A stretch of 64,000 nucleotides of DNA from Candidatus Krumholzibacteriia bacterium (GTDB lineage Bacteria > Krumholzibacteriota > Krumholzibacteriia > JAJRXK01): the NCBI GenBank assembly GCA_041484665.1, contig JBGPIA010000003.1, forward strand, positions 192,001 to 256,000, written 5' to 3'. Shown piece after piece: positions 1 through 64,000 of this stretch. A program made the position numbers and the translations under genes. The notes below the pieces were generated by a model. That model searched no databases and had not been told where the DNA came from. It worked only from the letters and a program-made list of their open reading frames with translations. The first letter of the stretch is position 1; each line of letters starts with the position of its first letter.

Positions 1-269
1 AGCGTGGCGAGGGCGCCGGCGGGCTGCAGCGGCCCCTGCACGGGCAGCACGCCGCAGATCCAACCGGCGCGAGCGTCCAGCAGCTCCACCGGACGTGCGA
101 CGCCGAAGCCAAGCGAGCCCGCGTCGGCCTCCAACCAGCGGGACGCGGGCAGCGTCTCGAGGCGCTGCGGGCCGTCGAAGCCCGCGGCGCGAACGGTTGG
201 GCCGACGCAAGTGGCCATGAGCAGTAGCGCCGTTGCGTGCACCGCAGCAGCGCGGCGGCGCGCGCTCAT
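1..269 (-). CDS. Hypothetical secreted protein, 5' part only (runs off the window)
   Basis: ATG at 269 overlaps the TGA of the upstream gene (ATGA coupling). Reads MSARRRAAAVHATALLLMATCVGPTVRAAGFDGP..., which is signal-peptide-like. Not listed in the ORF track. Confidence 0.55.
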   Translation of the reverse strand, partial: MSARRRAAAVHATALLLMATCVGPTVRAAGFDGPQRLETLPASRWLEADAGSLGFGVARPVELLDARAGWICGVLPVQGPLQPAGALAT

Positions 270-2020
270 CGCCGCCTCCCCAGCACGGTCAGCGCGCGCC
301 AGGTCGCCCCCGGCGCCGCCGGCGTGGCGCCGGCGCGGACCACGACGACGTAGGCGCCCACAGGCGCGGGGCGACCGGCGGCGTCGCGGCCGTCCCACAG
401 CCACTGGCGCAGCGTGCCCCCGCCGTCGTCCTGCCCCAGAGCGAGCACGCGCTCGCCCCCCAGGTCGAGCACCTCCGCCGCCAGCGGGCCGGCGGGCTGC
501 TGCACGTGCAGCAGCACGTGGAGCACGTCACCGTCGCCGTCGGCGTCGGGCGTGAACGGGTTGGGCGTCACCAGCAGCCCGGCGCGCGGCGGCGCGACCG
601 CCGCCGAGAGGTTCGCCCGCCCCGGCGTCGGGTTCCCGGGGGCGGGAAACCACGGCGCCGGGCTGTCGCCGTCGAACAGCCCGCGCTCGATGCTGCGCCC
701 GGCTTCGCGGAGCAGACGCGCATCGTAGGCCAGGTAGTCCACGGCCGCGCCGGCCCGGTCCAGCAGCAGGATCTCGTCGATCACGTCAGCGCCCGCGCCA
801 GCCGTGTTGTTCAAGGAAGGCCAGCCCTCTGCCACGCCCGTGCAGGTCACCGCCGGCGGAAGGGCGCGGCGTTCGCGCAGGCGCTGCGGATCGGCGCTCA
901 GCAGCAGGAACTCGCCCGCGCGCAGCCGCGGCGCGCCGGCAATCGCGTGGGGCGTGCGCGTCGCGTCAGCGATGGACCAGCCGCTGAGATCCACGTCGTC
1001 GTCGCGGCCGATGAGCTCGATCCACTCGGGCTCGCCTTGCTGCGGGCGGGGCATGATCTCGCTGAGAGCGACCGGGCCGGGCCCCACGCGCAGCGGCACG
1101 CGCAGCGTGTCGGCCGGGCCCGGGCTCGCGGGCACCGCCAGCGCGCACAGCGCGTGCGTGCCCTCGGACAGCCACATGACAATCTCCGCCGCCACCGTGT
1201 CGGCGCGCGCGGCCTGCAAGTCCTGCGTGCGCAGCAGTGCTCCATCGAGCTCCCAGCGCAGCTCGCCCTGCTGCGCCGACTCGTACCCGCGAGCCAGCCA
1301 CTGCGTCCGCACGCGCAGCTCGCCGGCCGAAGGCCTCCAGGGCGGATCCGTGCGCGCGCCCAGCGCCACGAAGGCGTGGGCAGCCGCATTGCCGCGGCCG
1401 GGGCTGGGCTGCGGCAGCGCGGCGAAGTCGTGGGCGTTGTCGCCGCTGTCGCTGCCATCAGGCACGCGGCCAAGGCTGGTGCCCGACGGGTCCGGCGCCG
1501 GCCCGCCCTCGCCCAGGCCCGCGAGGTCGCCGTAGGCCAGGCGGTCGAGCGCGCTCGACCCGCGCATCAACCACAGCGCATCGGGCCCGTTCTGCAGCGC
1601 GAGGTCGGCCACCGCGTCGGCGCCCGGCACTTGCGGTCCGCCGATCACGAAGAATCCGCCGGGGGGGACGGTCGCCTGCCCCGTACCGGTCCACTCGGTG
1701 ACCGGCCGCTCTGGATCGGCACCATTGACGAACACCAGCACGCACCCTCCTACAGCGAGCGGCCCGCTGGTGGGATTGAAGAGCTCGACGAACTCGTATC
1801 CGGTGTCGGGTCCGGGCGGATCGTAGAGCACCTCGTTGAGAACCAGATCAGAGGGGGGCGCCGCGCGCGCGGTCGCTCCGTCAACGGACAGGGCGGCAGC
1901 GCAAAGCGGCCGGGCGGGTGCGCGCAGGACGGATGCGCCGATCGCGAAGAGGACGAGCAGCGGTAGAGGCGAACGCAGCGGCGGGCGCGGCGGCACGCTG
2001 CGGTGCGAGGGAACGCACAC
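266..2020 (-). CDS. Secreted lamin-tail-domain (LTD x2) protein with C-terminal FlgD-Ig/T9SS-like sorting domain
   Basis: Two LTD-type starts (LVLNEVLYDP..GYEFVELFN; LSEIMPRP..EPEWIEL), PSPG/PTPG ends, C-terminal PNPFTPD...WDGRDAAGRPAPVGAYVVVV. GTG at 2020 follows AAGGAG. Confidence 0.82.
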   Translation of the reverse strand: MCVPSHRSVPPRPPLRSPLPLLVLFAIGASVLRAPARPLCAAALSVDGATARAAPPSDLVLNEVLYDPPGPDTGYEFVELFNPTSGPLAVGGCVLVFVNGADPERPVTEWTGTGQATVPPGGFFVIGGPQVPGADAVADLALQNGPDALWLMRGSSALDRLAYGDLAGLGEGGPAPDPSGTSLGRVPDGSDSGDNAHDFAALPQPSPGRGNAAAHAFVALGARTDPPWRPSAGELRVRTQWLARGYESAQQGELRWELDGALLRTQDLQAARADTVAAEIVMWLSEGTHALCALAVPASPGPADTLRVPLRVGPGPVALSEIMPRPQQGEPEWIELIGRDDDVDLSGWSIADATRTPHAIAGAPRLRAGEFLLLSADPQRLRERRALPPAVTCTGVAEGWPSLNNTAGAGADVIDEILLLDRAGAAVDYLAYDARLLREAGRSIERGLFDGDSPAPWFPAPGNPTPGRANLSAAVAPPRAGLLVTPNPFTPDADGDGDVLHVLLHVQQPAGPLAAEVLDLGGERVLALGQDDGGGTLRQWLWDGRDAAGRPAPVGAYVVVVRAGATPAAPGATWRALTVLGRRR

Positions 2021-2120
2021 GACGGCTCCTTGCAGGAGGCCGGGGCGCGGGAAGCGTGAAGGCGGAGGCGCGCGGGAGGCGCACGGTCGGCAGAGCCTGG
2101 CAGCGTAGTGACCGGTCGAG

Positions 2121-4406
2121 CTACACAAGCCCCCAGCGCTTGCGCAACGCCCATTCAACTGCCAGGGAGCCCAGCAGCGGTAGCAGCAGCCAGAGGCTGT
2201 CCCACAGGTCGATGCGCCCGGTCAGGACGCTGTCCCGCGCGTGCAGCGGCAGCTCGCGGGCCCAGCGGTCGAGCTCGTCTGGGCGCAGCGTCCGGCCCCC
2301 GGTCATCTGCGCGATGCGCGTCAACGACGCGCGGTCGACCTGGGGATGGCGGAACTCCACCGAGTAGGGATCGATCTCCAGACGCGACCACGGGGCGGTT
2401 ACGCGCCCGGACTTCTCCTCCATGGCCAGGCGCAGCGCGTAGCGCCCCGGCGGAAGCGCCGGCAGGGCGATGGTTCGTCCACCGGGATTGTGCGGATCGA
2501 TCTGCATCGGCGCGCGCCCGGTGGGCTGCGCCGTGGTGTCGCCGGGCGCCACCTCTCCGGCAAGCCACTCGAGCCAGACATCGCTGACGTCATCGGGCTG
2601 CAAGCGCGGATCCAATGCCAGCCCGTGGAGCATGACGTCCTCGCCGGTGGCGAACACGGGCCGCGGTAGAACCAGGCGCAGGCGCGTGCGGTCGCCACCC
2701 TCGGCCAGGAAATAGAGCAGGTTGCCCAGCAGCGCCTCGAAGACGTCCTCGGTCTGCGTCTCGCCCAACCGCCAGAACGACCACGACCACAGCGGCGCGC
2801 CCAGCCACGCTGCCACCGTGCCCTGCCCTCGCTTGCGCACGACCAAGAGCGGTGTGGAGGTGGCCTCGGCCTGCGCACGCAGCAGCTCGTCGGTGTCGGC
2901 GGTCAGGGTGGCGCCGTGCAGCACCTGCCAGAGCGGTGGCAGCTCGTTCAGGCGTTCGTCGAGCGCGCCCAGCTCGGGCGGAAGCAACATCACCGGATGG
3001 CCGCGTCCGGTAGGTGTGACGCGCACGCGGTAGCGCCCCTGGACCCAGCCGGCGCCCGCGCCGAGTCCCAGGGGGAGCAGATCGCGAGCGTTGCGCGGTA
3101 ACGCCGAGAGGTCGACGCTGGAGCCCGGGGGCGCCTCCCCCAATAGTACGAGCAGCCCCGCGCCGCCCTCGATCGCCGCTGGCACCGCGCTGCCTTCCGC
3201 GCACAGCGTGGCGAGATCGGTGAGCGAGCCGGCGATCCAGGTATCGACCCGCCGCGCCTGCCGGGGTGAGGTGGGAACCGTCCAGCTGCTATCGGTGCCC
3301 GCCACCCGCCAGCCATCCTCGGCCCGGTAGACGCCGGTGAGCTTGAAGCGGCGGTCCCGCGCCGTCCGGCGGGCCAGGAAGTGGAAGTTCCAGCTGGGAC
3401 GCTCCTCCAGGAGCACCAGGCGCAGCCGCTCCTTGCGCACCTCCACTCCGACCTGGGCGGCGTTGTTCTGCTGCAGGTGCTCCCCCGGCGCGGGCTCGAC
3501 GCGCAGGGTCCACGAGCGCATCCCCAGACTGTCGGCTCGGACGCGGAAGGTGATCGGGAAGCGCCCCCCGCCCTGCGGCCACTGCACGCGCACGCTGTCC
3601 ACCGGCCCGCGCTCCCCGCGCAGGACCGCCGTAGTCGAGCCCGCCGCGATCCCATCGGCGACCACCTCGGCGTCGACTTGCAGGGTCTCGCCGCGATACA
3701 CCAACGGCGGGTAACGCACGCGATCGAGGCGCAGGTCGGCGGGCCCGATGCTGTCCCCGACGGCCACTGCGTACACGGGCACGTGGATCCCTTGCAGCGA
3801 GGGCGAGCGCGCAGCGGTAGTCACGCCGTCGGTGAGCAGCAGGATGGCGGCGAGGTTGTCCTCGAGGTGGTGCTGGGCGGCCGAGATCAGCAGGGCGGGC
3901 AGGTCGGTGCCCTCGCTGCTAGTGGAGGTGGAGGGAGGCACGGCCTCGCTCAAGGGCACCGAGGCGTGCAGGCGTGTGGAGCCTTCCCCGGCCCACAGCC
4001 GCGCGCCCTCGCCGCGGCCGCGCAACCGGGTGAGCGCCTGATCGCGGAGCGCGCGCGCCTGCTGGGCGCGCGTCATGCCTCCCTCGCCCTCGATGCCCAT
4101 GCTCCCGCTGTCATCGGTGAGCACGAGCACGCCCGGCGCAACGTGCACCTGCTTCTGCTGCTGCAGCACCGGCTCGGCCAGCATCGCAACGAGCAGAAAC
4201 AGCGCCAGCGCGCGCAGCGACGTGAGCGCGGCGCGCCGGACGCCTGCGAGCTCGGGCTCGGTGCGCCGGTAGACCAGGGTCGCAAAGACGATCCCGGCCG
4301 CGGCTAGGGCGACACTCAAAGCCAGCGCGCCGGTGCCGCCTGCCGCAAAACGCAGCGTGGCCGCAGTCGAAGTGGTCAGCGTGAAGGGGCTCGCGGAAGG
4401 AGTCAC
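2121..4406 (-). CDS. Membrane-anchored VWA-domain protein with Ig-like and GATase-like domains
   Basis: Two N-terminal TM segments, MIDAS DDSGSM...TDL...LLTDG, C-terminal TM LLLPLLGSLAVEWALRKRWGL typical of this family. Start approximate. Confidence 0.78.
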   Translation of the reverse strand: MTPSASPFTLTTSTAATLRFAAGGTGALALSVALAAAGIVFATLVYRRTEPELAGVRRAALTSLRALALFLLVAMLAEPVLQQQKQVHVAPGVLVLTDDSGSMGIEGEGGMTRAQQARALRDQALTRLRGRGEGARLWAGEGSTRLHASVPLSEAVPPSTSTSSEGTDLPALLISAAQHHLEDNLAAILLLTDGVTTAARSPSLQGIHVPVYAVAVGDSIGPADLRLDRVRYPPLVYRGETLQVDAEVVADGIAAGSTTAVLRGERGPVDSVRVQWPQGGGRFPITFRVRADSLGMRSWTLRVEPAPGEHLQQNNAAQVGVEVRKERLRLVLLEERPSWNFHFLARRTARDRRFKLTGVYRAEDGWRVAGTDSSWTVPTSPRQARRVDTWIAGSLTDLATLCAEGSAVPAAIEGGAGLLVLLGEAPPGSSVDLSALPRNARDLLPLGLGAGAGWVQGRYRVRVTPTGRGHPVMLLPPELGALDERLNELPPLWQVLHGATLTADTDELLRAQAEATSTPLLVVRKRGQGTVAAWLGAPLWSWSFWRLGETQTEDVFEALLGNLLYFLAEGGDRTRLRLVLPRPVFATGEDVMLHGLALDPRLQPDDVSDVWLEWLAGEVAPGDTTAQPTGRAPMQIDPHNPGGRTIALPALPPGRYALRLAMEEKSGRVTAPWSRLEIDPYSVEFRHPQVDRASLTRIAQMTGGRTLRPDELDRWARELPLHARDSVLTGRIDLWDSLWLLLPLLGSLAVEWALRKRWGLV

Positions 4407-4595
4407 TCTGCTTCGCTCACCGCGAGAGGCGCCAACTGCCCCGCGCGAGCCGCGCCCGGATGGGGGCCGGCTCCGCGTGCCGCGGGACCGGGAGGCGGTG
4501 GGATGTCGCAAGACAGTCTACGGCGAAAAGCAGCGGCTCCGCCAGTGAGGCGGAGCCGGTGCGCGGGAAGAGCGATGGATCGGCGGTCGCGCCGG

Positions 4596-4961
4596 TCAGG
4601 AGGCGTGGGCGACGGCGGCCACCCGGGCATCCTCGACGGTGGGATAGGCCTCGAGGATGTTCTGGAACTCCAGCAGCTCGAAGACCTCGTAGACGTCGGG
4701 CACCATTCCCACCAGCTTCAAATCGCCGCCATTCTCGCGGATCTCGCGGATGACCGAGATGAAGATCCCCCAGCCCGCCGAGCTGATATAGGAGACCTTT
4801 CCAAGGTCCACGATGAGGTTGTAGCGGCCGTTCTGGATGAGCCGCTTCAGCTCCCGTTCGAGGTCCACGGAGGTGGTGGTGTCGATGTACCCGGAGACCT
4901 CGAGGGCATCCAGGTTCGCCTTCGGATCGATGGTGCGCGTGGAAACCGAGATACCTTCCAT
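4596..4961 (-). CDS. STAS-domain anti-sigma-factor antagonist (RsbV/SpoIIAA-like)
   Basis: SGYIDTTT...LIVDLGKVSYISSAGWG...GGDLKL...VYEVFELL; phosphoacceptor Ser motif present; GGAG upstream of the ATG. Confidence 0.92.
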   Translation of the reverse strand: MEGISVSTRTIDPKANLDALEVSGYIDTTTSVDLERELKRLIQNGRYNLIVDLGKVSYISSAGWGIFISVIREIRENGGDLKLVGMVPDVYEVFELLEFQNILEAYPTVEDARVAAVAHAS

Positions 4962-5110
4962 CGCGTGCCCAGCTCCTTTGCGGCCGGCCCCAGGGGGCCA
5001 ACTCGTTGCGATTCTTCGTGTTGCTCCTGCAGCCGCCCCCGCACCGCGTGCCGGCCTTCTGCGGGCGGTCACAGGCCAGGACAGGTCCGTGCAAGGTTCG
5101 GTCCAACGAG

Positions 5111-7696
5111 CTAGGGCAAGGAGGGCACGGCCGCGTCCGGCGCTGCGGGGCCTGCCGGCCCAACGTCGGGCAGGTCAACGTCCGACGCCGTTGCGCCTGG
5201 CGAGAGCGCGCCCAGCGCCGGCGCGTTGTGCGGCGGGGCGCCGCTGCCGCCGCCACCGGATGCGGTCCCCGGATCCGCGGGGTTGCCGCCGGAGGTCGCC
5301 CCGGCGCGGGGCGCCCACCCGCGTCGCCGCAGGTACGCCAGACGCAGCTCCTTGTTGTTGAGGCGCATGCGCACCAGCTCGTCGTAGACCACCCGATCGT
5401 CGACCGTGTGGCCGGTCTCCTCCAGGAGCCCGGCCAGACGCTTCGCGCCCAGGTCGGGATGGGCGCGGATGTGCGCCAGGAGCGCCCGGCGCTCCTCCAT
5501 GTTGAGCCGCCGCAGGGGCGTGGCGGCGGCGGGTACGGGTGCGAGCAGACCCTGCTCGCCCCCCTCGTCGCGCAGCTTGCGCCACCGGTAGTACGTGGAG
5601 GTCGAGACGCCGTAGCGGCGGCAGGCCTCCTCGACCGCGATCGCGTCACGCTCCACCAGGTCGAAGAGGCCGCGCCGGCGTTCCGCCTCCAGCTCGGCGG
5701 GACGCAGCTTCTCCTTGATCGCGACCACCGTGATGTCGTCGTGCTGGGGGATCTCACCGGTGAAGGCGGCCACGTCGCGCTTGAGCTCCTCGATGAACTC
5801 GCCGGCACCGCGACGGCCGTGCTGGCGCAGGCAGGCCACCATCCGATCGATGCCATACTGCTCGCGCTGTTGGTTCATCGCTTCGGTCACGCCGTCGGTG
5901 TAGACCAGCAGCATGTCGTCCTGCTGCAGCTGCACCCGCTCGACGTCGATGGTGCGCCCGAAGAGGCCGGGATCGGGCAGCGAGATCCCCACGGGGAAAC
6001 CCCGCGGATTGAGGAAGAAGACCTCGTCGGTCTCTGCGCGCAGGAGCAGCATCGGGTTGTGGCCGGCCGACGAGTAGCTGATCACCCGGGTGTGCGAGTC
6101 GAGGATCACGTAGAAGAGCGTGATGAACATCCCCTTGCGCATGTCGTCGGTCACGAAGGCGTTCATGCGCGTCATGACGTCGGAGGCCGAGTAGTTGCCG
6201 CGGGCCTCCATGCGCAGGGCGGTGCGGATCATGGTCATCACCAGCGACCCGGGCACCCCCTTGCCCGAGACATCGGCTACGACAACCCCGATCGTGTCGT
6301 CGTCCACCACGACGAAATCGTAGTAGTCGCCACCGACCTCCATGGCCGCCTTGTAGAAGGCAGCGATATCGTAGCCGCTGACCTCCGGATAGCGCTTGGG
6401 GAGCAGCGTCTCCTGGATCTCGCGAGCCACCTGCATCTCCTTCTGCAGGCGCTCCTTCTCGACGACGTGGCTCTGGGCCTGGCGGAACTTCGCGGTGATC
6501 TCGTTGAAGGCCCGGGCGATGGTCGAGATCTCCTCGGGACCCTCCTCCTGGATCTCCTCGTGCAGCATGCCGTCGCCGATGGCGAGCACGCCCTCGGTGA
6601 GCCGCTGGATCGGCCGTACGAAGAGGTTGACCATCAGCGAGATGAGCACCATCCCCAGCACCAGTACGCCGATCCCCAACAGCAGCGTGCGGCGCAGCGC
6701 CCGGCCGATCTCGGAGGTGACCTGGTCCTTCGCCACGCCCAGCACCACCGTACCGACCTCCACCGGCGAGGCGCCCTGCCCTTCCAGGCGTACAGACGCG
6801 CGCAGCTCCCAGATGGCGCGCCCGGTGCCGTCCCGCAACGCGAGCCACTCGCCGCCGCTTCCGCGCCACAGCCCAACGCCCTCGCTGGGGCGGTACGGCT
6901 CGAAGATTCTGTCGAGGCGGCTGTCGCACCAGACCGTTCCGTCGAGCTTGCGGACGACCCGGACGTACACCAGAGCGGGGTCGTGGCGCACCAGATCGGA
7001 CACGCTCTGGTTCAGCAGCGTGCGCTCGAGGCCGTATGGCTTCCCCTCCGCGAGCACGCTCACGGCGTCGCCGGCCAGCTGGCGGGCGGTGAGCTCGATG
7101 CGGCCGCGGGCATCGCGCAGCGTCACGCTGCGCTGATGGCTGTAGACGACGCCCAGCGCGCAGGCCGTGAGCGCGCACAGGCCCAGGCTGGCGCGCAGGA
7201 AGAACTTCATGCGCAGGCTGTGGGTCAGCCCGGTGGGCTCCACGCCCGGGATCAGCCGATCCACCCAGCGGCGGCGGTCCAAGCGCAGCAGGAGCTCGTT
7301 GGTGCCATTGCGGCTGGTGTACGCCACCGCGTCCATGATCTGGTTGATCAGGTAGACGCCCAGGCCGCCGCGTTTGCCGATCGCCACGTAATGGTTGAGG
7401 TCGGGCGTCTGCACGGCGTCGAACTCGAACGACGCTCCTGTGTCGCGGATGCGGATGTCCAGGTGGCCGTGCCCGTAGCGCACCAGCAGCTCGATGGTGC
7501 CGCCGCCGTCGTGGTAGGCGTGACGAACGATGTTAGTGCAGGCCTCGTCGACGGCCAGCTTGCAGTTGCTGATCTCGACGGCAGAGATGCCGGCGCTGCG
7601 TCCGAGGCGCTCGATGAAGTCGCGGACCTCGCGTAGGTGGATCTCGCTGGCCTCGACCTTGAGGGTGGCGGTGCGCGCCGTGCGCCGGATCATCAC
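5111..7696 (-). CDS. Fusion: RsbW-like HATPase kinase + 2TM sensor + HAMP + SpoIIE/PP2C phosphatase + C-terminal tandem HTH
   Basis: N-box LAVDEACTNIVRHAY, IRDTG, GGLGVYLI; two TM helices; HAMP RPIQRLTEG..EEISTIARAFN; PP2C motifs GGDYYDF, VADVSGKG, YTDGVTEA, DDIT; HTH VEEACRRYGVSTSTYYRWRK. Confidence 0.9.
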   Translation of the reverse strand: MMIRRTARTATLKVEASEIHLREVRDFIERLGRSAGISAVEISNCKLAVDEACTNIVRHAYHDGGGTIELLVRYGHGHLDIRIRDTGASFEFDAVQTPDLNHYVAIGKRGGLGVYLINQIMDAVAYTSRNGTNELLLRLDRRRWVDRLIPGVEPTGLTHSLRMKFFLRASLGLCALTACALGVVYSHQRSVTLRDARGRIELTARQLAGDAVSVLAEGKPYGLERTLLNQSVSDLVRHDPALVYVRVVRKLDGTVWCDSRLDRIFEPYRPSEGVGLWRGSGGEWLALRDGTGRAIWELRASVRLEGQGASPVEVGTVVLGVAKDQVTSEIGRALRRTLLLGIGVLVLGMVLISLMVNLFVRPIQRLTEGVLAIGDGMLHEEIQEEGPEEISTIARAFNEITAKFRQAQSHVVEKERLQKEMQVAREIQETLLPKRYPEVSGYDIAAFYKAAMEVGGDYYDFVVVDDDTIGVVVADVSGKGVPGSLVMTMIRTALRMEARGNYSASDVMTRMNAFVTDDMRKGMFITLFYVILDSHTRVISYSSAGHNPMLLLRAETDEVFFLNPRGFPVGISLPDPGLFGRTIDVERVQLQQDDMLLVYTDGVTEAMNQQREQYGIDRMVACLRQHGRRGAGEFIEELKRDVAAFTGEIPQHDDITVVAIKEKLRPAELEAERRRGLFDLVERDAIAVEEACRRYGVSTSTYYRWRKLRDEGGEQGLLAPVPAAATPLRRLNMEERRALLAHIRAHPDLGAKRLAGLLEETGHTVDDRVVYDELVRMRLNNKELRLAYLRRRGWAPRAGATSGGNPADPGTASGGGGSGAPPHNAPALGALSPGATASDVDLPDVGPAGPAAPDAAVPSLP

Positions 7697-9726
7697 TCCC
7701 TCCCGCCGCCGCCCTCTGCATCCGCTGCCGCGCTCTGCTTCTCGCCCAGATGCTCCATGCGCGTGCGCGCCTCACGGATGTTGCTCAGCGCTCCCGGATT
7801 GCCGGGGTCGATCTGCAGGATCTGCTCCCACTGCGCGATCGCCTCGCCGTAGAGCCCCGCGGTGAACTTGGAGAGCCCGGCGAGGTAGAGGCGCCGCACT
7901 TGCGCCTCGTGCTCGGGCGACAATGGCGCCGGACCTGCCAGCGCGCGGCGGGCGCGCTCCGCAAGCTCCCGGGCCTCGCGGTGCTCGGGAACCTGCGCGA
8001 GGATCTGCTGGGCAAGAGCCAGCGCCTGTTCCACCCGGCCGTCGGCGAAGGCCTGCAGCGCCTCGGTGTAGCGGTGCGCAAGCGTCAGCTGGGCCCCCGC
8101 TTGCGCCGCGCGCGTGCGGGCCCCTTGCAGATCGTCGCGCAGGCGCGCGATCTCCTGGTGCGCAGTGGAGTCTTGCGGCGCGAGCCGCAGCACGTCCGAC
8201 CACGCCTGCAGCGCCGCCAGCCAATCCCCCTGCTGCTGCGCCTGCCGCGCCGCGTCGGCCTGCTGCGCCGCCGCGGCTTCCAGCTTCACCGCCAGCTCGT
8301 CGCGGTAGCGGGCGAGCAGGGGGTGGTCGGCGGCGAGCTCCGCTAGCCGGTCGAATGCGCCACGCGCCCGCAGGGGATCGCCCCCGTCCAGTGCGGTACG
8401 CACCTGGTCGGCGGCCCCCGCGACGCGGGCAGCACGCTCGCGGAGATCCTGCGTCGAGACGGCCTCCTGCGCGCGGGCCGCGGCCAGCTCCTGCGCAACG
8501 GCGGCGACGTCCTGCGCGCTCGCGCGCAGGCCCGCCGCCCGCTGCAGCTCGCGCTCGGCGCCGGTCAGGTCAGAGGCCGCGAGCAGCCGATGCGCTTGCT
8601 GCAAGCTCGAGTCGGCCTGCGCCGCGAGCCAGGCCTGCACGGCCTGCTGCGTGGCCTGTTGCAGCGCGACGGCCCGTTGGCGCTCGGCGCGGTCGCGGCG
8701 CTCCGCGATCGTCTGCCCGACCCTCCAGGTGAGCGTGAAATAGTGGCTGGCCCCGAGCTCGCTGCCCGACTGGAAGGCGTAGTCCAGCGCATAGGCGCGC
8801 CAGCGACCGCCCGCGCCCACGCCCACGCGGCCGCCAGCCACACCCAGGCGCGCGCTCCACCCCGCGGGCAGCTCCGCCTCGGCGGCCAGACCGATGCGCG
8901 CGTCAGCATACTGGGCATGCTCGTAAGAGGCGGCCAGGCGCACGGACGGTCCTGGGCCGCTGCGCAGCTGCCAGCTCGCGGCGTAGCGCGCAGTGTGCGG
9001 CAGCGTGTCCTCGCGCTCGACCAGGCGGAACGAGGGAGCGATCACGTCCTGGAACGCGGCCGCCACCGAGAGCCGCGGCACGCGGGGCGGGTGGAAGCGC
9101 AGGCCGCAGTCGAGGCCGCCGCTGGTGGCGCTCTCCCCCACCTCCAGCCAGTGCACCTTGGCCGTCAGGCCCAGGTCCACGCGTCCGCCCAGCCACGGGA
9201 TCCGCACGCCGCTGCCGTACCCCAATAGGAGTTGCGTTTGCGCGAAGTCGATGCTACCCGTCGGGCGGCTGGCCGCATCGTAGGCGGGGATGCCGCTCAC
9301 GCCCACGCGCAGCAGCGCCACCCCGAAGCCGCCCGCACCCAGCGTCGGCACGACTACGCCCGCGTATTGCAGGGTCGTCCCATCGGGCCCTGCGGCCAGA
9401 CGGTTGTGGCTGAAGCTGAGCTGCGTGATGGGAGCGCGGCGCAGCAACGCCGGGTTCCAGAACGTTGCACTGGCGTCCTCCCCCAGCACGACCATGGAGG
9501 CGCCGAGGCTGATCCCACGTGCGGTGGGGCCGAAGCGGAACGGTCCCTCGGTGCCACCGCCATCGTCGGCGGCGGCGGGCCCCGCCGGGAGAGCCGCCAG
9601 AGCCGCCAACTCCAGGAGCACGACGCCGGCCAGCCAGGCGGCCGTGCGGCCAGCGCCCGCACCTCGCGCGTTCCGGTCACGCACGTCAAGCGCGCCGCCG
9701 CGCTGCGGGAGTAGCCGTGCGCTCAT
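7693..9726 (-). CDS. PorV/PorQ-family outer-membrane barrel fused to C-terminal coiled-coil/TPR repeats
   Basis: GPTARGISLG...DASATFWNPALL (PorV/FadL-like start), barrel end LDYAF..ELGASHYFTLTW, then helical TPRs (AIAQWEQILQIDPGN). Confidence 0.83.
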   Translation of the reverse strand: MSARLLPQRGGALDVRDRNARGAGAGRTAAWLAGVVLLELAALAALPAGPAAADDGGGTEGPFRFGPTARGISLGASMVVLGEDASATFWNPALLRRAPITQLSFSHNRLAAGPDGTTLQYAGVVVPTLGAGGFGVALLRVGVSGIPAYDAASRPTGSIDFAQTQLLLGYGSGVRIPWLGGRVDLGLTAKVHWLEVGESATSGGLDCGLRFHPPRVPRLSVAAAFQDVIAPSFRLVEREDTLPHTARYAASWQLRSGPGPSVRLAASYEHAQYADARIGLAAEAELPAGWSARLGVAGGRVGVGAGGRWRAYALDYAFQSGSELGASHYFTLTWRVGQTIAERRDRAERQRAVALQQATQQAVQAWLAAQADSSLQQAHRLLAASDLTGAERELQRAAGLRASAQDVAAVAQELAAARAQEAVSTQDLRERAARVAGAADQVRTALDGGDPLRARGAFDRLAELAADHPLLARYRDELAVKLEAAAAQQADAARQAQQQGDWLAALQAWSDVLRLAPQDSTAHQEIARLRDDLQGARTRAAQAGAQLTLAHRYTEALQAFADGRVEQALALAQQILAQVPEHREARELAERARRALAGPAPLSPEHEAQVRRLYLAGLSKFTAGLYGEAIAQWEQILQIDPGNPGALSNIREARTRMEHLGEKQSAAADAEGGGGRE

Positions 9727-12700
9727 CGCGTCACCGCGATCCGGAAGAACGACTGCTGCCCGCCGGCACGGATGCGACAGACGTAGAGCCCGCTGCGCAC
9801 GTCCTGGCCGCGTCCGTTGAGCCCGTCCCAGTGCACGTCACCGTCGTGCAGGCCCGCCGCTGCCTGCGGCTCACCGGCAGCGAAGCTCCACTGGCGTACC
9901 GGATTGCCGAGCAGGTCGAAGATGGAGATCTCCACGGAACCGCCTGCCGCGAGCGAGTACGCGATGACCGCCGCCTCACGGCTGGGCACGAAGGGATTCG
10001 GGTAGCTGTGCGCGGAGGCTGCGAGCGCCGCCGGCGAGCGCACCGAGAGCGCTGATGTCACATCGGTGCGCGGCGCGCCATGCAGATCGGTGAGCTGCAC
10101 CGCGACGGCGGTGCCGTCCGGGGCCTGGGCGGCAATGCCGGCGGCGCTCTGCACGCGCAGGGCGAACGGGACGAAGCTGCCGCCCTCCGCCGCGCGCGCC
10201 GCCAGGTGGAAGCCCCGCGCTTGCCCCGGAGCGAGGGTGGCCGTCAGAGCGATGGACGCGGGGTTGCCCGCCACCGCGCTGCTCCAGCGCGCGCCGGAGA
10301 CGTCATCGGTCACCGCGAGCTCCGCGAGCGTGCCCGCCGGATCTGGCAGCAGGCTGCCGCCGGCGTCCACCATCCACACCGACAGGGACGTCCACTGCAC
10401 GGCCGCGGAGCTGCCGTTGGAGAAGCCCAGCTCCATGCGGTCGCGCAGCGCGCTCCCCGCCACGATCGGCCCCTCGCCGACGGCGTCACCCGCCGCCAAT
10501 CGCACGAGGCTGGAGACCGTCGCCAGGGGCAGACGCACGGCGCGCGCCGCGTCGCCTGCGGGCAGCCCGCTGTTTGCATCCAGCGGCACGGTCGCAAGTT
10601 GCAGCACGAGCTGGTCCACGCCTGCGCCCGCGACCGCCGGCGCTTGCAGCGTCCACAGCGCCGTGTCGGCTGCAGTGGCGAGCGTCACGATCGCCACCGA
10701 CCCGCCGGTGAAGGGGTACTGTGGCGGCGGCGTGAGGCGCAGCGCGGACGGCCCGGCAAGGGTGGCGCTCCCAGCGGCCTGGATCCAGCCCTTCACCGTG
10801 ACCTGGGCGCCGGGATACACCTGGCCAAAATCGCGCGCGCTGGCCGGAGCCGCGAGCGCGCCCGCAGCCTCGGCGCGGGCGGCCTGCTCGACGGCGACGG
10901 CCAGCGTCGCGCAGGTCTCGGCCACGGCCTGACCGCTCTGCACATCGGTGGCGCTGGCGACCAGGCGGATCTGCAGCTGCGACGCCGGTGTGGCCGGCGC
11001 CTGCACGCGCCAGGAGGCGGTGTCCACGCCGGCCGCGAGCGCGCGAAGCGGGTCGCCTCCGGGCAAGGAGAGCGCAGGCGGCAGCAGCAGACGCAGCGCG
11101 CGCTGCTGCAGGTTGGGCGGAGCGCTCGCGCTTCCGCGCACCGTGAAGCTCTGCCCCGCGCTCAACCGCAGGTCGGCGGCTCCCGGCGGCGCGACCACGG
11201 CCAGCGCGCATGCGTCGATGCCTTGGCCGCCCTGCACGTCCAGCTGAACGCTGGCGCTGGTCTGGGTCGTGAGCGCGACCCGCGCGGGATCGTTGCGGTC
11301 GAGGCGGTCGCCGGCCAGCAAGGCGACGAGCGTGGTGAGGCTGGCCTGCGTCGGGGCGCGCAGCTGTAGCACGACCGCGGACTGCACTGGCGAGAGCAAC
11401 AGCGGCGCGGCCAGGGGCGGCTCCAGCGTGAACGGCGAGAGCGCCGGAAAGGTCACCTCCACCGGCAGCCAGTCGCCTTGGCCGTCCAACGGCGGCACAT
11501 GATCGAGCGCCACGCGCAGCGCCACGAGCTGACCGGGAGTGACCGCAGCGTGCAACGGATCGGCGCTGCCCGGCAGTGTCACGCTGAACGCGAGGCGAAC
11601 GGGACGCTGGACCTCCAGCGCCTGCACGTTGTCCAAGGGCGCCAGCTCCGGCACGGGCAGCCCGGTGTTGGCCGAGCGCGCGCGCGTGACGCGCGCGACC
11701 AACGTCTCCGCGCCCAGCGCGCTGGTCACCGCGACCTGGAAGTCCAGGGAGTCGACGGCCCCCGCGGCCAGGCGCGAGAGCACGGCCGGCGCCGCGCTGC
11801 TGGGCGGCGACATCGTGCCGGCCACGACCACTGTCAGCGAATCGACGGCCTCCTGGCCGCTGTTGCCCACCGCCACGCGCGCTCGGATGATCTGGCCCGC
11901 ATCGACCTGCGGTTGGGGCGCGCGCGGGTGCAGCGTGCGCGTGGACAGGATGCGCAGGCCCGCCGGCTGCTCCACCGTCAACGGGGTCTCGGCCTGCGCG
12001 GCCAGCCCTGCCCCATCGAGCACGTCCTGCGCGGCCGCGCTCACCCGCGCCAGTCCTCCGCCGGGCTGCGACCCAGCGCGCAGCACGCTGTAGCGCAGCA
12101 CCCCGCGTTGCTGGCCGTCCAGCAGCAGGCCGCCGCCGGCCAGCAGACCACCCGGCGCCGTCACCAGGTAGTCGGCCTGGGGCTGCCCCGCCAGAAGGAA
12201 TGTCACGTCCTGCGGCTGCGGCGCGGCAATCCGCAGCGGCGCGTCGCCAGCGTTGTGCACGTCCAGATCGATACTGAAGGCCGAGGTCTGCCCCGCGGTG
12301 ATGCGGTCGATGGGCGAGAGCGCTCCGTCGCGGACGATGACCTGCTCGGCGATGAGTGCCGCCGGAGCCACCGTCAAGAGCAGCAGTGAATCGCGCTCGG
12401 CGGAGGGCTCCAGCGCCGCCGGGCGGTTCCCGTAGCGGTCCACCGCCGCCACCAGCTGCACGCGCAGCCATTCCGCGGCGCCCGGCTGCGGTGCCGCCGG
12501 AATCGCCAGCGGTACGGTCGCCGTGTCGGTCAACTCCGGCCAGATCAGCGCGCTGTCGACGCGCCCCAGGGCGGAGCGCACCCGCAGCTGCACCGCGTCC
12601 GCGACCCCATCCCCGCGGTTCGCCAGACGGATGACGAGGGTGGCCGTCCCCCCCGCATCGACGCGGATCCGTCCGGGCTCCGGCGCGATCTGCGCGCCCA

Positions 12701-15700
12701 CGGCCCGGCCGGTCAGGCCGTTCAGCGCGACCTGCGGCGGCTGCGGCAGCGGGACGGCCGCCACCAGCGAGTCGGCGAGCAGCCGGCCGCTGTTGACCTC
12801 CTCGACCTGCACGCGCGCGGAGAGCGTCAGCGTGCCTGCCGTGGGCAATGGCCCCTGCGCCACGAACATGAGGCTGTCGGCGCCACCGGCCGGCAACAGC
12901 AGCGTCGCCGATCCGGCCCATGTCGCAGGCGTCAGCGTGGCGGCCAGCGGCCACGCGCCCAAGCCGGCGCGCGCGGAAAGCGCCGTGGCCGGTGGGAGCG
13001 GGCGCAGGCGTACCGTGCTGCCGCCACCATTGCGCACCGCCAGGCGGACCGAGAACGGGGCGACGCGGCCGGCGCTGAGCGTATCGGGCACGGCGCGCAG
13101 GGTCAGCGGCGCGAGCGCCGCGGGCGCCTGCACGAGCACCAGTCCGGATCCTCCGTCGCCCGAGCCGTCCTGCATCCGCTGCTGCGAGTTGAGGTCGACT
13201 GCCTCGACCTGCGGCAGCAGCACCAGCGGACCGGCAGTGGGTCCGGTCGTCAGCAGATCGACGCGCAGCGTGTCGGTCTCGCCGGCGTCCAGCCGTAGAT
13301 CGCCGCCGTCCAGCGCCGCGCGTGCCTGCGCCACGAAGCCCCCCGCCGCCGCACCCCCCTGCAGCAGGTCGAGACGCGTGCGTGTCGGGTCGGGGTCGAC
13401 GGCCAGCGGCGCCTGGCCATTGTTGCGCAGCGCGACCTTGACCAACCAGGGGCGCGCCTGTTGCGCGGTCACGGTGGCCTGGCTGGGAGCGGACGCCACG
13501 ATCTGCAGCGCAGCGGGCTGCTGCGCCAGCAGCGCCCCGGTCGCCAGTGGCAACGACAGTGCGACCACCGTCATGTTCTCGGTGCCGCGCAGCTCGACCA
13601 CCGCCGGCGGCGCGCCCAGCGTCAGGTCCAGGGGCAGATCCAGCGGCGCGAAGCGCAGGACCGTCTCGCCTGGCGGCAGCGCGCGCGGCCCCAGCGGATC
13701 GAGCGCCGCGCTCAGACGCGCGGCGGCCGGCTCGCCCAGGCGCAGCGTGGTCGCCAGGGGGTCCAGGTCCACGGCCGCCTCGCCGGAGTTCACCACGCGC
13801 ACCGTGAAACGCACGCTCGCTCCCAGGCTCACCGGGTTGGGCGAGAGCGCCGGCAGCGCCAGCGCGAGCGCAGCCGGCGCCTCCACACGTATGGCCGCGG
13901 GCCAGCGCAGCGTGTCGGCAAAGGCGCGGCCCAGCTCGTCTCCGCCGAGAATCAACACCAGGTCGAAGAGTCCAGGTGGGGCTGCCGCGTCGACCGTCGC
14001 GGCGGCGAACACGAGCTCGGTGGTGCCGCCGGCCGCCAACGCCATCGGTTGCGCCAGGGCCGCGGCCGCCGCGGCCGCCGCGCCGGTCTGCACGGTCGCG
14101 CGCGTGCGCGACGCATCGAGCGATACCGGAACGCCTCCGTCGTTGCGCACCTGGACGCGCAGCACCACCGTCGCGCCGCGGGAGACGCGCGCGGGGGTGA
14201 CGCCGCCCGCGACCGCGGCCAGCCGTGCGGCGGTGGACACCTGCAGCGGCAGCGCAGTCAGGCCGTCTTGGGCCAGGAAGTCGGCCGTGCCGCTGCGGCC
14301 GGCGACCTGGGCCCGGAAGCCGTAGAGGCCGGGCAGCGTGGCGGCGCCGACGCGCAGCCGCGTGCGGTGATCGATCTGCCCGCCGGGCGGAAGCAGCGGC
14401 AGCGCATCCTGTCCGACCGGCAGGAAGTCCCCCTGCGGCTGCGCGGCAATCGTCACGCTGGTGAGCTGCACCGGCGCGCCACCCACGTTGCGCACGCGCG
14501 CCACGACCTCCACCGTGTCCCCCACGACAGCGGCCACTGGCGCTACGCTCACCGCGGCCACCGCCAGCCCGCTGACGGCCAGCAGCCCGTCGGGTAGCAG
14601 CACCAGCCCCATGATGGGCTGGCCGTGCCCGTCCAGCCCGCCCAGGCGTACCACCGGACGATGCGCGCCGGGAGCGAAGGCGGAGTCCAGGGGCGCCGCG
14701 GCGAACCCCAGCAGCGCGGTGCCACCGCCGGGCACCAGCACGCCGCCCGCCAGCGCCGCGACGTAGGTCGCGCCCGCGCCCTCATCGAGCTCGAAGGTCG
14801 TGCCAGCGGCCGACAGCAGCGCGTCGGCCTGCCCGGCATTGCGCAGGCGCAGCGTGAAGGACACGGTCTCGCCCGGGGCAACCACCATGGGCGCGAGGGC
14901 GCCGTCGAAGACCAGCGCCGCGCGCTCCTCGAACGCCGCCTGGGCGCTGCCGGCGGCTGCACCCGCCACGAACGTCACCGTGGCCACCCCCGCCGAGATC
15001 GGCGCCACCAGGCGCGCCTCGACCTGGCCAGCGGCATCGGTGGCGCGCTGCAGGCCCGGCGTGAGCGGATCGAGGTCGTCGAAGAGCAGCGCTCCCAGCG
15101 TGCTGGCGATCGTCACCGGCGTGCCGGGGGCGACCAGGTTGCCCCAGGTGTCGGTCACCGGCCCGGCCGTGAGCCGCGTCGTCGCCAGGCCGTCGGCGGT
15201 ATTCACGGGCGGGTCGACACCCGGTACGGGGATCATGCCCGCGGGCGGACCGGCCAGCACCGCCCTCGGCCCTAGCGCCCCGCCGACCGCTGGCGCGGGA
15301 TCCCAGGACGCCCCAATCGTGAGCGTGCCCGCTCGCGATGCGGTGACGTCCACGCTGGCCGTACCGAAGGAAAGCGTAACCGGGTTGGGCGCGGTGGCGC
15401 TGCCTTGTGGGGAGAATGTCATGGTCACCGTGCCGGAGGCAGACACGAGATTGCCGGCGGCATCCAGCAGCGCGAGCGTCACGGCGCGGGGGACACCTGC
15501 CGTCAGCGCGCCCGGCGCCGTGGTCAGCTCGAGGGTGGCCGGCGCTCCCGCCGTGCCCGTGACGTGCCAGCGCAAGCTTTCCAGCGCGGCGGGTGCGCGG
15601 TCGAGGATGCTGGCCCGCACCTCGTGCACGCCGGCGTGCGCGGAGAGCGCGAGGGTGGCCTGCGCCTCGCCCTGGGCATCGGTACGCGCGATCCCGTCGT

Positions 15701-18668
15701 CGGGTGGCGGCGTCGCATCGCTCAGTGACGCGCCCGGCGGCGCAGAACGCAGCTCCAGGCGCACGGGCTCGCCGGCGACTGGATTGCCGTAGCGGTCCAG
15801 CACGCGCGCAAGCAGCGCCGACTGCGCGCCCGCCGCGATGACCACGGACGTGTCGGCCACGGCGACGATGCGGTACGCCAAGGCCGCCGTCACGGCGATG
15901 GCCGCGCTCGTGTCGGTGACAGCCGGCGCGGCGAGCAGCGCGGCGGTCACGCGCGCGCTGCCCGCGGCGGTGTCGGCTAGCGTGGCGCTCAGCAACCCGG
16001 AGGAGAGCGCGGCGCTCGAGGGAACGATGGACGCGCCCGCCCCCAGTGCGCCCAGCACGACCACGTCGGTGGCATCGTCGACGCGGTTGCCCGCAACGTC
16101 GACGGCCTCCACCTGCACCGGCACGGTCTGTCCGGCGGTGAGCGTGTTCGACGACGGCGTGAGCCGCAAGGCGGTGATGGCTCCGCTGCGCGTGAAGACC
16201 ACGAGCGTCCGCGTCTCGCGCGCGACGGGAACGCCATCGAGGATGGACAGGCGCAGGCGCGCCATTCCAACCTGGGAGTTCGTGCGCAGACGCGCGCTGC
16301 TGCGCCCGTCGAGCCCCGTGGCGCCGGGAGGGGACTCGAGCGTACCACCCTCGACCAGCACCGCCGTCACGGCGATCCCAGCAACGGCGTTGCCCCGCGC
16401 GTCGCGGGCCTCGACCTCGGCTGCTACCACGTCTCCCGCCACGATGCCGCGGAGCGTGTCGGGCCCGACGCTGACGAGCTCGAAGGCAGCGCCGGGGAGC
16501 ACCACCGTGGGCGGGCCCACGTATCCGCGACCCGCGGCACTGACGCGCAGCCGCAGCGTGAGGGCGCGGGTGACGCTCTGCAAGTTGGTCGTGAACGAGC
16601 CCGCGCCGAGCTGCCCGCTGGCGACGGCCAGTGTGGCGGGCGCGACGGCGGTCGTGTCGCTGGCGAGGACGGCGTCGAGGTGGAACGCTGTGCTGGCGTC
16701 CGCCGCGAAGTTCCCGAAGGCATCGAACCCCACCACCGTCATCGGGAACGGCGCGCCTGCCACGACCGTATCGGGCGCGCTGACGGTAAAGCTCGCCACC
16801 TGGCGGCCGGCGATCACCGTGACGCTCACGCTGTCACCAGCCAGCACGGCTGCTGGGTCCGTCACCGTCAGGGTGTGCGTGCCTGCCGGTCCGCCACGCC
16901 ACCAGCGCTGGGCGCTTCCACCCACGGAGACGGCCAGCGGGCTGACGAAGGGACCGGCGATGGACGCGCAGAGGCCGATGCCGCTGCTGGGGGCGGCGGC
17001 GACGCTCAGCGTGGCGAGGGCGTTGGTGTCGACGTTGCCATGTGCGTCGACCAGCGTGATGGCGAGTTGCCCGAGCTCCTCCCCCGCGCGCACGGGTCCG
17101 CTGGGCGGCTGCAGGCGCACCGCCACGGCTTGGCCCGGCCGGCTGGTCAACACGAGATCGCCGACCGCGCTGGCGGGCAGCCCGGGCGCGACCGCGTCGA
17201 GCCGGTCGGTGCGCCCGGCCTGCGTCGCCGCCCGATACAGGACGTGCACGCGTCCGTCGCCGCCCGTGCTGCCCCGCTGCTGCGCCACGCCGAGCGAGTC
17301 GGTCTCACCGGCGGAGGCCAGCGCGCCGTCGAGCGGATCGGTCACCAGCACGGTGACCTCCACTCCGGCCACGCCGTTGCCGAAGGCGTCGGTGGCACGC
17401 GCGGCCACCGTGGTCACCGAGCCCGCCTCGACGTCCACCGCGCCGTTGGGCAGCAGTGCGAGCGCCGCGAACGGCCCCGGACTCGCCGTCGCGTGGAAGA
17501 CGACCGTGTCGCCGAAGTCGGCGACGGCGAGCAACGTCTGGCTGCCGGCCACGGTCGCCAGCGTCCAGCGCGAGCAGCGCGCCAGCCCACCTTGGTCGGT
17601 GAGCGCGCTGGTCTGGTCCCCCGGAGTGCCCAGATCGGTGTCGGCCGATCCGTCGCCCATGGGCTGGAACGTGACGGTGCGCGCGGCTACGGAATTGCCA
17701 AAGGCGTCCAGCGCACGGACGGCAGGCGCCTGCGACACGGTCGCCGCCACAAGGGCCGTCTGGCCGTCGCCTGCCGCGGCCAGCAGCGACTGGGGAGCGG
17801 CAGCCTGCACGTCAAGCGTGGCGCCGCCACTGAGAGGGCCGTTCTGCGCGGTGATGTGCAGCGTCTCAGCGCGCGTGTCGCTGAGCGTGAGCTGCACCTG
17901 GCCCGAGTCGCCGGGAGCGAACGTGTACGCCGCCGCGCCGGGTGAGGTCGGCACGAGCGCACCCGCGCCCGCGGCGGACCAGGAAATATTGGTGCCGTCA
18001 CCGGCAGTGTCGGTCGCCAGCGCGGCGGTTCCGGCGTACGGCGCGACGCGATTGCCGAACGCGTCCACGGCGGCGAGCACGAGGACGTGCGGCGTCCCGG
18101 CGACGGTGCAGCCGCCTTCGGGCTGGAGGTCGAAGAGCGCCGCGGGCCCGGCCACCAGCGTGAAGGGGTCGCAGAGGGCCGGGCCCTCGAGCGTGGTGCC
18201 GGTGGCGTCGCGGGACTCCAGAGTGACCGTCGCGCTCCCCGCGCGGGTCGCATTGCCCACGCCCAGCAGCTCAATGGTCAACGCACCGGCGACGAGGGGA
18301 GCGCCGGTGATGGCCAGGACCGCCACGCTGTCCTGGACCGCCAGGATCACGCTCGCGGCGCCAAGGCCGCTGGTGGGGCCCAGCGCGGCCGACGCCAGCG
18401 TGAAGCCCGCTGGATAGCCGATGCGCAGCGAGCCACCGGCCTCGATGTCCACCTCCGTCGCGAGCATCACGACGTGGCTCGTGGTCGAGCCGACCACGTC
18501 GCTGGCGGGCGCAACGGCGCCCCCCGACAGCGCGTGCGCTGGCGAGGCCTGCCCCATCGCGAGCAGAGCGATGATGAGCAGTGCCGCCGGTCGTGCGACG
18601 CGCCGGCCGGCCCGCGCGCGCGATGCGCGCCGGAGGGATCGCTGGAGGGAACGCTGCATGCTCGCCAT
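9723..18668 (-). CDS. Giant (~2980 aa) secreted Ig-repeat surface protein (Big/invasin-like + CARDB-like repeats) with FlgD-Ig/T9SS-like C-terminal domain
   Basis: Signal peptide; about 10 DxxGN repeats (AVDAFGN, ALDAFGN, VLDRYGN...) then about 9 xxNxG repeats (LRNAG, VRNVG, VRNDG...); C-terminal HSYPNPF...WDGLNGRGQDVRSGLYVCRI. Start 18668 or 18659. Confidence 0.85.
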   Translation of the reverse strand: MASMQRSLQRSLRRASRARAGRRVARPAALLIIALLAMGQASPAHALSGGAVAPASDVVGSTTSHVVMLATEVDIEAGGSLRIGYPAGFTLASAALGPTSGLGAASVILAVQDSVAVLAITGAPLVAGALTIELLGVGNATRAGSATVTLESRDATGTTLEGPALCDPFTLVAGPAALFDLQPEGGCTVAGTPHVLVLAAVDAFGNRVAPYAGTAALATDTAGDGTNISWSAAGAGALVPTSPGAAAYTFAPGDSGQVQLTLSDTRAETLHITAQNGPLSGGATLDVQAAAPQSLLAAAGDGQTALVAATVSQAPAVRALDAFGNSVAARTVTFQPMGDGSADTDLGTPGDQTSALTDQGGLARCSRWTLATVAGSQTLLAVADFGDTVVFHATASPGPFAALALLPNGAVDVEAGSVTTVAARATDAFGNGVAGVEVTVLVTDPLDGALASAGETDSLGVAQQRGSTGGDGRVHVLYRAATQAGRTDRLDAVAPGLPASAVGDLVLTSRPGQAVAVRLQPPSGPVRAGEELGQLAITLVDAHGNVDTNALATLSVAAAPSSGIGLCASIAGPFVSPLAVSVGGSAQRWWRGGPAGTHTLTVTDPAAVLAGDSVSVTVIAGRQVASFTVSAPDTVVAGAPFPMTVVGFDAFGNFAADASTAFHLDAVLASDTTAVAPATLAVASGQLGAGSFTTNLQSVTRALTLRLRVSAAGRGYVGPPTVVLPGAAFELVSVGPDTLRGIVAGDVVAAEVEARDARGNAVAGIAVTAVLVEGGTLESPPGATGLDGRSSARLRTNSQVGMARLRLSILDGVPVARETRTLVVFTRSGAITALRLTPSSNTLTAGQTVPVQVEAVDVAGNRVDDATDVVVLGALGAGASIVPSSAALSSGLLSATLADTAAGSARVTAALLAAPAVTDTSAAIAVTAALAYRIVAVADTSVVIAAGAQSALLARVLDRYGNPVAGEPVRLELRSAPPGASLSDATPPPDDGIARTDAQGEAQATLALSAHAGVHEVRASILDRAPAALESLRWHVTGTAGAPATLELTTAPGALTAGVPRAVTLALLDAAGNLVSASGTVTMTFSPQGSATAPNPVTLSFGTASVDVTASRAGTLTIGASWDPAPAVGGALGPRAVLAGPPAGMIPVPGVDPPVNTADGLATTRLTAGPVTDTWGNLVAPGTPVTIASTLGALLFDDLDPLTPGLQRATDAAGQVEARLVAPISAGVATVTFVAGAAAGSAQAAFEERAALVFDGALAPMVVAPGETVSFTLRLRNAGQADALLSAAGTTFELDEGAGATYVAALAGGVLVPGGGTALLGFAAAPLDSAFAPGAHRPVVRLGGLDGHGQPIMGLVLLPDGLLAVSGLAVAAVSVAPVAAVVGDTVEVVARVRNVGGAPVQLTSVTIAAQPQGDFLPVGQDALPLLPPGGQIDHRTRLRVGAATLPGLYGFRAQVAGRSGTADFLAQDGLTALPLQVSTAARLAAVAGGVTPARVSRGATVVLRVQVRNDGGVPVSLDASRTRATVQTGAAAAAAAALAQPMALAAGGTTELVFAAATVDAAAPPGLFDLVLILGGDELGRAFADTLRWPAAIRVEAPAALALALPALSPNPVSLGASVRFTVRVVNSGEAAVDLDPLATTLRLGEPAAARLSAALDPLGPRALPPGETVLRFAPLDLPLDLTLGAPPAVVELRGTENMTVVALSLPLATGALLAQQPAALQIVASAPSQATVTAQQARPWLVKVALRNNGQAPLAVDPDPTRTRLDLLQGGAAAGGFVAQARAALDGGDLRLDAGETDTLRVDLLTTGPTAGPLVLLPQVEAVDLNSQQRMQDGSGDGGSGLVLVQAPAALAPLTLRAVPDTLSAGRVAPFSVRLAVRNGGGSTVRLRPLPPATALSARAGLGAWPLAATLTPATWAGSATLLLPAGGADSLMFVAQGPLPTAGTLTLSARVQVEEVNSGRLLADSLVAAVPLPQPPQVALNGLTGRAVGAQIAPEPGRIRVDAGGTATLVIRLANRGDGVADAVQLRVRSALGRVDSALIWPELTDTATVPLAIPAAPQPGAAEWLRVQLVAAVDRYGNRPAALEPSAERDSLLLLTVAPAALIAEQVIVRDGALSPIDRITAGQTSAFSIDLDVHNAGDAPLRIAAPQPQDVTFLLAGQPQADYLVTAPGGLLAGGGLLLDGQQRGVLRYSVLRAGSQPGGGLARVSAAAQDVLDGAGLAAQAETPLTVEQPAGLRILSTRTLHPRAPQPQVDAGQIIRARVAVGNSGQEAVDSLTVVVAGTMSPPSSAAPAVLSRLAAGAVDSLDFQVAVTSALGAETLVARVTRARSANTGLPVPELAPLDNVQALEVQRPVRLAFSVTLPGSADPLHAAVTPGQLVALRVALDHVPPLDGQGDWLPVEVTFPALSPFTLEPPLAAPLLLSPVQSAVVLQLRAPTQASLTTLVALLAGDRLDRNDPARVALTTQTSASVQLDVQGGQGIDACALAVVAPPGAADLRLSAGQSFTVRGSASAPPNLQQRALRLLLPPALSLPGGDPLRALAAGVDTASWRVQAPATPASQLQIRLVASATDVQSGQAVAETCATLAVAVEQAARAEAAGALAAPASARDFGQVYPGAQVTVKGWIQAAGSATLAGPSALRLTPPPQYPFTGGSVAIVTLATAADTALWTLQAPAVAGAGVDQLVLQLATVPLDANSGLPAGDAARAVRLPLATVSSLVRLAAGDAVGEGPIVAGSALRDRMELGFSNGSSAAVQWTSLSVWMVDAGGSLLPDPAGTLAELAVTDDVSGARWSSAVAGNPASIALTATLAPGQARGFHLAARAAEGGSFVPFALRVQSAAGIAAQAPDGTAVAVQLTDLHGAPRTDVTSALSVRSPAALAASAHSYPNPFVPSREAAVIAYSLAAGGSVEISIFDLLGNPVRQWSFAAGEPQAAAGLHDGDVHWDGLNGRGQDVRSGLYVCRIRAGGQQSFFRIAVTR

Positions 18669-18955
18669 GGCCCGCAGTCCACGCGGTGGCGCCCGCGGCG
18701 GCGCGTGATCGCGCAGGGGGTGGGCGGCTCCCCGGCGCGCGGGCAGCGGCGGGACAGCCGATTGCGGGCAACCGCGCACGGGAGGGCAACTTCCGTGCCT
18801 CGGGGCGCGCCGCCGACGCAGCGGCGGGCGGGGCTGTTGGGGCGCAAACGGGGGGGGGCGCTGCCGGCGCCCAGGTGGGCGCTCGCAGCGCCAGCGGGGG
18901 GAGCGTCGAAGACGCGCGGGGCGCGGAACGCGCGCGTAGTACAGCGGCGGGCGGG

Positions 18956-19447
18956 CTAACCGGGCTTGCGCATCTCGTCGAGCTTGCGCAGGCCCTCCAG
19001 CATCAGGTACTCGAGGCTGACGTCCAGGAGGATGTCCTCGTTCTCGGGGAAGATCATGCTGTAGAAGGCGAAGGTACCATCGGTCATCCCCACGAGCTGG
19101 TAGACGACCTCCTTGATCTGGTCGGTGACGGCGGTCTTGAGGTCGGACTCGGTGATCCCACCGCTCTCCACGAGGATCTGGCCGATGCGCTTGCCCCGCG
19201 CCATCTCGGCCTTCATTTTGGCGCCTTCGAGCTGGGACGGCTGGAGGATGCCCTTGCGCACCAGATACTCCCCCAGGCGCTCCATCTCGGCGTCGGTGCG
19301 CGCGTAGATCAGATTGCCCTGGTGGAAGTACACCCGGGCCTTCTGCGACGGGCCCACCAGCACGAGCTTACCCGTCGCTTCGGCCAGGTGAAGGAGTTGG
19401 AAGATGTTCGCCACCCCGAAGAGATCGATCCGGCCGCGCAGGTCCAA
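18956..19447 (-). CDS. DUF4388 (PATAN-like) domain protein
   Basis: LRGRIDLFGVANIFQLL...TGKL...VYFHQGNLIYA..RLGEYLV...IGQILV...GTFAF...LMLEGLRKLDE; TTG start. Confidence 0.85.
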   Translation of the reverse strand: MDLRGRIDLFGVANIFQLLHLAEATGKLVLVGPSQKARVYFHQGNLIYARTDAEMERLGEYLVRKGILQPSQLEGAKMKAEMARGKRIGQILVESGGITESDLKTAVTDQIKEVVYQLVGMTDGTFAFYSMIFPENEDILLDVSLEYLMLEGLRKLDEMRKPG

Positions 19448-19485
19448 GAACGGTCCCCCTCCGGTGGTGGCTGGTTCCCTACCAC

Positions 19486-22131
19486 TCAGCGATCCAACGC
19501 TGCCTGGGCCGCTGCCAGGATCGCGATCGGAACCCGGTAGGGAGAGCAGCTAACATAATCCAGGCCAGCCTGGTGGAAGAAGCGTACCGAGCTGGGGTCG
19601 CCGCCGTGCTCGCCGCAGACCCCGATCTTCAGACCCGGTTTGGCGGCGCGTCCCTTCGCCACGGCCATCGCCACCAGCTGTCCGATCCCCTCCTGGTCGA
19701 GCGCCTGGAACGGCTCCGCGGGCAGGATGCCCTTCTCCACGTACATCGGGAGAAACGTCCCGGCGTCGTCGCGGCTGAAGCCGAAGCCCATCTGCGTGAG
19801 GTCGTTGGTCCCGAAGCTGAAGAAGTCGGCGACCGCGGCGATCGCATCCGCGACCAGGCAGGCCCTTGGGATCTCGATCATCGTGCCCACCAGGTAAGGG
19901 ATCTGCTCCCGCTCCTCCCGCAGCACCTGCTCCGCGCGCTCGATGGTCTGTTCGCGCAGGATCGAGAGCTCCTTGGTGATCCCCACCAGCGGGATCATGA
20001 TCTCCGGTACCGGCTGCAGGCCCTCGCGCTTGACCTCGATCGCGGCGCGCAGGATGGCCTCGACCTGCATGAGGTAGATCTCCGGATAGGTGATCCCCAA
20101 GCGGCAGCCGCGGTGCCCAAGCATCGGATTGAATTCCTCCAACGCCTCCACGATCGCGTGCATGTGCGTTCCATCGATGCGCAACTCGCCCGCAAGGCGT
20201 TCGATCTCGTCCTCCGCCTGCGGGAGGAACTCGTGCAGCGGTGGATCGAGCAGGCGGATGGTCACCGGCAGCCCGGTCATGGCACGGAAGATCCCCTTGA
20301 AGTCCTCTTTCTGGAACGGGAGCAGCTTCGCCAGCGCGCGCTCCCGCTGCTCGCGCGTGCGGGCCACGATCATCTCGCGCATGGGTCCGATGCGCTCTTC
20401 GCCGAAGAACATGTGCTCGGTCCGGCAGAGGCCGATGCCCTGGGCGCCGAAGCGCCGGGCCAGCTCGCTGTCCTCTGGCGTGTCGGAGTTGGCACGTACC
20501 TCGAGGCGGCGGTACTCGTTGGCCCATTCAATGAGCTGCTCGAAGTTTGCGTCCACCTTGGGGGCGATGGTGGGCACGCGCCCCTCCAGCACCTCGCCCG
20601 TATTGCCGTTGAGCGTGATCACGTCGCCGCGGCGGAAGGTCTTGCCGCCCAGGGTCATCGTGCCGGCCGCCTCGTCCAGGCGGAGCTCGCCGCATCCGGC
20701 AACGCAGCACTTGCCCATGCCGCGCGCCACCACTGCGGCGTGGCTCGTCATGCCGCCGCGCTGGGTCAGGATGGCGGCGGCGGCAACCATGCCGCGGATG
20801 TCCTCGGGGCTGGTCTCCTTGCGCACAAGGATCACCACGCGTTTGGCCTCCGCGGCTGCCACGGCCTCCGCCGCGGAGAAGACGATCTCGCCGCCGGCCG
20901 CGCCCGGACTGGCGGGCAGCCCCTTGCCCAGCACCGTCACGTGCGCTGCGGGGTCGACCGTGGGGTGCAGCAGTTGATCGAGCTGCTCGGGTGAGACGCG
21001 CCGCAGCGCGGTTGGCTTGTCCAGCAGCCCCTCGCGCACCATCTCCACGGCCGCGCGGACCGCCGAGCGGCCCGCCCGCTTGCCGGAGCGCACCTGCAGC
21101 ATCCAGAGCTTGCCGCGCTCGATGGTGAACTCGATGTCGAGCAGATCGCGGTAGTGCCGCTCCAACTTGCCGACGATCTGCACGAACTGCTGGTAGACCA
21201 CGGGCATCACGTCTTGCAGGGCGCGGTCCTCCCCGGGCTGACGGCGGATGTGGCGCGGCGTGCGCACGCCGGCCACCACGTCCTCGCCCTGGGCGTTGAC
21301 GAGGTACTCGCCGTACAGCTGGTTCTCACCGGTGGCCGGATCGCGGCTGAAGGCGACCCCGGTGGCGCAGTCCTCCCCCATGTTCCCGAACACCATGGCC
21401 TGCACGTTGACGGCCGTTCCCCACTCGTCGGAGTAGCCGTGGAGGCGCCGATACGCGATGGCGCGATCGTTGTTCCAGCTGCGGAACACCGCGCGCACGG
21501 CCTCCCACAGCTGCTCCCATGGGTCCTGGGGAAACTCCCGGCCATGGTGCTCGCGGACGATCTGCTTGTAGGTGACGATCAGCTGCGCCAGGTCGTCCTG
21601 GTCCAGCTCGGTGTCCAGGTGGACCCCCTTGCGCTCCTTCAGCTGCTCCAGCACCCCCTCGAACCGATTCTTCTCCACCCCCAGCACCACGTCGCCGAAC
21701 ATCTGGATCAGGCGCCGGTAGCTGTCGTTGGCGAAGCGCGGGTTGTCGGTGGCTTTCGCCAGCCCCTGCACCGTGACGTCGTTGAGTCCCAGGTTGAGCA
21801 CCGTGTCCATCATGCCGGGCATGGACACGCGCGCGCCCGAGCGCACCGACACCAGGAGCGGGTGCTGCGGGTCGCAGAAGCGCCGGCCCATGATCGCCTC
21901 CACGCGGGCCATCGCCTCCTTGACCACCGGCCCCAGGCGCGCGAACAGCTCGTCGGCCCGGCCGCGATCGAAGTCGGTGCAAGCTTCCGTGGAGATCGTG
22001 AACCCGGGGGGGACCGGCAGCCCCAGATTGGTCATCTCCGCCAGGTTCGCTCCCTTGCCGCCCAACAGCTCGCGCTGCGTCGCGTTGCCATCCGCCTTGC
22101 CCTCGCCGAAGAAGTAGACCATTCGGGACAC
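19486..22131 (-). CDS. ppdK: Pyruvate, phosphate dikinase
   Basis: LLGGKGANLAEM, LLVSVRSGA, GGMTSHAAVVAR (phospho-His), GIGLCRTEHMFF, FSFGTNDLTQ, CGEHGGDP. Confidence 0.97.
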   Translation of the reverse strand: MSRMVYFFGEGKADGNATQRELLGGKGANLAEMTNLGLPVPPGFTISTEACTDFDRGRADELFARLGPVVKEAMARVEAIMGRRFCDPQHPLLVSVRSGARVSMPGMMDTVLNLGLNDVTVQGLAKATDNPRFANDSYRRLIQMFGDVVLGVEKNRFEGVLEQLKERKGVHLDTELDQDDLAQLIVTYKQIVREHHGREFPQDPWEQLWEAVRAVFRSWNNDRAIAYRRLHGYSDEWGTAVNVQAMVFGNMGEDCATGVAFSRDPATGENQLYGEYLVNAQGEDVVAGVRTPRHIRRQPGEDRALQDVMPVVYQQFVQIVGKLERHYRDLLDIEFTIERGKLWMLQVRSGKRAGRSAVRAAVEMVREGLLDKPTALRRVSPEQLDQLLHPTVDPAAHVTVLGKGLPASPGAAGGEIVFSAAEAVAAAEAKRVVILVRKETSPEDIRGMVAAAAILTQRGGMTSHAAVVARGMGKCCVAGCGELRLDEAAGTMTLGGKTFRRGDVITLNGNTGEVLEGRVPTIAPKVDANFEQLIEWANEYRRLEVRANSDTPEDSELARRFGAQGIGLCRTEHMFFGEERIGPMREMIVARTREQRERALAKLLPFQKEDFKGIFRAMTGLPVTIRLLDPPLHEFLPQAEDEIERLAGELRIDGTHMHAIVEALEEFNPMLGHRGCRLGITYPEIYLMQVEAILRAAIEVKREGLQPVPEIMIPLVGITKELSILREQTIERAEQVLREEREQIPYLVGTMIEIPRACLVADAIAAVADFFSFGTNDLTQMGFGFSRDDAGTFLPMYVEKGILPAEPFQALDQEGIGQLVAMAVAKGRAAKPGLKIGVCGEHGGDPSSVRFFHQAGLDYVSCSPYRVPIAILAAAQAALDR

Positions 22132-22208
22132 GTCATCGACCTTTCGCTGTGAGGCGCATGGGGATCGAGGCCTCGGGCTTGCAGGTAAGCCGCCAAAACG
22201 GCGCGCCA

Positions 22209-22237
22209 ACGATAGGACCGGCGCGGCGAGCTGTCAA
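22209..22237 (-). promoter_or_regulatory. Sigma70-type promoter for ppdK
   Basis: TTGACA-N17-TATCGT on the minus strand. Confidence 0.7.
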
Positions 22238-22566
22238 AAGCGCGACCGGTGGGCGCCGGAACCTCCGCAAGGGCCGGCGTTGTCGCCAGGCGAAGAGCTC
22301 ACCGGCCAGGCCCGGCGGTGCGAGCTGGAACTCCAAGAGGCCCTGATGCCGGCCCGGTGACGGGCAGCGCCGGGTCAGGCGTCGCCAGTGGGGACCATGC
22401 CCGCGCCCCCCACCATGAGAATCACAGATCGCGCGCGGGCGATGCGCGACCCCGTCGGGGACCACGACCTCCAGGGGGGCGTACTGCACGTTGCGGTGCG
22501 TTGCGTACGGGGAGTCCTCGTGGGGATCCGCCATGCGCCGCTCCGCGTGGTCCTCTCTGGACCCGC

Positions 22567-25032
22567 CTAACGGATGATGGTCAGGCGACCGAAGAGCTCC
22601 TCGCCGGCCGAGTTGGTGATGCGATAGATATAGACCCCGCTGGCCACCGACTCGCCGGATTCATTGCGTGTATCCCACTCGATGTTGCCGCGCGCGGCGC
22701 CCCCGGCCGTCACGTTGGCCAACTGGCGAACCAGATCCCCCGCTACGGTGAAGATCTCGCACTTCGCTCCCGGCGTGACGTTGAAGAAGCGGAGTGTGGA
22801 TTGGTCGCCCACGTCCCATCCGCCCTGGCGTCGCAGCGGGTTGGGCACCACGAACACGCCCTTGAGGTCGTTGGCCGGGTCCAGGTTGACCTGGAACTTC
22901 GTCTGGTTCGAATTCACCGCGCCCGGCACGGGCGAGCAGCCCAAAAACGGCTCCGACTGCGGCGAGTTCTCGTCTGCGCCGCGCGGGCTGAACGTCATTT
23001 CGCGGGCCAGCGAGGTGGGAAAGACGTTCCCGCTGTAGCCGTAGTCGAACGTGGAGACTGCGTAGTAGTACGTGAACCCGTTGTAGATGTCGCGGTCGAA
23101 GAACGACACGGAATCGCGGCCGAAGAACGTGAAACAGGCCGCGCGCTTGTCGGCGAAGCAGCCCGGGATGCGGCGCGGGAACTGCGCGTCGCACGGATCG
23201 GCGAAGCAGGACTCGGGGTTGGTCCGATCGTAGAGGCCGATGAGCTGCATCGTGTCGGGCCGCGGCGTGCGGCTGCGCCACACGGTGTAGCCCTGGTAGG
23301 TCTGGGCACGGACCACGAAGAGACTGTCATCCGGTGCGACGGGACCATCGTCGAAGCGGACCTTCAGGCCGAGCTCGAGGCCGAGCTTGTCCGGGTCCGT
23401 GTCGGGAGGTGGTCGGTAGGTGCGCGACAGGAGCACCGCCGTGCCGGCCCGGTAGACACCGCCGTTCTCCGTTCCCAACAGGAGCACTCCTGGCTGCTCA
23501 GGGTGCCACACCATCTTCGTCAGGTCGCTGTTCGTCAGGCCGCTGCCCCACGGGTCCCAGCCCGCGCCGCCATTGACGGAGCGGATCAGCCCCCGAGTCT
23601 CCGTCGCGGCGTAGATCACGCTGGGATCGGCCGCATCCTGCAGGATCGAGGGCAGGGCGGCGCTGCTGTCCGGCAGGCCCGCGCTGATGTTGGTCCACAC
23701 GTTGCCGAAGTCGACCGTGCGGAAGAGACCACGGCTCGTGGTACCCGCCAGGAGCACGTTGGGCGCGGTGGCATCCACCATGATCGCGGTTGGCTCCGCG
23801 GCGCGACCGTTGGAAAACCCGAGGCTCGGGCACTCGACCATCCCCTGATTCGCCCGCGCCCAGGTCAGGCCGCCGTCGGCGCTCTTGTAGACACCCCAGG
23901 TCTGCAGGCCCGCGTAGAGCTGACTGGGATTGGTCGGGTCGGCCACCATCGTGGTCACGATGGGCGTCCGCCGGGTCGTGTCGTTGGGGCAGACCACACC
24001 GTTGACGACGATGGGCACGTGGAACTCCTGCAACGTGAGCCGGGTCCAGGTGGAGCCGTCGTCGCTGCTACGGAAGAGCCCCAGCCCACGCAGGCAGGCG
24101 AACGATGTCCCCCCGGCGTACCCGAGGAAACTCACCTGCTGGATCGCACTCTGCGAGGGAAGCGTCGCGTCGACGACGAGCTTGGACCAGTGGACTCCGC
24201 CGTCGTTCGAGCGGTGGACGCCATCGTTGGTGCTGCCCAGCAGCACCAGATCGGGGTTGCCCGGAGACACGGCCAGCGCCACCGGGGCGAATGATGCCTG
24301 CACCGGCGCGCCGGGCAGCTTTGGATCGAGCGCGATCGTCCAGGCGATTGCGGTGTCGCTGGCCCGCACATCGGCACGCGCGAGCATGGTGCCGCTGTTC
24401 CCGGTGACCGCGGCGTACACGCGCGAGGCGCGCGCGTCAGGCGATTTCCATGTGGCCAGGGCCCGCACGTTGGTGTGGGGGAACAGATACGGCGGGATCC
24501 CGTTGTTCACCTGCTGCGCCTGCGCGGTGCCCGTGGCGACGAGGAAGAGCCCGCCCGAGTCGCTCACGTTGATCTTGCCGGTGAGGGCGCCGCTGATCCG
24601 CCCGGGCTGGCTGTCCATGTTGTTCCAGCTGATGACGAGCGTGCTTTGGGTGGGGTCACCGATCGTGCCGGCACCCTCGGCCGCGAACTTGAGCTGGCGG
24701 TCCACCAAATCGCGGTAGGCCCCCTCCAGCACCGGGTTGAATGGCGGGAGTACTGGAGGGTTGCGCAGCGAGCGAATCGATGCGCACGTTCCCACCGAAT
24801 CGGGCAAAGGGGTCCAGGTCAGCAGATTGCCTTGGACGCTGCGGCGCTCGAAACGGATATGCAACCCCTGTGGCGCACGCAATGCGAGCGTGTCGCCGTC
24901 GCAATCGTAGTTGCAGCTTCCGGACTGGGCGCCCGCCGCCCCGGCCCAGACCGCCAGTGCCGCCGCCGCGGCCGCCGCCCCCTTCGCGAACCCCCGGCTC
25001 CCGCCCCTTCGAACCAGCGTCGACCTCTTCAC
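22567..25032 (-). CDS. Secreted BNR/Asp-box beta-propeller protein with FlgD-Ig/T9SS-like C-terminal domain
   Basis: Asp-boxes RSNDGGVHW, RSSDDGSTW, KSADGGLTW, RTVDFGNVW, RSVNGGAGW; YYYAVSTFD; VFVVPNP...WDTRNESGESVASGVYIY. Confidence 0.82.
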   Translation of the reverse strand: MKRSTLVRRGGSRGFAKGAAAAAAALAVWAGAAGAQSGSCNYDCDGDTLALRAPQGLHIRFERRSVQGNLLTWTPLPDSVGTCASIRSLRNPPVLPPFNPVLEGAYRDLVDRQLKFAAEGAGTIGDPTQSTLVISWNNMDSQPGRISGALTGKINVSDSGGLFLVATGTAQAQQVNNGIPPYLFPHTNVRALATWKSPDARASRVYAAVTGNSGTMLARADVRASDTAIAWTIALDPKLPGAPVQASFAPVALAVSPGNPDLVLLGSTNDGVHRSNDGGVHWSKLVVDATLPSQSAIQQVSFLGYAGGTSFACLRGLGLFRSSDDGSTWTRLTLQEFHVPIVVNGVVCPNDTTRRTPIVTTMVADPTNPSQLYAGLQTWGVYKSADGGLTWARANQGMVECPSLGFSNGRAAEPTAIMVDATAPNVLLAGTTSRGLFRTVDFGNVWTNISAGLPDSSAALPSILQDAADPSVIYAATETRGLIRSVNGGAGWDPWGSGLTNSDLTKMVWHPEQPGVLLLGTENGGVYRAGTAVLLSRTYRPPPDTDPDKLGLELGLKVRFDDGPVAPDDSLFVVRAQTYQGYTVWRSRTPRPDTMQLIGLYDRTNPESCFADPCDAQFPRRIPGCFADKRAACFTFFGRDSVSFFDRDIYNGFTYYYAVSTFDYGYSGNVFPTSLAREMTFSPRGADENSPQSEPFLGCSPVPGAVNSNQTKFQVNLDPANDLKGVFVVPNPLRRQGGWDVGDQSTLRFFNVTPGAKCEIFTVAGDLVRQLANVTAGGAARGNIEWDTRNESGESVASGVYIYRITNSAGEELFGRLTIIR

Positions 25033-25105
25033 GCCGCCCCCCTGTTCGACCTTGTGCCCATTGCCGTCCAGTGCCCCTGCCGCGCAGTCCGCCACGCCCC
25101 CCGCC

Positions 25106-27415
25106 CTACTGCGCCGGGATCTGCCACCGCTCGCGCAGGATCCACAAGAGCGAGCTGCGCACCGTCGCCTGGTCGAAGGCCAGCGGGTGGAAGCCCCACA
25201 GGAAATCCTCCGAGCCCGCCAGCGGCTTGCTCAGCGCGTAGGCCGTGCTCACGATCCCGATGGGCGCCAGGTCGAGCTTGGACTTCAGGAGGTGCTTTGG
25301 GTAGCAATTGGTATCCGCGAACGCGACGCAGCCCTCGTCGCGGCGGGCGCGCATGCGGTACATCGTCTGCTGGCAGTCGCGCAAGTTGAGGGCGACGTCG
25401 CGCGATGTCGTGTTGACGTTGTAGAACTCCTCGTGCTCGAACTGGAAGTCCCCTTTGCGATTAATGAAGTTCTGGCACGAACGATCGGCGCCGGACAGCA
25501 GGTCGACCACCTCGCCGTTGGCGCTGGGGTAGCTGGCCAGGAATTGGGGGTCGACCACCGCCTTGTAGATCCCGTCGCAGTTGAGCGTGCGGAGCTGCTT
25601 GCCGATGCCCGAATCTTCGTTGTAGATCTGCTGGGGCGCCGGGCGGATGACGTCGATCAGCTCCACACAGAATCCCGTATAGGGGTAGCGGAGCGTGCCG
25701 CGGTTGAACTTCGAGCCGTCGGCCGCGGTCTCCTGACCGAAGCCGTCCTGGCCGGGGCCGTCCGACACGTTGAAGATGATGGGATAGACCCACTGCGGCG
25801 GCGTGGCCACCGGCTCGTACTCGATGGTGTTGAACGCCGACTGTGGCCCGCACATGAGCACATTGCCCACGCGCGCCTGGTAGACCTCGAACCAGTTGTA
25901 CCTCGGCAACAGGGTGGTGATGGGCGCCAGCGCGAGGTGGAATTGCGTGTTGTGGTTGGCGCCGCTGCTGAAGTAGATGACCGACTTGTAGTTGTTCAGC
26001 CGCCGGAAGACGAACCCCCCCGTCTCGACGTGCGTGTCCAGCCGGTCGGCGCCAGGGTCGAAGTTGCTCACCCGCCCCACGAGCAGGTTGTCCCAGCGCT
26101 GTTTCCACTCGCGATGGCGGGCGATTTCCGGCTGCGTCTCGGTGTGGGGCCAGTCCTCCACCAGGAGCAGGTCGCGCTGGTTCTGGCGCTGTGCGATCTG
26201 AATCACGTCGAACTGGAAGATCCCGCGCACGATGGTGCCGGAGTTGTCGCGTGCCTGGACCACGAAGTTGGGTGTGCCCTGGCTGAAGGACTTGGGTCCC
26301 GCCCGGCGGAACAGCGGTCCCTCGCCCCACCCCACCGCCCAGCCGGGATCGTTGGGATCGTTGACGTCCTGCACCTCCCATCCGAAGCGGTAGGCGTCGA
26401 TCACGCCGGCGTACTGGCTGGCATCGGCCCGCCACTCGAACCGCAGCGGCTGCCCGGACACGATCTCGAACAGCTGCAGCCCGTTGGCGCTGCTGAACTG
26501 GAAGCTGCCCAGGAACTTCTCGGTCACCGTGAGCACGGGCTTCTGCGTGTCGCTGATCTGGACGTGGCGGACGTTGACGCCCCACTCGAAGGTCGGCGTC
26601 ACGGCTCCGGCTCCGTCCTGGGCCTGCACCGCGAAGAAGAAGTTCTGGAGCAGGGCTTGCCGCGCGAGCGTGATCGTCTTGCCGCTGTCCTGCGGCGCGT
26701 CGTAGCGCAGCCAGGGGCCCCATGCGCTCTCGGGCACCTGGGCCAGCGGGTTCTCCCGGTCGAACTGGGTCTTGGTCCAGCAATGGTCGGTCGGGTAGAG
26801 CAGGTAGCGTACGAATTCCGGCTCCAGATTCTCCGAGTCAGGGTCCTTCCCCAGCCAGCCAAAAGTCAGCACGCGCGCCGACAATTGGCAGGCCGTGACC
26901 GTCTGCGCCGGCGGCACGTTGATCTCGATGGTCGGGGTAAGCGTGGTGGCCGTGAAGCTCACCGTCGCCGGCGTCGGGTCGCGGGCACCGTCGTTGTCCA
27001 CGGCGCGCAGGAAGAACGTGTGGGTATCCCAGGCGCGGTAATCGCGCGGACCTTGCCTGGGATCGTTGACGTCGACGTTGAAGGAGTCGATATCGGCTTT
27101 GACGACGAAGCTCGAGTCGGTGACGGCCGTGCGATGCCACGCCAGCGACGACGTGTCGGCCACGTCCACGTGCCCGTCGCGACCGTTGTTGCTGATCCGC
27201 CACTCGAAGTACGAGACCTCGCCGTCCAGGTCGGAGCCCGTCCAGAAGAAGTGGACGGTGAAGTTCGTCTGCCCCAGCACCGGCGGCACGGCGGTCACCC
27301 GGCTGTCCGGCGGGGAGTTGGGGACAAGATCGCCATCGGGGGTGGTGCTGGCGCAGCCCAACGCCGCCGCTGCCAGCACGGCCAGCACGCCGGCGATCCA
27401 CGGTTTGGTCATCAT
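25106..27415 (-). CDS. Large lipoprotein with FN3/Ig-like repeats (paralogue of 27488..29710)
   Basis: GGAGGTG RBS; lipobox ALGC; NSPPDS...FFWTGSDLDGEVSYFEW...FFLRAVDNDGARDPTPA. Confidence 0.8.
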   Translation of the reverse strand: MMTKPWIAGVLAVLAAAALGCASTTPDGDLVPNSPPDSRVTAVPPVLGQTNFTVHFFWTGSDLDGEVSYFEWRISNNGRDGHVDVADTSSLAWHRTAVTDSSFVVKADIDSFNVDVNDPRQGPRDYRAWDTHTFFLRAVDNDGARDPTPATVSFTATTLTPTIEINVPPAQTVTACQLSARVLTFGWLGKDPDSENLEPEFVRYLLYPTDHCWTKTQFDRENPLAQVPESAWGPWLRYDAPQDSGKTITLARQALLQNFFFAVQAQDGAGAVTPTFEWGVNVRHVQISDTQKPVLTVTEKFLGSFQFSSANGLQLFEIVSGQPLRFEWRADASQYAGVIDAYRFGWEVQDVNDPNDPGWAVGWGEGPLFRRAGPKSFSQGTPNFVVQARDNSGTIVRGIFQFDVIQIAQRQNQRDLLLVEDWPHTETQPEIARHREWKQRWDNLLVGRVSNFDPGADRLDTHVETGGFVFRRLNNYKSVIYFSSGANHNTQFHLALAPITTLLPRYNWFEVYQARVGNVLMCGPQSAFNTIEYEPVATPPQWVYPIIFNVSDGPGQDGFGQETAADGSKFNRGTLRYPYTGFCVELIDVIRPAPQQIYNEDSGIGKQLRTLNCDGIYKAVVDPQFLASYPSANGEVVDLLSGADRSCQNFINRKGDFQFEHEEFYNVNTTSRDVALNLRDCQQTMYRMRARRDEGCVAFADTNCYPKHLLKSKLDLAPIGIVSTAYALSKPLAGSEDFLWGFHPLAFDQATVRSSLLWILRERWQIPAQ

Positions 27416-27487
27416 GACTCGAGCACCTCCACTTGCGCTGCGCAAGCGGCGCCGCGGGGCAGGGCCGCGGCGCCGCGAACGGTCCAC

Positions 27488-29710
27488 TCAGTTCGGCTGG
27501 CAGCCGGGGTCGTCTTGTGGTCCGTACCCCGGCCAGAGCTCCACGCGCTGGCCGGTGGCCGGATCCTCGATCCCCAGCAGAATCGTGAAATGGGCGACTG
27601 CTTCGTTCGTCTGCCGCCCGAGATCGGGCATCGTGCTGCTTTCGAATTGCGGGGTGCCGGACGGGCGGACCGTGAGCGGGTAGTGGGGGAATCTCGAGCC
27701 GGCGCCGGTCGTCTTCCCGATGACCTCCAGGGTCATGCTCCCCAGCTCCAGGCGTAGGGCACACCCCTGTCCGCGAAAGCTCGGGCTGGTGGGGCCGTCC
27801 GGGTCATAGTACCGCAGCAGCGTCGGGCTCCACAGCAGGTCGGGGATGAAGATCTGCACCCCGTTCGCGGCGCTCAGATCCAGACGGTTGAGCTCCGAGG
27901 ATGGGTTGAAGAAGTCGATGTTGTCGCGGCCGCCGCCCTCCTTGAGGAGGTTGTCGGGGTCGCGGTCCGAGTAGAGCGCGTACGCCCAGGAGCGGATCGC
28001 GCCGGCGATCCTGATGTTGTCGGTCAGCGGATCTGGATAGGGCTCACGCGGGTGGTTGGCGCCCTCGAAGACCAGCGAGTACGTGAAGATCGTGCCGGTG
28101 ACCGGCTCCAATCCTGGCCCGGCGCTGGGCAGGTAGCGTCGCGCCGAGTTGTCCCAGTAGAGCGTCTTGGCGGTCTGCGTGGTGTACGGCACGTGGTTGT
28201 CCGGCCAGCGCGACGCGAAGGGCGACTGCGGCCACTTCAGGATCAGCGAGTCGCCTTCGGTGGGCTGCACCCGCGTCATGCGCGGGCGAAAGCCGCCGAT
28301 GAAGCCGATCGTAGCGGGCGTGGGGTCGGGCCGCCCCAGCTCATCCTTGGTCCGGCCGTTGAACGTATAATCGAACGGACCGACGAAGAAACCGAGGGTG
28401 TCGGGGCGGGCCGACTCGTTGAATCCGTCGCGGAACTGCTGGAGAGATCCACGCTGGTCGCGGCCGAAATACTCCAGCTCGGCCTGAAAGGTCACCGCTG
28501 TGTCCGCCAGCGTCTTATCGCAGCAGAAATCCGGACCCAGGCCCGGACGGCCCTCGTACCGATCGAAGCCAGTGATGCGCACGATGGCATATGAGCCGGC
28601 GGGGATGGTGTCCCCGGGCGCAAACGTGCAGACCGTATAGCCCCCTTGTCCGTCCGGCACGCGGTATTGCGGAAAGGCGTACGGTGCCTCCGCCAATGTC
28701 GCGACCGTCTCGCAGCTCAGCGGCAGCGGCGGCGGCGGGATGAACGACTCGGGCGGGTAGTTCAGCTCGAAGGCGAACTCGCCGGAGTTGCGGGTGTTCT
28801 CCACGAGCGCGACGTCCTGGACCACGACCTTGAGCACGTGCGGGCCGCTCTCCCAGCGCAGCTTCTCGGGGCAGTCGGGGCCGAAGTCGCATCCGGACGT
28901 CCCGGGCCCGGTCGGCGTGTCGTTCTCGTAGACGAACGAGGTGACGGGCCCGAAGATCGCCAGCCCGGATTGTGGATCACGGGGGAAGAACTCGGCGTTG
29001 GCGTCCTGGCTCGCCAGGTACTTGTAACCGAGGATCTCGCCGTTGGGCGAGCTGGCCTCCCATGAGATCATGAACTTCTGCGCGAACCCGATGAACGGGC
29101 GCAGCGTCTGCTCCGGGGTGCCCGCAATGGGGCTGAACGCGTTTCCCGTCCAGCGCAGACGCCACTGGCCGTTCTCGAACGTCGAGACCCGGAAGACGAG
29201 CTGCGGATTGCCCAGGCTGTTGTTGAAGAAATGCAGTCGGGCCGGGCTGGCGTCGCAGCCTCCCCGGTCGTCGACGGCGACGATGTGGAAGGTGACGTCC
29301 TTGCTGTCCGTGGCGCCGCGGTCGACCGTGAAGACGAACACCGAGTCGGACTTGTCCGTATAGCCCACCACGCGCCCTTGGATGATACGCGTCGTCGTGA
29401 TGTCGTCGCACGGGTCGAAGCGGCTCTCCTCCTCGTCGACGTCGGGCGTATTCCGATCCTGGGCCGTGGAGTCGGTGATCGCCCAGATGTAGCGCACCAC
29501 GTCGCCGTCGGCGTCGGTCCCGTACCAATACAGGTGCCGGCGGAAGATCCCGCCGGTCGTCTCGGCCGGAGCGCCCGTCAGAAAGGTGTCGGGCGGCAGA
29601 TTCACGATCACGGGCTCCGGATTGAAGGCCCTGCATCCGAACAGCAGCGCCAGCGTGAGCAGGGCGCCCAGTCCGACCCCTGCGAGGACAGACTCGTTTC
29701 GGCGCGTCAT
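27488..29710 (-). CDS. Large lipoprotein with FN3/Ig-like repeats
   Basis: Lipobox LFGC; NLPPDT...LYWYGTDADGDVVRYIW...FHIVAVDDRGGCDASPA; second DELGRPDPTPA motif. Confidence 0.8.
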   Translation of the reverse strand: MTRRNESVLAGVGLGALLTLALLFGCRAFNPEPVIVNLPPDTFLTGAPAETTGGIFRRHLYWYGTDADGDVVRYIWAITDSTAQDRNTPDVDEEESRFDPCDDITTTRIIQGRVVGYTDKSDSVFVFTVDRGATDSKDVTFHIVAVDDRGGCDASPARLHFFNNSLGNPQLVFRVSTFENGQWRLRWTGNAFSPIAGTPEQTLRPFIGFAQKFMISWEASSPNGEILGYKYLASQDANAEFFPRDPQSGLAIFGPVTSFVYENDTPTGPGTSGCDFGPDCPEKLRWESGPHVLKVVVQDVALVENTRNSGEFAFELNYPPESFIPPPPLPLSCETVATLAEAPYAFPQYRVPDGQGGYTVCTFAPGDTIPAGSYAIVRITGFDRYEGRPGLGPDFCCDKTLADTAVTFQAELEYFGRDQRGSLQQFRDGFNESARPDTLGFFVGPFDYTFNGRTKDELGRPDPTPATIGFIGGFRPRMTRVQPTEGDSLILKWPQSPFASRWPDNHVPYTTQTAKTLYWDNSARRYLPSAGPGLEPVTGTIFTYSLVFEGANHPREPYPDPLTDNIRIAGAIRSWAYALYSDRDPDNLLKEGGGRDNIDFFNPSSELNRLDLSAANGVQIFIPDLLWSPTLLRYYDPDGPTSPSFRGQGCALRLELGSMTLEVIGKTTGAGSRFPHYPLTVRPSGTPQFESSTMPDLGRQTNEAVAHFTILLGIEDPATGQRVELWPGYGPQDDPGCQPN

Positions 29711-29835
29711 GGTCACCCCACGACCCCCCCTGGTTCCCGTCAACGGCCAGGCACGATTTGAAGAGGTACTGGCGAAAAGCGTCTCGGTGGGGACGAGATG
29801 CGGGTCGATCGTCTGAGCCGGCAAAAGGCGCTGGA

Positions 29836-29865
29836 AAGATAGGGGCTTGCCTTCGCGGCTGTCAA
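29836..29865 (-). promoter_or_regulatory. Sigma70-type promoter for the lipoprotein/BNR cluster
   Basis: TTGACA-N18-TATCTT. Confidence 0.65.
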
Positions 29866-30076
29866 TAGTGGGGTCCCCGGCGGCGGCCCCCCTGGGGAGG
29901 CGGCCGGGGTCCGGGGGCTCCCGCCGCGGGCCCATCCGAGGCACCCGCCGCCCCCGGCCGACACCCTAGCGGAGCGCGCGGCCGGGTCCCGGTCCGCGCC
30001 CCGGGCCCGGCCCTGGGTGCGGCGCCGCGCGCCGCCGCGGCTGGTGCGCGCGGATCCGGCGCCAGAGGGGCGCCGA

Positions 30077-32311
30077 TCAGGCGCGCTCGGCGCCCACGGG
30101 AGTCGGGGGAGGCACGCGGGACAGATCGGCGAAGCGCGCGAACATGTAATGCAGTGCCTCGAGGAACGCGAGCCGTGCGCGCCGGAGCTCCGGGTCCGGA
30201 GCGTTGACCAGCACGGCGGTGAAGTAACGGTCGATGGGCGCTCCGAGCCCCGCCAGCGTCGCGTAGACGGCCTCGTAGTCGCCAGCCTGCTGGCCCTCCC
30301 GTAGCCGGGGCACGGCCGAGAGCGCCGCCGCGTACAGCTCCGCCTCCGCCGGCTCCCGCAGCCCCTGGGAGGAGAACCCGGGCGCGGCGCCGCCTGCCGC
30401 GTGCGCGACCCACGCTTCCCACCGCTGCCGCGCGCGTTGCTGCAGTTGTTCTGCCCGGATGTGGGGCGCGAGCGCCTCCTCGGGGAGCTCGCCCTCCTTG
30501 ACGAGGATATTGCGGCAGCGCTTGGCCCCCAAGAGCAGCATCCCGAAGCCGGCCTGGCCCTGGAAGGCGGCCAGCGCACGCGCCGCGCGCACGTTCTCGA
30601 CGGGGTCCAGCGGTGACACGGAGAGCACGGCGCGTACGATCTCGGGCGGCAGGTCGCCCAGATACGTCTCCAGGCGCCCCCAATACAGATCGTCGGTCTG
30701 CAGGAGCGCCTCACGGCGCTGCTCGTCCGTGGCCGTGAATCCCGCCAGCGCGCGCCGCGTCCAGTCGTCCAACGGCAGGTGCCAACCCTGCTCCACGAGG
30801 ATGCGCAGAACCGCCAGCGACTGCCGGCGCAGAGCGTAGGGATCCTGTCCTGCGCTGGGTGCGAAGCCTGCCAGCGCGCAGCCGGCGATGGAGTCGAGGC
30901 GGTCGGCCAGCGCCACGAGCAACGCGAGCGTCCCCGCGGGGAGCCGGTCCCCCGCAAAGCGCGGGTAGAGGTGCTCGAGCACGACGTCGGCTACCTCCGC
31001 CGGCTCGTGCGCCTCCAGGGCATAATAGCGGCCGATCACGCCCTGCAGCTTGGTGAACTCCTTTCCGTCCTTGATCATCTCGCTGCCGAGGTCGCTCTTG
31101 CACAGCAGCGCGGCGCGGCGCAGGAGCGCCGCGTCGACCGGCGCACGGAGAGCGCCGGCCAGCCCGTCGGCCAGGGCGGCGATCCGCTCGCACTTGTCCC
31201 GCACGCTGCCGTAGCCCTCCAGCCAGACGATGCGAGCCAGACGCTCCAGCTTCTGGTCGCTGGGCACGGCGCGGTCCTCGTTCCAATAGAAAAGGGCATC
31301 GTTGAGGCGGGCGCGCAGTACGCGCTCGTTGCCCTGGACCACGTTGGCCAGGGCGCGGTCGCCACCATCGCGAAACGTGATGAAGCGCGGCACGAGCGTG
31401 CCGTCCGGCCGCTCCACGCTGAAATAGCGCTGGTGCGCCCGCATGGCCGTGATGATGACCTCTTTCGGGAGCACCCCGACCACGGCGGGATCGTACGAGC
31501 CCGTCACCGGCCAGGGGTGCTCCAGCAGGTAGGTGACCTCCTCCAGGAGATCCGGGTCCTCGTGGAGACGTCCGCCCGCCTGCTGGGCGATGCGACGGGC
31601 CTCCTGCTGGACGCGTTCGCCGCGCAGCGCGGCCCGCGCGACCACGTGCGCACAGGCGAGCTCCGTCTCGTAGTCCGCAGCGTGCCGCAACGAGACCGGT
31701 CGATCGTCGAGGGTGCGATGGCCGCGCGTGGTGCGCCCGGCCACCAGGTGCTCCAGCCGCAGCGGGATCTCCTCGTCGCCGAGCAGGCAAACCAGCCAAC
31801 GGATCGGCCGCGCGTAGGCCAGCGCGCTCCCCGGAATCCAGCGCATAGTCTTGGGGAAGCCGAGCGCGATCAGGTGCTCGGCCAGCCCGTCGGCCAGCAG
31901 CAGGTCGCGCGTGCGCGCACCGCCGATCTGCACCTGCGCCCCCACGCGCTCGCCGCGCGGCGACGCGAAGCGGCCCAGCCCCTCCACCGGCACGCCCGCC
32001 GAGCGCGCGAAGCCCTGGGCGGCCGGCGTGGGTCTGCCCTGCGCGTCGAACGCGGCCGCGACCGCAGGCCCGAGCTTCAGCTCGCGGCGCTCGCGTTGCG
32101 CGAGGGCCACGTCGCGCACCAGCACGGCCAGGCGGCGCGGCGTGGCGAACTCCTGCGTGCCGTCGCGGCGGTACTCCACCGCGTTCTCGTCCAGCACACC
32201 GAGCAGGTTCTCACGCAGCCGGGCCACCGCGGCAGGGATGTACCCGGCCGGGATCTCCTCGCTGCCGATCTCGAGCAGCAGGTCGGCGGAGGCCGGCTCA
32301 GGACGCGACAT
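30077..32311 (-). CDS. glyS: Glycine--tRNA ligase beta subunit
   Basis: [58 protein letters not shown]. Confidence 0.96.
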
Positions 32312-33206
32312 GGCCGCCTCCGTGCGCGTCGCGTCCCTTGGCCAGCAGCGGAAAGCCCATGGCCTCGCGCTTGGCCACGTAGGCCTTGGCCGCCATCTTG
32401 GCCAGCCGCCGCACGCGGGCGATGTACCCCGTGCGCTCGGTAACGCTGATGGCGCCGCGTGCCTCGAGCACGTTGAACAGGTGGCTGCATTTGGTCACGG
32501 CATCGTACCCGGGGAAGACCAACCCGCGCTCCAGCAGCTCCTGGGCCTCCTGCTCCCGCTCATCGAACCAGCGGAAGTAGCGCTCGACCCCCGCCGCTTT
32601 GAAGTTGAATTCGCTGTACTCGCGCTCGAACTGGCCGTTGACCTCGCCCCAGGTCATCCCACCACCCCAGGCGAGGTCCAGGACGTGGTCGACGCGCTGC
32701 AGGAACATCGCCAGGCGCAGCAGTCCATAGGTGAGCTCGGCACTCACCACGTCCAGCTCCAGCCCCCCGACTTGCTGGAAGTAGGTGAACTGCGTGACCT
32801 CCATCCCGTCCATCCACACTTCCCAGCCCAGTCCCGCGGCGCCCAGCGTGGGCGACTCCCAGTCGTCCTCCACGAAGCGTACGTCGTGGTCCGCGGGGTC
32901 GAAGCCGATGGCCTCCAGGCTGCGCAGGTAGAGGTCCTGCACGTTCTCGGGGGCCGGCTTCAGGACTACCTGGTACTGGAGGAACTGGTGCACGCGATTG
33001 GGGTTCTCTCCGTACCGTCCATCCTTGGGCCGCTTGCTCGGCTCTACGTAGGCCACCTTCCATGGCTCCGGCCCCAGGCAGCGCAGAAACGTGTTGGGAT
33101 TGAACGTGCCCGCCCCGACCTCGGAATTGTACGGTTGGGCGATCACGCACCCCTGCTCCATCCAGAAGCCCTGGAGCTTGTAGATCATCTCCTGTTCGCT
33201 GATCAT
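32298..33206 (-). CDS. glyQ: Glycine--tRNA ligase alpha subunit
   Basis: [61 protein letters not shown]. Start 33206 or 33212. Confidence 0.97.
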
Positions 33207-33233
33207 CGCCATTCCTGTTCGCTGATCATCGCC
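33190..33233. repeat. Exact 21-bp direct repeat (period 23) duplicating the glyQ start region
   Basis: TCCTGTTCGCTGATCATCGCC at 33190-33210 and 33213-33233. Confidence 0.95.
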
Positions 33234-33294
33234 GTTTCGGCTCGCTGCACATCGAAGGACCCGCCCACCCGTGATCGGCGCGGCTGCCCGCTCT

Positions 33295-34080
33295 TCATCT
33301 CCGCACATCGTCCGTCCAGACCAACGCGCGCGGCAGCCGGTAGCTGGGCAGATGGAAGGTCATGTGGTCGTGGAGCAGCCGGCCCACGGCGCGCCGCGCA
33401 CGCGCGTCCAGCTCCGGCAGCGGCCCCGCCTCCAGGCACGTCGCCACCGCCTCCAGATCGCGCAAACCCTCGCGATCGATCCACCGCGCGGGCGCCTGGC
33501 TGCACCTCTCGCAGGTCAGACTGCCGTCCTGCGGCCGGTACCCGGCGCGCGCCGCTTGGCGCAGGGGTGCACCACACTCCCCGCAGGCGATCGCGTCCAG
33601 CCCCAGCCCAAAGCTCTGCAGCAGCGCAGCCTCCAGGCCGAAGAACAGGGCCCACGTCGGCGCGGGTCCCGCCTCGTGCCAGCGGTCCAGGAAGCGGCTG
33701 TAGATGCGCGCGATCTCGGGAAGCGGCTCGCGCTCCGGCAGCAGACGCTGCGCCAGCTCCAGCGCGGCGAGCAGATGGAAAAGCTTATCGAGGCCTCCCG
33801 CCCCGGTCAAGGCGGCCCTGTGCAGCGTGGCGTCCGCCAGGATCCACAGCTCGCGGTCGGCGCGCGGATAGAAGACCAGCTGCAGCTCGTTGCCCGGCTC
33901 GAGCAGGTGCGCGAGGCGGTGCCCGGGCGCGCGCACGCCCTTGGCCACCAGCTTCACGTGGCCGTGCGCTGCGGTCAGCGCGCTCACGATGCGGCTGGTC
34001 TCGCTCAGCTTGATGCTGCCGAGCACGACCGCCTCGTCCGCCACGGGCCCCCGGCGCAGCGTCGCTCCCATGGCGCTCAA
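33295..34080 (-). CDS. recO: DNA repair protein RecO
   Basis: [27 protein letters not shown]; Zn finger CGEC...CERC; typical position before glyQS. Start may be ATG 34071. Confidence 0.93.
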
Positions 34081-34730
34081 GGGGCCGCGCGCAGCCGCGA
34101 CACCGCCTCCCCCAACCGATCGCGCCCGGCGTCGGAGACCACGGCGCCCCCGGACATCACCAGCTTGAGCCCGTCCTCGGCGGTGAGCGCAAGCTCGACG
34201 ATGTCCGCGCGGGGGAGGATCAGCAGGAACCCGGTCGTGGGATTGGGCGTGGTGGGCAGGAACACGTTCACGAAGGCCTCGCTGCGCGCCCCCTGCAGCT
34301 CGTTGGTCACGAAGCCCACCGAGTAGAGTCCGGGGCGCGGATACTCGAACAGCACCACCTTGCGGAATGCCGACCGCTTCTCCGCCAGCAGGAGGGTCGA
34401 GAGCTCCCGGATGGAGACGTAGATCGCCTTGATCAGGGGGATGCGCGACACCAGCCGGTCGAAGGCCGCGATGGCGGCGCGGCCCAGCCCCTTGCTGGCC
34501 AGGTAGCCCACGAGCATCACGAGCAGGACGGCGGCCAGCAGTCCGATCCCCGTGAAGCCCGACTCCGGAATGCGCGAGCCGAGCCGCGGGACGCTCTTGA
34601 GCAACGGCCGCAGCCAGCCGTCAATGGCGCGCAGCACTGTCAGGAACACCCACCCGGTGATGGCCGCCGGCGCCAGAACCAGCATTCCCGTCAGCAGCGA
34701 GCGCCGCAGCGACGCCCGGGTGGGCCTCAC
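34077..34730 (-). CDS. DUF502 domain membrane protein
   Basis: RIPLIKAIY, VVLFEYPRPG, VFLPTTPNPTTGFL, LKLVMSGG. Confidence 0.92.
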   Translation of the reverse strand: MRPTRASLRRSLLTGMLVLAPAAITGWVFLTVLRAIDGWLRPLLKSVPRLGSRIPESGFTGIGLLAAVLLVMLVGYLASKGLGRAAIAAFDRLVSRIPLIKAIYVSIRELSTLLLAEKRSAFRKVVLFEYPRPGLYSVGFVTNELQGARSEAFVNVFLPTTPNPTTGFLLILPRADIVELALTAEDGLKLVMSGGAVVSDAGRDRLGEAVSRLRAAP

Positions 34731-36046
34731 GACGCCTCCTCCAGCTGACCCATGGCGGTCCCCTTCTGTGGCTGGCGCAGCTCGGATTGAGCGTGGAGCG
34801 TGACCTGGCGGATGCGCTGGCGGTCGACCCGATCGATGGTGAAGCGCAGGTCACCGAACTCGATCTGCTCGCCGCGGGCCGGGACCTTGCCCGCCAGCGC
34901 ATAGAGCAATCCCGCCAGCGTGTCGCTCTCCTGCGTGGGAAGCGAGAGCCCCAGCGACTCGTTGAGATCGTCCAGATCGATGCGCGGGTCGATCACGGCG
35001 CGGTGGGCGTCCACCAGGCGGATGAGCTCGCCCTCCGTATCGAACTCGTCCTGGATCTCGCCCACGATCTCCTCGAGGATGTCCTCGAGCGTCACGATGC
35101 CGGCCGTGCCGCCGTACTCGTCCACCACGACGGCCAGGTGGACGCGCCGGTCGCGGAACTCGTGGAGCGCCTCGCCGATCTTCTTGCTCTCAGGCAGGAA
35201 GTGGACGGGACGCAGCAGTTGGCGCACGGTGGGCGACTCGCCCCGCGCCTGCGCCCACAGCAGCTCCTTGGTGTGCAGGATCCCCAGAATACGGTCCTGG
35301 CTCCCCTCCCACACCGGCAGGCGCGTGAAGCGCTCGCTGGAGGCGAGCTGGATGGCCTCCGCCAACGGCGTGTCCACGTCCAGCCCCACCATGTCGATGC
35401 GCGGGACCATGATCTCGCGCAGCTCGGTGTCGCGCAGCTCGAAGATGCCGCGCACCCAATCGCGCTCCTGCGGGCGCAAGCCAGGCGTAGCGTCCTCCTC
35501 CTCGAGGATCTCGAGGATCTCGCGGCCAGAGAACGGCGGCGAGATATCCACAGCCCAGACACGGGGCGCTAGGCGCGAGAGCGCGCCCTCCAGCGAAAGC
35601 GTCAGCGGCCGCAGCAGCACGAACAGCGGTAGCGCCAGCCCGGTGCCCCAGCGCGTGACTTCGAGAGGCCGCGCCAGTGCCAGGGAGCGCAGCGCGATGG
35701 ATCCGACCAGGACGGCCGCCAGGAAGACCGCCCAGGCCAGGAACCAACCCGCCAGGCCCGCGGGCCGGATCACCCGCGCGCAGCCCGCAGCATACGCGGC
35801 GGCCGCCCACAGCAACGCGAGCATGCAAGCGCAGGACAACGTGAGGAGCACGGCGCGCGGGTGCGAGCGCAGCCGCCCCCACGGCTTCCAGTGCGCGTGC
35901 TCGGGGAGCAGGCCTTCGCGCTGCATGCGCAGGTAGGTGGTCAACGCCGCGATCATGCCCGAGAGCACGATGCACAGCAGCAGGCCCGTCACCAGCGCCG
36001 CGATCACCCACGCCAAGGCCGCCGTCTCGCCCTGCGCGCCATTCAC
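34727..36046 (-). CDS. Hemolysin-family/CNNM transporter (TM + 2 CBS + CorC-HlyC)
   Basis: REIMVPRIDM, FTRLPVW, AVVVDEYGGTAGIVTLEDILEEIVGEIQDEFD. Confidence 0.92.
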   Translation of the reverse strand: MNGAQGETAALAWVIAALVTGLLLCIVLSGMIAALTTYLRMQREGLLPEHAHWKPWGRLRSHPRAVLLTLSCACMLALLWAAAAYAAGCARVIRPAGLAGWFLAWAVFLAAVLVGSIALRSLALARPLEVTRWGTGLALPLFVLLRPLTLSLEGALSRLAPRVWAVDISPPFSGREILEILEEEDATPGLRPQERDWVRGIFELRDTELREIMVPRIDMVGLDVDTPLAEAIQLASSERFTRLPVWEGSQDRILGILHTKELLWAQARGESPTVRQLLRPVHFLPESKKIGEALHEFRDRRVHLAVVVDEYGGTAGIVTLEDILEEIVGEIQDEFDTEGELIRLVDAHRAVIDPRIDLDDLNESLGLSLPTQESDTLAGLLYALAGKVPARGEQIEFGDLRFTIDRVDRQRIRQVTLHAQSELRQPQKGTAMGQLEEAS

Positions 36047-36047
36047 G

Positions 36048-36575
36048 TCAGCTCACCGCCTTCCGCGTCCGCCGCGCTGGCCGCGGGACCCGGGCCAGCA
36101 ACGCGCGCTGCCGCGCCTCCATCCGCGCCGCCTCGCGATTCTCGCGGTGGTCGAAGCCCAGCACGTGGAGCAGTCCGTGGGCCACCATCAATAGCAGGTC
36201 CTCCTCGGAGTCGGGGGTGCCGGGATTGCGCCGCCGCACGGTGTCGAGGCTGATCAGCACCTGCCCCACGAGCACCGGCGACATGGCGGCCGGCTTGGGA
36301 TCGCAGAACGCGCGCGCGCGCGCCCGACCCGCCAGCAGCGCGGCGCGCCGGCGCTCGTGGCCGCTCAAGTAGGAGAACGACAGCACGTCGGTCGCAGCGT
36401 CCTTGCCGCGGTAGGCGTGGTTGAGGGCGCGCAGCCGTCCGTCGGTGGTCAAGACGACCTCCAGCACGCCGTCGCGCGGTCCGGCGCAGGCCACCAGGCG
36501 CCGCGCGCGGCGACGCCACTCAGGCCCCGGGCGCCAAGCCCGCGCCCTTGCGTCGAGCACGAGCTCGAGCGTCAA
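36048..36575 (-). CDS. ybeY: rRNA maturation RNase YbeY
   Basis: LNHAYRGKDAATDVLSF; HGLLHVLGFDH zinc motif; phoH-HD-ybeY-corC synteny. Confidence 0.93.
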   Translation of the reverse strand: MTLELVLDARARAWRPGPEWRRRARRLVACAGPRDGVLEVVLTTDGRLRALNHAYRGKDAATDVLSFSYLSGHERRRAALLAGRARARAFCDPKPAAMSPVLVGQVLISLDTVRRRNPGTPDSEEDLLLMVAHGLLHVLGFDHRENREAARMEARQRALLARVPRPARRTRKAVS

Positions 36576-38829
36576 GTCCCTCCTGCTCCTTCTGGTCCTC
36601 GTGGGCCGACTGCCCGGGGTAGGCGACCCGCTCGTGATGGATGCTGACGAGGATCGGGATGAAGGCCTCGCGCACCTTGGCGAGATCCGCCAGCGTAAGC
36701 CCGCACTCGTCGAGCTCGCCCTCGGCCATCCTGCGCTCGAACACCTTGCGCGTCATCTCCCGGATACGGCTGGGCGTGGGGCGGCGCAAGGACCGCGTGG
36801 CCGCCTCGACGCCGTCCGCCAGCATCACGATCGCAGTCTCGCGGCAGCGGGGCCGCGGCCCGGGATAGCGGAAATCGTCCACGCTCACGGCCCCGCCGTC
36901 GTCGCGCTCGAGCGCCTTCTGGTAGAAATACTGCATGACGGTGGTCCCGTGGTGCTCCGGAATGAAATCGGTCACCGTGGCGGGCAGCCCCCACTGCCGT
37001 CCCAGCTCGACGCCGTCGCGCACGTGCGCCGCAATGACCATGGCGCTCATGGAGGGTGTCAGGTCGTCGTGGACGTTCTCCCCCGACTGGTTCTCCACGT
37101 AGTAGCGAGGCTTGAGCATCTTGCCGATGTCGTGGTAGCTGGCCCCCACGCGCGCCATCAGGCTGTTGGCGCCGATGGCGTGGGCCCCCGCCTCGGCGAG
37201 CTGGCCCACCACCTGGCTGTGGTGGAACGTGCCCGGCGACTCCAGCGCCATGCGCCGCATGAGCGGATGGTTGAGGTCGCTGAGCTCCAGCAGCGTCAGG
37301 TCGGTCGTCGCGCCGAACAGCGCCTCGAACATGGGGAGCAGGAACAGGGCGAGCACCGCGCTGGCGAAGGCGCCGATGGCGCCCAGGGCGATCTCGCGGC
37401 CGAGATCTGCGGATCCGCTGGAGAGCGCCAGCGCGGTCACGGCCGCAGCCGAGGTTACCGACACCACCGCCATGGACTTGTAGAACTGGTTGCGGTGGCG
37501 CACCCGCCGGATCGAGCGCACTGCGGCCACGGCGATCGCAACCCAGACCACGGCCATGGGCGCCGGCGCAGCGGCCGCGACCGCCAGCAGCAGGATCCCC
37601 GCCAACGCCACGCGCAGACCGTTGCCTTCCCCCAGCAGCACCGTGCCCAGCATGGCGGGCAAGGCGATCGGCACCGCGACTGGCGAGAGTCCGGGCCGCG
37701 CAACGACCAGCGAAGCCAGGCAGAGGAACAGGCCCAGCAGCGAGGACATGAGCAGGCTCGCACGCGCGCTCACCAGGTTGCGGCGCTCCGCCCGGGCGGC
37801 CAGGTGCAGCAGACCGCCCATGACGATGAGCACCTGCAGCGCGCGCCCCGCCAACAGCCGTACGCGCAGTCGCCCGCCGACGGCCGCCGCCCGGCGCGCC
37901 AGCTCCTCCTCCAGCGCGTCCAGCAGCCGCCGGTGATCGAGTGTCACGTGGGATCCGGCCCGCAGGATCAGTTCTCCGCGCGCGTAGGCGCGGTCCTCCA
38001 CCACGTCGGCCGCCCCCGCGCGCCGGCGCACCTCCGTCGCCTCGTCGTCGTAGCTGAGGTTTGCAGACAGCAGCAGCCCGAGCGTGCGGGCGAGCGCCGT
38101 CGCCTCTGCCGGCTCGAGCCCGCCGCGCGCCAGCGCGGCCGCGCGGTCGCGCAGGTGATCGCTGGAGACCAGGGCGTCAAGGGGCCGGGCGATCTCGGCT
38201 CCACTCCCCGGCTCGATCACGCGCACGGACGTATACGACCCCGACGGGAGCAGGTCGGCGATGCCGCCCCCGATGATCGCATCGGCCAGCTCCTGGGTCG
38301 CGCGCCGCAGCGCCTCGCCGCGCGTCGGATCGACGAAGGAGACCGCGTCGGGAGCTAGCACGCGCGCCACGCGCCGCGTGAGCAGCGACGCGCGCTCGGG
38401 CACCGCCAGGTCGCCGCGGGTGGAGGCGTCGCGGGACTGCTCGACCAGCTCCGCGACGCGCCGGCGCAACTGCGCGTTGGCTCCGGGGATGGCACGGTAG
38501 ACCGGCTCCACGCCGGCCGCTGCCTGGCGTCGCGCCGCCTCCAGCTCGCGCTGCGGCCGCGGCCCGTAGAACGTGAACGGCGCCCGCAGGTCCTCGTCGG
38601 CGACGGCACCCACCTCGAGGTCGTAGGCCTGGGTGATCGGGCTGGGAGGGAACAGCAGCAAGTGCAGGACGGCCACCGCGGCCGGCGGCAGGAGTGCAAT
38701 GCACAGGCGCACCGCGCGCCCGGGCCACCTCCCGCCCGGGGGCGGAGACGGCGCGCCGCGCGCGGCGGCCTCGGGCGAGGACACGCCCATCCCCCTCCGC
38801 GCGCCCAACAGCCCTAGGAGGGATCTCAT
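36520..38829 (-). CDS. 7TM-HDIG phosphohydrolase (PgpH/YqfF-like)
   Basis: Extracellular domain, multiple TMs, LLELSDLNHPL..PGTFHHS..YHDIGK..YYVENQ..EHHGT..MLADGVEAA. Confidence 0.92.
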   Translation of the reverse strand: MRSLLGLLGARRGMGVSSPEAAARGAPSPPPGGRWPGRAVRLCIALLPPAAVAVLHLLLFPPSPITQAYDLEVGAVADEDLRAPFTFYGPRPQRELEAARRQAAAGVEPVYRAIPGANAQLRRRVAELVEQSRDASTRGDLAVPERASLLTRRVARVLAPDAVSFVDPTRGEALRRATQELADAIIGGGIADLLPSGSYTSVRVIEPGSGAEIARPLDALVSSDHLRDRAAALARGGLEPAEATALARTLGLLLSANLSYDDEATEVRRRAGAADVVEDRAYARGELILRAGSHVTLDHRRLLDALEEELARRAAAVGGRLRVRLLAGRALQVLIVMGGLLHLAARAERRNLVSARASLLMSSLLGLFLCLASLVVARPGLSPVAVPIALPAMLGTVLLGEGNGLRVALAGILLLAVAAAAPAPMAVVWVAIAVAAVRSIRRVRHRNQFYKSMAVVSVTSAAAVTALALSSGSADLGREIALGAIGAFASAVLALFLLPMFEALFGATTDLTLLELSDLNHPLMRRMALESPGTFHHSQVVGQLAEAGAHAIGANSLMARVGASYHDIGKMLKPRYYVENQSGENVHDDLTPSMSAMVIAAHVRDGVELGRQWGLPATVTDFIPEHHGTTVMQYFYQKALERDDGGAVSVDDFRYPGPRPRCRETAIVMLADGVEAATRSLRRPTPSRIREMTRKVFERRMAEGELDECGLTLADLAKVREAFIPILVSIHHERVAYPGQSAHEDQKEQEGLDARARARRKGAGLAPGA

Positions 38830-39797
38830 GATTGGGCCTTGCTCTGCCCTGTCTCTTCCTGGCCGTTGAACGCGGCAACGATGCGGCGGACCAGCGGGTG
38901 GCGCACGACGTCGGACTCGTTCAGCTCGATGAACGCGACGCCGTCGACTCCATGGAGGATCTTACGGACGAGGATGAGGCCGCTGGCGGCGGGGTTCTGC
39001 AAGTCGATCTGCGTGATGTCCCCTGTGACGATGGCGCGCGTTCCCTCGCCGAAGCGCGTCAGGAACATCTTCATCTGGCCCAGGGTCGTGTTCTGCCCCT
39101 CGTCGAGGATCACGAACGCGCGGTTCAGCGTACGACCGCGCATGTAGGCAAGCGGCGCCACTTCGATCGTCCCCGTCGAGAGAAGGCGGGCGAGGCGCTG
39201 GGCGCCGAGGCACTCGGTCAGCGCGTCGTAGAGCGGTCTCAGGTAGGGGTCCACCTTCTCCTGGAGGTCGCCCGGGAGGAAGCCGAGCTGCTCGCCGGCC
39301 TCGACCGCGGGCCGCGCCAGCAGGATCCGGTCGACCTCGCGCCGCTCCAACGCCTTCACCGCCATCACGACGGCGAGGTAGGTCTTGCCCGTACCGGCTG
39401 GGCCGACCGCGAACACTACGTCGTGTTGGCGCATCGCCTCGACGTAGACGGCCTGGCCGGCTGTGCGGGGATGGATCGCCACCTGCCGGGTGGCGGTCAA
39501 CGCCAGCGGCTCCTCGGCGGGATCCGCAGTGCTGGACTCCGCGCCGCGCAGGATGCGCTCGATGCTGCTCGGGTCGACCGGCCGTCCGCGCCGCGCCCAC
39601 TCGATCAGCAGGCCGACGGCCCGGGTCATGGAGTCGACGTGCTCGGCGTCGCCCTCCAGGATTAGCTCGTCGCCGCGCACGACCAGTGTCCCGGGGAAAT
39701 GATCCTCGAGCCGGCGGAGATTGGCGTCGTGGTGGCCCAGGAAGGTCAGCAGGTCCAGCCCCTGCAAGGAGATGGTCGTGCGTTTGTCGTTGTTCAT
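38826..39797 (-). CDS. phoH: PhoH family ATPase
   Basis: GPAGTGKTYLA, RPAVEAGEQLGFLPGDL, APLAYMRGRTL, GDITQIDL, DVVRHPLV. Confidence 0.95.
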   Translation of the reverse strand: MNNDKRTTISLQGLDLLTFLGHHDANLRRLEDHFPGTLVVRGDELILEGDAEHVDSMTRAVGLLIEWARRGRPVDPSSIERILRGAESSTADPAEEPLALTATRQVAIHPRTAGQAVYVEAMRQHDVVFAVGPAGTGKTYLAVVMAVKALERREVDRILLARPAVEAGEQLGFLPGDLQEKVDPYLRPLYDALTECLGAQRLARLLSTGTIEVAPLAYMRGRTLNRAFVILDEGQNTTLGQMKMFLTRFGEGTRAIVTGDITQIDLQNPAASGLILVRKILHGVDGVAFIELNESDVVRHPLVRRIVAAFNGQEETGQSKAQS

Positions 39798-39891
39798 GGA
39801 GCGGCGGCGAAGGAAGAGCCGACCGGGAGGCAAGACCGGCGGATCAGGCGCATCCGACGCCTCGGGCGGTACCGAGCGGTTCCACGGCCAG

Positions 39892-39921
39892 AATCTAGCG
39901 CAGTCCCCAGCGCCCCGGCAA
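39892..39921 (-). promoter_or_regulatory. Possible sigma70-type promoter for the phoH operon
   Basis: TTGCCG-N18-TAGATT. Confidence 0.4.
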
Positions 39922-40101
39922 GGCGCCCTCCTGCCCCGCACCGGCCGGGGTGCTTTGGCCAGGCGGTCCTGCGTCCCGGGCCCGCCGCGCACGTCCGTCA
40001 CTTGATCGTCGGGCGCCCGCCCGGGAGACCGGCGGCGCGCCCCCGCCCGGCGGAAGCGCGTCATCCTGGCCGCGGCGGGCCTGGTCCACCGACCCAGGGG
40101 G

Positions 40102-40839
40102 CTAGCGGCCTCCGACGCGCTCGGAGCCGCCGGAACCCTCCCGCGGAATCGTCAGCACCCAACCCGGCATGATCAAGTTGGGGTCCTTGATGCGGTCCCG
40201 GTTGGCCTCGAACAGCTTGGGCCACATCGAGCGCTGATCGAAGACCTCCCAGTAGCCGGCGATGCGCGAAAGGAACTCGCCCTGGGACACCGTCCAGCTG
40301 TGGGGCCAATCGCGCGGAATGGTGAGCACCCAACCTGGGTGGATCACGTTGGGGTTGTGGATCTTGTCGCGGTTGGCGCGGTACAGTCGCGGCCACTTGA
40401 GCTTGTCGGCGTAGATCTCCTCGTTGGCCGCAATCCTGGCCAGGAACTCGCCTTCCTTCACCGTCCAGGACTTCGGGAGGTTCTCGAAGTAGGTGACCTC
40501 CGCCTGGAGCTTGTCAGACTCACCCTTGGCGGCCGTGGTGCGGCTCTCCAGGTCGTGCACCTCGGCCTGCACGCTCGCAACCTGGGCCGCGTTCTTCTCG
40601 GCTTCGGTCCGCGCGCTGGCGGTCGCCGCCTGGAGCCGGTTGAGCTCCGCGTCGAGCGCAGCGCAATAACTCTGGTATTTGTCCTTCTTGAGCCGGGCGA
40701 CTTCGTCGGCGTTGTAGTACTCGCCCTTGCCCACGTCGACGTTGCGCGTGACCTTCGAGGAGCATCCCCCAAGCAGCAGCGCCGCGGCGAAGGCGGTCGC
40801 GCCCGGGCAGCGCACCAAGAAGAGCCTTCTGGATCGCAT
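40102..40839 (-). CDS. Lipoprotein with coiled-coil stalk and two C-terminal LysM domains
   Basis: Lipobox LGGC; two repeats WTV..GEFL.RIA....W.(R/K)L..ANRD.I..PN.I.PGWVLTIP. Confidence 0.9.
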   Translation of the reverse strand: MRSRRLFLVRCPGATAFAAALLLGGCSSKVTRNVDVGKGEYYNADEVARLKKDKYQSYCAALDAELNRLQAATASARTEAEKNAAQVASVQAEVHDLESRTTAAKGESDKLQAEVTYFENLPKSWTVKEGEFLARIAANEEIYADKLKWPRLYRANRDKIHNPNVIHPGWVLTIPRDWPHSWTVSQGEFLSRIAGYWEVFDQRSMWPKLFEANRDRIKDPNLIMPGWVLTIPREGSGGSERVGGR

Positions 40840-40864
40840 GGTCGCTCCTTCCTTCCGGCCAGTC

Positions 40865-41143
40865 CTACCGGCCGCTGCCCTTCTTGAGCTCCTCCAGCTT
40901 GGCCTGCAGCTCCTTCGGATCGGGAAGGGCCGCCACCTGGCGCGTGAGCTCGGTCTTCTTCTGCTCGGCGGCGCTCAGCTCGGTCTTGCTGCCCTGCGCC
41001 TTCGCGGTCGCCGTCTGCACGTCGGCGCGCGCCGTTTCGATCTTGCTGGGGTCGGTGGAGCACGGCGCGTTCTTGCTGCAGCCGGCCGCCAGCAGGGCGC
41101 CCAGCAGCATCGACGCCACGCACCACTTCCTCACATTGCCCAT
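40865..41143 (-). CDS. Small coiled-coil lipoprotein (92 aa)
   Basis: GGAGGTG RBS; MGNVRKWCVASMLLGALLAAGC lipobox; heptad-rich mature region. Confidence 0.8.
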   Translation of the reverse strand: MGNVRKWCVASMLLGALLAAGCSKNAPCSTDPSKIETARADVQTATAKAQGSKTELSAAEQKKTELTRQVAALPDPKELQAKLEELKKGSGR

Positions 41144-41234
41144 CGCCAACACCTCCGTCGAGACCTCCACCACACAAAGCACCCACCCGCGCGGTCTGCC
41201 CACCGCGTGGGAGCAGCGCTCGTAGCGCGAGGCC

Positions 41235-41263
41235 AGTCTAGGATCGGCCCCCGGGGGTGTCAA
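41235..41263 (-). promoter_or_regulatory. Sigma70-type promoter for the lipoprotein/LysM pair
   Basis: TTGACA-N17-TAGACT. Confidence 0.72.
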
Positions 41264-41441
41264 GCGAAGGTGGGCACAAGACCGCGTGGCGGGCCCAGTT
41301 GCGCGATCGGACGCCGCGCGGCGGGCGCGCAGCTGCCCCTGGGCGGCCAGGCGCGCGGCAGCCCGCAAGCCTTCGGGTGACGCACGTCCAGCGGGCGATC
41401 CCCCGCAGAGCGCCGTCGGGTCTTCCGTCCGCCCGAGGGAC

Positions 41442-43217
41442 TCAGGCCTCCGGGCGCGGCGGCCGGATCACCAGTGCCAGCTCATCGAGCTGGCGTTGGG
41501 TCAGGGGCGACGGAGCCCCGTCCAGCGGGTTGGTCGCGCGCTGGGTCTTGGGGAAGGCGATGACTTCGCGGATGCTCGCGCCCCCGACCAGCAGGGTGAC
41601 CAACCGGTCCAGGCCCAGCGCGATCCCACCGTGGGGCGGCGCCCCATATTCCAGCGCGCGCAGGAACCAACCGAATTTGCCCTCCGCCTCCTGCGGGCTC
41701 ATGCCGCAGGTGGCGAAGACCCGCTCCTGGATCTCGCGGCGATGGATGCGGATGCTGCCCGAGCCCAGCTCCACGCCGTTGCACACCAGGTCGTACAGCT
41801 GCGCGTAGACCCGCCCGGGATCCGACTCGAGGTGGGGCAGGTCCTCCGCCCGCGGCATGGTGAACATGTGGTGCATCGCCGCCCAGCCGCCGGTCTCGGA
41901 ATCGCGCTCGAAGAGCGGGAAGCGGCGGATCCATGCGAAGTGGAAGCTGCCCGCTGCTGTGTGCCCTTGGCGGCGCGCGATGGCCAACCGCAGCTGGCCC
42001 AGCGCGAGGTTGGCAGCCATGCGTTGGTCGGCCACGAGCAGCAGCAGATCCCCGTCGCGCGCGCCGGCGGCGTCGACCAGGGCGCGCAGCGCGTCCTTTG
42101 TGAAGAACTTCTGGCAGCTGCCACTGATCCCGTCGTGGGCCACCTTGAGCCAGACCAGCCCCTTGGCGCCCGCCGCCTTCGCGACGTCCTCGAGTTCGGA
42201 GATGTCCTTGCGCGAGAGCGACGCCAGCCCGTCGGCCACGACGCCCTTGACCACGCCACCGGACGCGAGCACCGAACGGAACACGCCGAACTCGCCGGCC
42301 GAGGCTTGCTCGGACAGGTCGAGCAACGGCAGACCGAAGCGCAGATCGGGCTTGTCCGAGCCGTAGGCGTCCATGGCATCGTCGTAGGTGATGCGCGGGA
42401 ACGGCGCGCTGGGGTCGATGCCGATCGTGCGCTGCAGCACGGCGGTCACCAGGCCCTCGACCAGCGCGAAGACGTCCTCCTCGTCGACGAAGCTCATCTC
42501 CAGGTCGATCTGCGTGTGCTCGGGCTGGCGGTCGGCGCGCAGGTCCTCGTCGCGCAGGCAGCGCGCGAGCTGGTAGTAGCGGTCGACGCCCGCGATCATG
42601 AGCGTCTGTTTGTAGAGTTGCGGGCTCTGCGGCAGCGCGTAGAACGAGCCGTGGTGGATCCGGCTGGGCACGACGTAGTCGCGGGCGCCCTCCGGTGTGG
42701 TCCGGATGAGCAGCGGCGTCTCCACCTCGAGGAAGTTGCTCTCCGAGAGGTAATCGCGCACCGCCTGGATGGTCTCGTGCCGCAAGCGCAGGTTGCGCTG
42801 CATGCGCGGCGAGCGCAGGTGCAGGTAGCGGAACCGCAGCCGCAGCTCCTCGTTGGCCTTGTCGGCCTCGTCGATCTGAAAGGGCAGTGCAGCGCAGCGC
42901 GAGAGCACGTGCAGCTCGCTGGCCTCCACCTCGATGGCGCCCGTGGCGAGGTTGGGATTGACCATATCCGGCGGGCGTGCGCGCACGACGCCGATGACCG
43001 CGACCACGTCCTCGGGCCGCAGCGTCTGGGCGGTCTCCACCAGCTCCGGCCTTTCCCCGAAGACAACCTGGGTCGTGCCGTAGCGATCGCGCAGGTCGAC
43101 GAACACCAGCCCGCCGTGGTCGCGGCGCGCGTCGACCCAGCCGTTGAGGATCACGCTATCGCCGACGCGGGCCAGTCCCAGGTCCCCGCAGGTGTCGGTG
43201 CGCTTGAGCCCCTTCAT
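41442..43217 (-). CDS. aspS: Aspartate--tRNA ligase
   Basis: [60 protein letters not shown]. Confidence 0.97.
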
Positions 43218-43690
43218 ACACTCTCCCCGGAGTCGCCGCCGCCCAGCTGGATGCCGTCGGCGTCCCTCGGGGCCGCCCTCGAATGTCCGTCCCCGCCCGC
43301 GCCGCGCGCCGACCGCAAGGCGAGGTAATAGATGCCGGCCGCAGTCACGCCCAGCGCGATGCCGATCACGTCGGCGACCCAGTCGCGGGCGGAGCACTCG
43401 CGCCCCGGGATGAGCCGCTGCCAAGACTCGTCGGCGGCCCCCAACCCAGCGCCCATCAACGTGGACAAGGTGAGCGCACGCGGCGGGCGCACCCGCACGC
43501 CCAGGAGCCAGCGACAGGTGAGGAAGCCCATCACCGAGTACTCGGAGGCGTGCGCGATCTTGTCCTGAACGGAAAAGCCGACCAAGGCGAGGGTCGGTCC
43601 CGGGATCGACGAGACTGCCAGAATGGCCGCGATCCACACGACCAGCGGCAGCCAATACTGTATGCTGGGGTCCGGGTCCCGGGTTGTCAA
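43214..43690 (-). CDS. VanZ family membrane protein
   Basis: [31 protein letters not shown]. Confidence 0.85.
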
Positions 43691-43769
43691 TGCGTGGTCC
43701 CTTTCCGGTTGCGGCCGGGCGCGTGAGCGTTGCGCGCCAGGGCGGCGGCGCGCGGCGCACGGCGCGGCG

Positions 43770-44633
43770 TCATGGGTGCAGGCTGGGCAGGATCACGTCG
43801 GGCGCGAAACCTTCGATCCCCAGGGCTTGCAGGGCCTCGATCACCATGGCCACCCGTTGGTTGTGAGGGTCGAAACGAAACCGGTCGAGGTTGAGCGCCG
43901 CGTCGCGGGCTACGCGCCGCGCTTTCGCCGGAAGAGAGGCGCACGCGACCAAAGCGAAGTCGTTGCCCGCCTCCCCCGCTGCAATCGACTCGAAGCGCGC
44001 CGGGTCGAGCAGGCCGGCCGCCGCCGCTGCGCGCACGTCCGCCTCCGCGGCAACCGCCACGTCGTAGGCCCCATGGATCAAGGCGTGAATCGCCTCGCTA
44101 TGGTCGTATGGGTTGGCTGCGTACGCCACCAGGCCGAAGTCCTCGGGCAGCCGGAAGCCGCGCTTCAGGAAGTAGGCGCGCGCCCCCTCTCCGCCCGCCC
44201 AGGTCAGGCGATCGCCGAGAATCACCCGTGGCGAGGGGACGGTGTTCCACGGGCGGTCGCGCGGAAAGATTACGAACGGCCGGCAGCTCGCCCCCGACGG
44301 ACGACAGCGGTTGGCCCACGCCAGCACCTCCGCCGAGGGCCAGGCGGAGACGAGCTGCGTCGGCAAAAGCGCCAGGTCGTACGCCTCGGGATGGGAGCGC
44401 AGCTGCTCGTCGGAGGTCACCTCGACGCCCACCACACGGCGCAGGGCGCTCCCCAGGTACTCTGCAAGCGGGGCGACCGCGCGAGCGGTGCGCTCCTGGC
44501 CAGGGCCGACGAGCACACCCAGCCGCAGAGTGCCCGAGGGCGGCGCCGCAGCGATGGGCAGCAGCGTCGACACGGCCGTCCCCACCACCAGGGCGGCGAT
44601 CACCCAGGTCGCCTTCCCGCTCCACTCCCTCAT
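43770..44633 (-). CDS. PhnD-like periplasmic substrate-binding protein
   Basis: Signal peptide; PLAEYLGSALRRVV, HSEAIHALIHGAYDVAV resemble the phosphonate-binding family; ATGA-coupled to the upstream gene. Confidence 0.6.
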   Translation of the reverse strand: MREWSGKATWVIAALVVGTAVSTLLPIAAAPPSGTLRLGVLVGPGQERTARAVAPLAEYLGSALRRVVGVEVTSDEQLRSHPEAYDLALLPTQLVSAWPSAEVLAWANRCRPSGASCRPFVIFPRDRPWNTVPSPRVILGDRLTWAGGEGARAYFLKRGFRLPEDFGLVAYAANPYDHSEAIHALIHGAYDVAVAAEADVRAAAAAGLLDPARFESIAAGEAGNDFALVACASLPAKARRVARDAALNLDRFRFDPHNQRVAMVIEALQALGIEGFAPDVILPSLHP

Positions 44634-45358
44634 GGCCGCTGCCGCGGGGCGTCGCTGCGCCCTGGCTCCCCGGGTCCGCGCGCCAGTTCCAGCGGCACGG
44701 GGGTGGAGGTCGCCCCCAGCGCGGGATCGGCCGCCAGCGTGACCTCCACCTCGACGGGTAACAGCAGCACGTCGGGATCTGGCTTGAGCAGCGCGCAGAG
44801 TCGGCGCACCGGGCGGCGGCGCCGTACCACCTCCAGCGGCACAGTGTCCACGTGGTCGAGCGCGAGCACGATCGGCTCGGGGCCGCACACCTGCACTTCG
44901 GCGGGCACGATCTCCGGAGCGCCCGGCAGCCCATTGGAGGGCGGCGGCTGGCCTTCGACCGCAACGCGCACGGGCAGCGTGCGGCACAGGCGGCGGTAGA
45001 GCTCGACGCGCAGCGACACGGGCGGGACGATCTCCAGGGGCTGGCCCGTCACCTGCGCGTCGAGCGCCGAGATCACATGGCGGTACGCGCCAGCGCGCGT
45101 GCCCGCCAGATCCACGCGAACGTAGCCGCGCTCGCGCAGCGCCAGGTCCTCGACCAAGAGCTGGAGCCGGCTGCCGCGGACGCGCACGCCGACGCGCCGG
45201 GGGAAGTCCCGCTGGTGGAACGCGAGGGAGTCGGGGAGCCCGACCATGCGCACGGGGAGCTGCAGCACCTCGTCGACCTGGCGATGACTGGCCACGTGCA
45301 CCCAGAGCACGAGCGCCACGAGCAGGCAGACGAGCTTGACGCCCAGGTTGTTCAGCAC
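44630..45358 (-). CDS. YbbR/CdaR-like membrane-anchored protein
   Basis: NNLGVKLVCLLVALVLWVHV anchor; YbbR-type repeats (VRVRG; LPVRVAVEG..IVPAEVQVCGP). Confidence 0.75.
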   Translation of the reverse strand: MLNNLGVKLVCLLVALVLWVHVASHRQVDEVLQLPVRMVGLPDSLAFHQRDFPRRVGVRVRGSRLQLLVEDLALRERGYVRVDLAGTRAGAYRHVISALDAQVTGQPLEIVPPVSLRVELYRRLCRTLPVRVAVEGQPPPSNGLPGAPEIVPAEVQVCGPEPIVLALDHVDTVPLEVVRRRRPVRRLCALLKPDPDVLLLPVEVEVTLAADPALGATSTPVPLELARGPGEPGRSDAPRQRP

Positions 45359-45398
45359 GCTCTCGCTCCAGATCGGCGACCGCTGCGGCGGGTCCGGG

Positions 45399-46679
45399 TC
45401 AGGGCACGACCAGCCGCTGCCCCACGCGCAGCTGCGTCGTGCGCAGGTCGTTCGCGCTGCGCAGCGCAGTGACCGAGGTGTGGTAGGTGCGTGCCAGCGT
45501 CCACAGCGTCTCGCCGCTGCGCACCGTGTGCGTCTGCGCGGCCAGCGCGCGCACCGGCGTCTTCTTCTCACCGTACTGCTGGAGGTACTGCGCGACGGCG
45601 TGGGCGAGGGCCGCCCCCATCTCGCTCTGCCCCTGGGCGCTCCGCAGGTGGCGCGCCTCCTGCGGATTGCTCAAGAACCCCGCCTCGACCAAGATGGACG
45701 GCATTGCGAGCGTGCGCAGTACCGCGAAGCTAGCTTGCTTCACCGAGCGGCCGGCGACGTGTCCCTCACGCTCGATCTCGCCGAGGGCCAGCCCGGCCAG
45801 CAGCTCGCTGTTGCGCAGGATGGCAGATCCCCGCAGGTCCATCAGGATCGACATCAGGTCTGAGTCGTTGGACTGCCCCTCGTCGATCCCGACGAGCATC
45901 GCCGCGTTCTCGCGGTCGGCCAGCTCCGAGGCCGCCTGGTCGGTCGCGCCGCGCGGGCTGAGGAAGAACACCTCCGCGCCCTGCGCCCGCCGGGACTGGG
46001 CGCTGTTGGCGTGGATGCACACGAACAGGTCGCCGCGGCTTCGCCGCGCGATGGCGACGCGCTCGCCCAGTGCGACGAAGCGGTCATCGCCGCGGGTGAG
46101 CACCACGCGCAGGCCATCGTAGAGCGCCAGCGAAGCGGCCGCCTGCTTGGCGATCCCCAACGCCACGTCCTTCTCGATCGCAATCCCGCACCCTCGCGTG
46201 CCCGGATCCCTGCCCCCGTGGCCAGCGTCGATCACGACCACGTAGGCCTCCCCCTGCTCCCGCGGCGCGAGCGGGTCGGCCGCCTGGGGGACCGGCTGCA
46301 GGACGTCCACCACCACGCGGAATGGATGGTCCGGCCCGGCCGGTAGGGCGAAGGCGCGGTACTCGTGCCGGGCCGTCAGGTCCAGCACGACTTGCGCGCG
46401 CGCGGGGAGGTTGTTCAGCCGGATGCGGCGGATCCGCCCGTCGCCGAGCTGACGGGGTGCCTCCGGCTGCAGGTCACAGCCGAGCACCTCGATGATGAGG
46501 CGCTCGGGATTGCCCGCGGCACGGACTTCGTAGCCGGCGGAGACGTTGAGGTCGATTACGACGCGCGTGCGCTCGGGGTCGCTGTGGTGGCGCACGCCGA
46601 GCACACGCGCGGCCTGACCCGAGGCGGAGGAGGCCCCGGCCGCGACGAGCGCGAGAGCTGTCAGGAGTCGACCGATCAT
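45399..46679 (-). CDS. N-acetylmuramoyl-L-alanine amidase (AMIN + Amidase_3 + LysM)
   Basis: TRVVIDL; IDAGHGGRDPG, EKDVAL, IHANS, LVEAGFLSN; C-terminal HTVRSGETLW LysM. Confidence 0.93.
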   Translation of the reverse strand: MIGRLLTALALVAAGASSASGQAARVLGVRHHSDPERTRVVIDLNVSAGYEVRAAGNPERLIIEVLGCDLQPEAPRQLGDGRIRRIRLNNLPARAQVVLDLTARHEYRAFALPAGPDHPFRVVVDVLQPVPQAADPLAPREQGEAYVVVIDAGHGGRDPGTRGCGIAIEKDVALGIAKQAAASLALYDGLRVVLTRGDDRFVALGERVAIARRSRGDLFVCIHANSAQSRRAQGAEVFFLSPRGATDQAASELADRENAAMLVGIDEGQSNDSDLMSILMDLRGSAILRNSELLAGLALGEIEREGHVAGRSVKQASFAVLRTLAMPSILVEAGFLSNPQEARHLRSAQGQSEMGAALAHAVAQYLQQYGEKKTPVRALAAQTHTVRSGETLWTLARTYHTSVTALRSANDLRTTQLRVGQRLVVP

Positions 46680-46708
46680 GTCCAGACCCGCGGATTGGGG
46701 ACGGCCGC

Positions 46709-46737
46709 AGGCTAGGAGCGGTCCCGCGCCCTGTCAA
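46709..46737 (-). promoter_or_regulatory. Sigma70-type promoter for the amidase operon
   Basis: TTGACA-N17-TAGCCT. Confidence 0.68.
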
Positions 46738-46801
46738 CGGGCGCAAGCGCGCGGGGGAGAACGGGGGGGCGCGGAGCGGTGCGCCGGCTTGGACTGTGCG
46801 C

Positions 46802-47719
46802 CTATCCCTCGGGCACGATGAAGGCCCAGGGGTTCGCCGACTCGCCGTTGCGCAGGATCTCGTAGTGGAGGTGCGGCGCCGTGCTGCGCCCGCTGCTGCC
46901 GACCTTGCCCAGCAAGTCGCCGCGGCGCACCGTATCGCCCTTCTTCACCGTCATGCCGCTGAGATGCCCGTAGCGCGAAGTCAGCCCGTTGCCGTGATCG
47001 ACCTCCACGACCCAGCCCAGCGTGCCGTACCAGGCCGCGCGGGTGACGCGACCGTTGGCCGTAGCGTAGACACTAGTGCCAAAGGGCGCGGAGAAGTCGA
47101 TCCCGGCGTGGAAGGCTGGCTGCCCGGTGAAGGGGTCGATGCGTCGCCCGAAGCCGCTGGTGAGGAAGCCGCGGGTGACGGGCCGGATGCTGGGCGTGCA
47201 GTCGCGCAGGTACTGGCTCTCCTGCAGCGCGAACAGCACCTTCTCGAAGCCCTGGCTCTGCAACTGCGCCTGCCGGATCAGCTTGTCGGTCTCATCCTGC
47301 AGGCTGATCAGGCGGTCCCGGGTCAGTGGACTGAGCGTGGCCAGCGCGGAGTCCGGCCCGGCCTGGTATCCACCGACACCAACCTGCACGAGGGTGGAGT
47401 CCAGGGGCGGTAGTCCAGCGACCATGTTCGCCCGGTCGAGGAGCTCGAAGTTGCGACCCATCTGAGTCTGGAACTGCGAGACCTTGGTCTCGAGCTGACC
47501 CACCTTGGCCTGGAGCGCCTGGTTCTGCCGCAGCAGCTGCTGGGTCTCGTAGAGATTGATCCCATGCCGGACGAACCCCAGGCTGAACAGCGAGAGGACC
47601 AGCCCCACCAGCCCGGCGACGCCGCCGGCCACTCCCACCATGCGCTTGCTGACGTGCAGAGTGCGCACACCGCCGTGCCGGGAGGGCACGTACAGGAAGG
47701 TCCAGTGGCCGCGTTTCAC
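46802..47719 (-). CDS. M23 family metallopeptidase (TM + coiled coil + M23)
   Basis: HAGIDF, YGHL, GRSTAPHLHYE. GTG start approximate. Confidence 0.93.
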   Translation of the reverse strand: MKRGHWTFLYVPSRHGGVRTLHVSKRMVGVAGGVAGLVGLVLSLFSLGFVRHGINLYETQQLLRQNQALQAKVGQLETKVSQFQTQMGRNFELLDRANMVAGLPPLDSTLVQVGVGGYQAGPDSALATLSPLTRDRLISLQDETDKLIRQAQLQSQGFEKVLFALQESQYLRDCTPSIRPVTRGFLTSGFGRRIDPFTGQPAFHAGIDFSAPFGTSVYATANGRVTRAAWYGTLGWVVEVDHGNGLTSRYGHLSGMTVKKGDTVRRGDLLGKVGSSGRSTAPHLHYEILRNGESANPWAFIVPEG

Positions 47720-47844
47720 GTGTCCAGACCCCAGTCCTGGATTGAAGGCCGACGTCGAAGCCGCGGTCCGGGGGCGACCGTTCCAGCGCCGCGCGGGGGG
47801 CGCCGCCGCGATCGCTTTGGGGTGGGGCACCCAAGCGGTCCCGG

Positions 47845-47873
47845 ACGCTAGGCCATGCCCGCAAGGGTGTCAA
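47845..47873 (-). promoter_or_regulatory. Sigma70-type promoter for the M23 peptidase
   Basis: TTGACA-N17-TAGCGT. Confidence 0.68.
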
Positions 47874-47881
47874 GCCCGCGA

Positions 47882-48051
47882 TGGCCCCGCGCACCAGGAG
47901 GTCAGCAAGAGGCGTTCCACGGACGGTGATCGTGTAAGTGACGGGCCCGTGGGGGGTTCCCACGGGCCCCGACCGGGTTCGCCTCGTTGGGCGAGGCAAT
48001 TCCACAACCACGTGCGCCGACCCTGCAGCTCTTGCCGGGTCGCGGGGGCCA
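47882..48051 (-). ncRNA. Candidate structured RNA (~170 nt), 6S-RNA-like rod
   Basis: Nested helices 47882-91/48041-51, 47905-11/48029-35, 47926-34/48003-11 (G-U pairs only on minus strand), plus terminal hairpins 47943-69 and 47981-97. Confidence 0.45.
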
Positions 48052-48105
48052 CGCCCGGCCCAGCTCGCCAGGCGGTGCCGGCGGACAGAGGCCTGCCCCC
48101 GGGGC

Positions 48106-48978
48106 TCAGGCCTCGTCGTAGTGATCGCGCAGGAGTGCGATCTCCGTGTGGGCCCGCAACCGTGCGAGCGCCCGCTCCTTGAGCTGGCGGATCCGCTCGC
48201 GGGTCAAGCCCAGACGGATGCCGATCTCCTCCAACGTCAGCGGCTCCAGCCGCCCCATGCCGAAGTACAGGCGGAGGATCTCCGCCTCCCGGCCCGGGAG
48301 CCGGTCGAGCACGCGCTCGATGTCCTCCCGTCGGGTGCGCTCCAGGACAGGGTTCTCCGGGCCGCGCTGCGGATCGTCCTGCAGCGTGTCCAGGATCGAG
48401 CGTCCGTCCTCGTCCGGGAGCAGGTCGTCGAGGTGGATCTCAGGCTGCCCGACCTGGAGGGCCTCCCGCACCTCCGCGAGCGGGATCCCGGCGGCGCGGG
48501 AGATCTCCGCGGGGGACGGTTGGGTCCCGCCGCTCTGCTGAAGGCGATTGCGGGTACGGAAGACCTTGGTGAGGACCGCGCTGCGGTTCTGCGGGAGCCG
48601 CACGGTGCGCGACTGGTCCGCGATGGCCTGCAGGATGGCCTGGCGGATCCACCAGACTGCGTAGCTGATGAACTTGAAGCCGCGCTGCTCATCGAAGCGG
48701 CGGCCGGCCTTCATCAGCCCGATGTTGCCCTCGTTGATCAGGTCCTGCAGGCTGAGGCCCTGCCCGATGTAGTGCTTGGCGACCGTCACGACGAACCGGA
48801 GGTTCGCACGCACGAGATCGTGGAGCGCCTCGTCGTCGCCCTGGCGGATGCGTTGGGCGAGCAGAACCTCCTGCTCGCGCTTCAGGAGTGGATACCGCCC
48901 GATCTCCCGGAGATAGCTCTCGAGGCTGCGTTCATGACGGCCTTCCAGAAGCTCCCGGCGACGGATCATGGCCAGCAT
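48106..48978 (-). CDS. RNA polymerase sigma factor, RpoD/SigA family, short form lacking region 1.1
   Basis: YLREIG, ANLRFVV.VAK.Y, DLINEGNIGL, RGFKFISYAVWWIRQAI, LTLEEIG..LGLTRERIRQ. Start may be 48969. Confidence 0.93.
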   Translation of the reverse strand: MLAMIRRRELLEGRHERSLESYLREIGRYPLLKREQEVLLAQRIRQGDDEALHDLVRANLRFVVTVAKHYIGQGLSLQDLINEGNIGLMKAGRRFDEQRGFKFISYAVWWIRQAILQAIADQSRTVRLPQNRSAVLTKVFRTRNRLQQSGGTQPSPAEISRAAGIPLAEVREALQVGQPEIHLDDLLPDEDGRSILDTLQDDPQRGPENPVLERTRREDIERVLDRLPGREAEILRLYFGMGRLEPLTLEEIGIRLGLTRERIRQLKERALARLRAHTEIALLRDHYDEA

Positions 48979-49173
48979 TCCTTCTTTGGGGTCGAGATCC
49001 CGGCTACCGGCTAGCCGGTTGGGAAGTTCACCATCACCTCCTTCGCGCGGCGCGTGGCGCTGGGTGCGCCGCGTCCGCTGCAGTTGCCGCGGCGCGTTGG
49101 CGAGCGCGCCGCGTGGCTGCGGGAATCTGCGTTCGCCGTGCCGCGGGCGTCGCGCGACGCCGCAGCCGGCCGC

Positions 49174-50781
49174 TCAGTGCGCCGACTCGTCCTTGCGACC
49201 CTGTCCAGGGTCGACCGTCACGTAGCTCGTCAAGTCACCGCGGCGGATCATGAGCGTCACGGGATCGTGTGCGTCCCGCAAGCGATCCACCGCCGCGAGA
49301 TACTCGTCGATCCCAGCGATCTCCATGTCGCCGATCTCCACGATCACATCGCCCGGCCGCAGCCGCGCGGCGTCGGCGGGGCTGCCGGGCCCCACGTCGG
49401 TGACGAGCGCGCCGGTGCTCTGCTTGATGTCGAACCGCTCCTTGAGCTCCTGCACGCGGGGGCTGTGGGGGTCGTTCAGGCCGTGTACGGCCATCCCCAG
49501 CCAGCGCTCCGCGGCCGGCACGGGCAGATTCGCCGCTGCCGCCGCGAGCTGCTCCTCTGGATACTCGATCAGCGTGACGTCGATCTGGCGCTCCTTGGCC
49601 TCGCGCAGGATCTTCAGCGCGGCCTTCGATCCCACATCGGCATCGGCCACGCGGAATTGGAGGTCGCGGCTGCTGCCCACGGGGATCCCGTTGAACTGCA
49701 GGATGAGGTCCCCCTCCTTGAGCCCGGCGGTCGCAGCCGGCGTGTCGGGCGCCACCTCCTGGACCAGGACGCCGTGCGCGCGGTCGATCTTGTAGGTGCG
49801 GGCCAGCTCGGGCGTGAGGTTGGTCATGACCACGCCCAGGTAGCCGCGCACGACGTGGCCGTGCTGCACCAGGTCGCGGTAGACGCGGCTGGCAAGGTTG
49901 ATGGGGATGGCGAAGCCGATCCCCTGGGCTGAGGCGTTGATAGCCGTGTTGACTCCCACGACCTCGCCGCGGATGTTGAGCAACGGACCCCCGCTGTTGC
50001 CGGGATTGATCGCGGCATCGGTCTGCAGGAAGTCCTGGTAGCGCGGGGCCGCGCCCTGGATGGGCAGGTCGAAGCGGCCCTTGGCGCTCAGCACGCCGAC
50101 GGTAAGGCTCCCCTCCAGGCGGCCCAGCGGATTGCCGATAGCGATGGCCCAGTCGCCGACCTCCATCTTCTCGCTGTCGCCGAACTTCAGGAACGGAAGC
50201 CCCTTGCCCGACTCGATCTTGACGACCGCGACATCGGTGCTGGGGTCCTGGCCCACCACGCGAGCCTTGAAGTACTCCTCGTTGCCCGGGAGCTTGACCT
50301 CGATCTCGTCCACGTCGGCCACGACGTGGTTATTGGTCAGGACGTATCCGTCGGCGCTCACCAGGAAGCCGCTACCCGCCCCGGGCAGGTCGAACTCGCG
50401 CTCCATGAACTCCCGGTCACGCGGGAAGAACTGCCGGAACATCTCCTCCAGCGGATTCTCCTGGAGCATCTCGCCGTGCGTGGCGGTTTTGCGCGTGCGG
50501 ATCGCCACCACCGCGGGCATCACGGCGTCGGCGACCTTCGCGAATGGGCTGTGGAGTTCGGCATCGGCCAGCGCGGCGTAACGGCCTGCCGACGATTGCG
50601 CGGCGGCTCGGCCGGCGCCCACAGCCAACAGCGCGCACGCGACCGCGATCAGGGCCACGCCCCGGGAAACGCCGCAACCGCACCCAGCGAGGATTCTCGC
50701 GCGGAAGCGACACAGCGGGGCGCCTACCGCAGGTGCACCGCGACGCAATGAAGAGACACATGCACGACGCCCGTGGTCCAT
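49174..50781 (-). CDS. DegP/HtrA (Do family) serine protease with two PDZ domains
   Basis: TNNHVV, DVAVVK, QTDAAINPGNSGGPL; two PDZ domains. Start uncertain. Confidence 0.94.
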   Translation of the reverse strand: MDHGRRACVSSLRRGAPAVGAPLCRFRARILAGCGCGVSRGVALIAVACALLAVGAGRAAAQSSAGRYAALADAELHSPFAKVADAVMPAVVAIRTRKTATHGEMLQENPLEEMFRQFFPRDREFMEREFDLPGAGSGFLVSADGYVLTNNHVVADVDEIEVKLPGNEEYFKARVVGQDPSTDVAVVKIESGKGLPFLKFGDSEKMEVGDWAIAIGNPLGRLEGSLTVGVLSAKGRFDLPIQGAAPRYQDFLQTDAAINPGNSGGPLLNIRGEVVGVNTAINASAQGIGFAIPINLASRVYRDLVQHGHVVRGYLGVVMTNLTPELARTYKIDRAHGVLVQEVAPDTPAATAGLKEGDLILQFNGIPVGSSRDLQFRVADADVGSKAALKILREAKERQIDVTLIEYPEEQLAAAAANLPVPAAERWLGMAVHGLNDPHSPRVQELKERFDIKQSTGALVTDVGPGSPADAARLRPGDVIVEIGDMEIAGIDEYLAAVDRLRDAHDPVTLMIRRGDLTSYVTVDPGQGRKDESAH

Positions 50782-50892
50782 GCTCTCCCTCCGCTCGCAC
50801 CGGTGGCGCAAACGGTTGGCGGCGTCGTGTCGCGATCGTCCCGCGCGGCGGGAAGGGGTGGGACCCTTCGGCGAGAAGCACCGCGCGTTATT

Positions 50893-50921
50893 AGTGTAAC
50901 CCGATGTGGTGGAAGCGTCAA
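50893..50921 (-). promoter_or_regulatory. Sigma70-type promoter for the DegP gene
   Basis: TTGACG-N17-TACACT. Confidence 0.65.
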
Positions 50922-51253
50922 CGCTCCGGCCGCTGCGGCCCGTTGCCGGTCTCCCCGGCGCGGCGGCGGATGTCCCGGATCTCGTCATCCTTGGCCTCCC
51001 GCTCCGCCTCAAGGGCCTTCAGGCGCTCGACGAGGCGCTGCACGGTGGGATCGGTGGCCACGAGCTCTCCTTCTCCGGCGCGGACCAGGCGGTAGACCTC
51101 CCGCCCCAGGTCCTCGTAGTGGTGTTGGAGATCCCGCGCGATCGTAAAGCGGTCGTAGCGCTTGACGCCGACACGCGCCATCTCCTCGGTGCGCTCCGCG
51201 GCGAGCGTGTACAGCTCGAAAAAGGTCGATTTGACGTCGTTCCACCGCGACAC
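50918..51253 (-). CDS. Small helical hypothetical protein
   Basis: AAGGAGG upstream of the GTG; amphipathic helical sequence (AERTEEMARVG...YEDLGREVY). Confidence 0.72.
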   Translation of the reverse strand: MSRWNDVKSTFFELYTLAAERTEEMARVGVKRYDRFTIARDLQHHYEDLGREVYRLVRAGEGELVATDPTVQRLVERLKALEAEREAKDDEIRDIRRRAGETGNGPQRPER

Positions 51254-51390
51254 GGGGATCCACCCTCCTTGCGCCACCCGCGCCCCATCCGGCCCGGGTC
51301 CGAGCGTGGCGCGCCTGGGACCTTTGGGCTACCCTGGCCGGGGCCTCCCCGGCCCGCCGCCACCCGAGTCCGAACAGGATATTCCACCCG

Positions 51391-52188
51391 ATGGACGGCG
51401 CCGTCTACTTCGTCAGCGACACCCACTTCGGCTCGGGCTCGCAGCAGGCGCAGGCCGACCGACGCCGACGTTTCCTGGCCTGGCTGGACAGCCTGACCGA
51501 CGCCAGCCACCTCTACCTGCTCGGCGACCTCTTCGACTTCTGGCTGGACTATCCAAACTTCATGCCGAAGACGCACCTGGAAGTGCTCGACGGCCTGCGG
51601 CGCCTGCGGGACCGTGGCGTCGAGCTGGCCTTCGTGGGCGGCAACCACGACATGTGGTGCGCAAGGTACCTGCAGGCGACCCTTGGCGTGCGCTCGCTGT
51701 TGCCCAACAGCGTAGCGGAGCACCAGGGGGTGCGGGTGCGGATGAACCATGGGGACGGGCTGTTGACGGGCGATCTTGCCTACAAGGCCTTCCGGGCCGC
51801 GGTCCGCAACCCTGCCACCGTGCTGCTGGCGCGCGCCCTGCACCCCGAGCTGGTGCACTGGATGGCCGCGCGCCTCTCCCACGCCTCGCGCCGGAAGAAG
51901 CGCCACGGCGTGGCGCAGCTGCGGCTCGCCGTCGACCGTTACGGGCACCAGCATGACCACAGCGACGTCGACTACTTGGCGGTGGGCCACCTGCACGTGC
52001 CGCTGTCCATCCCGTTCGCGGGCTGGACCTTCGTCTGCCTGGGGGACTGGGTGGAGCACCACACCGCCGGCCGATTGGTCGGAGGTGCGCTCACCGTGGG
52101 ACCGGTGGGAGAGGACCCGGCCGAGGCCGCACGGGCCGCCGCCCTGTCCGCGCGCTCCGCGCTGCAGCCGCGCCCCGAGCGCGGCTGA
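51391..52188 (+). CDS. lpxH: UDP-2,3-diacylglucosamine diphosphatase (LpxH-like metallophosphoesterase)
   Basis: SDTHFG, LGDLFDFW, GNHD, HGD, GHLH, LGDW motifs. Confidence 0.85.
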   Translation: MDGAVYFVSDTHFGSGSQQAQADRRRRFLAWLDSLTDASHLYLLGDLFDFWLDYPNFMPKTHLEVLDGLRRLRDRGVELAFVGGNHDMWCARYLQATLGVRSLLPNSVAEHQGVRVRMNHGDGLLTGDLAYKAFRAAVRNPATVLLARALHPELVHWMAARLSHASRRKKRHGVAQLRLAVDRYGHQHDHSDVDYLAVGHLHVPLSIPFAGWTFVCLGDWVEHHTAGRLVGGALTVGPVGEDPAEAARAAALSARSALQPRPERG

Positions 52189-52194
52189 GACCGT

Positions 52195-52227
52195 CCGCGG
52201 GCGCCCGGCGAAACGGGACGCCCGTGG
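52195..52227. terminator. Hairpin between convergent lpxH and PorV genes
   Basis: CCGCGGGCG-CCCG-gcgaaa-CGGG-a-CGCCCGTGG; no U-tract. Confidence 0.5.
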
Positions 52228-52258
52228 TCGTCCGGCGCGTCACGCAGGCAGCGGCCGA

Positions 52259-53254
52259 CTAGCGCAACGCCGCGCCCGCGGCTGCGGGTTGCGGCAGGAA
52301 CGCCATCCGCACCGAGAAGCGATGCGTGTCCTGGAAGTCGTTCTTGTTGACCAGGTACGCGTAGTCGACGTCGAAGATGCCGCGGTGGAAGCCGGCGCCA
52401 AACGTGGCCCCCAACGTGTCGTAGGCGAATCGGTTGCCGGCGCGCAGCGCGAACGCCTCGTGCAGGCGCAGCTCGGCGCCGGCGTGCAGGCGGGCGTTGC
52501 CGTCGTTGGGGACGACGACCTCGCCGGCCAGGGTCAGGCGCCGCAGGAACGCGGGTGCGCTGGACTGTCCCGCGTAGCTGGCTCCCAGACGCAGCGTGAC
52601 GGGCAGATCGAACTCCTCCTGATTCAGCTTCATCTTGCGCCCGTAGTTCTGCAGGCAGGCGGCGAGCGTCAGTCCAGGGATCTGCGAGCGGTGGGAGATC
52701 CCTAGGTCGACAGCCACGCCCGATCCGTCATACACGTCGATGCGCTGGTAGAGGAACTTCCCGACGATCCCCACCGAGACATCCTTGAAATCGTAGGCGT
52801 AGCCCAGCCCCACGGCGATATCGTAGGGGCGGAAGCTGCCACGCTGCACGCCGACCGGCTCCTCGTCGTAGCGCGGGATGAAGTCGCTGTAGAAACCGCT
52901 GAAGGAGAGGCCCAGCGCGCCGGCGGGAGTATTGTGGCTGACGGCGAAGCTCTCCTGGCGGAAGTCCTGGAAGTACTCCAGGTGCTGGAGCGACACCTGC
53001 GTGCCCTTGGCGTTGACCAGGTTGGCGGGATTCCAGTACGCGGCCGTGGCGTCGGTGGCGCCCGCGACGCCGGTGTCGCCCATGGCGCCAGCGCGGGCGC
53101 CCATGCCCAGCCGCAGCGAGAGCAGGCCGGCGCTGCCCGGGTCGCCGGCCAAAGCGGACACGGGCGGCAGCACCAGCGCGGCGGCCGCAGCCAGCGCCAG
53201 CGCGGTCAACGCGGCACGCGCGCGCCATGGATGGTGGAACCTGCCTGCACTCAT
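52259..53254 (-). CDS. PorV/PorQ family outer-membrane protein
   Basis: GGAGGAG RBS; LRLGMGARAGAMG...DATAAYWNPANL; LPVTLRLG; DVDYAY...THRFSV. Confidence 0.88.
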   Translation of the reverse strand: MSAGRFHHPWRARAALTALALAAAAALVLPPVSALAGDPGSAGLLSLRLGMGARAGAMGDTGVAGATDATAAYWNPANLVNAKGTQVSLQHLEYFQDFRQESFAVSHNTPAGALGLSFSGFYSDFIPRYDEEPVGVQRGSFRPYDIAVGLGYAYDFKDVSVGIVGKFLYQRIDVYDGSGVAVDLGISHRSQIPGLTLAACLQNYGRKMKLNQEEFDLPVTLRLGASYAGQSSAPAFLRRLTLAGEVVVPNDGNARLHAGAELRLHEAFALRAGNRFAYDTLGATFGAGFHRGIFDVDYAYLVNKNDFQDTHRFSVRMAFLPQPAAAGAALR

Positions 53255-53301
53255 CGCGTGACTCCTCCGCGGTCGCCGGGAAGGCGCTCCGCTCGTCCTG
53301 G

Positions 53302-53331
53302 AGTATACCGGCCGCACGATGGCGGCATCAA
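53302..53331 (-). promoter_or_regulatory. Possible sigma70-type promoter for the PorV gene
   Basis: TTGATG-N18-TATACT. Confidence 0.5.
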
Positions 53332-53352
53332 TCGAGCTCTCCCGCTCGTCTC

Positions 53353-56300
53353 TCAACGCGCTACCGCAAACGTCGCCACCGCCGCGTCGCCGTTGACGCG
53401 CAGGCGGCAGACGTAGTACCCGCTCGCCAGCCCCGCCACCGAGATCGGCTCGTCGTAGAGCGCCGGTGCGACGATCTCGACCCTCGGCAGGGCGCGCACC
53501 TGCTGGCCCTCGAGGTTGTACACAGCTCCCTCCACGCGCCCAGGGCGCAGGATCTCCGCGCGCACGCGGACCGTGGGTCCCGTTACCGGATTCGGATAGA
53601 CCGCCAGCGTCTTGCCCTGGATCGACGCCCCGCCGCTGGGCGCGGCCGCGTCGGTGCTCAGGCGCTGCACGCCGCTGTTCCAGGCATCCCCTCGGCCTTG
53701 CGGCCAAGGCGCGAAGGTGTCGGCGGGTACGTCGAGAGCGTAGACGCGCAGCTCCCCCTCGCGCCGCGTGACGACCGCGGTCTGCGCCGGAATCGTCTGG
53801 ATGAGCGCGTCGAATGCGCCGGCTGCCACCAGCTCCAGCGATCCGTCGCCGTCGAGGTCGGCGACGGCCGGCGCGCCGGCGGGCTCCGCGGGACCGGCGA
53901 ACGGCCAGCCGGGCAGGGCCTGTACTTGCCGCTGATCGACGGCGTGGAGGCGTCCCACCGGGTCCTGCCAGAGGAGCTCGGCCTGGCCGTCTGAGTCGAG
54001 ATCGACCATCAGGGGAGCCACCAGCGCCGGTGCGCCGGCCGGGTGCCCTCCGGCGTAGGCCGGCCGATAGGGGCCGCCCGTGCGCACGCGCAGCGCGCGG
54101 TCCAGGGGCAGCAGCGCGCTGCCGGTAGCGTAGGCGATCACCGGCTCGCCCGCAGCCCGCAGCGGACCAGCGGCGAGCCCCGACCAGGGCGACGGCTGCG
54201 GATCCCCGGCGACCGGCGCCGGTGAGGCCGCGGCGCCGCTGACGGCCGGCGGGGCCGCACGGATCGCCGTGAGCGCGGCGCCAAGCAGGAGTCCCATCCG
54301 TTGTGCGCGCCCCAGCGAATCGACCCACGCGACGTCGACGTCGTCAGAGGAGGGAGCGAAGCGGGAGGCCAGCATTGGCACTGCGGCGATGCGGCCCGTT
54401 ACCGGCACCGTGCCCAGCAAGCCCAGCCCGAGCTCGGCGGTCACGATCTGATCCTGCGCGGCGCCCCGCAGCCCGAACGCGAACGTCACGGCCGCGCCCT
54501 GCGGGCCGCGCGGCACGACGAGCAGCTCAGAGGCCGGCGTGCCGGACAGGAGCGGCGTGACTGCCTGCACCGCAGGGCCCGGTGGGCCCCCGCTGCATGC
54601 GTCCAGACCGGACAGGAAGAACGTGACGAGCTGCGTCTCGCCGGCCGCGGAGACGCTGAGCTGGACGATCTCGATCGGCGAGCGCGGCCCGGCCGAGGCG
54701 AACGCGCCGCACAAGGGACGCAGCACCGGCGCCCCCACGAAGGTGCTCGCACCGGCGGGAATGAGCACCCCCCACGTGGCGGGATTCGCATCGCCGTCCT
54801 GGAACTCTGCGCCGGTGCTGCCGACGAACGCGTAGACGCCGTCCGCGCTGGCCAACACCACTTCGAGCACGCCGTCGCCGTCCAGGTCTCCCACGGCCGG
54901 AGGCCCTAGCCATTGCGGCGGCCCGTTGGGCCCGCGCGCCAGCGCCAGCACGCCGGTGGTCGACGGATCGTGGTCGCCATCGACCCAGTCGCCCAGATCC
55001 GCGGTGAATACATACACGGCGCCGCTGTCGCCGGCTGCGATGATCTGCATGCCGGGCGCATCGTTGGGCAGCAGGTCGGCCACCCGCAGGTCGAAGCGGG
55101 GCGCGCGGCGGGGCAGCCGCCGCCGGGACCGCTCGTGCACGCGCGGTGGGGCCGCTCCAGCGCGGCTGAGCCCAAGGGTCATGGTACCGTCGTAGACGAT
55201 GGCCTGCAGCTGGCCCGAGCTGAGGACGGAGTCGAGGGCGACGCGACTGATCTGGGAGAATGCGATGCCGGTCGGCGCGCCGTCGGCGGTGTCCGTGGCG
55301 GGCAGCGTGTCGGGGCCGAAGCGGCTGGCGCCCTCGCCGCGGAACGCGTCACCGTCCCAGCCGAGGAAATAGACCGACGGCTTGGCAGAATCGAGATCCT
55401 GGATGCCGTCGGCCTCCTCTAGGTCGACCCCCTTGTGGGCGGGGTCGGCGTTGATCCGGTTGCTGCCCGTGCGAACGGCGTCCTCGATCACGCGCTCGTC
55501 GACGTGCCAGACGTAGAGCCCGCTGCCCCGTCCGCGCCGGTATCGTGGGCCGTCGAGCCACTCGCTCATGGCGAAGTCCCACTCGGCGCCCTCGGTGTTC
55601 TCCCAGGTGTCCACGCCGGGCGTGAACGGCGACGTGGGAAAGCCGTTGGTGCTGTCGCTACCCGCATCGTAGTAATCAGGGAAACCGTCGTGGTTGAGAT
55701 CGCCGGGAAAGGTGAAGCGCAGATTTCCGTCCGGGTCCTGCAGCCGGTACTCGGCCAGCCAGTATTCCCGACTGTTGATGGGCACCTTGAGAAGCAGCGT
55801 GTCGGCGATGGTCGTGGCCGTGGCCCCCAGCCTCAATTGCAGGGTCTCGCCCAGGGCGGGCACCGCCTCCACGGGTTCGGCCCAGCCCATCAGCGCGCGG
55901 TTCATGGCCGAAGGCTCGGCCGGGATCAGCCCGATCCCCGCGAACAGGCCGTAGCTCATCAGGTCGAATTGGCCGGCGCCCTGGCTATCGGGCGATCCAG
56001 CCGGCGTGAAGTCGGCCAGGTTGAGCATCCCCAGCCGTAAACCGAACTCGAAGCAGTAGACGCCGAGGGTGCCGAAGAAGCCGTCGGAGAGCCCGGGCAC
56101 GGGATCCTGACTCTCGCTCTCGGGCAGCACGAGCACGTGCTCTACGTCGACGCCGTCACCGGTCGGCAGGCGCGCGTCGGGCAGCGCTCCCGCCTGGAAG
56201 GCGGCCTTATAATCGCGGGCGTCGAGATAGTTGCTGAAGATCTGCGCCGGGCTGTCCTGGAGGATGTCGGTCTCCTGCCCCGCTCCGGCGTGGATCAGCA

Positions 56301-57003
56301 CCAGCGTGTCGTAGCGGCTGAAGTCGACCTGCGGGTCGATGGCGGCGATCGCGTCGCGCGCCATCTCCACCACGTGCACGCTGGAGGTGTCGTCGTCGCC
56401 GTAGTAGCCCATGGGCCTCGGCAGATTCACGAGCGAGCCCAGCACGTTCCAGCGCATGTGGAATCGGCCGCGGCTCACCGTCGCGAGGTAGTCGCGCACT
56501 CGCTGCATCTGCACGTCGAAATAGGCCGAGTCATGCGCGGTGAACTCGTAGACGGCCCGGCCCTGGAAGGCGAAGAGCGGCCCCAGGTAGTGGCCGTGTC
56601 GCGTCTGGGGTGGCCAGCCCGGGAACTCCGCCAGGTTGCGCCCCCACAGCAGGCTGTCGCTGAAGTCGCAGCCCACGACCAGCAGGCGCAGCGAGTCGGG
56701 GCCCGCGCGGCGCTGCAAGGCCGTACGCTGCGAGAGTGTCAGCTGCCTGGGGAGCAGCCGGCGACCGCACTGCAGCAGCAGCCGGGCGCGCTGCGGGAGG
56801 AGCTCCCCGTGCGGGCGCGGCGGCGCTGACGCTGCACCGCCGGCGCGCGGGAGCACGGCGACCGCAGCCGCGACTGCCACGGCCACGGCAGCGGCTGCCA
56901 CCACGGCGAGCGAGCGCCCGGCGGCGATGGCGCTCGCATCGCGCTTGCGTCGCGGTGGCGTGCGCGGTGGCGTGTGCGGCTCTGGAATGCGCGGTTCGGG
57001 CAC
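53353..57003 (-). CDS. Secreted M6 (immune inhibitor A)-like protease homologue with degenerate zinc site, FG-GAP repeats and T9SS-like C-terminal domain
   Basis: LIHAGAGQE, DLMSYG, MGW, EYWLAEYR, GLYVWHVDE, VDLEEADG; DLDGDG repeats; AVYPNPV...LASGYYVCRL. HExxH position reads FEFGL. Confidence 0.82.
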   Translation of the reverse strand: MPEPRIPEPHTPPRTPPRRKRDASAIAAGRSLAVVAAAAVAVAVAAAVAVLPRAGGAASAPPRPHGELLPQRARLLLQCGRRLLPRQLTLSQRTALQRRAGPDSLRLLVVGCDFSDSLLWGRNLAEFPGWPPQTRHGHYLGPLFAFQGRAVYEFTAHDSAYFDVQMQRVRDYLATVSRGRFHMRWNVLGSLVNLPRPMGYYGDDDTSSVHVVEMARDAIAAIDPQVDFSRYDTLVLIHAGAGQETDILQDSPAQIFSNYLDARDYKAAFQAGALPDARLPTGDGVDVEHVLVLPESESQDPVPGLSDGFFGTLGVYCFEFGLRLGMLNLADFTPAGSPDSQGAGQFDLMSYGLFAGIGLIPAEPSAMNRALMGWAEPVEAVPALGETLQLRLGATATTIADTLLLKVPINSREYWLAEYRLQDPDGNLRFTFPGDLNHDGFPDYYDAGSDSTNGFPTSPFTPGVDTWENTEGAEWDFAMSEWLDGPRYRRGRGSGLYVWHVDERVIEDAVRTGSNRINADPAHKGVDLEEADGIQDLDSAKPSVYFLGWDGDAFRGEGASRFGPDTLPATDTADGAPTGIAFSQISRVALDSVLSSGQLQAIVYDGTMTLGLSRAGAAPPRVHERSRRRLPRRAPRFDLRVADLLPNDAPGMQIIAAGDSGAVYVFTADLGDWVDGDHDPSTTGVLALARGPNGPPQWLGPPAVGDLDGDGVLEVVLASADGVYAFVGSTGAEFQDGDANPATWGVLIPAGASTFVGAPVLRPLCGAFASAGPRSPIEIVQLSVSAAGETQLVTFFLSGLDACSGGPPGPAVQAVTPLLSGTPASELLVVPRGPQGAAVTFAFGLRGAAQDQIVTAELGLGLLGTVPVTGRIAAVPMLASRFAPSSDDVDVAWVDSLGRAQRMGLLLGAALTAIRAAPPAVSGAAASPAPVAGDPQPSPWSGLAAGPLRAAGEPVIAYATGSALLPLDRALRVRTGGPYRPAYAGGHPAGAPALVAPLMVDLDSDGQAELLWQDPVGRLHAVDQRQVQALPGWPFAGPAEPAGAPAVADLDGDGSLELVAAGAFDALIQTIPAQTAVVTRREGELRVYALDVPADTFAPWPQGRGDAWNSGVQRLSTDAAAPSGGASIQGKTLAVYPNPVTGPTVRVRAEILRPGRVEGAVYNLEGQQVRALPRVEIVAPALYDEPISVAGLASGYYVCRLRVNGDAAVATFAVAR

Positions 57004-57012
57004 GAGGCGGGC

Positions 57013-57042
57013 AGTATAGGGAGAGGACACAGAGGGGGTCAA
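57013..57042 (-). promoter_or_regulatory. Sigma70-type promoter for the M6-like gene
   Basis: TTGACC-N18-TATACT, 10 nt before the GTG at 57003. Confidence 0.6.
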
Positions 57043-57198
57043 CCGCGCGGCCCGCGGGCGCTGCGAACGCTGCACACGCGGCCGGCGTGCCCGGCGTGGC
57101 GCGCGCGGCGTGCGCTGCCGGCGGACGGCACTGGCCACCCAGCCCAAGACGCGAGCGCGGCGCTCCGGATTGCGGACGCGCCGCGCGCGCAAGAATCG

Positions 57199-57265
57199 GG
57201 AAGAGGAACGTCGGGCCCTCCATCGTCGCCCCTGATCGACATTTCCGGCCCTTCGTTCCTCTTCC
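57199..57265. repeat. Long imperfect inverted repeat
   Basis: GGAAGAGGAACG/CGTTCCTCTTCC (12 bp perfect) enclosing GGGCC/GGCCC and GTCG/CGAC. Confidence 0.75.
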
Positions 57266-57358
57266 ACCATCGAGGGTCCCCCGCGGCCCGCCCCTCTCCC
57301 CTCCTCCCGCGCTCGGCTGCCAACCATCGCAGGACGGGGACCGGGGTGCGAAGCCCCT

Positions 57359-57380
57359 GCCCCTTCCACAGGGAAGGGGT
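57359..57380 (-). terminator. Terminator-like hairpin after the DUF4384 gene
   Basis: CCCCTTCC-N4-GGAAGGGG about 35 nt after the stop codon; no U-tract. Confidence 0.45.
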
Positions 57381-57413
57381 CGGAGGGCCCTGTTCAAACC
57401 GTTCGGGTCTCTT

Positions 57414-59234
57414 CTACGAGCGACCTCCGCGCGGTGCTCCACGCTCAGCGGAGCTGCGTCCTGCGCCGCCATCGCGGCCGCCGCGATCCGCGGCTCCGTG
57501 GCGGGAGTCTCCACCGCCGCGGGGCGACGGAGCCTGGCGCGGCGCTGGCGCCGACCGCGGCGGAGGAGCCTGGGGAGCCGGCGCGCTCGACCGGGGCGGC
57601 GGAGCCACCTCCGGCGGGGGCGCCTGGCGCGGCGGCGGCGCGACTTGCTCACTGCGGCTGGGTCGCGGCGCCGGCGGGCCGGGCTCTGTACTCGCACCTC
57701 GCCCGCTGTCGTCCTGATCGCCTCGCGAGCGTGCGCCGGGCGCGGTCCCGTCGCGCGGCGGCGAAACGACCTTCCGCGGTGGACCGCCGCGGTCAGGCCC
57801 GCGCTCGCTGTTACGGATGACCGGGCGCGTCCAGCGGCGCGCGCCGGTGTCACGGCTCTCGCCCGAGCGCGGTTGCGGCGCGACCCGCGTCTCGCCGCCC
57901 GAGCGGTCCGTGCCGTCGTCTCCGTGGGCCGGCGACGGCAGGCTGCGAACGCTGCGCTCGCGGCGCACCACGGCGTCGGTGCGGACGCCGCCCCCGGTCT
58001 CGCGCGGCACCAGCGCCGTCGAGCGGTGCGGCGCCGGCAGCGGCGCTGTACGCTCCCGGTCCGGCAGTCGGCCGAGGCCGCGATCGGCGGGCGCGGTCAT
58101 GCGACCGCCGCCCCCGGCGCTTGCAACGCGCGCGCGCGCGATGCTGGGAGGCTCGCCGCCGCGGATGGCCTGCCTGCCGAAGCGCCGCTCGCTCGCCGGT
58201 CCGTCGACCGCGTACAGCGGCGCCGTCACCGCGGCGCCGTGCCGGTAGCGGACGAGGTAGTCACCGCGGTAGTACGGGCTATCGTTCCACGACCAGAGCG
58301 GGTAGGAGCGCACGTAGACGCCGCTCCCCGGCCAGCGGTAGCACACCGGGTAGTACCAGAAGTAGTACGGCCGGCACCCCACCAGATCCCAGTAGTAGAA
58401 CGGAGGATCGTAGAAGAGCGGGTAGTAGCCGTACCGTCCCCACCAGCCCGAGTACCAGCCCCAGTCGTAGTGAACCGACACCTGCGTGCAGGTGTCCACG
58501 TACGGGTGGACGGTGCGCCCGTCGTCACCGTGGCACTGGGAGCAAGCGTAGCGCGGGTAGTCGACCCGGCTGTCGACATACACGTGACTCCAGTCGGTAA
58601 CGATATAGTCGACGTCCTGCTCGAGGCCGGTGATGGCATAGTTCACGTCGTTCACGGCCAGGAACGGGTCCCCCGCGACTTTGTGTCGGTAGTGCTCCTG
58701 CTCATCGGGATCGAACGCGAAGTCGATCGCGAGGTTGCGCAGGTCGAATGGATAGCGGCTGGCGAGCGCCTCGACGTACTCGACACCCTTGCTGAGGCTG
58801 GCGTGCAGGCGATGCGTGGCGCCCGCGGGCGGCAGCGTGTAGGCGTGTCCGCCGTACACGAAGCCGTCGTTGTAGCGGGTGGCCGGCCAGAGCACCTCGG
58901 CCACGCCGTCTGCGTCAATGCGGTAGACGACGACGTAGGCGTCGGCATTGGTGCGGAAGTGGAAGCCAATGGCCTCCCCGCGCTGGTAGACTTCGTCCTC
59001 ACCCTTGTCGTGCCAGACCTGGATGCGCAGATCCCGGTCCGCGCCCGCCTCTGCCGTGCTCGCCTCGGCCTTGCTGGCCGCCGCCTTTGCGGTGTCCTGG
59101 TCGGCCGCGCGATCCTCCCCCTGCACCCAGAGGGCAGCCAGGTCCACGCGCGCAGTGTCCGCCCACGCGAGGGCCGGGACAAACGGGAGGACGGCGAGGA
59201 GGACGCCGATCGAAACGTGTAGCTTCGCGCTCAT
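57414..59234 (-). CDS. Secreted DUF4384-domain protein with Tyr/Trp-rich middle and Pro/Arg-rich tail
   Basis: Signal peptide; VYQRGEAIGFHFRTNADAYVVVYRIDADG.AEVLWP (DUF4384 pattern); CSQCH; low-complexity C-terminus; ATGA-coupled. Confidence 0.8.
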   Translation of the reverse strand: MSAKLHVSIGVLLAVLPFVPALAWADTARVDLAALWVQGEDRAADQDTAKAAASKAEASTAEAGADRDLRIQVWHDKGEDEVYQRGEAIGFHFRTNADAYVVVYRIDADGVAEVLWPATRYNDGFVYGGHAYTLPPAGATHRLHASLSKGVEYVEALASRYPFDLRNLAIDFAFDPDEQEHYRHKVAGDPFLAVNDVNYAITGLEQDVDYIVTDWSHVYVDSRVDYPRYACSQCHGDDGRTVHPYVDTCTQVSVHYDWGWYSGWWGRYGYYPLFYDPPFYYWDLVGCRPYYFWYYPVCYRWPGSGVYVRSYPLWSWNDSPYYRGDYLVRYRHGAAVTAPLYAVDGPASERRFGRQAIRGGEPPSIARARVASAGGGGRMTAPADRGLGRLPDRERTAPLPAPHRSTALVPRETGGGVRTDAVVRRERSVRSLPSPAHGDDGTDRSGGETRVAPQPRSGESRDTGARRWTRPVIRNSERGPDRGGPPRKVVSPPRDGTAPGARSRGDQDDSGRGASTEPGPPAPRPSRSEQVAPPPRQAPPPEVAPPPRSSAPAPQAPPPRSAPAPRQAPSPRGGGDSRHGAADRGGRDGGAGRSSAERGAPRGGRS

Positions 59235-60196
59235 CGCGACCCCTCCTCGGGTGTCGGCACGACCTTGCCTCCGCTTGGGACGGACAGCTCGATCAGGCCA
59301 GGCACCGGTTGATACGCCCAGTAGACGCCGACGTAGTCGGGAGTCCGCTCCACGACGGTGATCTTGGCGTAGTTGTGGTCTCCGGACAGAGCCGGGGATT
59401 GGAAGATCTTGATCGCGTACGTGTGGTCCACGACCGCTTCGACTTTGCCGGCGATGGACCAGCCGCTCGTGGGCGCCAGGCTCAGGTCGTCGAAGGAGGC
59501 CAGGCCGAAGTCCTGGATCTGCACGCGATCGGGATTTGCGTAAAAGTAGCCGACCCGCTGAGCGCCGACCAACTCGGAGCCGAACCACAGGTCGGTGCTC
59601 GACAGCGAGTAGAGCTGCGCCTGATCCGACAGGCTGCTGAAGTCGTAGCCTGAGAACTGCGCGTTCTGGAGGGACAGGGCCTGGTCGTAGAGCTTGAGCG
59701 CGCTCTGCACCTGCTCGGGGCGCGGCGTGTCCACGACGTAGTCCAAGCTCAGGCCGCTCTCGTTGTTGGTGTGGTCGAACGCGCTCACGGCGTAGTAGTA
59801 GTCCACCCCGTTGGTCAGCCCGGTGTCCGCGTACTCGACGAAATCATCGCCGGGCGCGCTGGTCGCGCCAGGCTGCAGGTGATCGATGGCCGTGATCTCG
59901 GCGATCATCGTGAATTTGCTGCTGCCGTCGGTGTTGCTGAAGATCCGGTAGCCAGCGAGGTCCGGCTCGCGGTCGGGGATCCAGCGCAAGTAGATCGCAT
60001 GGTCGCCTGTAATGCTGTGCACGCCGCCAGGTATGGCCGGTGGCGTCGCGTCCACGAAACCCTTCTCGTGATCGTTGCAGCCACCCAGGGTCGCGATCGC
60101 CAGCGCCCCGAGCGCGGCGGCGAGCGTCCGTGACCCGGCTGAGACTTTGAGCGTGGCTCTTCGCGAGCCAAAGACACTGCTGCTGTGCCTACGCAT
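59231..60196 (-). CDS. Lipoprotein with FN3 domain
   Basis: GGAGGAGG RBS; lipobox LGGC; PPAIPGGV..GDHAIYLRW..EPDLAGYRIF...YYYAVSAFDHTNNES. Confidence 0.85.
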   Translation of the reverse strand: MRRHSSSVFGSRRATLKVSAGSRTLAAALGALAIATLGGCNDHEKGFVDATPPAIPGGVHSITGDHAIYLRWIPDREPDLAGYRIFSNTDGSSKFTMIAEITAIDHLQPGATSAPGDDFVEYADTGLTNGVDYYYAVSAFDHTNNESGLSLDYVVDTPRPEQVQSALKLYDQALSLQNAQFSGYDFSSLSDQAQLYSLSSTDLWFGSELVGAQRVGYFYANPDRVQIQDFGLASFDDLSLAPTSGWSIAGKVEAVVDHTYAIKIFQSPALSGDHNYAKITVVERTPDYVGVYWAYQPVPGLIELSVPSGGKVVPTPEEGSR

Positions 60197-60255
60197 CGTG
60201 GACCTCCTCCCTGCAGGTCTCGTGACCTTCGGCCGACCACCCTGCTGGTGCACAA

Positions 60256-60271
60256 GGCACCGCCCGTGCCA
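60256..60271 (-). promoter_or_regulatory. Sigma54 -24/-12 promoter for the lipoprotein-DUF4384 operon
   Basis: TGGCACGGGCGGTGCC (GG-N10-GC). Confidence 0.62.
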
Positions 60272-60298
60272 GGCTGCGCCGCGCGGGAGACGGGGCGG

Positions 60299-60314
60299 GG
60301 CACCCTGGGTGCCA
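60299..60314 (-). promoter_or_regulatory. Second tandem sigma54 -24/-12-like site
   Basis: TGGCACCCAGGGTGCC (GG-N10-GC), itself near-palindromic. Confidence 0.45.
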
Positions 60315-60332
60315 GACCCCCCACGCGATCCC

Positions 60333-60345
60333 CAACTCGTTGAAA
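60333..60345 (-). promoter_or_regulatory. IHF-like binding site
   Basis: TTTCAACGAGTTG versus consensus WATCAANNNNTTR (one mismatch). Confidence 0.5.
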
Positions 60346-60550
60346 AGAAGCGAATTGCCAGCACGCGGGGACTGGTGCTGGTGGCGGCGGCGCTGCGGCC
60401 GGGGCCCGGCTGTACGCGCCCCGCAGCCCCGTACGTGCCCCGCGGGGGACAGCCCCCTGTCCTCTGGCTGGGACAGCCGGGAGCGCGAGCCTGCGCAACC
60501 ATGGCCGGGGCGGCGGGGCGCTTCGGTGGTAGCGGTGCGCGGCCGGCCGC

Positions 60551-60584
60551 AGAAGCAAAGGGCCGCCCCGGAGGAGGCGGCCCT
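60551..60584 (-). terminator. Intrinsic terminator of the candidate ncRNA
   Basis: AGGGCCGCC-tcctccgg-GGCGGCCCT followed by TTGCTTCT. Confidence 0.72.
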
Positions 60585-60935
60585 CGCACAAATGAGAGAG
60601 GGTGCGCAGTACCGGGAACCGCCCCAGTCGTGCCGCTCCTGGATCTCGCCATTCCAAGAGGGCGAAAGCGGCTCCTATGTTGGTGTCAGCGCACCCTTCT
60701 CGCCTGATGCGGAGGATTTCGAAGGATGGTCAGGAACGGATGCCTTCCTTCACTCCACCGCGCTCAACCCTGTGACCCCACCTCACAAGACAAGCGTGGT
60801 AGACCCAACTTGGAAGGGTCTCCTCATACAGCCGGTTAACCGAGAGGAGCCGCTCCCTTCCATCCTTCGAAACTCTCGAGCCCTCACGGGCTGCTTTGGA
60901 CGACCGGACCACGACTGCCAGTAGTGCCCGGCGCT
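60551..60935 (-). ncRNA. Candidate sigma54-dependent structured non-coding RNA (~385 nt)
   Basis: Bounded by a -24/-12 promoter and a terminator. No credible ORF. Multiple perfect long-range helices (13, 10 and 9 bp) and a GUGA tetraloop hairpin. Confidence 0.62.
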
Positions 60936-60945
60936 GGATCTCCAG

Positions 60946-60961
60946 TGCAGCCAACGTGCCA
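60946..60961 (-). promoter_or_regulatory. Sigma54 -24/-12 promoter
   Basis: TGGCACGTTGGCTGCA versus consensus TGGCACGNNNNTTGCW; predicted +1 near 60935 (A). Confidence 0.8.
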
Positions 60962-60999
60962 GGGAGGTCGTCCGCTAGCAGGTTCGTAAGTGCAATATG

Positions 61000-61012
61000 T
61001 TTCAACAAGTTC
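61000..61012 (+). promoter_or_regulatory. IHF-like site between enhancer and sigma54 promoter
   Basis: TTTCAACAAGTTC with an AT-rich 5' flank (TAAGTGCAATATG). Confidence 0.55.
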
Positions 61013-61062
61013 TGGAGGCGGACGCCGACCGGCGATCGTCTGCCGACGGGCGCCCCGGAGCG

Positions 61063-61081
61063 CTAGCAAACACCTTGATAG
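61063..61081. promoter_or_regulatory. Candidate enhancer (UAS) palindrome 1
   Basis: CTAGCAAA-cac-CTTGATAG. Confidence 0.68.
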
Positions 61082-61104
61082 GGCGCTCATCGGGGGAACC
61101 AGGC

Positions 61105-61127
61105 AGCCCCTTGCTGCGGAAGGGGTT
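61105..61127 (-). terminator. Terminator-like hairpin after the activator gene
   Basis: CCCCTT-N7-AAGGGG about 38 nt after the stop codon; no U-tract. Confidence 0.4.
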
Positions 61128-61133
61128 ATCGGC

Positions 61134-61152
61134 CTAGCAAATGATTTGATAG
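61134..61152. promoter_or_regulatory. Candidate enhancer (UAS) palindrome 2
   Basis: CTAGCAAA-tga-TTTGATAG, 71 bp from copy 1. Confidence 0.68.
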
Positions 61153-61164
61153 CGGGCGGTCGTG

Positions 61165-64000
61165 CTATGCCGGCGCGTGTAGACCGTAAAGCTTGATCTT
61201 CTGGAGCAGCGTGGGATAGCTGATGCACAGCCTTCGCGAGACCTCAGCGCGGTTCCAGCCGGTGATGGCGAGGGCCTCCGCCAGGACTCTACGTTCCAGT
61301 TCGGCCACCTGAGCGCGCAGCGGCAAGGGCCCGCCGGCTTCGCTGGACGCGCCGTCCTCCGCCTCGCTGCCGAGCGCGTCCTCGCGCAGCCGCGGCGGGA
61401 GGTGCACCATGCGCAGCTGCAGCTCGCCCGCGGCCAGGATCACCGTGCGCCTGATCGCCTTCTCCAGCTCACGCACATTGCCGGGCCACGCGTACGCGCG
61501 CAGGCACTCGGCGAAGCTGCGCGTCATCGTCGGCAGCGGGCGGCCGAGCTCGGCGCAGGTCTGCGCGATGAAGTGCTCGGCCAAGAGCAGCACGTCCTCC
61601 GGACGCTCGCGCAGTGGCGGCACGTGCACTGGGAAATCGAGCATGCGGTAGTACAGGTCCTCCAGGAATTCGTCGCGCTCGACCATCGCGCGGAGGTCCT
61701 GCTTGCTCGCGCACAGGATCCGCACGTCGACGGCCCGCTCGACCGTGCCACCGACCGGCCGCACCAGCTTGGTGTCGAGGAAGTGGAGGAGCTTGGCCTG
61801 CATCGGCAGGCTCATCTTTCCCACCTCGTCGAGGAACAGCGTACCGCGCTCGGTGCCCACGATCAGGCCCGGTTTGTCCCTGTCCGCTCCAGTGAACGCA
61901 CCGCGCACGTAGCCGAAGAGCTCGCTTTCCAGCAGCGTGTCCGGGATCGCTGCGCAGTTGACCGTGAGGAACGTGCGGTCGCGGCGCGCGCTGAGCTCGT
62001 GTACGGCGCGGGCGAACAGGCCCTTGCCGGTGCCCGTCTCGCCGGTGAACAGCACGGTGTACGGCGAGTCGGCCACCTTTGCGCAGAGCTCGAGAACTTC
62101 GAGGATCTTGTCGCTGTGGGTGAGGATGTCCTTGAAGGCCTCTTCGGAGCGGGGAGACGGCGCCGACGCCGCGGGAGCGTCCAGGGCCGTAGCGGTGTCC
62201 AGCAGCGCGGGCCGCAGCAGATTCACGTAGGTCGAGGCCACGGCCAGCGCCTCGGAGCTCAGCGGCTGCGGCTCCCCGGTGCGCTCAAAGTAGACGATCC
62301 CGCGCAGGCCTTCCCCGGCGCGCAGCGGGAAGGCCACGGCCACCGAGACCTCGCCGATGTCCACGCCCAGAGCCTCACGCCACGCGGGCTCTGCCTGCGG
62401 GCGCGTCCAGACGCGCGGCCCGTCACACGCCGCGCAGCTGGGGAGCTGGGACAGCACGTGGGCCGCGGTGCGCCGCGCGCGGGCGCGGGCCATGCGCGAC
62501 GCAGCCACCAGCTGCACGCGTCCTCCGGGTCCGCGCAGTGCCACCAGGCCGCGCTCGCCGCCCATACGCTCCATGACCGCCGAGAGCATGGCCGAGGCGC
62601 TCTGGGCCAGCCCTTCGCCTCCCTGCAGCAGCGGATCGCCCAGGTTGGCCAGCTCCTGGTAACGGGTAGTGGCGACGCGTGCATGGGAGGACATGGCCGC
62701 CTCGATGCGAGCGCGCAGCTCCTCGATGTCACCGGTGACGCCCTCGACGCCCAGGCAGCTCATGCGCTCCACCTCGAACAACGCGAGCAGCGCCTCGTCG
62801 TGGTTTCCCAGCTCGAGCTCCACGCGAGCCAGCGCGAGCTGCAACCGGCACGGCGCAGTGTCGGCGTCGGCGGCCGCCAGATCGACCGCTTCGCGCAACA
62901 ACCCGCGCGCCGCGAGCAGCTGCGTCCGCCCGCCGTGCTGCACGTGGAGATCCGCCAGCAACTCCAGCGTCACGCCGATCTCGACCGGCAGCCGGTAGGC
63001 GCGGAAGCGGTTGAGGGCCTCTTGCAGAGCGGAGCCCGCCTCCTCCACGCGCCCGCAGGCCAGCAGCGCCTGGCCGCGCACACGCTCGAGAAACCCCAGC
63101 TCGTACTGCTCGCCGCAACCGCGGCCCACCGCGGTTCCTGCGGCGGCCAACTGGGTGGCGGCCAGGGCATCGCCGCGCTGCAGGGCCAGTTGCGCCTGGC
63201 GCCGCAACACCTCGGCCAGCACGTCGTTTCCGCCGGAGATCTCGCGCGCGCGGGTCTCGGCGATGCCATAGTTGAGCTCCGCCTCGTCGAAGCGGCCCCG
63301 GGCCGCCATCAGATCGCCGAGGAACTCATCGGCCAGGGCGGTCTCGCGCAGCGAGCCATTACGCTCGGCGAGAACGCGCGCTTCGAGCAGATTGCGCTCC
63401 GCGTCGGCGAACTTGCCTTCCTCGATCTGGAGCTGCGCGTGGAGCAGGCGCAGCTTGGTGATCAGCCCCTGGTCGCCCAGGCTGCGCGCCATCTCACTGC
63501 CGCGCAGCACGCAAGCCAGCGCGTCGGCGCGCCGGCCCATCTTGCGGTAGAGCACCGCCTTGTTGAGGTGCAACGCGCCCAGCTCGTGCGCGGAGCCTAC
63601 CGCGCGCATCAGCTCCTCGGCCCGGTCGAAGAGCTGGATCGCGCGCGACCAGCGGCAGGCGTTCTTGGCCAGCAGCGCGAGGTTGCTCAACACCTGGGCC
63701 TGGCCGGTCACGTGCTCGATGCGCCGGTAGGTGGCCAGCGCGTCCTGGTAGAACTCCTCCGCCTTCTCGGCCCGGCCCAGGCGGAACCAGCAGCCCCCGA
63801 GAATGGTCTGGGCGTTGCCCACCTCGACGTGCGCATCGGTCGTCGCGAGTGTGGCGAACGCGTCGCGCGCAAGCTCGGCGGCTTCCTCGTAACGCGCCAT
63901 GCGGTAGAGCAGCAGGGCGCGACGCACCTGGACGGGGGCCTGCAGCTGTGGCGTGGAGCCGGCCAGCAGGTCCGCCGCAGCGTCGAGCTGCGCCGCGCAT
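61165..64000 (-). CDS. Sigma54-dependent activator with N-terminal TPR array, GAF-like, AAA+ and Fis-type HTH domains (5' end beyond window)
   Basis: TPR repeats; GETGTGK, NCAAIP..LLESELFG, intact GAFTGA, LFLDEV, WPGNVRELEK, C-terminal HTH. Frame stays open to 64000. Confidence 0.93.
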   Translation of the reverse strand, partial: CAAQLDAAADLLAGSTPQLQAPVQVRRALLLYRMARYEEAAELARDAFATLATTDAHVEVGNAQTILGGCWFRLGRAEKAEEFYQDALATYRRIEHVTGQAQVLSNLALLAKNACRWSRAIQLFDRAEELMRAVGSAHELGALHLNKAVLYRKMGRRADALACVLRGSEMARSLGDQGLITKLRLLHAQLQIEEGKFADAERNLLEARVLAERNGSLRETALADEFLGDLMAARGRFDEAELNYGIAETRAREISGGNDVLAEVLRRQAQLALQRGDALAATQLAAAGTAVGRGCGEQYELGFLERVRGQALLACGRVEEAGSALQEALNRFRAYRLPVEIGVTLELLADLHVQHGGRTQLLAARGLLREAVDLAAADADTAPCRLQLALARVELELGNHDEALLALFEVERMSCLGVEGVTGDIEELRARIEAAMSSHARVATTRYQELANLGDPLLQGGEGLAQSASAMLSAVMERMGGERGLVALRGPGGRVQLVAASRMARARARRTAAHVLSQLPSCAACDGPRVWTRPQAEPAWREALGVDIGEVSVAVAFPLRAGEGLRGIVYFERTGEPQPLSSEALAVASTYVNLLRPALLDTATALDAPAASAPSPRSEEAFKDILTHSDKILEVLELCAKVADSPYTVLFTGETGTGKGLFARAVHELSARRDRTFLTVNCAAIPDTLLESELFGYVRGAFTGADRDKPGLIVGTERGTLFLDEVGKMSLPMQAKLLHFLDTKLVRPVGGTVERAVDVRILCASKQDLRAMVERDEFLEDLYYRMLDFPVHVPPLRERPEDVLLLAEHFIAQTCAELGRPLPTMTRSFAECLRAYAWPGNVRELEKAIRRTVILAAGELQLRMVHLPPRLREDALGSEAEDGASSEAGGPLPLRAQVAELERRVLAEALAITGWNRAEVSRRLCISYPTLLQKIKLYGLHAPA

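Follow-up and report, generated by a model that had tools for sequence, protein, structure and literature searches.

In Pseudomonas, the sigma54 activator CbrB is followed by a long small RNA, CrcZ, which is an A-rich decoy of Hfq and Crc. RNAIII of the Staphylococcus aureus agr system codes for a peptide, and its transcription depends on a two-component system instead of sigma54. The sections of its description available to us present it as a large multi-hairpin RNA with conserved loops, which makes loop-loop contacts near ribosome-binding sites and for which Hfq is dispensable (PMC2837412). In Vibrio, the Qrr RNAs repress the translation of luxO, which encodes a phosphorelay response regulator, and Hfq is needed, according to the portion of the source at hand (PMC2632942). 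In Myxococcus, as far as the accessible part of the report goes, the NtrC-like gene pxrR (nla19) lies directly upstream of the pxr RNA gene, across a 260-bp spacer that holds a sigma54 promoter and an enhancer region, and Pxr, found in a host without hfq and linked to a kinase-response regulator pair, has a functional loop and three stem-loops (PMC5684412). In the excerpted accounts of the RRNPP systems (Rap/Phr, NprR/NprX and arbitrium, AimP-AimR-AimX), a small secreted precursor is encoded beside a TPR regulator, and arbitrium comprises a peptide, a receptor and a regulated output.

The window analyzed here, a stretch of 64,000 nucleotides from a Candidatus Krumholzibacteriia genome (G000), contains a structured non-coding RNA gene at 60551..60935 (~385 nt, both ends predicted). 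It is located between the end of the gene for a TPR-sigma54 activator (EBP) at 61165 and a lipoprotein-like gene that begins at 60196, and, like the features of its promoter and of both neighbors, it lies on the minus strand. By analogy, its circuit appears to be like Qrr-luxO in logic, like RNAIII in build and like pxrR-pxr in gene order, and the RNA falls outside each of the compared systems (LuxO-Qrr, RNAIII, Pxr, CrcZ and arbitrium). As described for LuxO and Qrr in the part of that source at hand (PMC2632942), a sigma54 activator would drive an RNA that pairs, here as judged by sequence, with the activator's own mRNA. The complementarity to the activator's start region that is typical of Qrr RNAs is present, and their sigma54 promoter with activator sites has its counterpart here in sequence conservation only. 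Unlike Qrr, this RNA is multi-domain and 280-520 nt long across its relatives, its activator has a TPR domain, and Hfq had no match in G000 (the one, incomplete genome searched); it has no sequence or Rfam likeness to the Qrr family, and membership was rejected for want of an Hfq match and an Rfam match. It shares with RNAIII, as partially sourced, the multi-hairpin build and the conserved loops (PMC2837412), but the C-rich loops of RNAIII bind G-rich Shine-Dalgarno sequences, whereas here G-rich loops match C-rich leader loops. With Pxr it shares the order of activator and RNA gene (PMC5684412); the three stem-loops and the kinase-response regulator pair differ, this RNA has no Pxr match in Rfam, and no peptide gene is named in the accessible part of the Pxr report. 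The succession of a sigma54 activator and a long small RNA also recalls the available descriptions of CbrB-CrcZ, yet this RNA, unlike CrcZ, is tightly folded and has G-rich seeds. A small secreted precursor beside a TPR regulator is likewise a feature of RRNPP systems, but here a sigma54 ATPase serves as the output domain, outer-membrane-type genes are present in the host and the TPR likeness is generic.

The RNA is a stand-alone structured, covarying gene of a new family without an Rfam match, and the interval is almost certainly transcribed. Its minimum free energy (MFE) of −220.5 kcal/mol is far lower than that of shuffled sequences (−174 ± 6; z −7.5; 0 of 100 shuffles as good), and three homologues fold with z values of −5.7, −4.0 and −4.1. 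Its GC content is 62%, compared to 71% for the EBP gene and 65% for the downstream gene. It is single-copy in G000, in which neither blastn nor model R1 detected a paralogue. From its 5′ end, the RNA consists of a 5′ hairpin (60899..60934), whose GGCAGUC loop and 3′ arm are kept in family f1 only and whose region carries lineage-specific seeds in other families; a GNRA-type hairpin (60879..60892) with a covarying stem and a variable loop; domain 2 (60717..60872), built from a long closing helix, a three-way junction and two hairpins; domain 3 (60599..60697), a long hairpin; and a terminator-like hairpin with a weak U tail (60559..60585). The helices checked among those named in the first-pass annotation (13 bp, 60860-72/60717-29; 9 bp, 60689-97/60599-607; GNRA hairpin, 60879-92) are present as it described them. 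Of the intrinsic terminator that it proposed, the hairpin at 60585-60559 stands, while the U tail is weak and a consensus scan listed no terminator; the 3′ ends of many f2 homologues are U-rich runs.

Across homologues, the stems vary and the loops are constant. The constant loops are the ACCGGC motif (60831..60836), detected in 34 of the 34 f1 and f2 RNAs counted; the A[GGUGGGG]U hairpin loop (60775..60783), whose GUGGG core occurs in every family sampled; and the GGCGAGA seed within a 9-nt loop (60644..60650), which is the complement of UCUCGCC in the EBP leader. In an alignment of 30 loci, which was fitted to the model, whose rows are related by kinship and 20 of whose 30 rows were unused in deriving the structure, 90.8% of the cells are paired versus 41-53% in slid controls, and double (compensatory) changes are found in 45 of the 53 pairs. 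The apical hairpin of domain 3 is 93% paired with double changes in 7/7 pairs, and the long-range helices of this domain differ among homologues. Twelve homologues have no ORF in common. The earlier reading of the interval as a stand-alone RNA gene without a credible ORF, whose homologues should show compensatory changes, is thus borne out. A separate 3′ hairpin module, with a C-rich loop (CCCCUCC) complementary to Shine-Dalgarno-like sequence, is found in f4, f7, f9 and two f8 genomes (L249, ~1080-1145).

The predicted transcription start (60935) is preceded by a sigma54 −24/−12 box, TGGCACGTTGGCTGC (60947..60961), in which GG and TG are invariant in 30/30 aligned promoters and the final C is kept in 29; the sigma54 promoter noted at first sight is therefore confirmed by its conservation. 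The box is accompanied by two palindromic sites, located ~200 and ~130 nt upstream, as well as by IHF-like blocks rich in AT: an AT-rich imperfect palindrome to which the EBP may bind (61133..61153), its near-repeat (61062..61082) and an AT-rich block with a putative IHF function (60985..61012) are all conserved in alignment A6. We regard the palindromes as putative UAS and the AT-rich block as a putative IHF site. Three metatranscriptome studies yielded contigs that are 95-97% alike to the RNA and wholly inside it (60702-60924, 60732-60922 and 60724-60882), and, among the contigs listed, the only long near-identical ones in the three metatranscriptomes are those inside the RNA. Of the 18 listed differences between contigs and RNA, 9 leave an MFE pair intact, 4 disrupt one and 5 fall at unpaired positions. 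Because the selection of the RNA runs involved this stretch, only part of the contigs is listed, and the contigs, possibly DNA-derived, come without strand or ends, they amount to a hint only. The metatranscriptome check that had been suggested thus gave contigs in the right place and neither the strand nor the 5′ and 3′ ends.

At the gathering threshold of Rfam 15, the RNA locus gave only below-gathering rows, none above chance, and below-gathering rows were also all that was obtained for 16 loci of f1, f2, f4, f5, f8 and f9 and for 5 more loci. The absence of a known identity, as first asserted, therefore holds. RNase P RNA and tmRNA are both located elsewhere in G000. Identity with 6S RNA was rejected, given that the locus has no RF00013 match and that its fold is multi-domain rather than a single rod with a central bubble; RF00013 has no match anywhere in G000 (93.65% complete). 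For SRP RNA, the negative Rfam scan of the locus is the only coverage. No description of the RNA or of the module was found in the openly accessible literature searched, and the supplements of large non-coding RNA surveys could list the motif.

In each of the nine sampled families of the phylum (f1 to f9), the RNA is located behind the same TPR-sigma54 activator gene, and the EBP gene is upstream in 29 of 30 loci, the exception being at a contig end. By blastn, the RNA was detected in 8 of 9 same-family genomes, and the ninth was recovered via its EBP gene. Model R1, built from 10 sequences, found it in 35 of 151 genomes of the class, and model R2 in 9/9 f1 and 40/43 f2 genomes, with weak but syntenic rows in 4 of 13 f8 genomes; single R2 rows in f4 and f5 are not syntenic, and weak rows in G066 and G100 and second matches in G155 and G122 were dropped for the same reason. 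A draw across the phylum placed the RNA in 55/61 f2 genomes. Anchoring on neighboring genes revealed that f4, f5 and f9 have divergent forms at this position, and queries with divergent forms matched 30/36 f4, 1/1 f9, 6/7 f7 (3′ element only), 17/20 f5 and 10/10 f8 genomes, with no match in f3 and f6. The lipoprotein gene failed as an anchor for f3, f6, f7 and one f4 contig end. When the f3 and f6 genomes were opened at the EBP orthologue, a promoter box and a folded RNA with a GUGGGG loop were present in 2/2 and 3/3, respectively. A pattern scan of genome contigs gave 51 loci, 5 of them with full-length scores above 140 bits (three labeled Ca. Krumholzibacteriota/-iia and two "uncultured bacterium"); the other 46 were rejected as short pattern matches of at most 28.2 bits or loci without a row. 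Model R2 had 0 matches in 80 metagenome loci of generic sigma54 activators, a scan too unspecific to widen the range, and two weak TPR matches were all that five genomes from outside the phylum yielded.

Two further places in G000, which has ~25 sigma54 activator genes, resemble this locus. A 2.6-kb contig (G000:C54:1-2570, L316) has the same layout, with the C-terminus of an activator with a like HTH, an activator-site motif at 949, sigma54 boxes at 1138 and 1584, a ~290-nt folded RNA with G-rich loops between the boxes and a lipoprotein paralogue. This RNA had no match in 170 other genomes or in Rfam, and the contig is either a paralogue or foreign. Behind another TPR-sigma54 gene (G000:C4:35300-36500, L317), a short ORF, two activator-site motifs and a sigma54 box accompany a ~190-nt stretch, possibly a second sigma54 RNA, that ends in a hairpin and precedes a kinase-like gene.

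As indicated by complementarity in several lineages, the RNA very probably pairs with the mRNA of the EBP. In f1 and f2, the RNA loop GGCGAG matches CUCGCC in the EBP leader in 33 of 34 loci. In G000, the UCUCGCC site is 20 to 14 nt before the EBP AUG, adjoining the Shine-Dalgarno sequence and just outside the window (G000:C3:256283-256289). CTCGCC is the most conserved hexamer of these leaders (33/34; Shine-Dalgarno hexamers, 15/34), occurs in 0/29 peptide leaders and 1/33 lipoprotein leaders used as controls, and is the exact complement of one of the 9 hexamers that 32 or more of the 34 RNAs share. The best accessible RNA-leader helix also falls on the CUCGCC site in 33/34.

In other families, the same mRNA region is matched by different seeds, under rules that were set on the first loci and then tested on 40 new ones. 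The f5 and f8 RNAs have no GGCGAG and their leaders no CUCGCC; there, the 5′ loop UCCCGUGCGU matches EBP codons 3-6 in 5/5 first loci and in 18/19 new ones (the miss is masked), and the seed covers Ala and Arg codons that do not vary in 23/23, with a variable Ser codon before them. The f4 and f9 RNAs start with GGUAUCGGUU, which matches the AUG region in 2/2 first loci; among the new f4 loci, 14/14 scored helices cover the AUG with 10-15 bp and covarying ends, 3 more loci were unparsed with the seed visible by eye, and 1 of 18 was truncated. RNA-leader energies are −17.5 and −18.6 within a lineage versus −9.2 and −8.5 across lineages, and shuffles mostly fall between −8 and −11. A weaker third seed form is found in 3 f7 loci, where 10, 2 and 3 of 60 shuffles were as good, a 10-bp loop-loop match in 2/3 f6 loci, and a match in 1/2 f3 loci; G021 and G029 (2 of the 5 f3/f6 loci) have no strong helix. 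Because kin are not independent, the matches amount to ~4 events at the level of lineages. The f4 and f9 RNAs retain GGCGAG though their own EBP leaders have no CUCGCC, and, with accessibility charged, they score −8.9 and −9.6 on f1/f2 leaders versus −5.5 on their own.

Within G000, ~85 genes, the adjacent EBP gene among them, carry complements of the loops in their start regions, and, when the whole genome is ordered by energy, the EBP leader comes only 747th among 4016. Hundreds of sites are similar, 20 hand-picked candidates have no common theme, and neither rpoN nor IHF/HU nor most other activators were conspicuous as targets. The leader of a gene for a 49-aa DUF5670 protein (G000:C7:192467-192700, L306) is complementary without mismatch over 11 nt to the GGCGAGA loop plus flanking bases and is a candidate second target.

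The complementarity of the seeds to the EBP start region suggests a feedback circuit, in which the effect of the RNA on the EBP is likely to be repression. The same pairing could have the opposite sign in f1 and f2, where the loop contact would open a leader hairpin that hides the Shine-Dalgarno sequence and raise EBP translation, as in positive feedback or auto-induction. In 30 of the 34 f1 and f2 leaders, the target site is predicted to be exposed in the loop of a hairpin in which the Shine-Dalgarno sequence is paired (G000 is one of the 4 in which the site is predicted to be partly paired), and C-rich tracts in the anti-Shine-Dalgarno arm of many f2 leaders could pair with the GGUGGGG loop. 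Moreover, the f1/f2 helix of 6-7 bp is invariant on both sides, so it shows no base-level compensation and its sign could be positive. Against this, a 6-7 bp contact could not easily propagate since the RNA loops are on stable stems, and a seed on the AUG (f4, f7 and f9) or on the first codons (f5 and f8) fits blocking. We therefore regard positive feedback as unlikely.

Somewhat less probable still is that the RNA serves mainly as a decoy or scaffold that binds protein or RNA, as CrcZ does, or that its GGUGGGG loop binds the C-rich 3′ ends of tRNA or tmRNA, with the EBP pairing being secondary. In favor of this, the most widely kept element, the GUGGG loop, has no identified mRNA target, and complements are not enriched near start codons of G000; in a post hoc test, GGUGGGG ranked 12th of 16384 heptamers in pairing to 38 tRNA 3′ ends. 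However, the tRNA register is broken by substitutions in the loop (U at position 1 in several genomes, A at position 7 in one), the acceptor stems of mature tRNAs are already paired, and this reading would leave unexplained why the EBP start is matched in three lineage-specific ways.

A Csr/Rsm sponge, an option that the first-pass annotation had kept because of about nine GGA motifs, is very improbable. The csrA gene is present in G000 and in 43/43 f2 genomes, and many f2 RNAs have one CAGGGA in the loop of the 5′ hairpin (e.g., L061 and L055; the hexamer occurs in 23/34 f1 and f2 RNAs), which resembles a single CsrA site. But all 9 GGA motifs of the G000 RNA are in stems, a single CAGGGA does not make a sponge, and three groups with the RNA gave no csrA match at all (5/5 genomes of genus g2 and the 23 f5 and 13 f8 genomes searched); the option is therefore abandoned.

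The downstream gene (59231..60196), conserved and lipoprotein-like by its N-terminus, which suggested the label, has no Pfam match and is preceded by a second sigma54 box (60257..60271), which argues against the RNA being its leader. The last alternative, a cis element (leader or riboswitch of this gene, or 3′ untranslated region of the EBP mRNA) or a small-protein mRNA, has a negligible probability: the RNA is on the strand of both neighbors and its U tail is weak in f1, but it has its own promoter and terminal hairpin, the lipoprotein gene is not behind it in the five f3 and f6 genomes opened, and the lack of a shared ORF in 12 homologues led us to reject a coding function. In many homologues, a palindromic GGGACA/TGTCCC-type motif (window ~60440-60460) precedes the second box; it is unlike the activator sites of the RNA, and another activator may therefore drive the lipoprotein gene. 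Further downstream on the same strand (52259-59234) are genes for a DUF4384 protein, an FG-GAP protein and a PorV/UPF0164-like protein, possibly an envelope or secretion operon under the second promoter.

On the other side of the RNA, the EBP gene (61165..64000, with its start beyond the window at G000:C3:256269) encodes 1034 aa with Sigma54_activat, HTH_8 and TPR_12 domains (Pfam). Also just outside the window, G000:C3:256383-256727 (minus strand) encodes a 114-aa protein with a GDPDD motif and a signal-peptide-like N-terminus. Such an ORF, ~90-150 aa long, lies 40-120 nt upstream of the EBP start in every complete locus examined. Its product has a hydrophobic N-terminus, in most cases also a hydrophobic helix at the C-terminus, and a short GD(P/A)DDxxG-type motif surrounded by sequence that is not conserved. 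With signal peptides judged by eye, a small secreted precursor is beside the EBP gene in 41/41 first loci and in 39/39 complete new ones, and, with a variant motif, in 5/5 f3 and f6 loci. The GDPDD protein has no Pfam match, and its Atlas look-alikes at 0.77 are a lead only. The TPR profile of the EBP matches Rap and NprR chains weakly (E ~1e-5); because kinesin light chain and other TPRs score higher, the match is generic. By analogy with RRNPP systems, we consider it plausible, if a little short of probable, that the GD(P/A)DD protein is the ligand of the TPR domain. Its role could be that of a pheromone precursor or of an export-state reporter.

On the strength of these comparisons, we hypothesize that the RNA is a sigma54-transcribed, trans-acting base-pairing RNA that forms the output and feedback arm of the adjacent TPR-sigma54 activator, which seems reasonably probable to us as a whole. 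The view of the RNA as the output of the EBP, put forward from the start, stands in its tie to the EBP gene; activation is inferred from synteny and pairing only, from which we judge it likely that the adjacent EBP is the activator. We propose that the EBP would bind the two upstream sites and switch the RNA on, and that the RNA, which probably acts independently of Hfq, would then bind the EBP mRNA and lower EBP translation. The contact would be loop-loop just before the Shine-Dalgarno sequence in f1 and f2, a duplex across the AUG in f4, f7 and f9, and a loop on codons 3-6 in f5 and f8. Other invariant loops (GUGGGG and ACCGGC) would act on further targets, and the circuit may be triggered by the small secreted protein encoded next to the EBP.

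More tentatively, these parts may form a phylum-wide peptide-signaling circuit of novel architecture in diderms, in which a secreted GD(P/A)DD peptide would act through a TPR-sigma54 ATPase on an RNAIII-sized, Hfq-free RNA that controls a regulon via its G-rich loops and feeds back on its own receptor through a seed that evolved anew in at least three lineages. Comparative RNA discovery has seldom delivered a specific, testable target along with a new large RNA family, and three different seeds on one mRNA start region would represent a function that was kept while the sequence was replaced. The RNA-leader pairs can be tested in Escherichia coli reporters, for which culture of the host is unnecessary. 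If the upstream protein is the ligand, an uncultured diderm phylum would have coupled peptide-TPR signaling of the Gram-positive and phage type to sigma54 and to an effector RNA.
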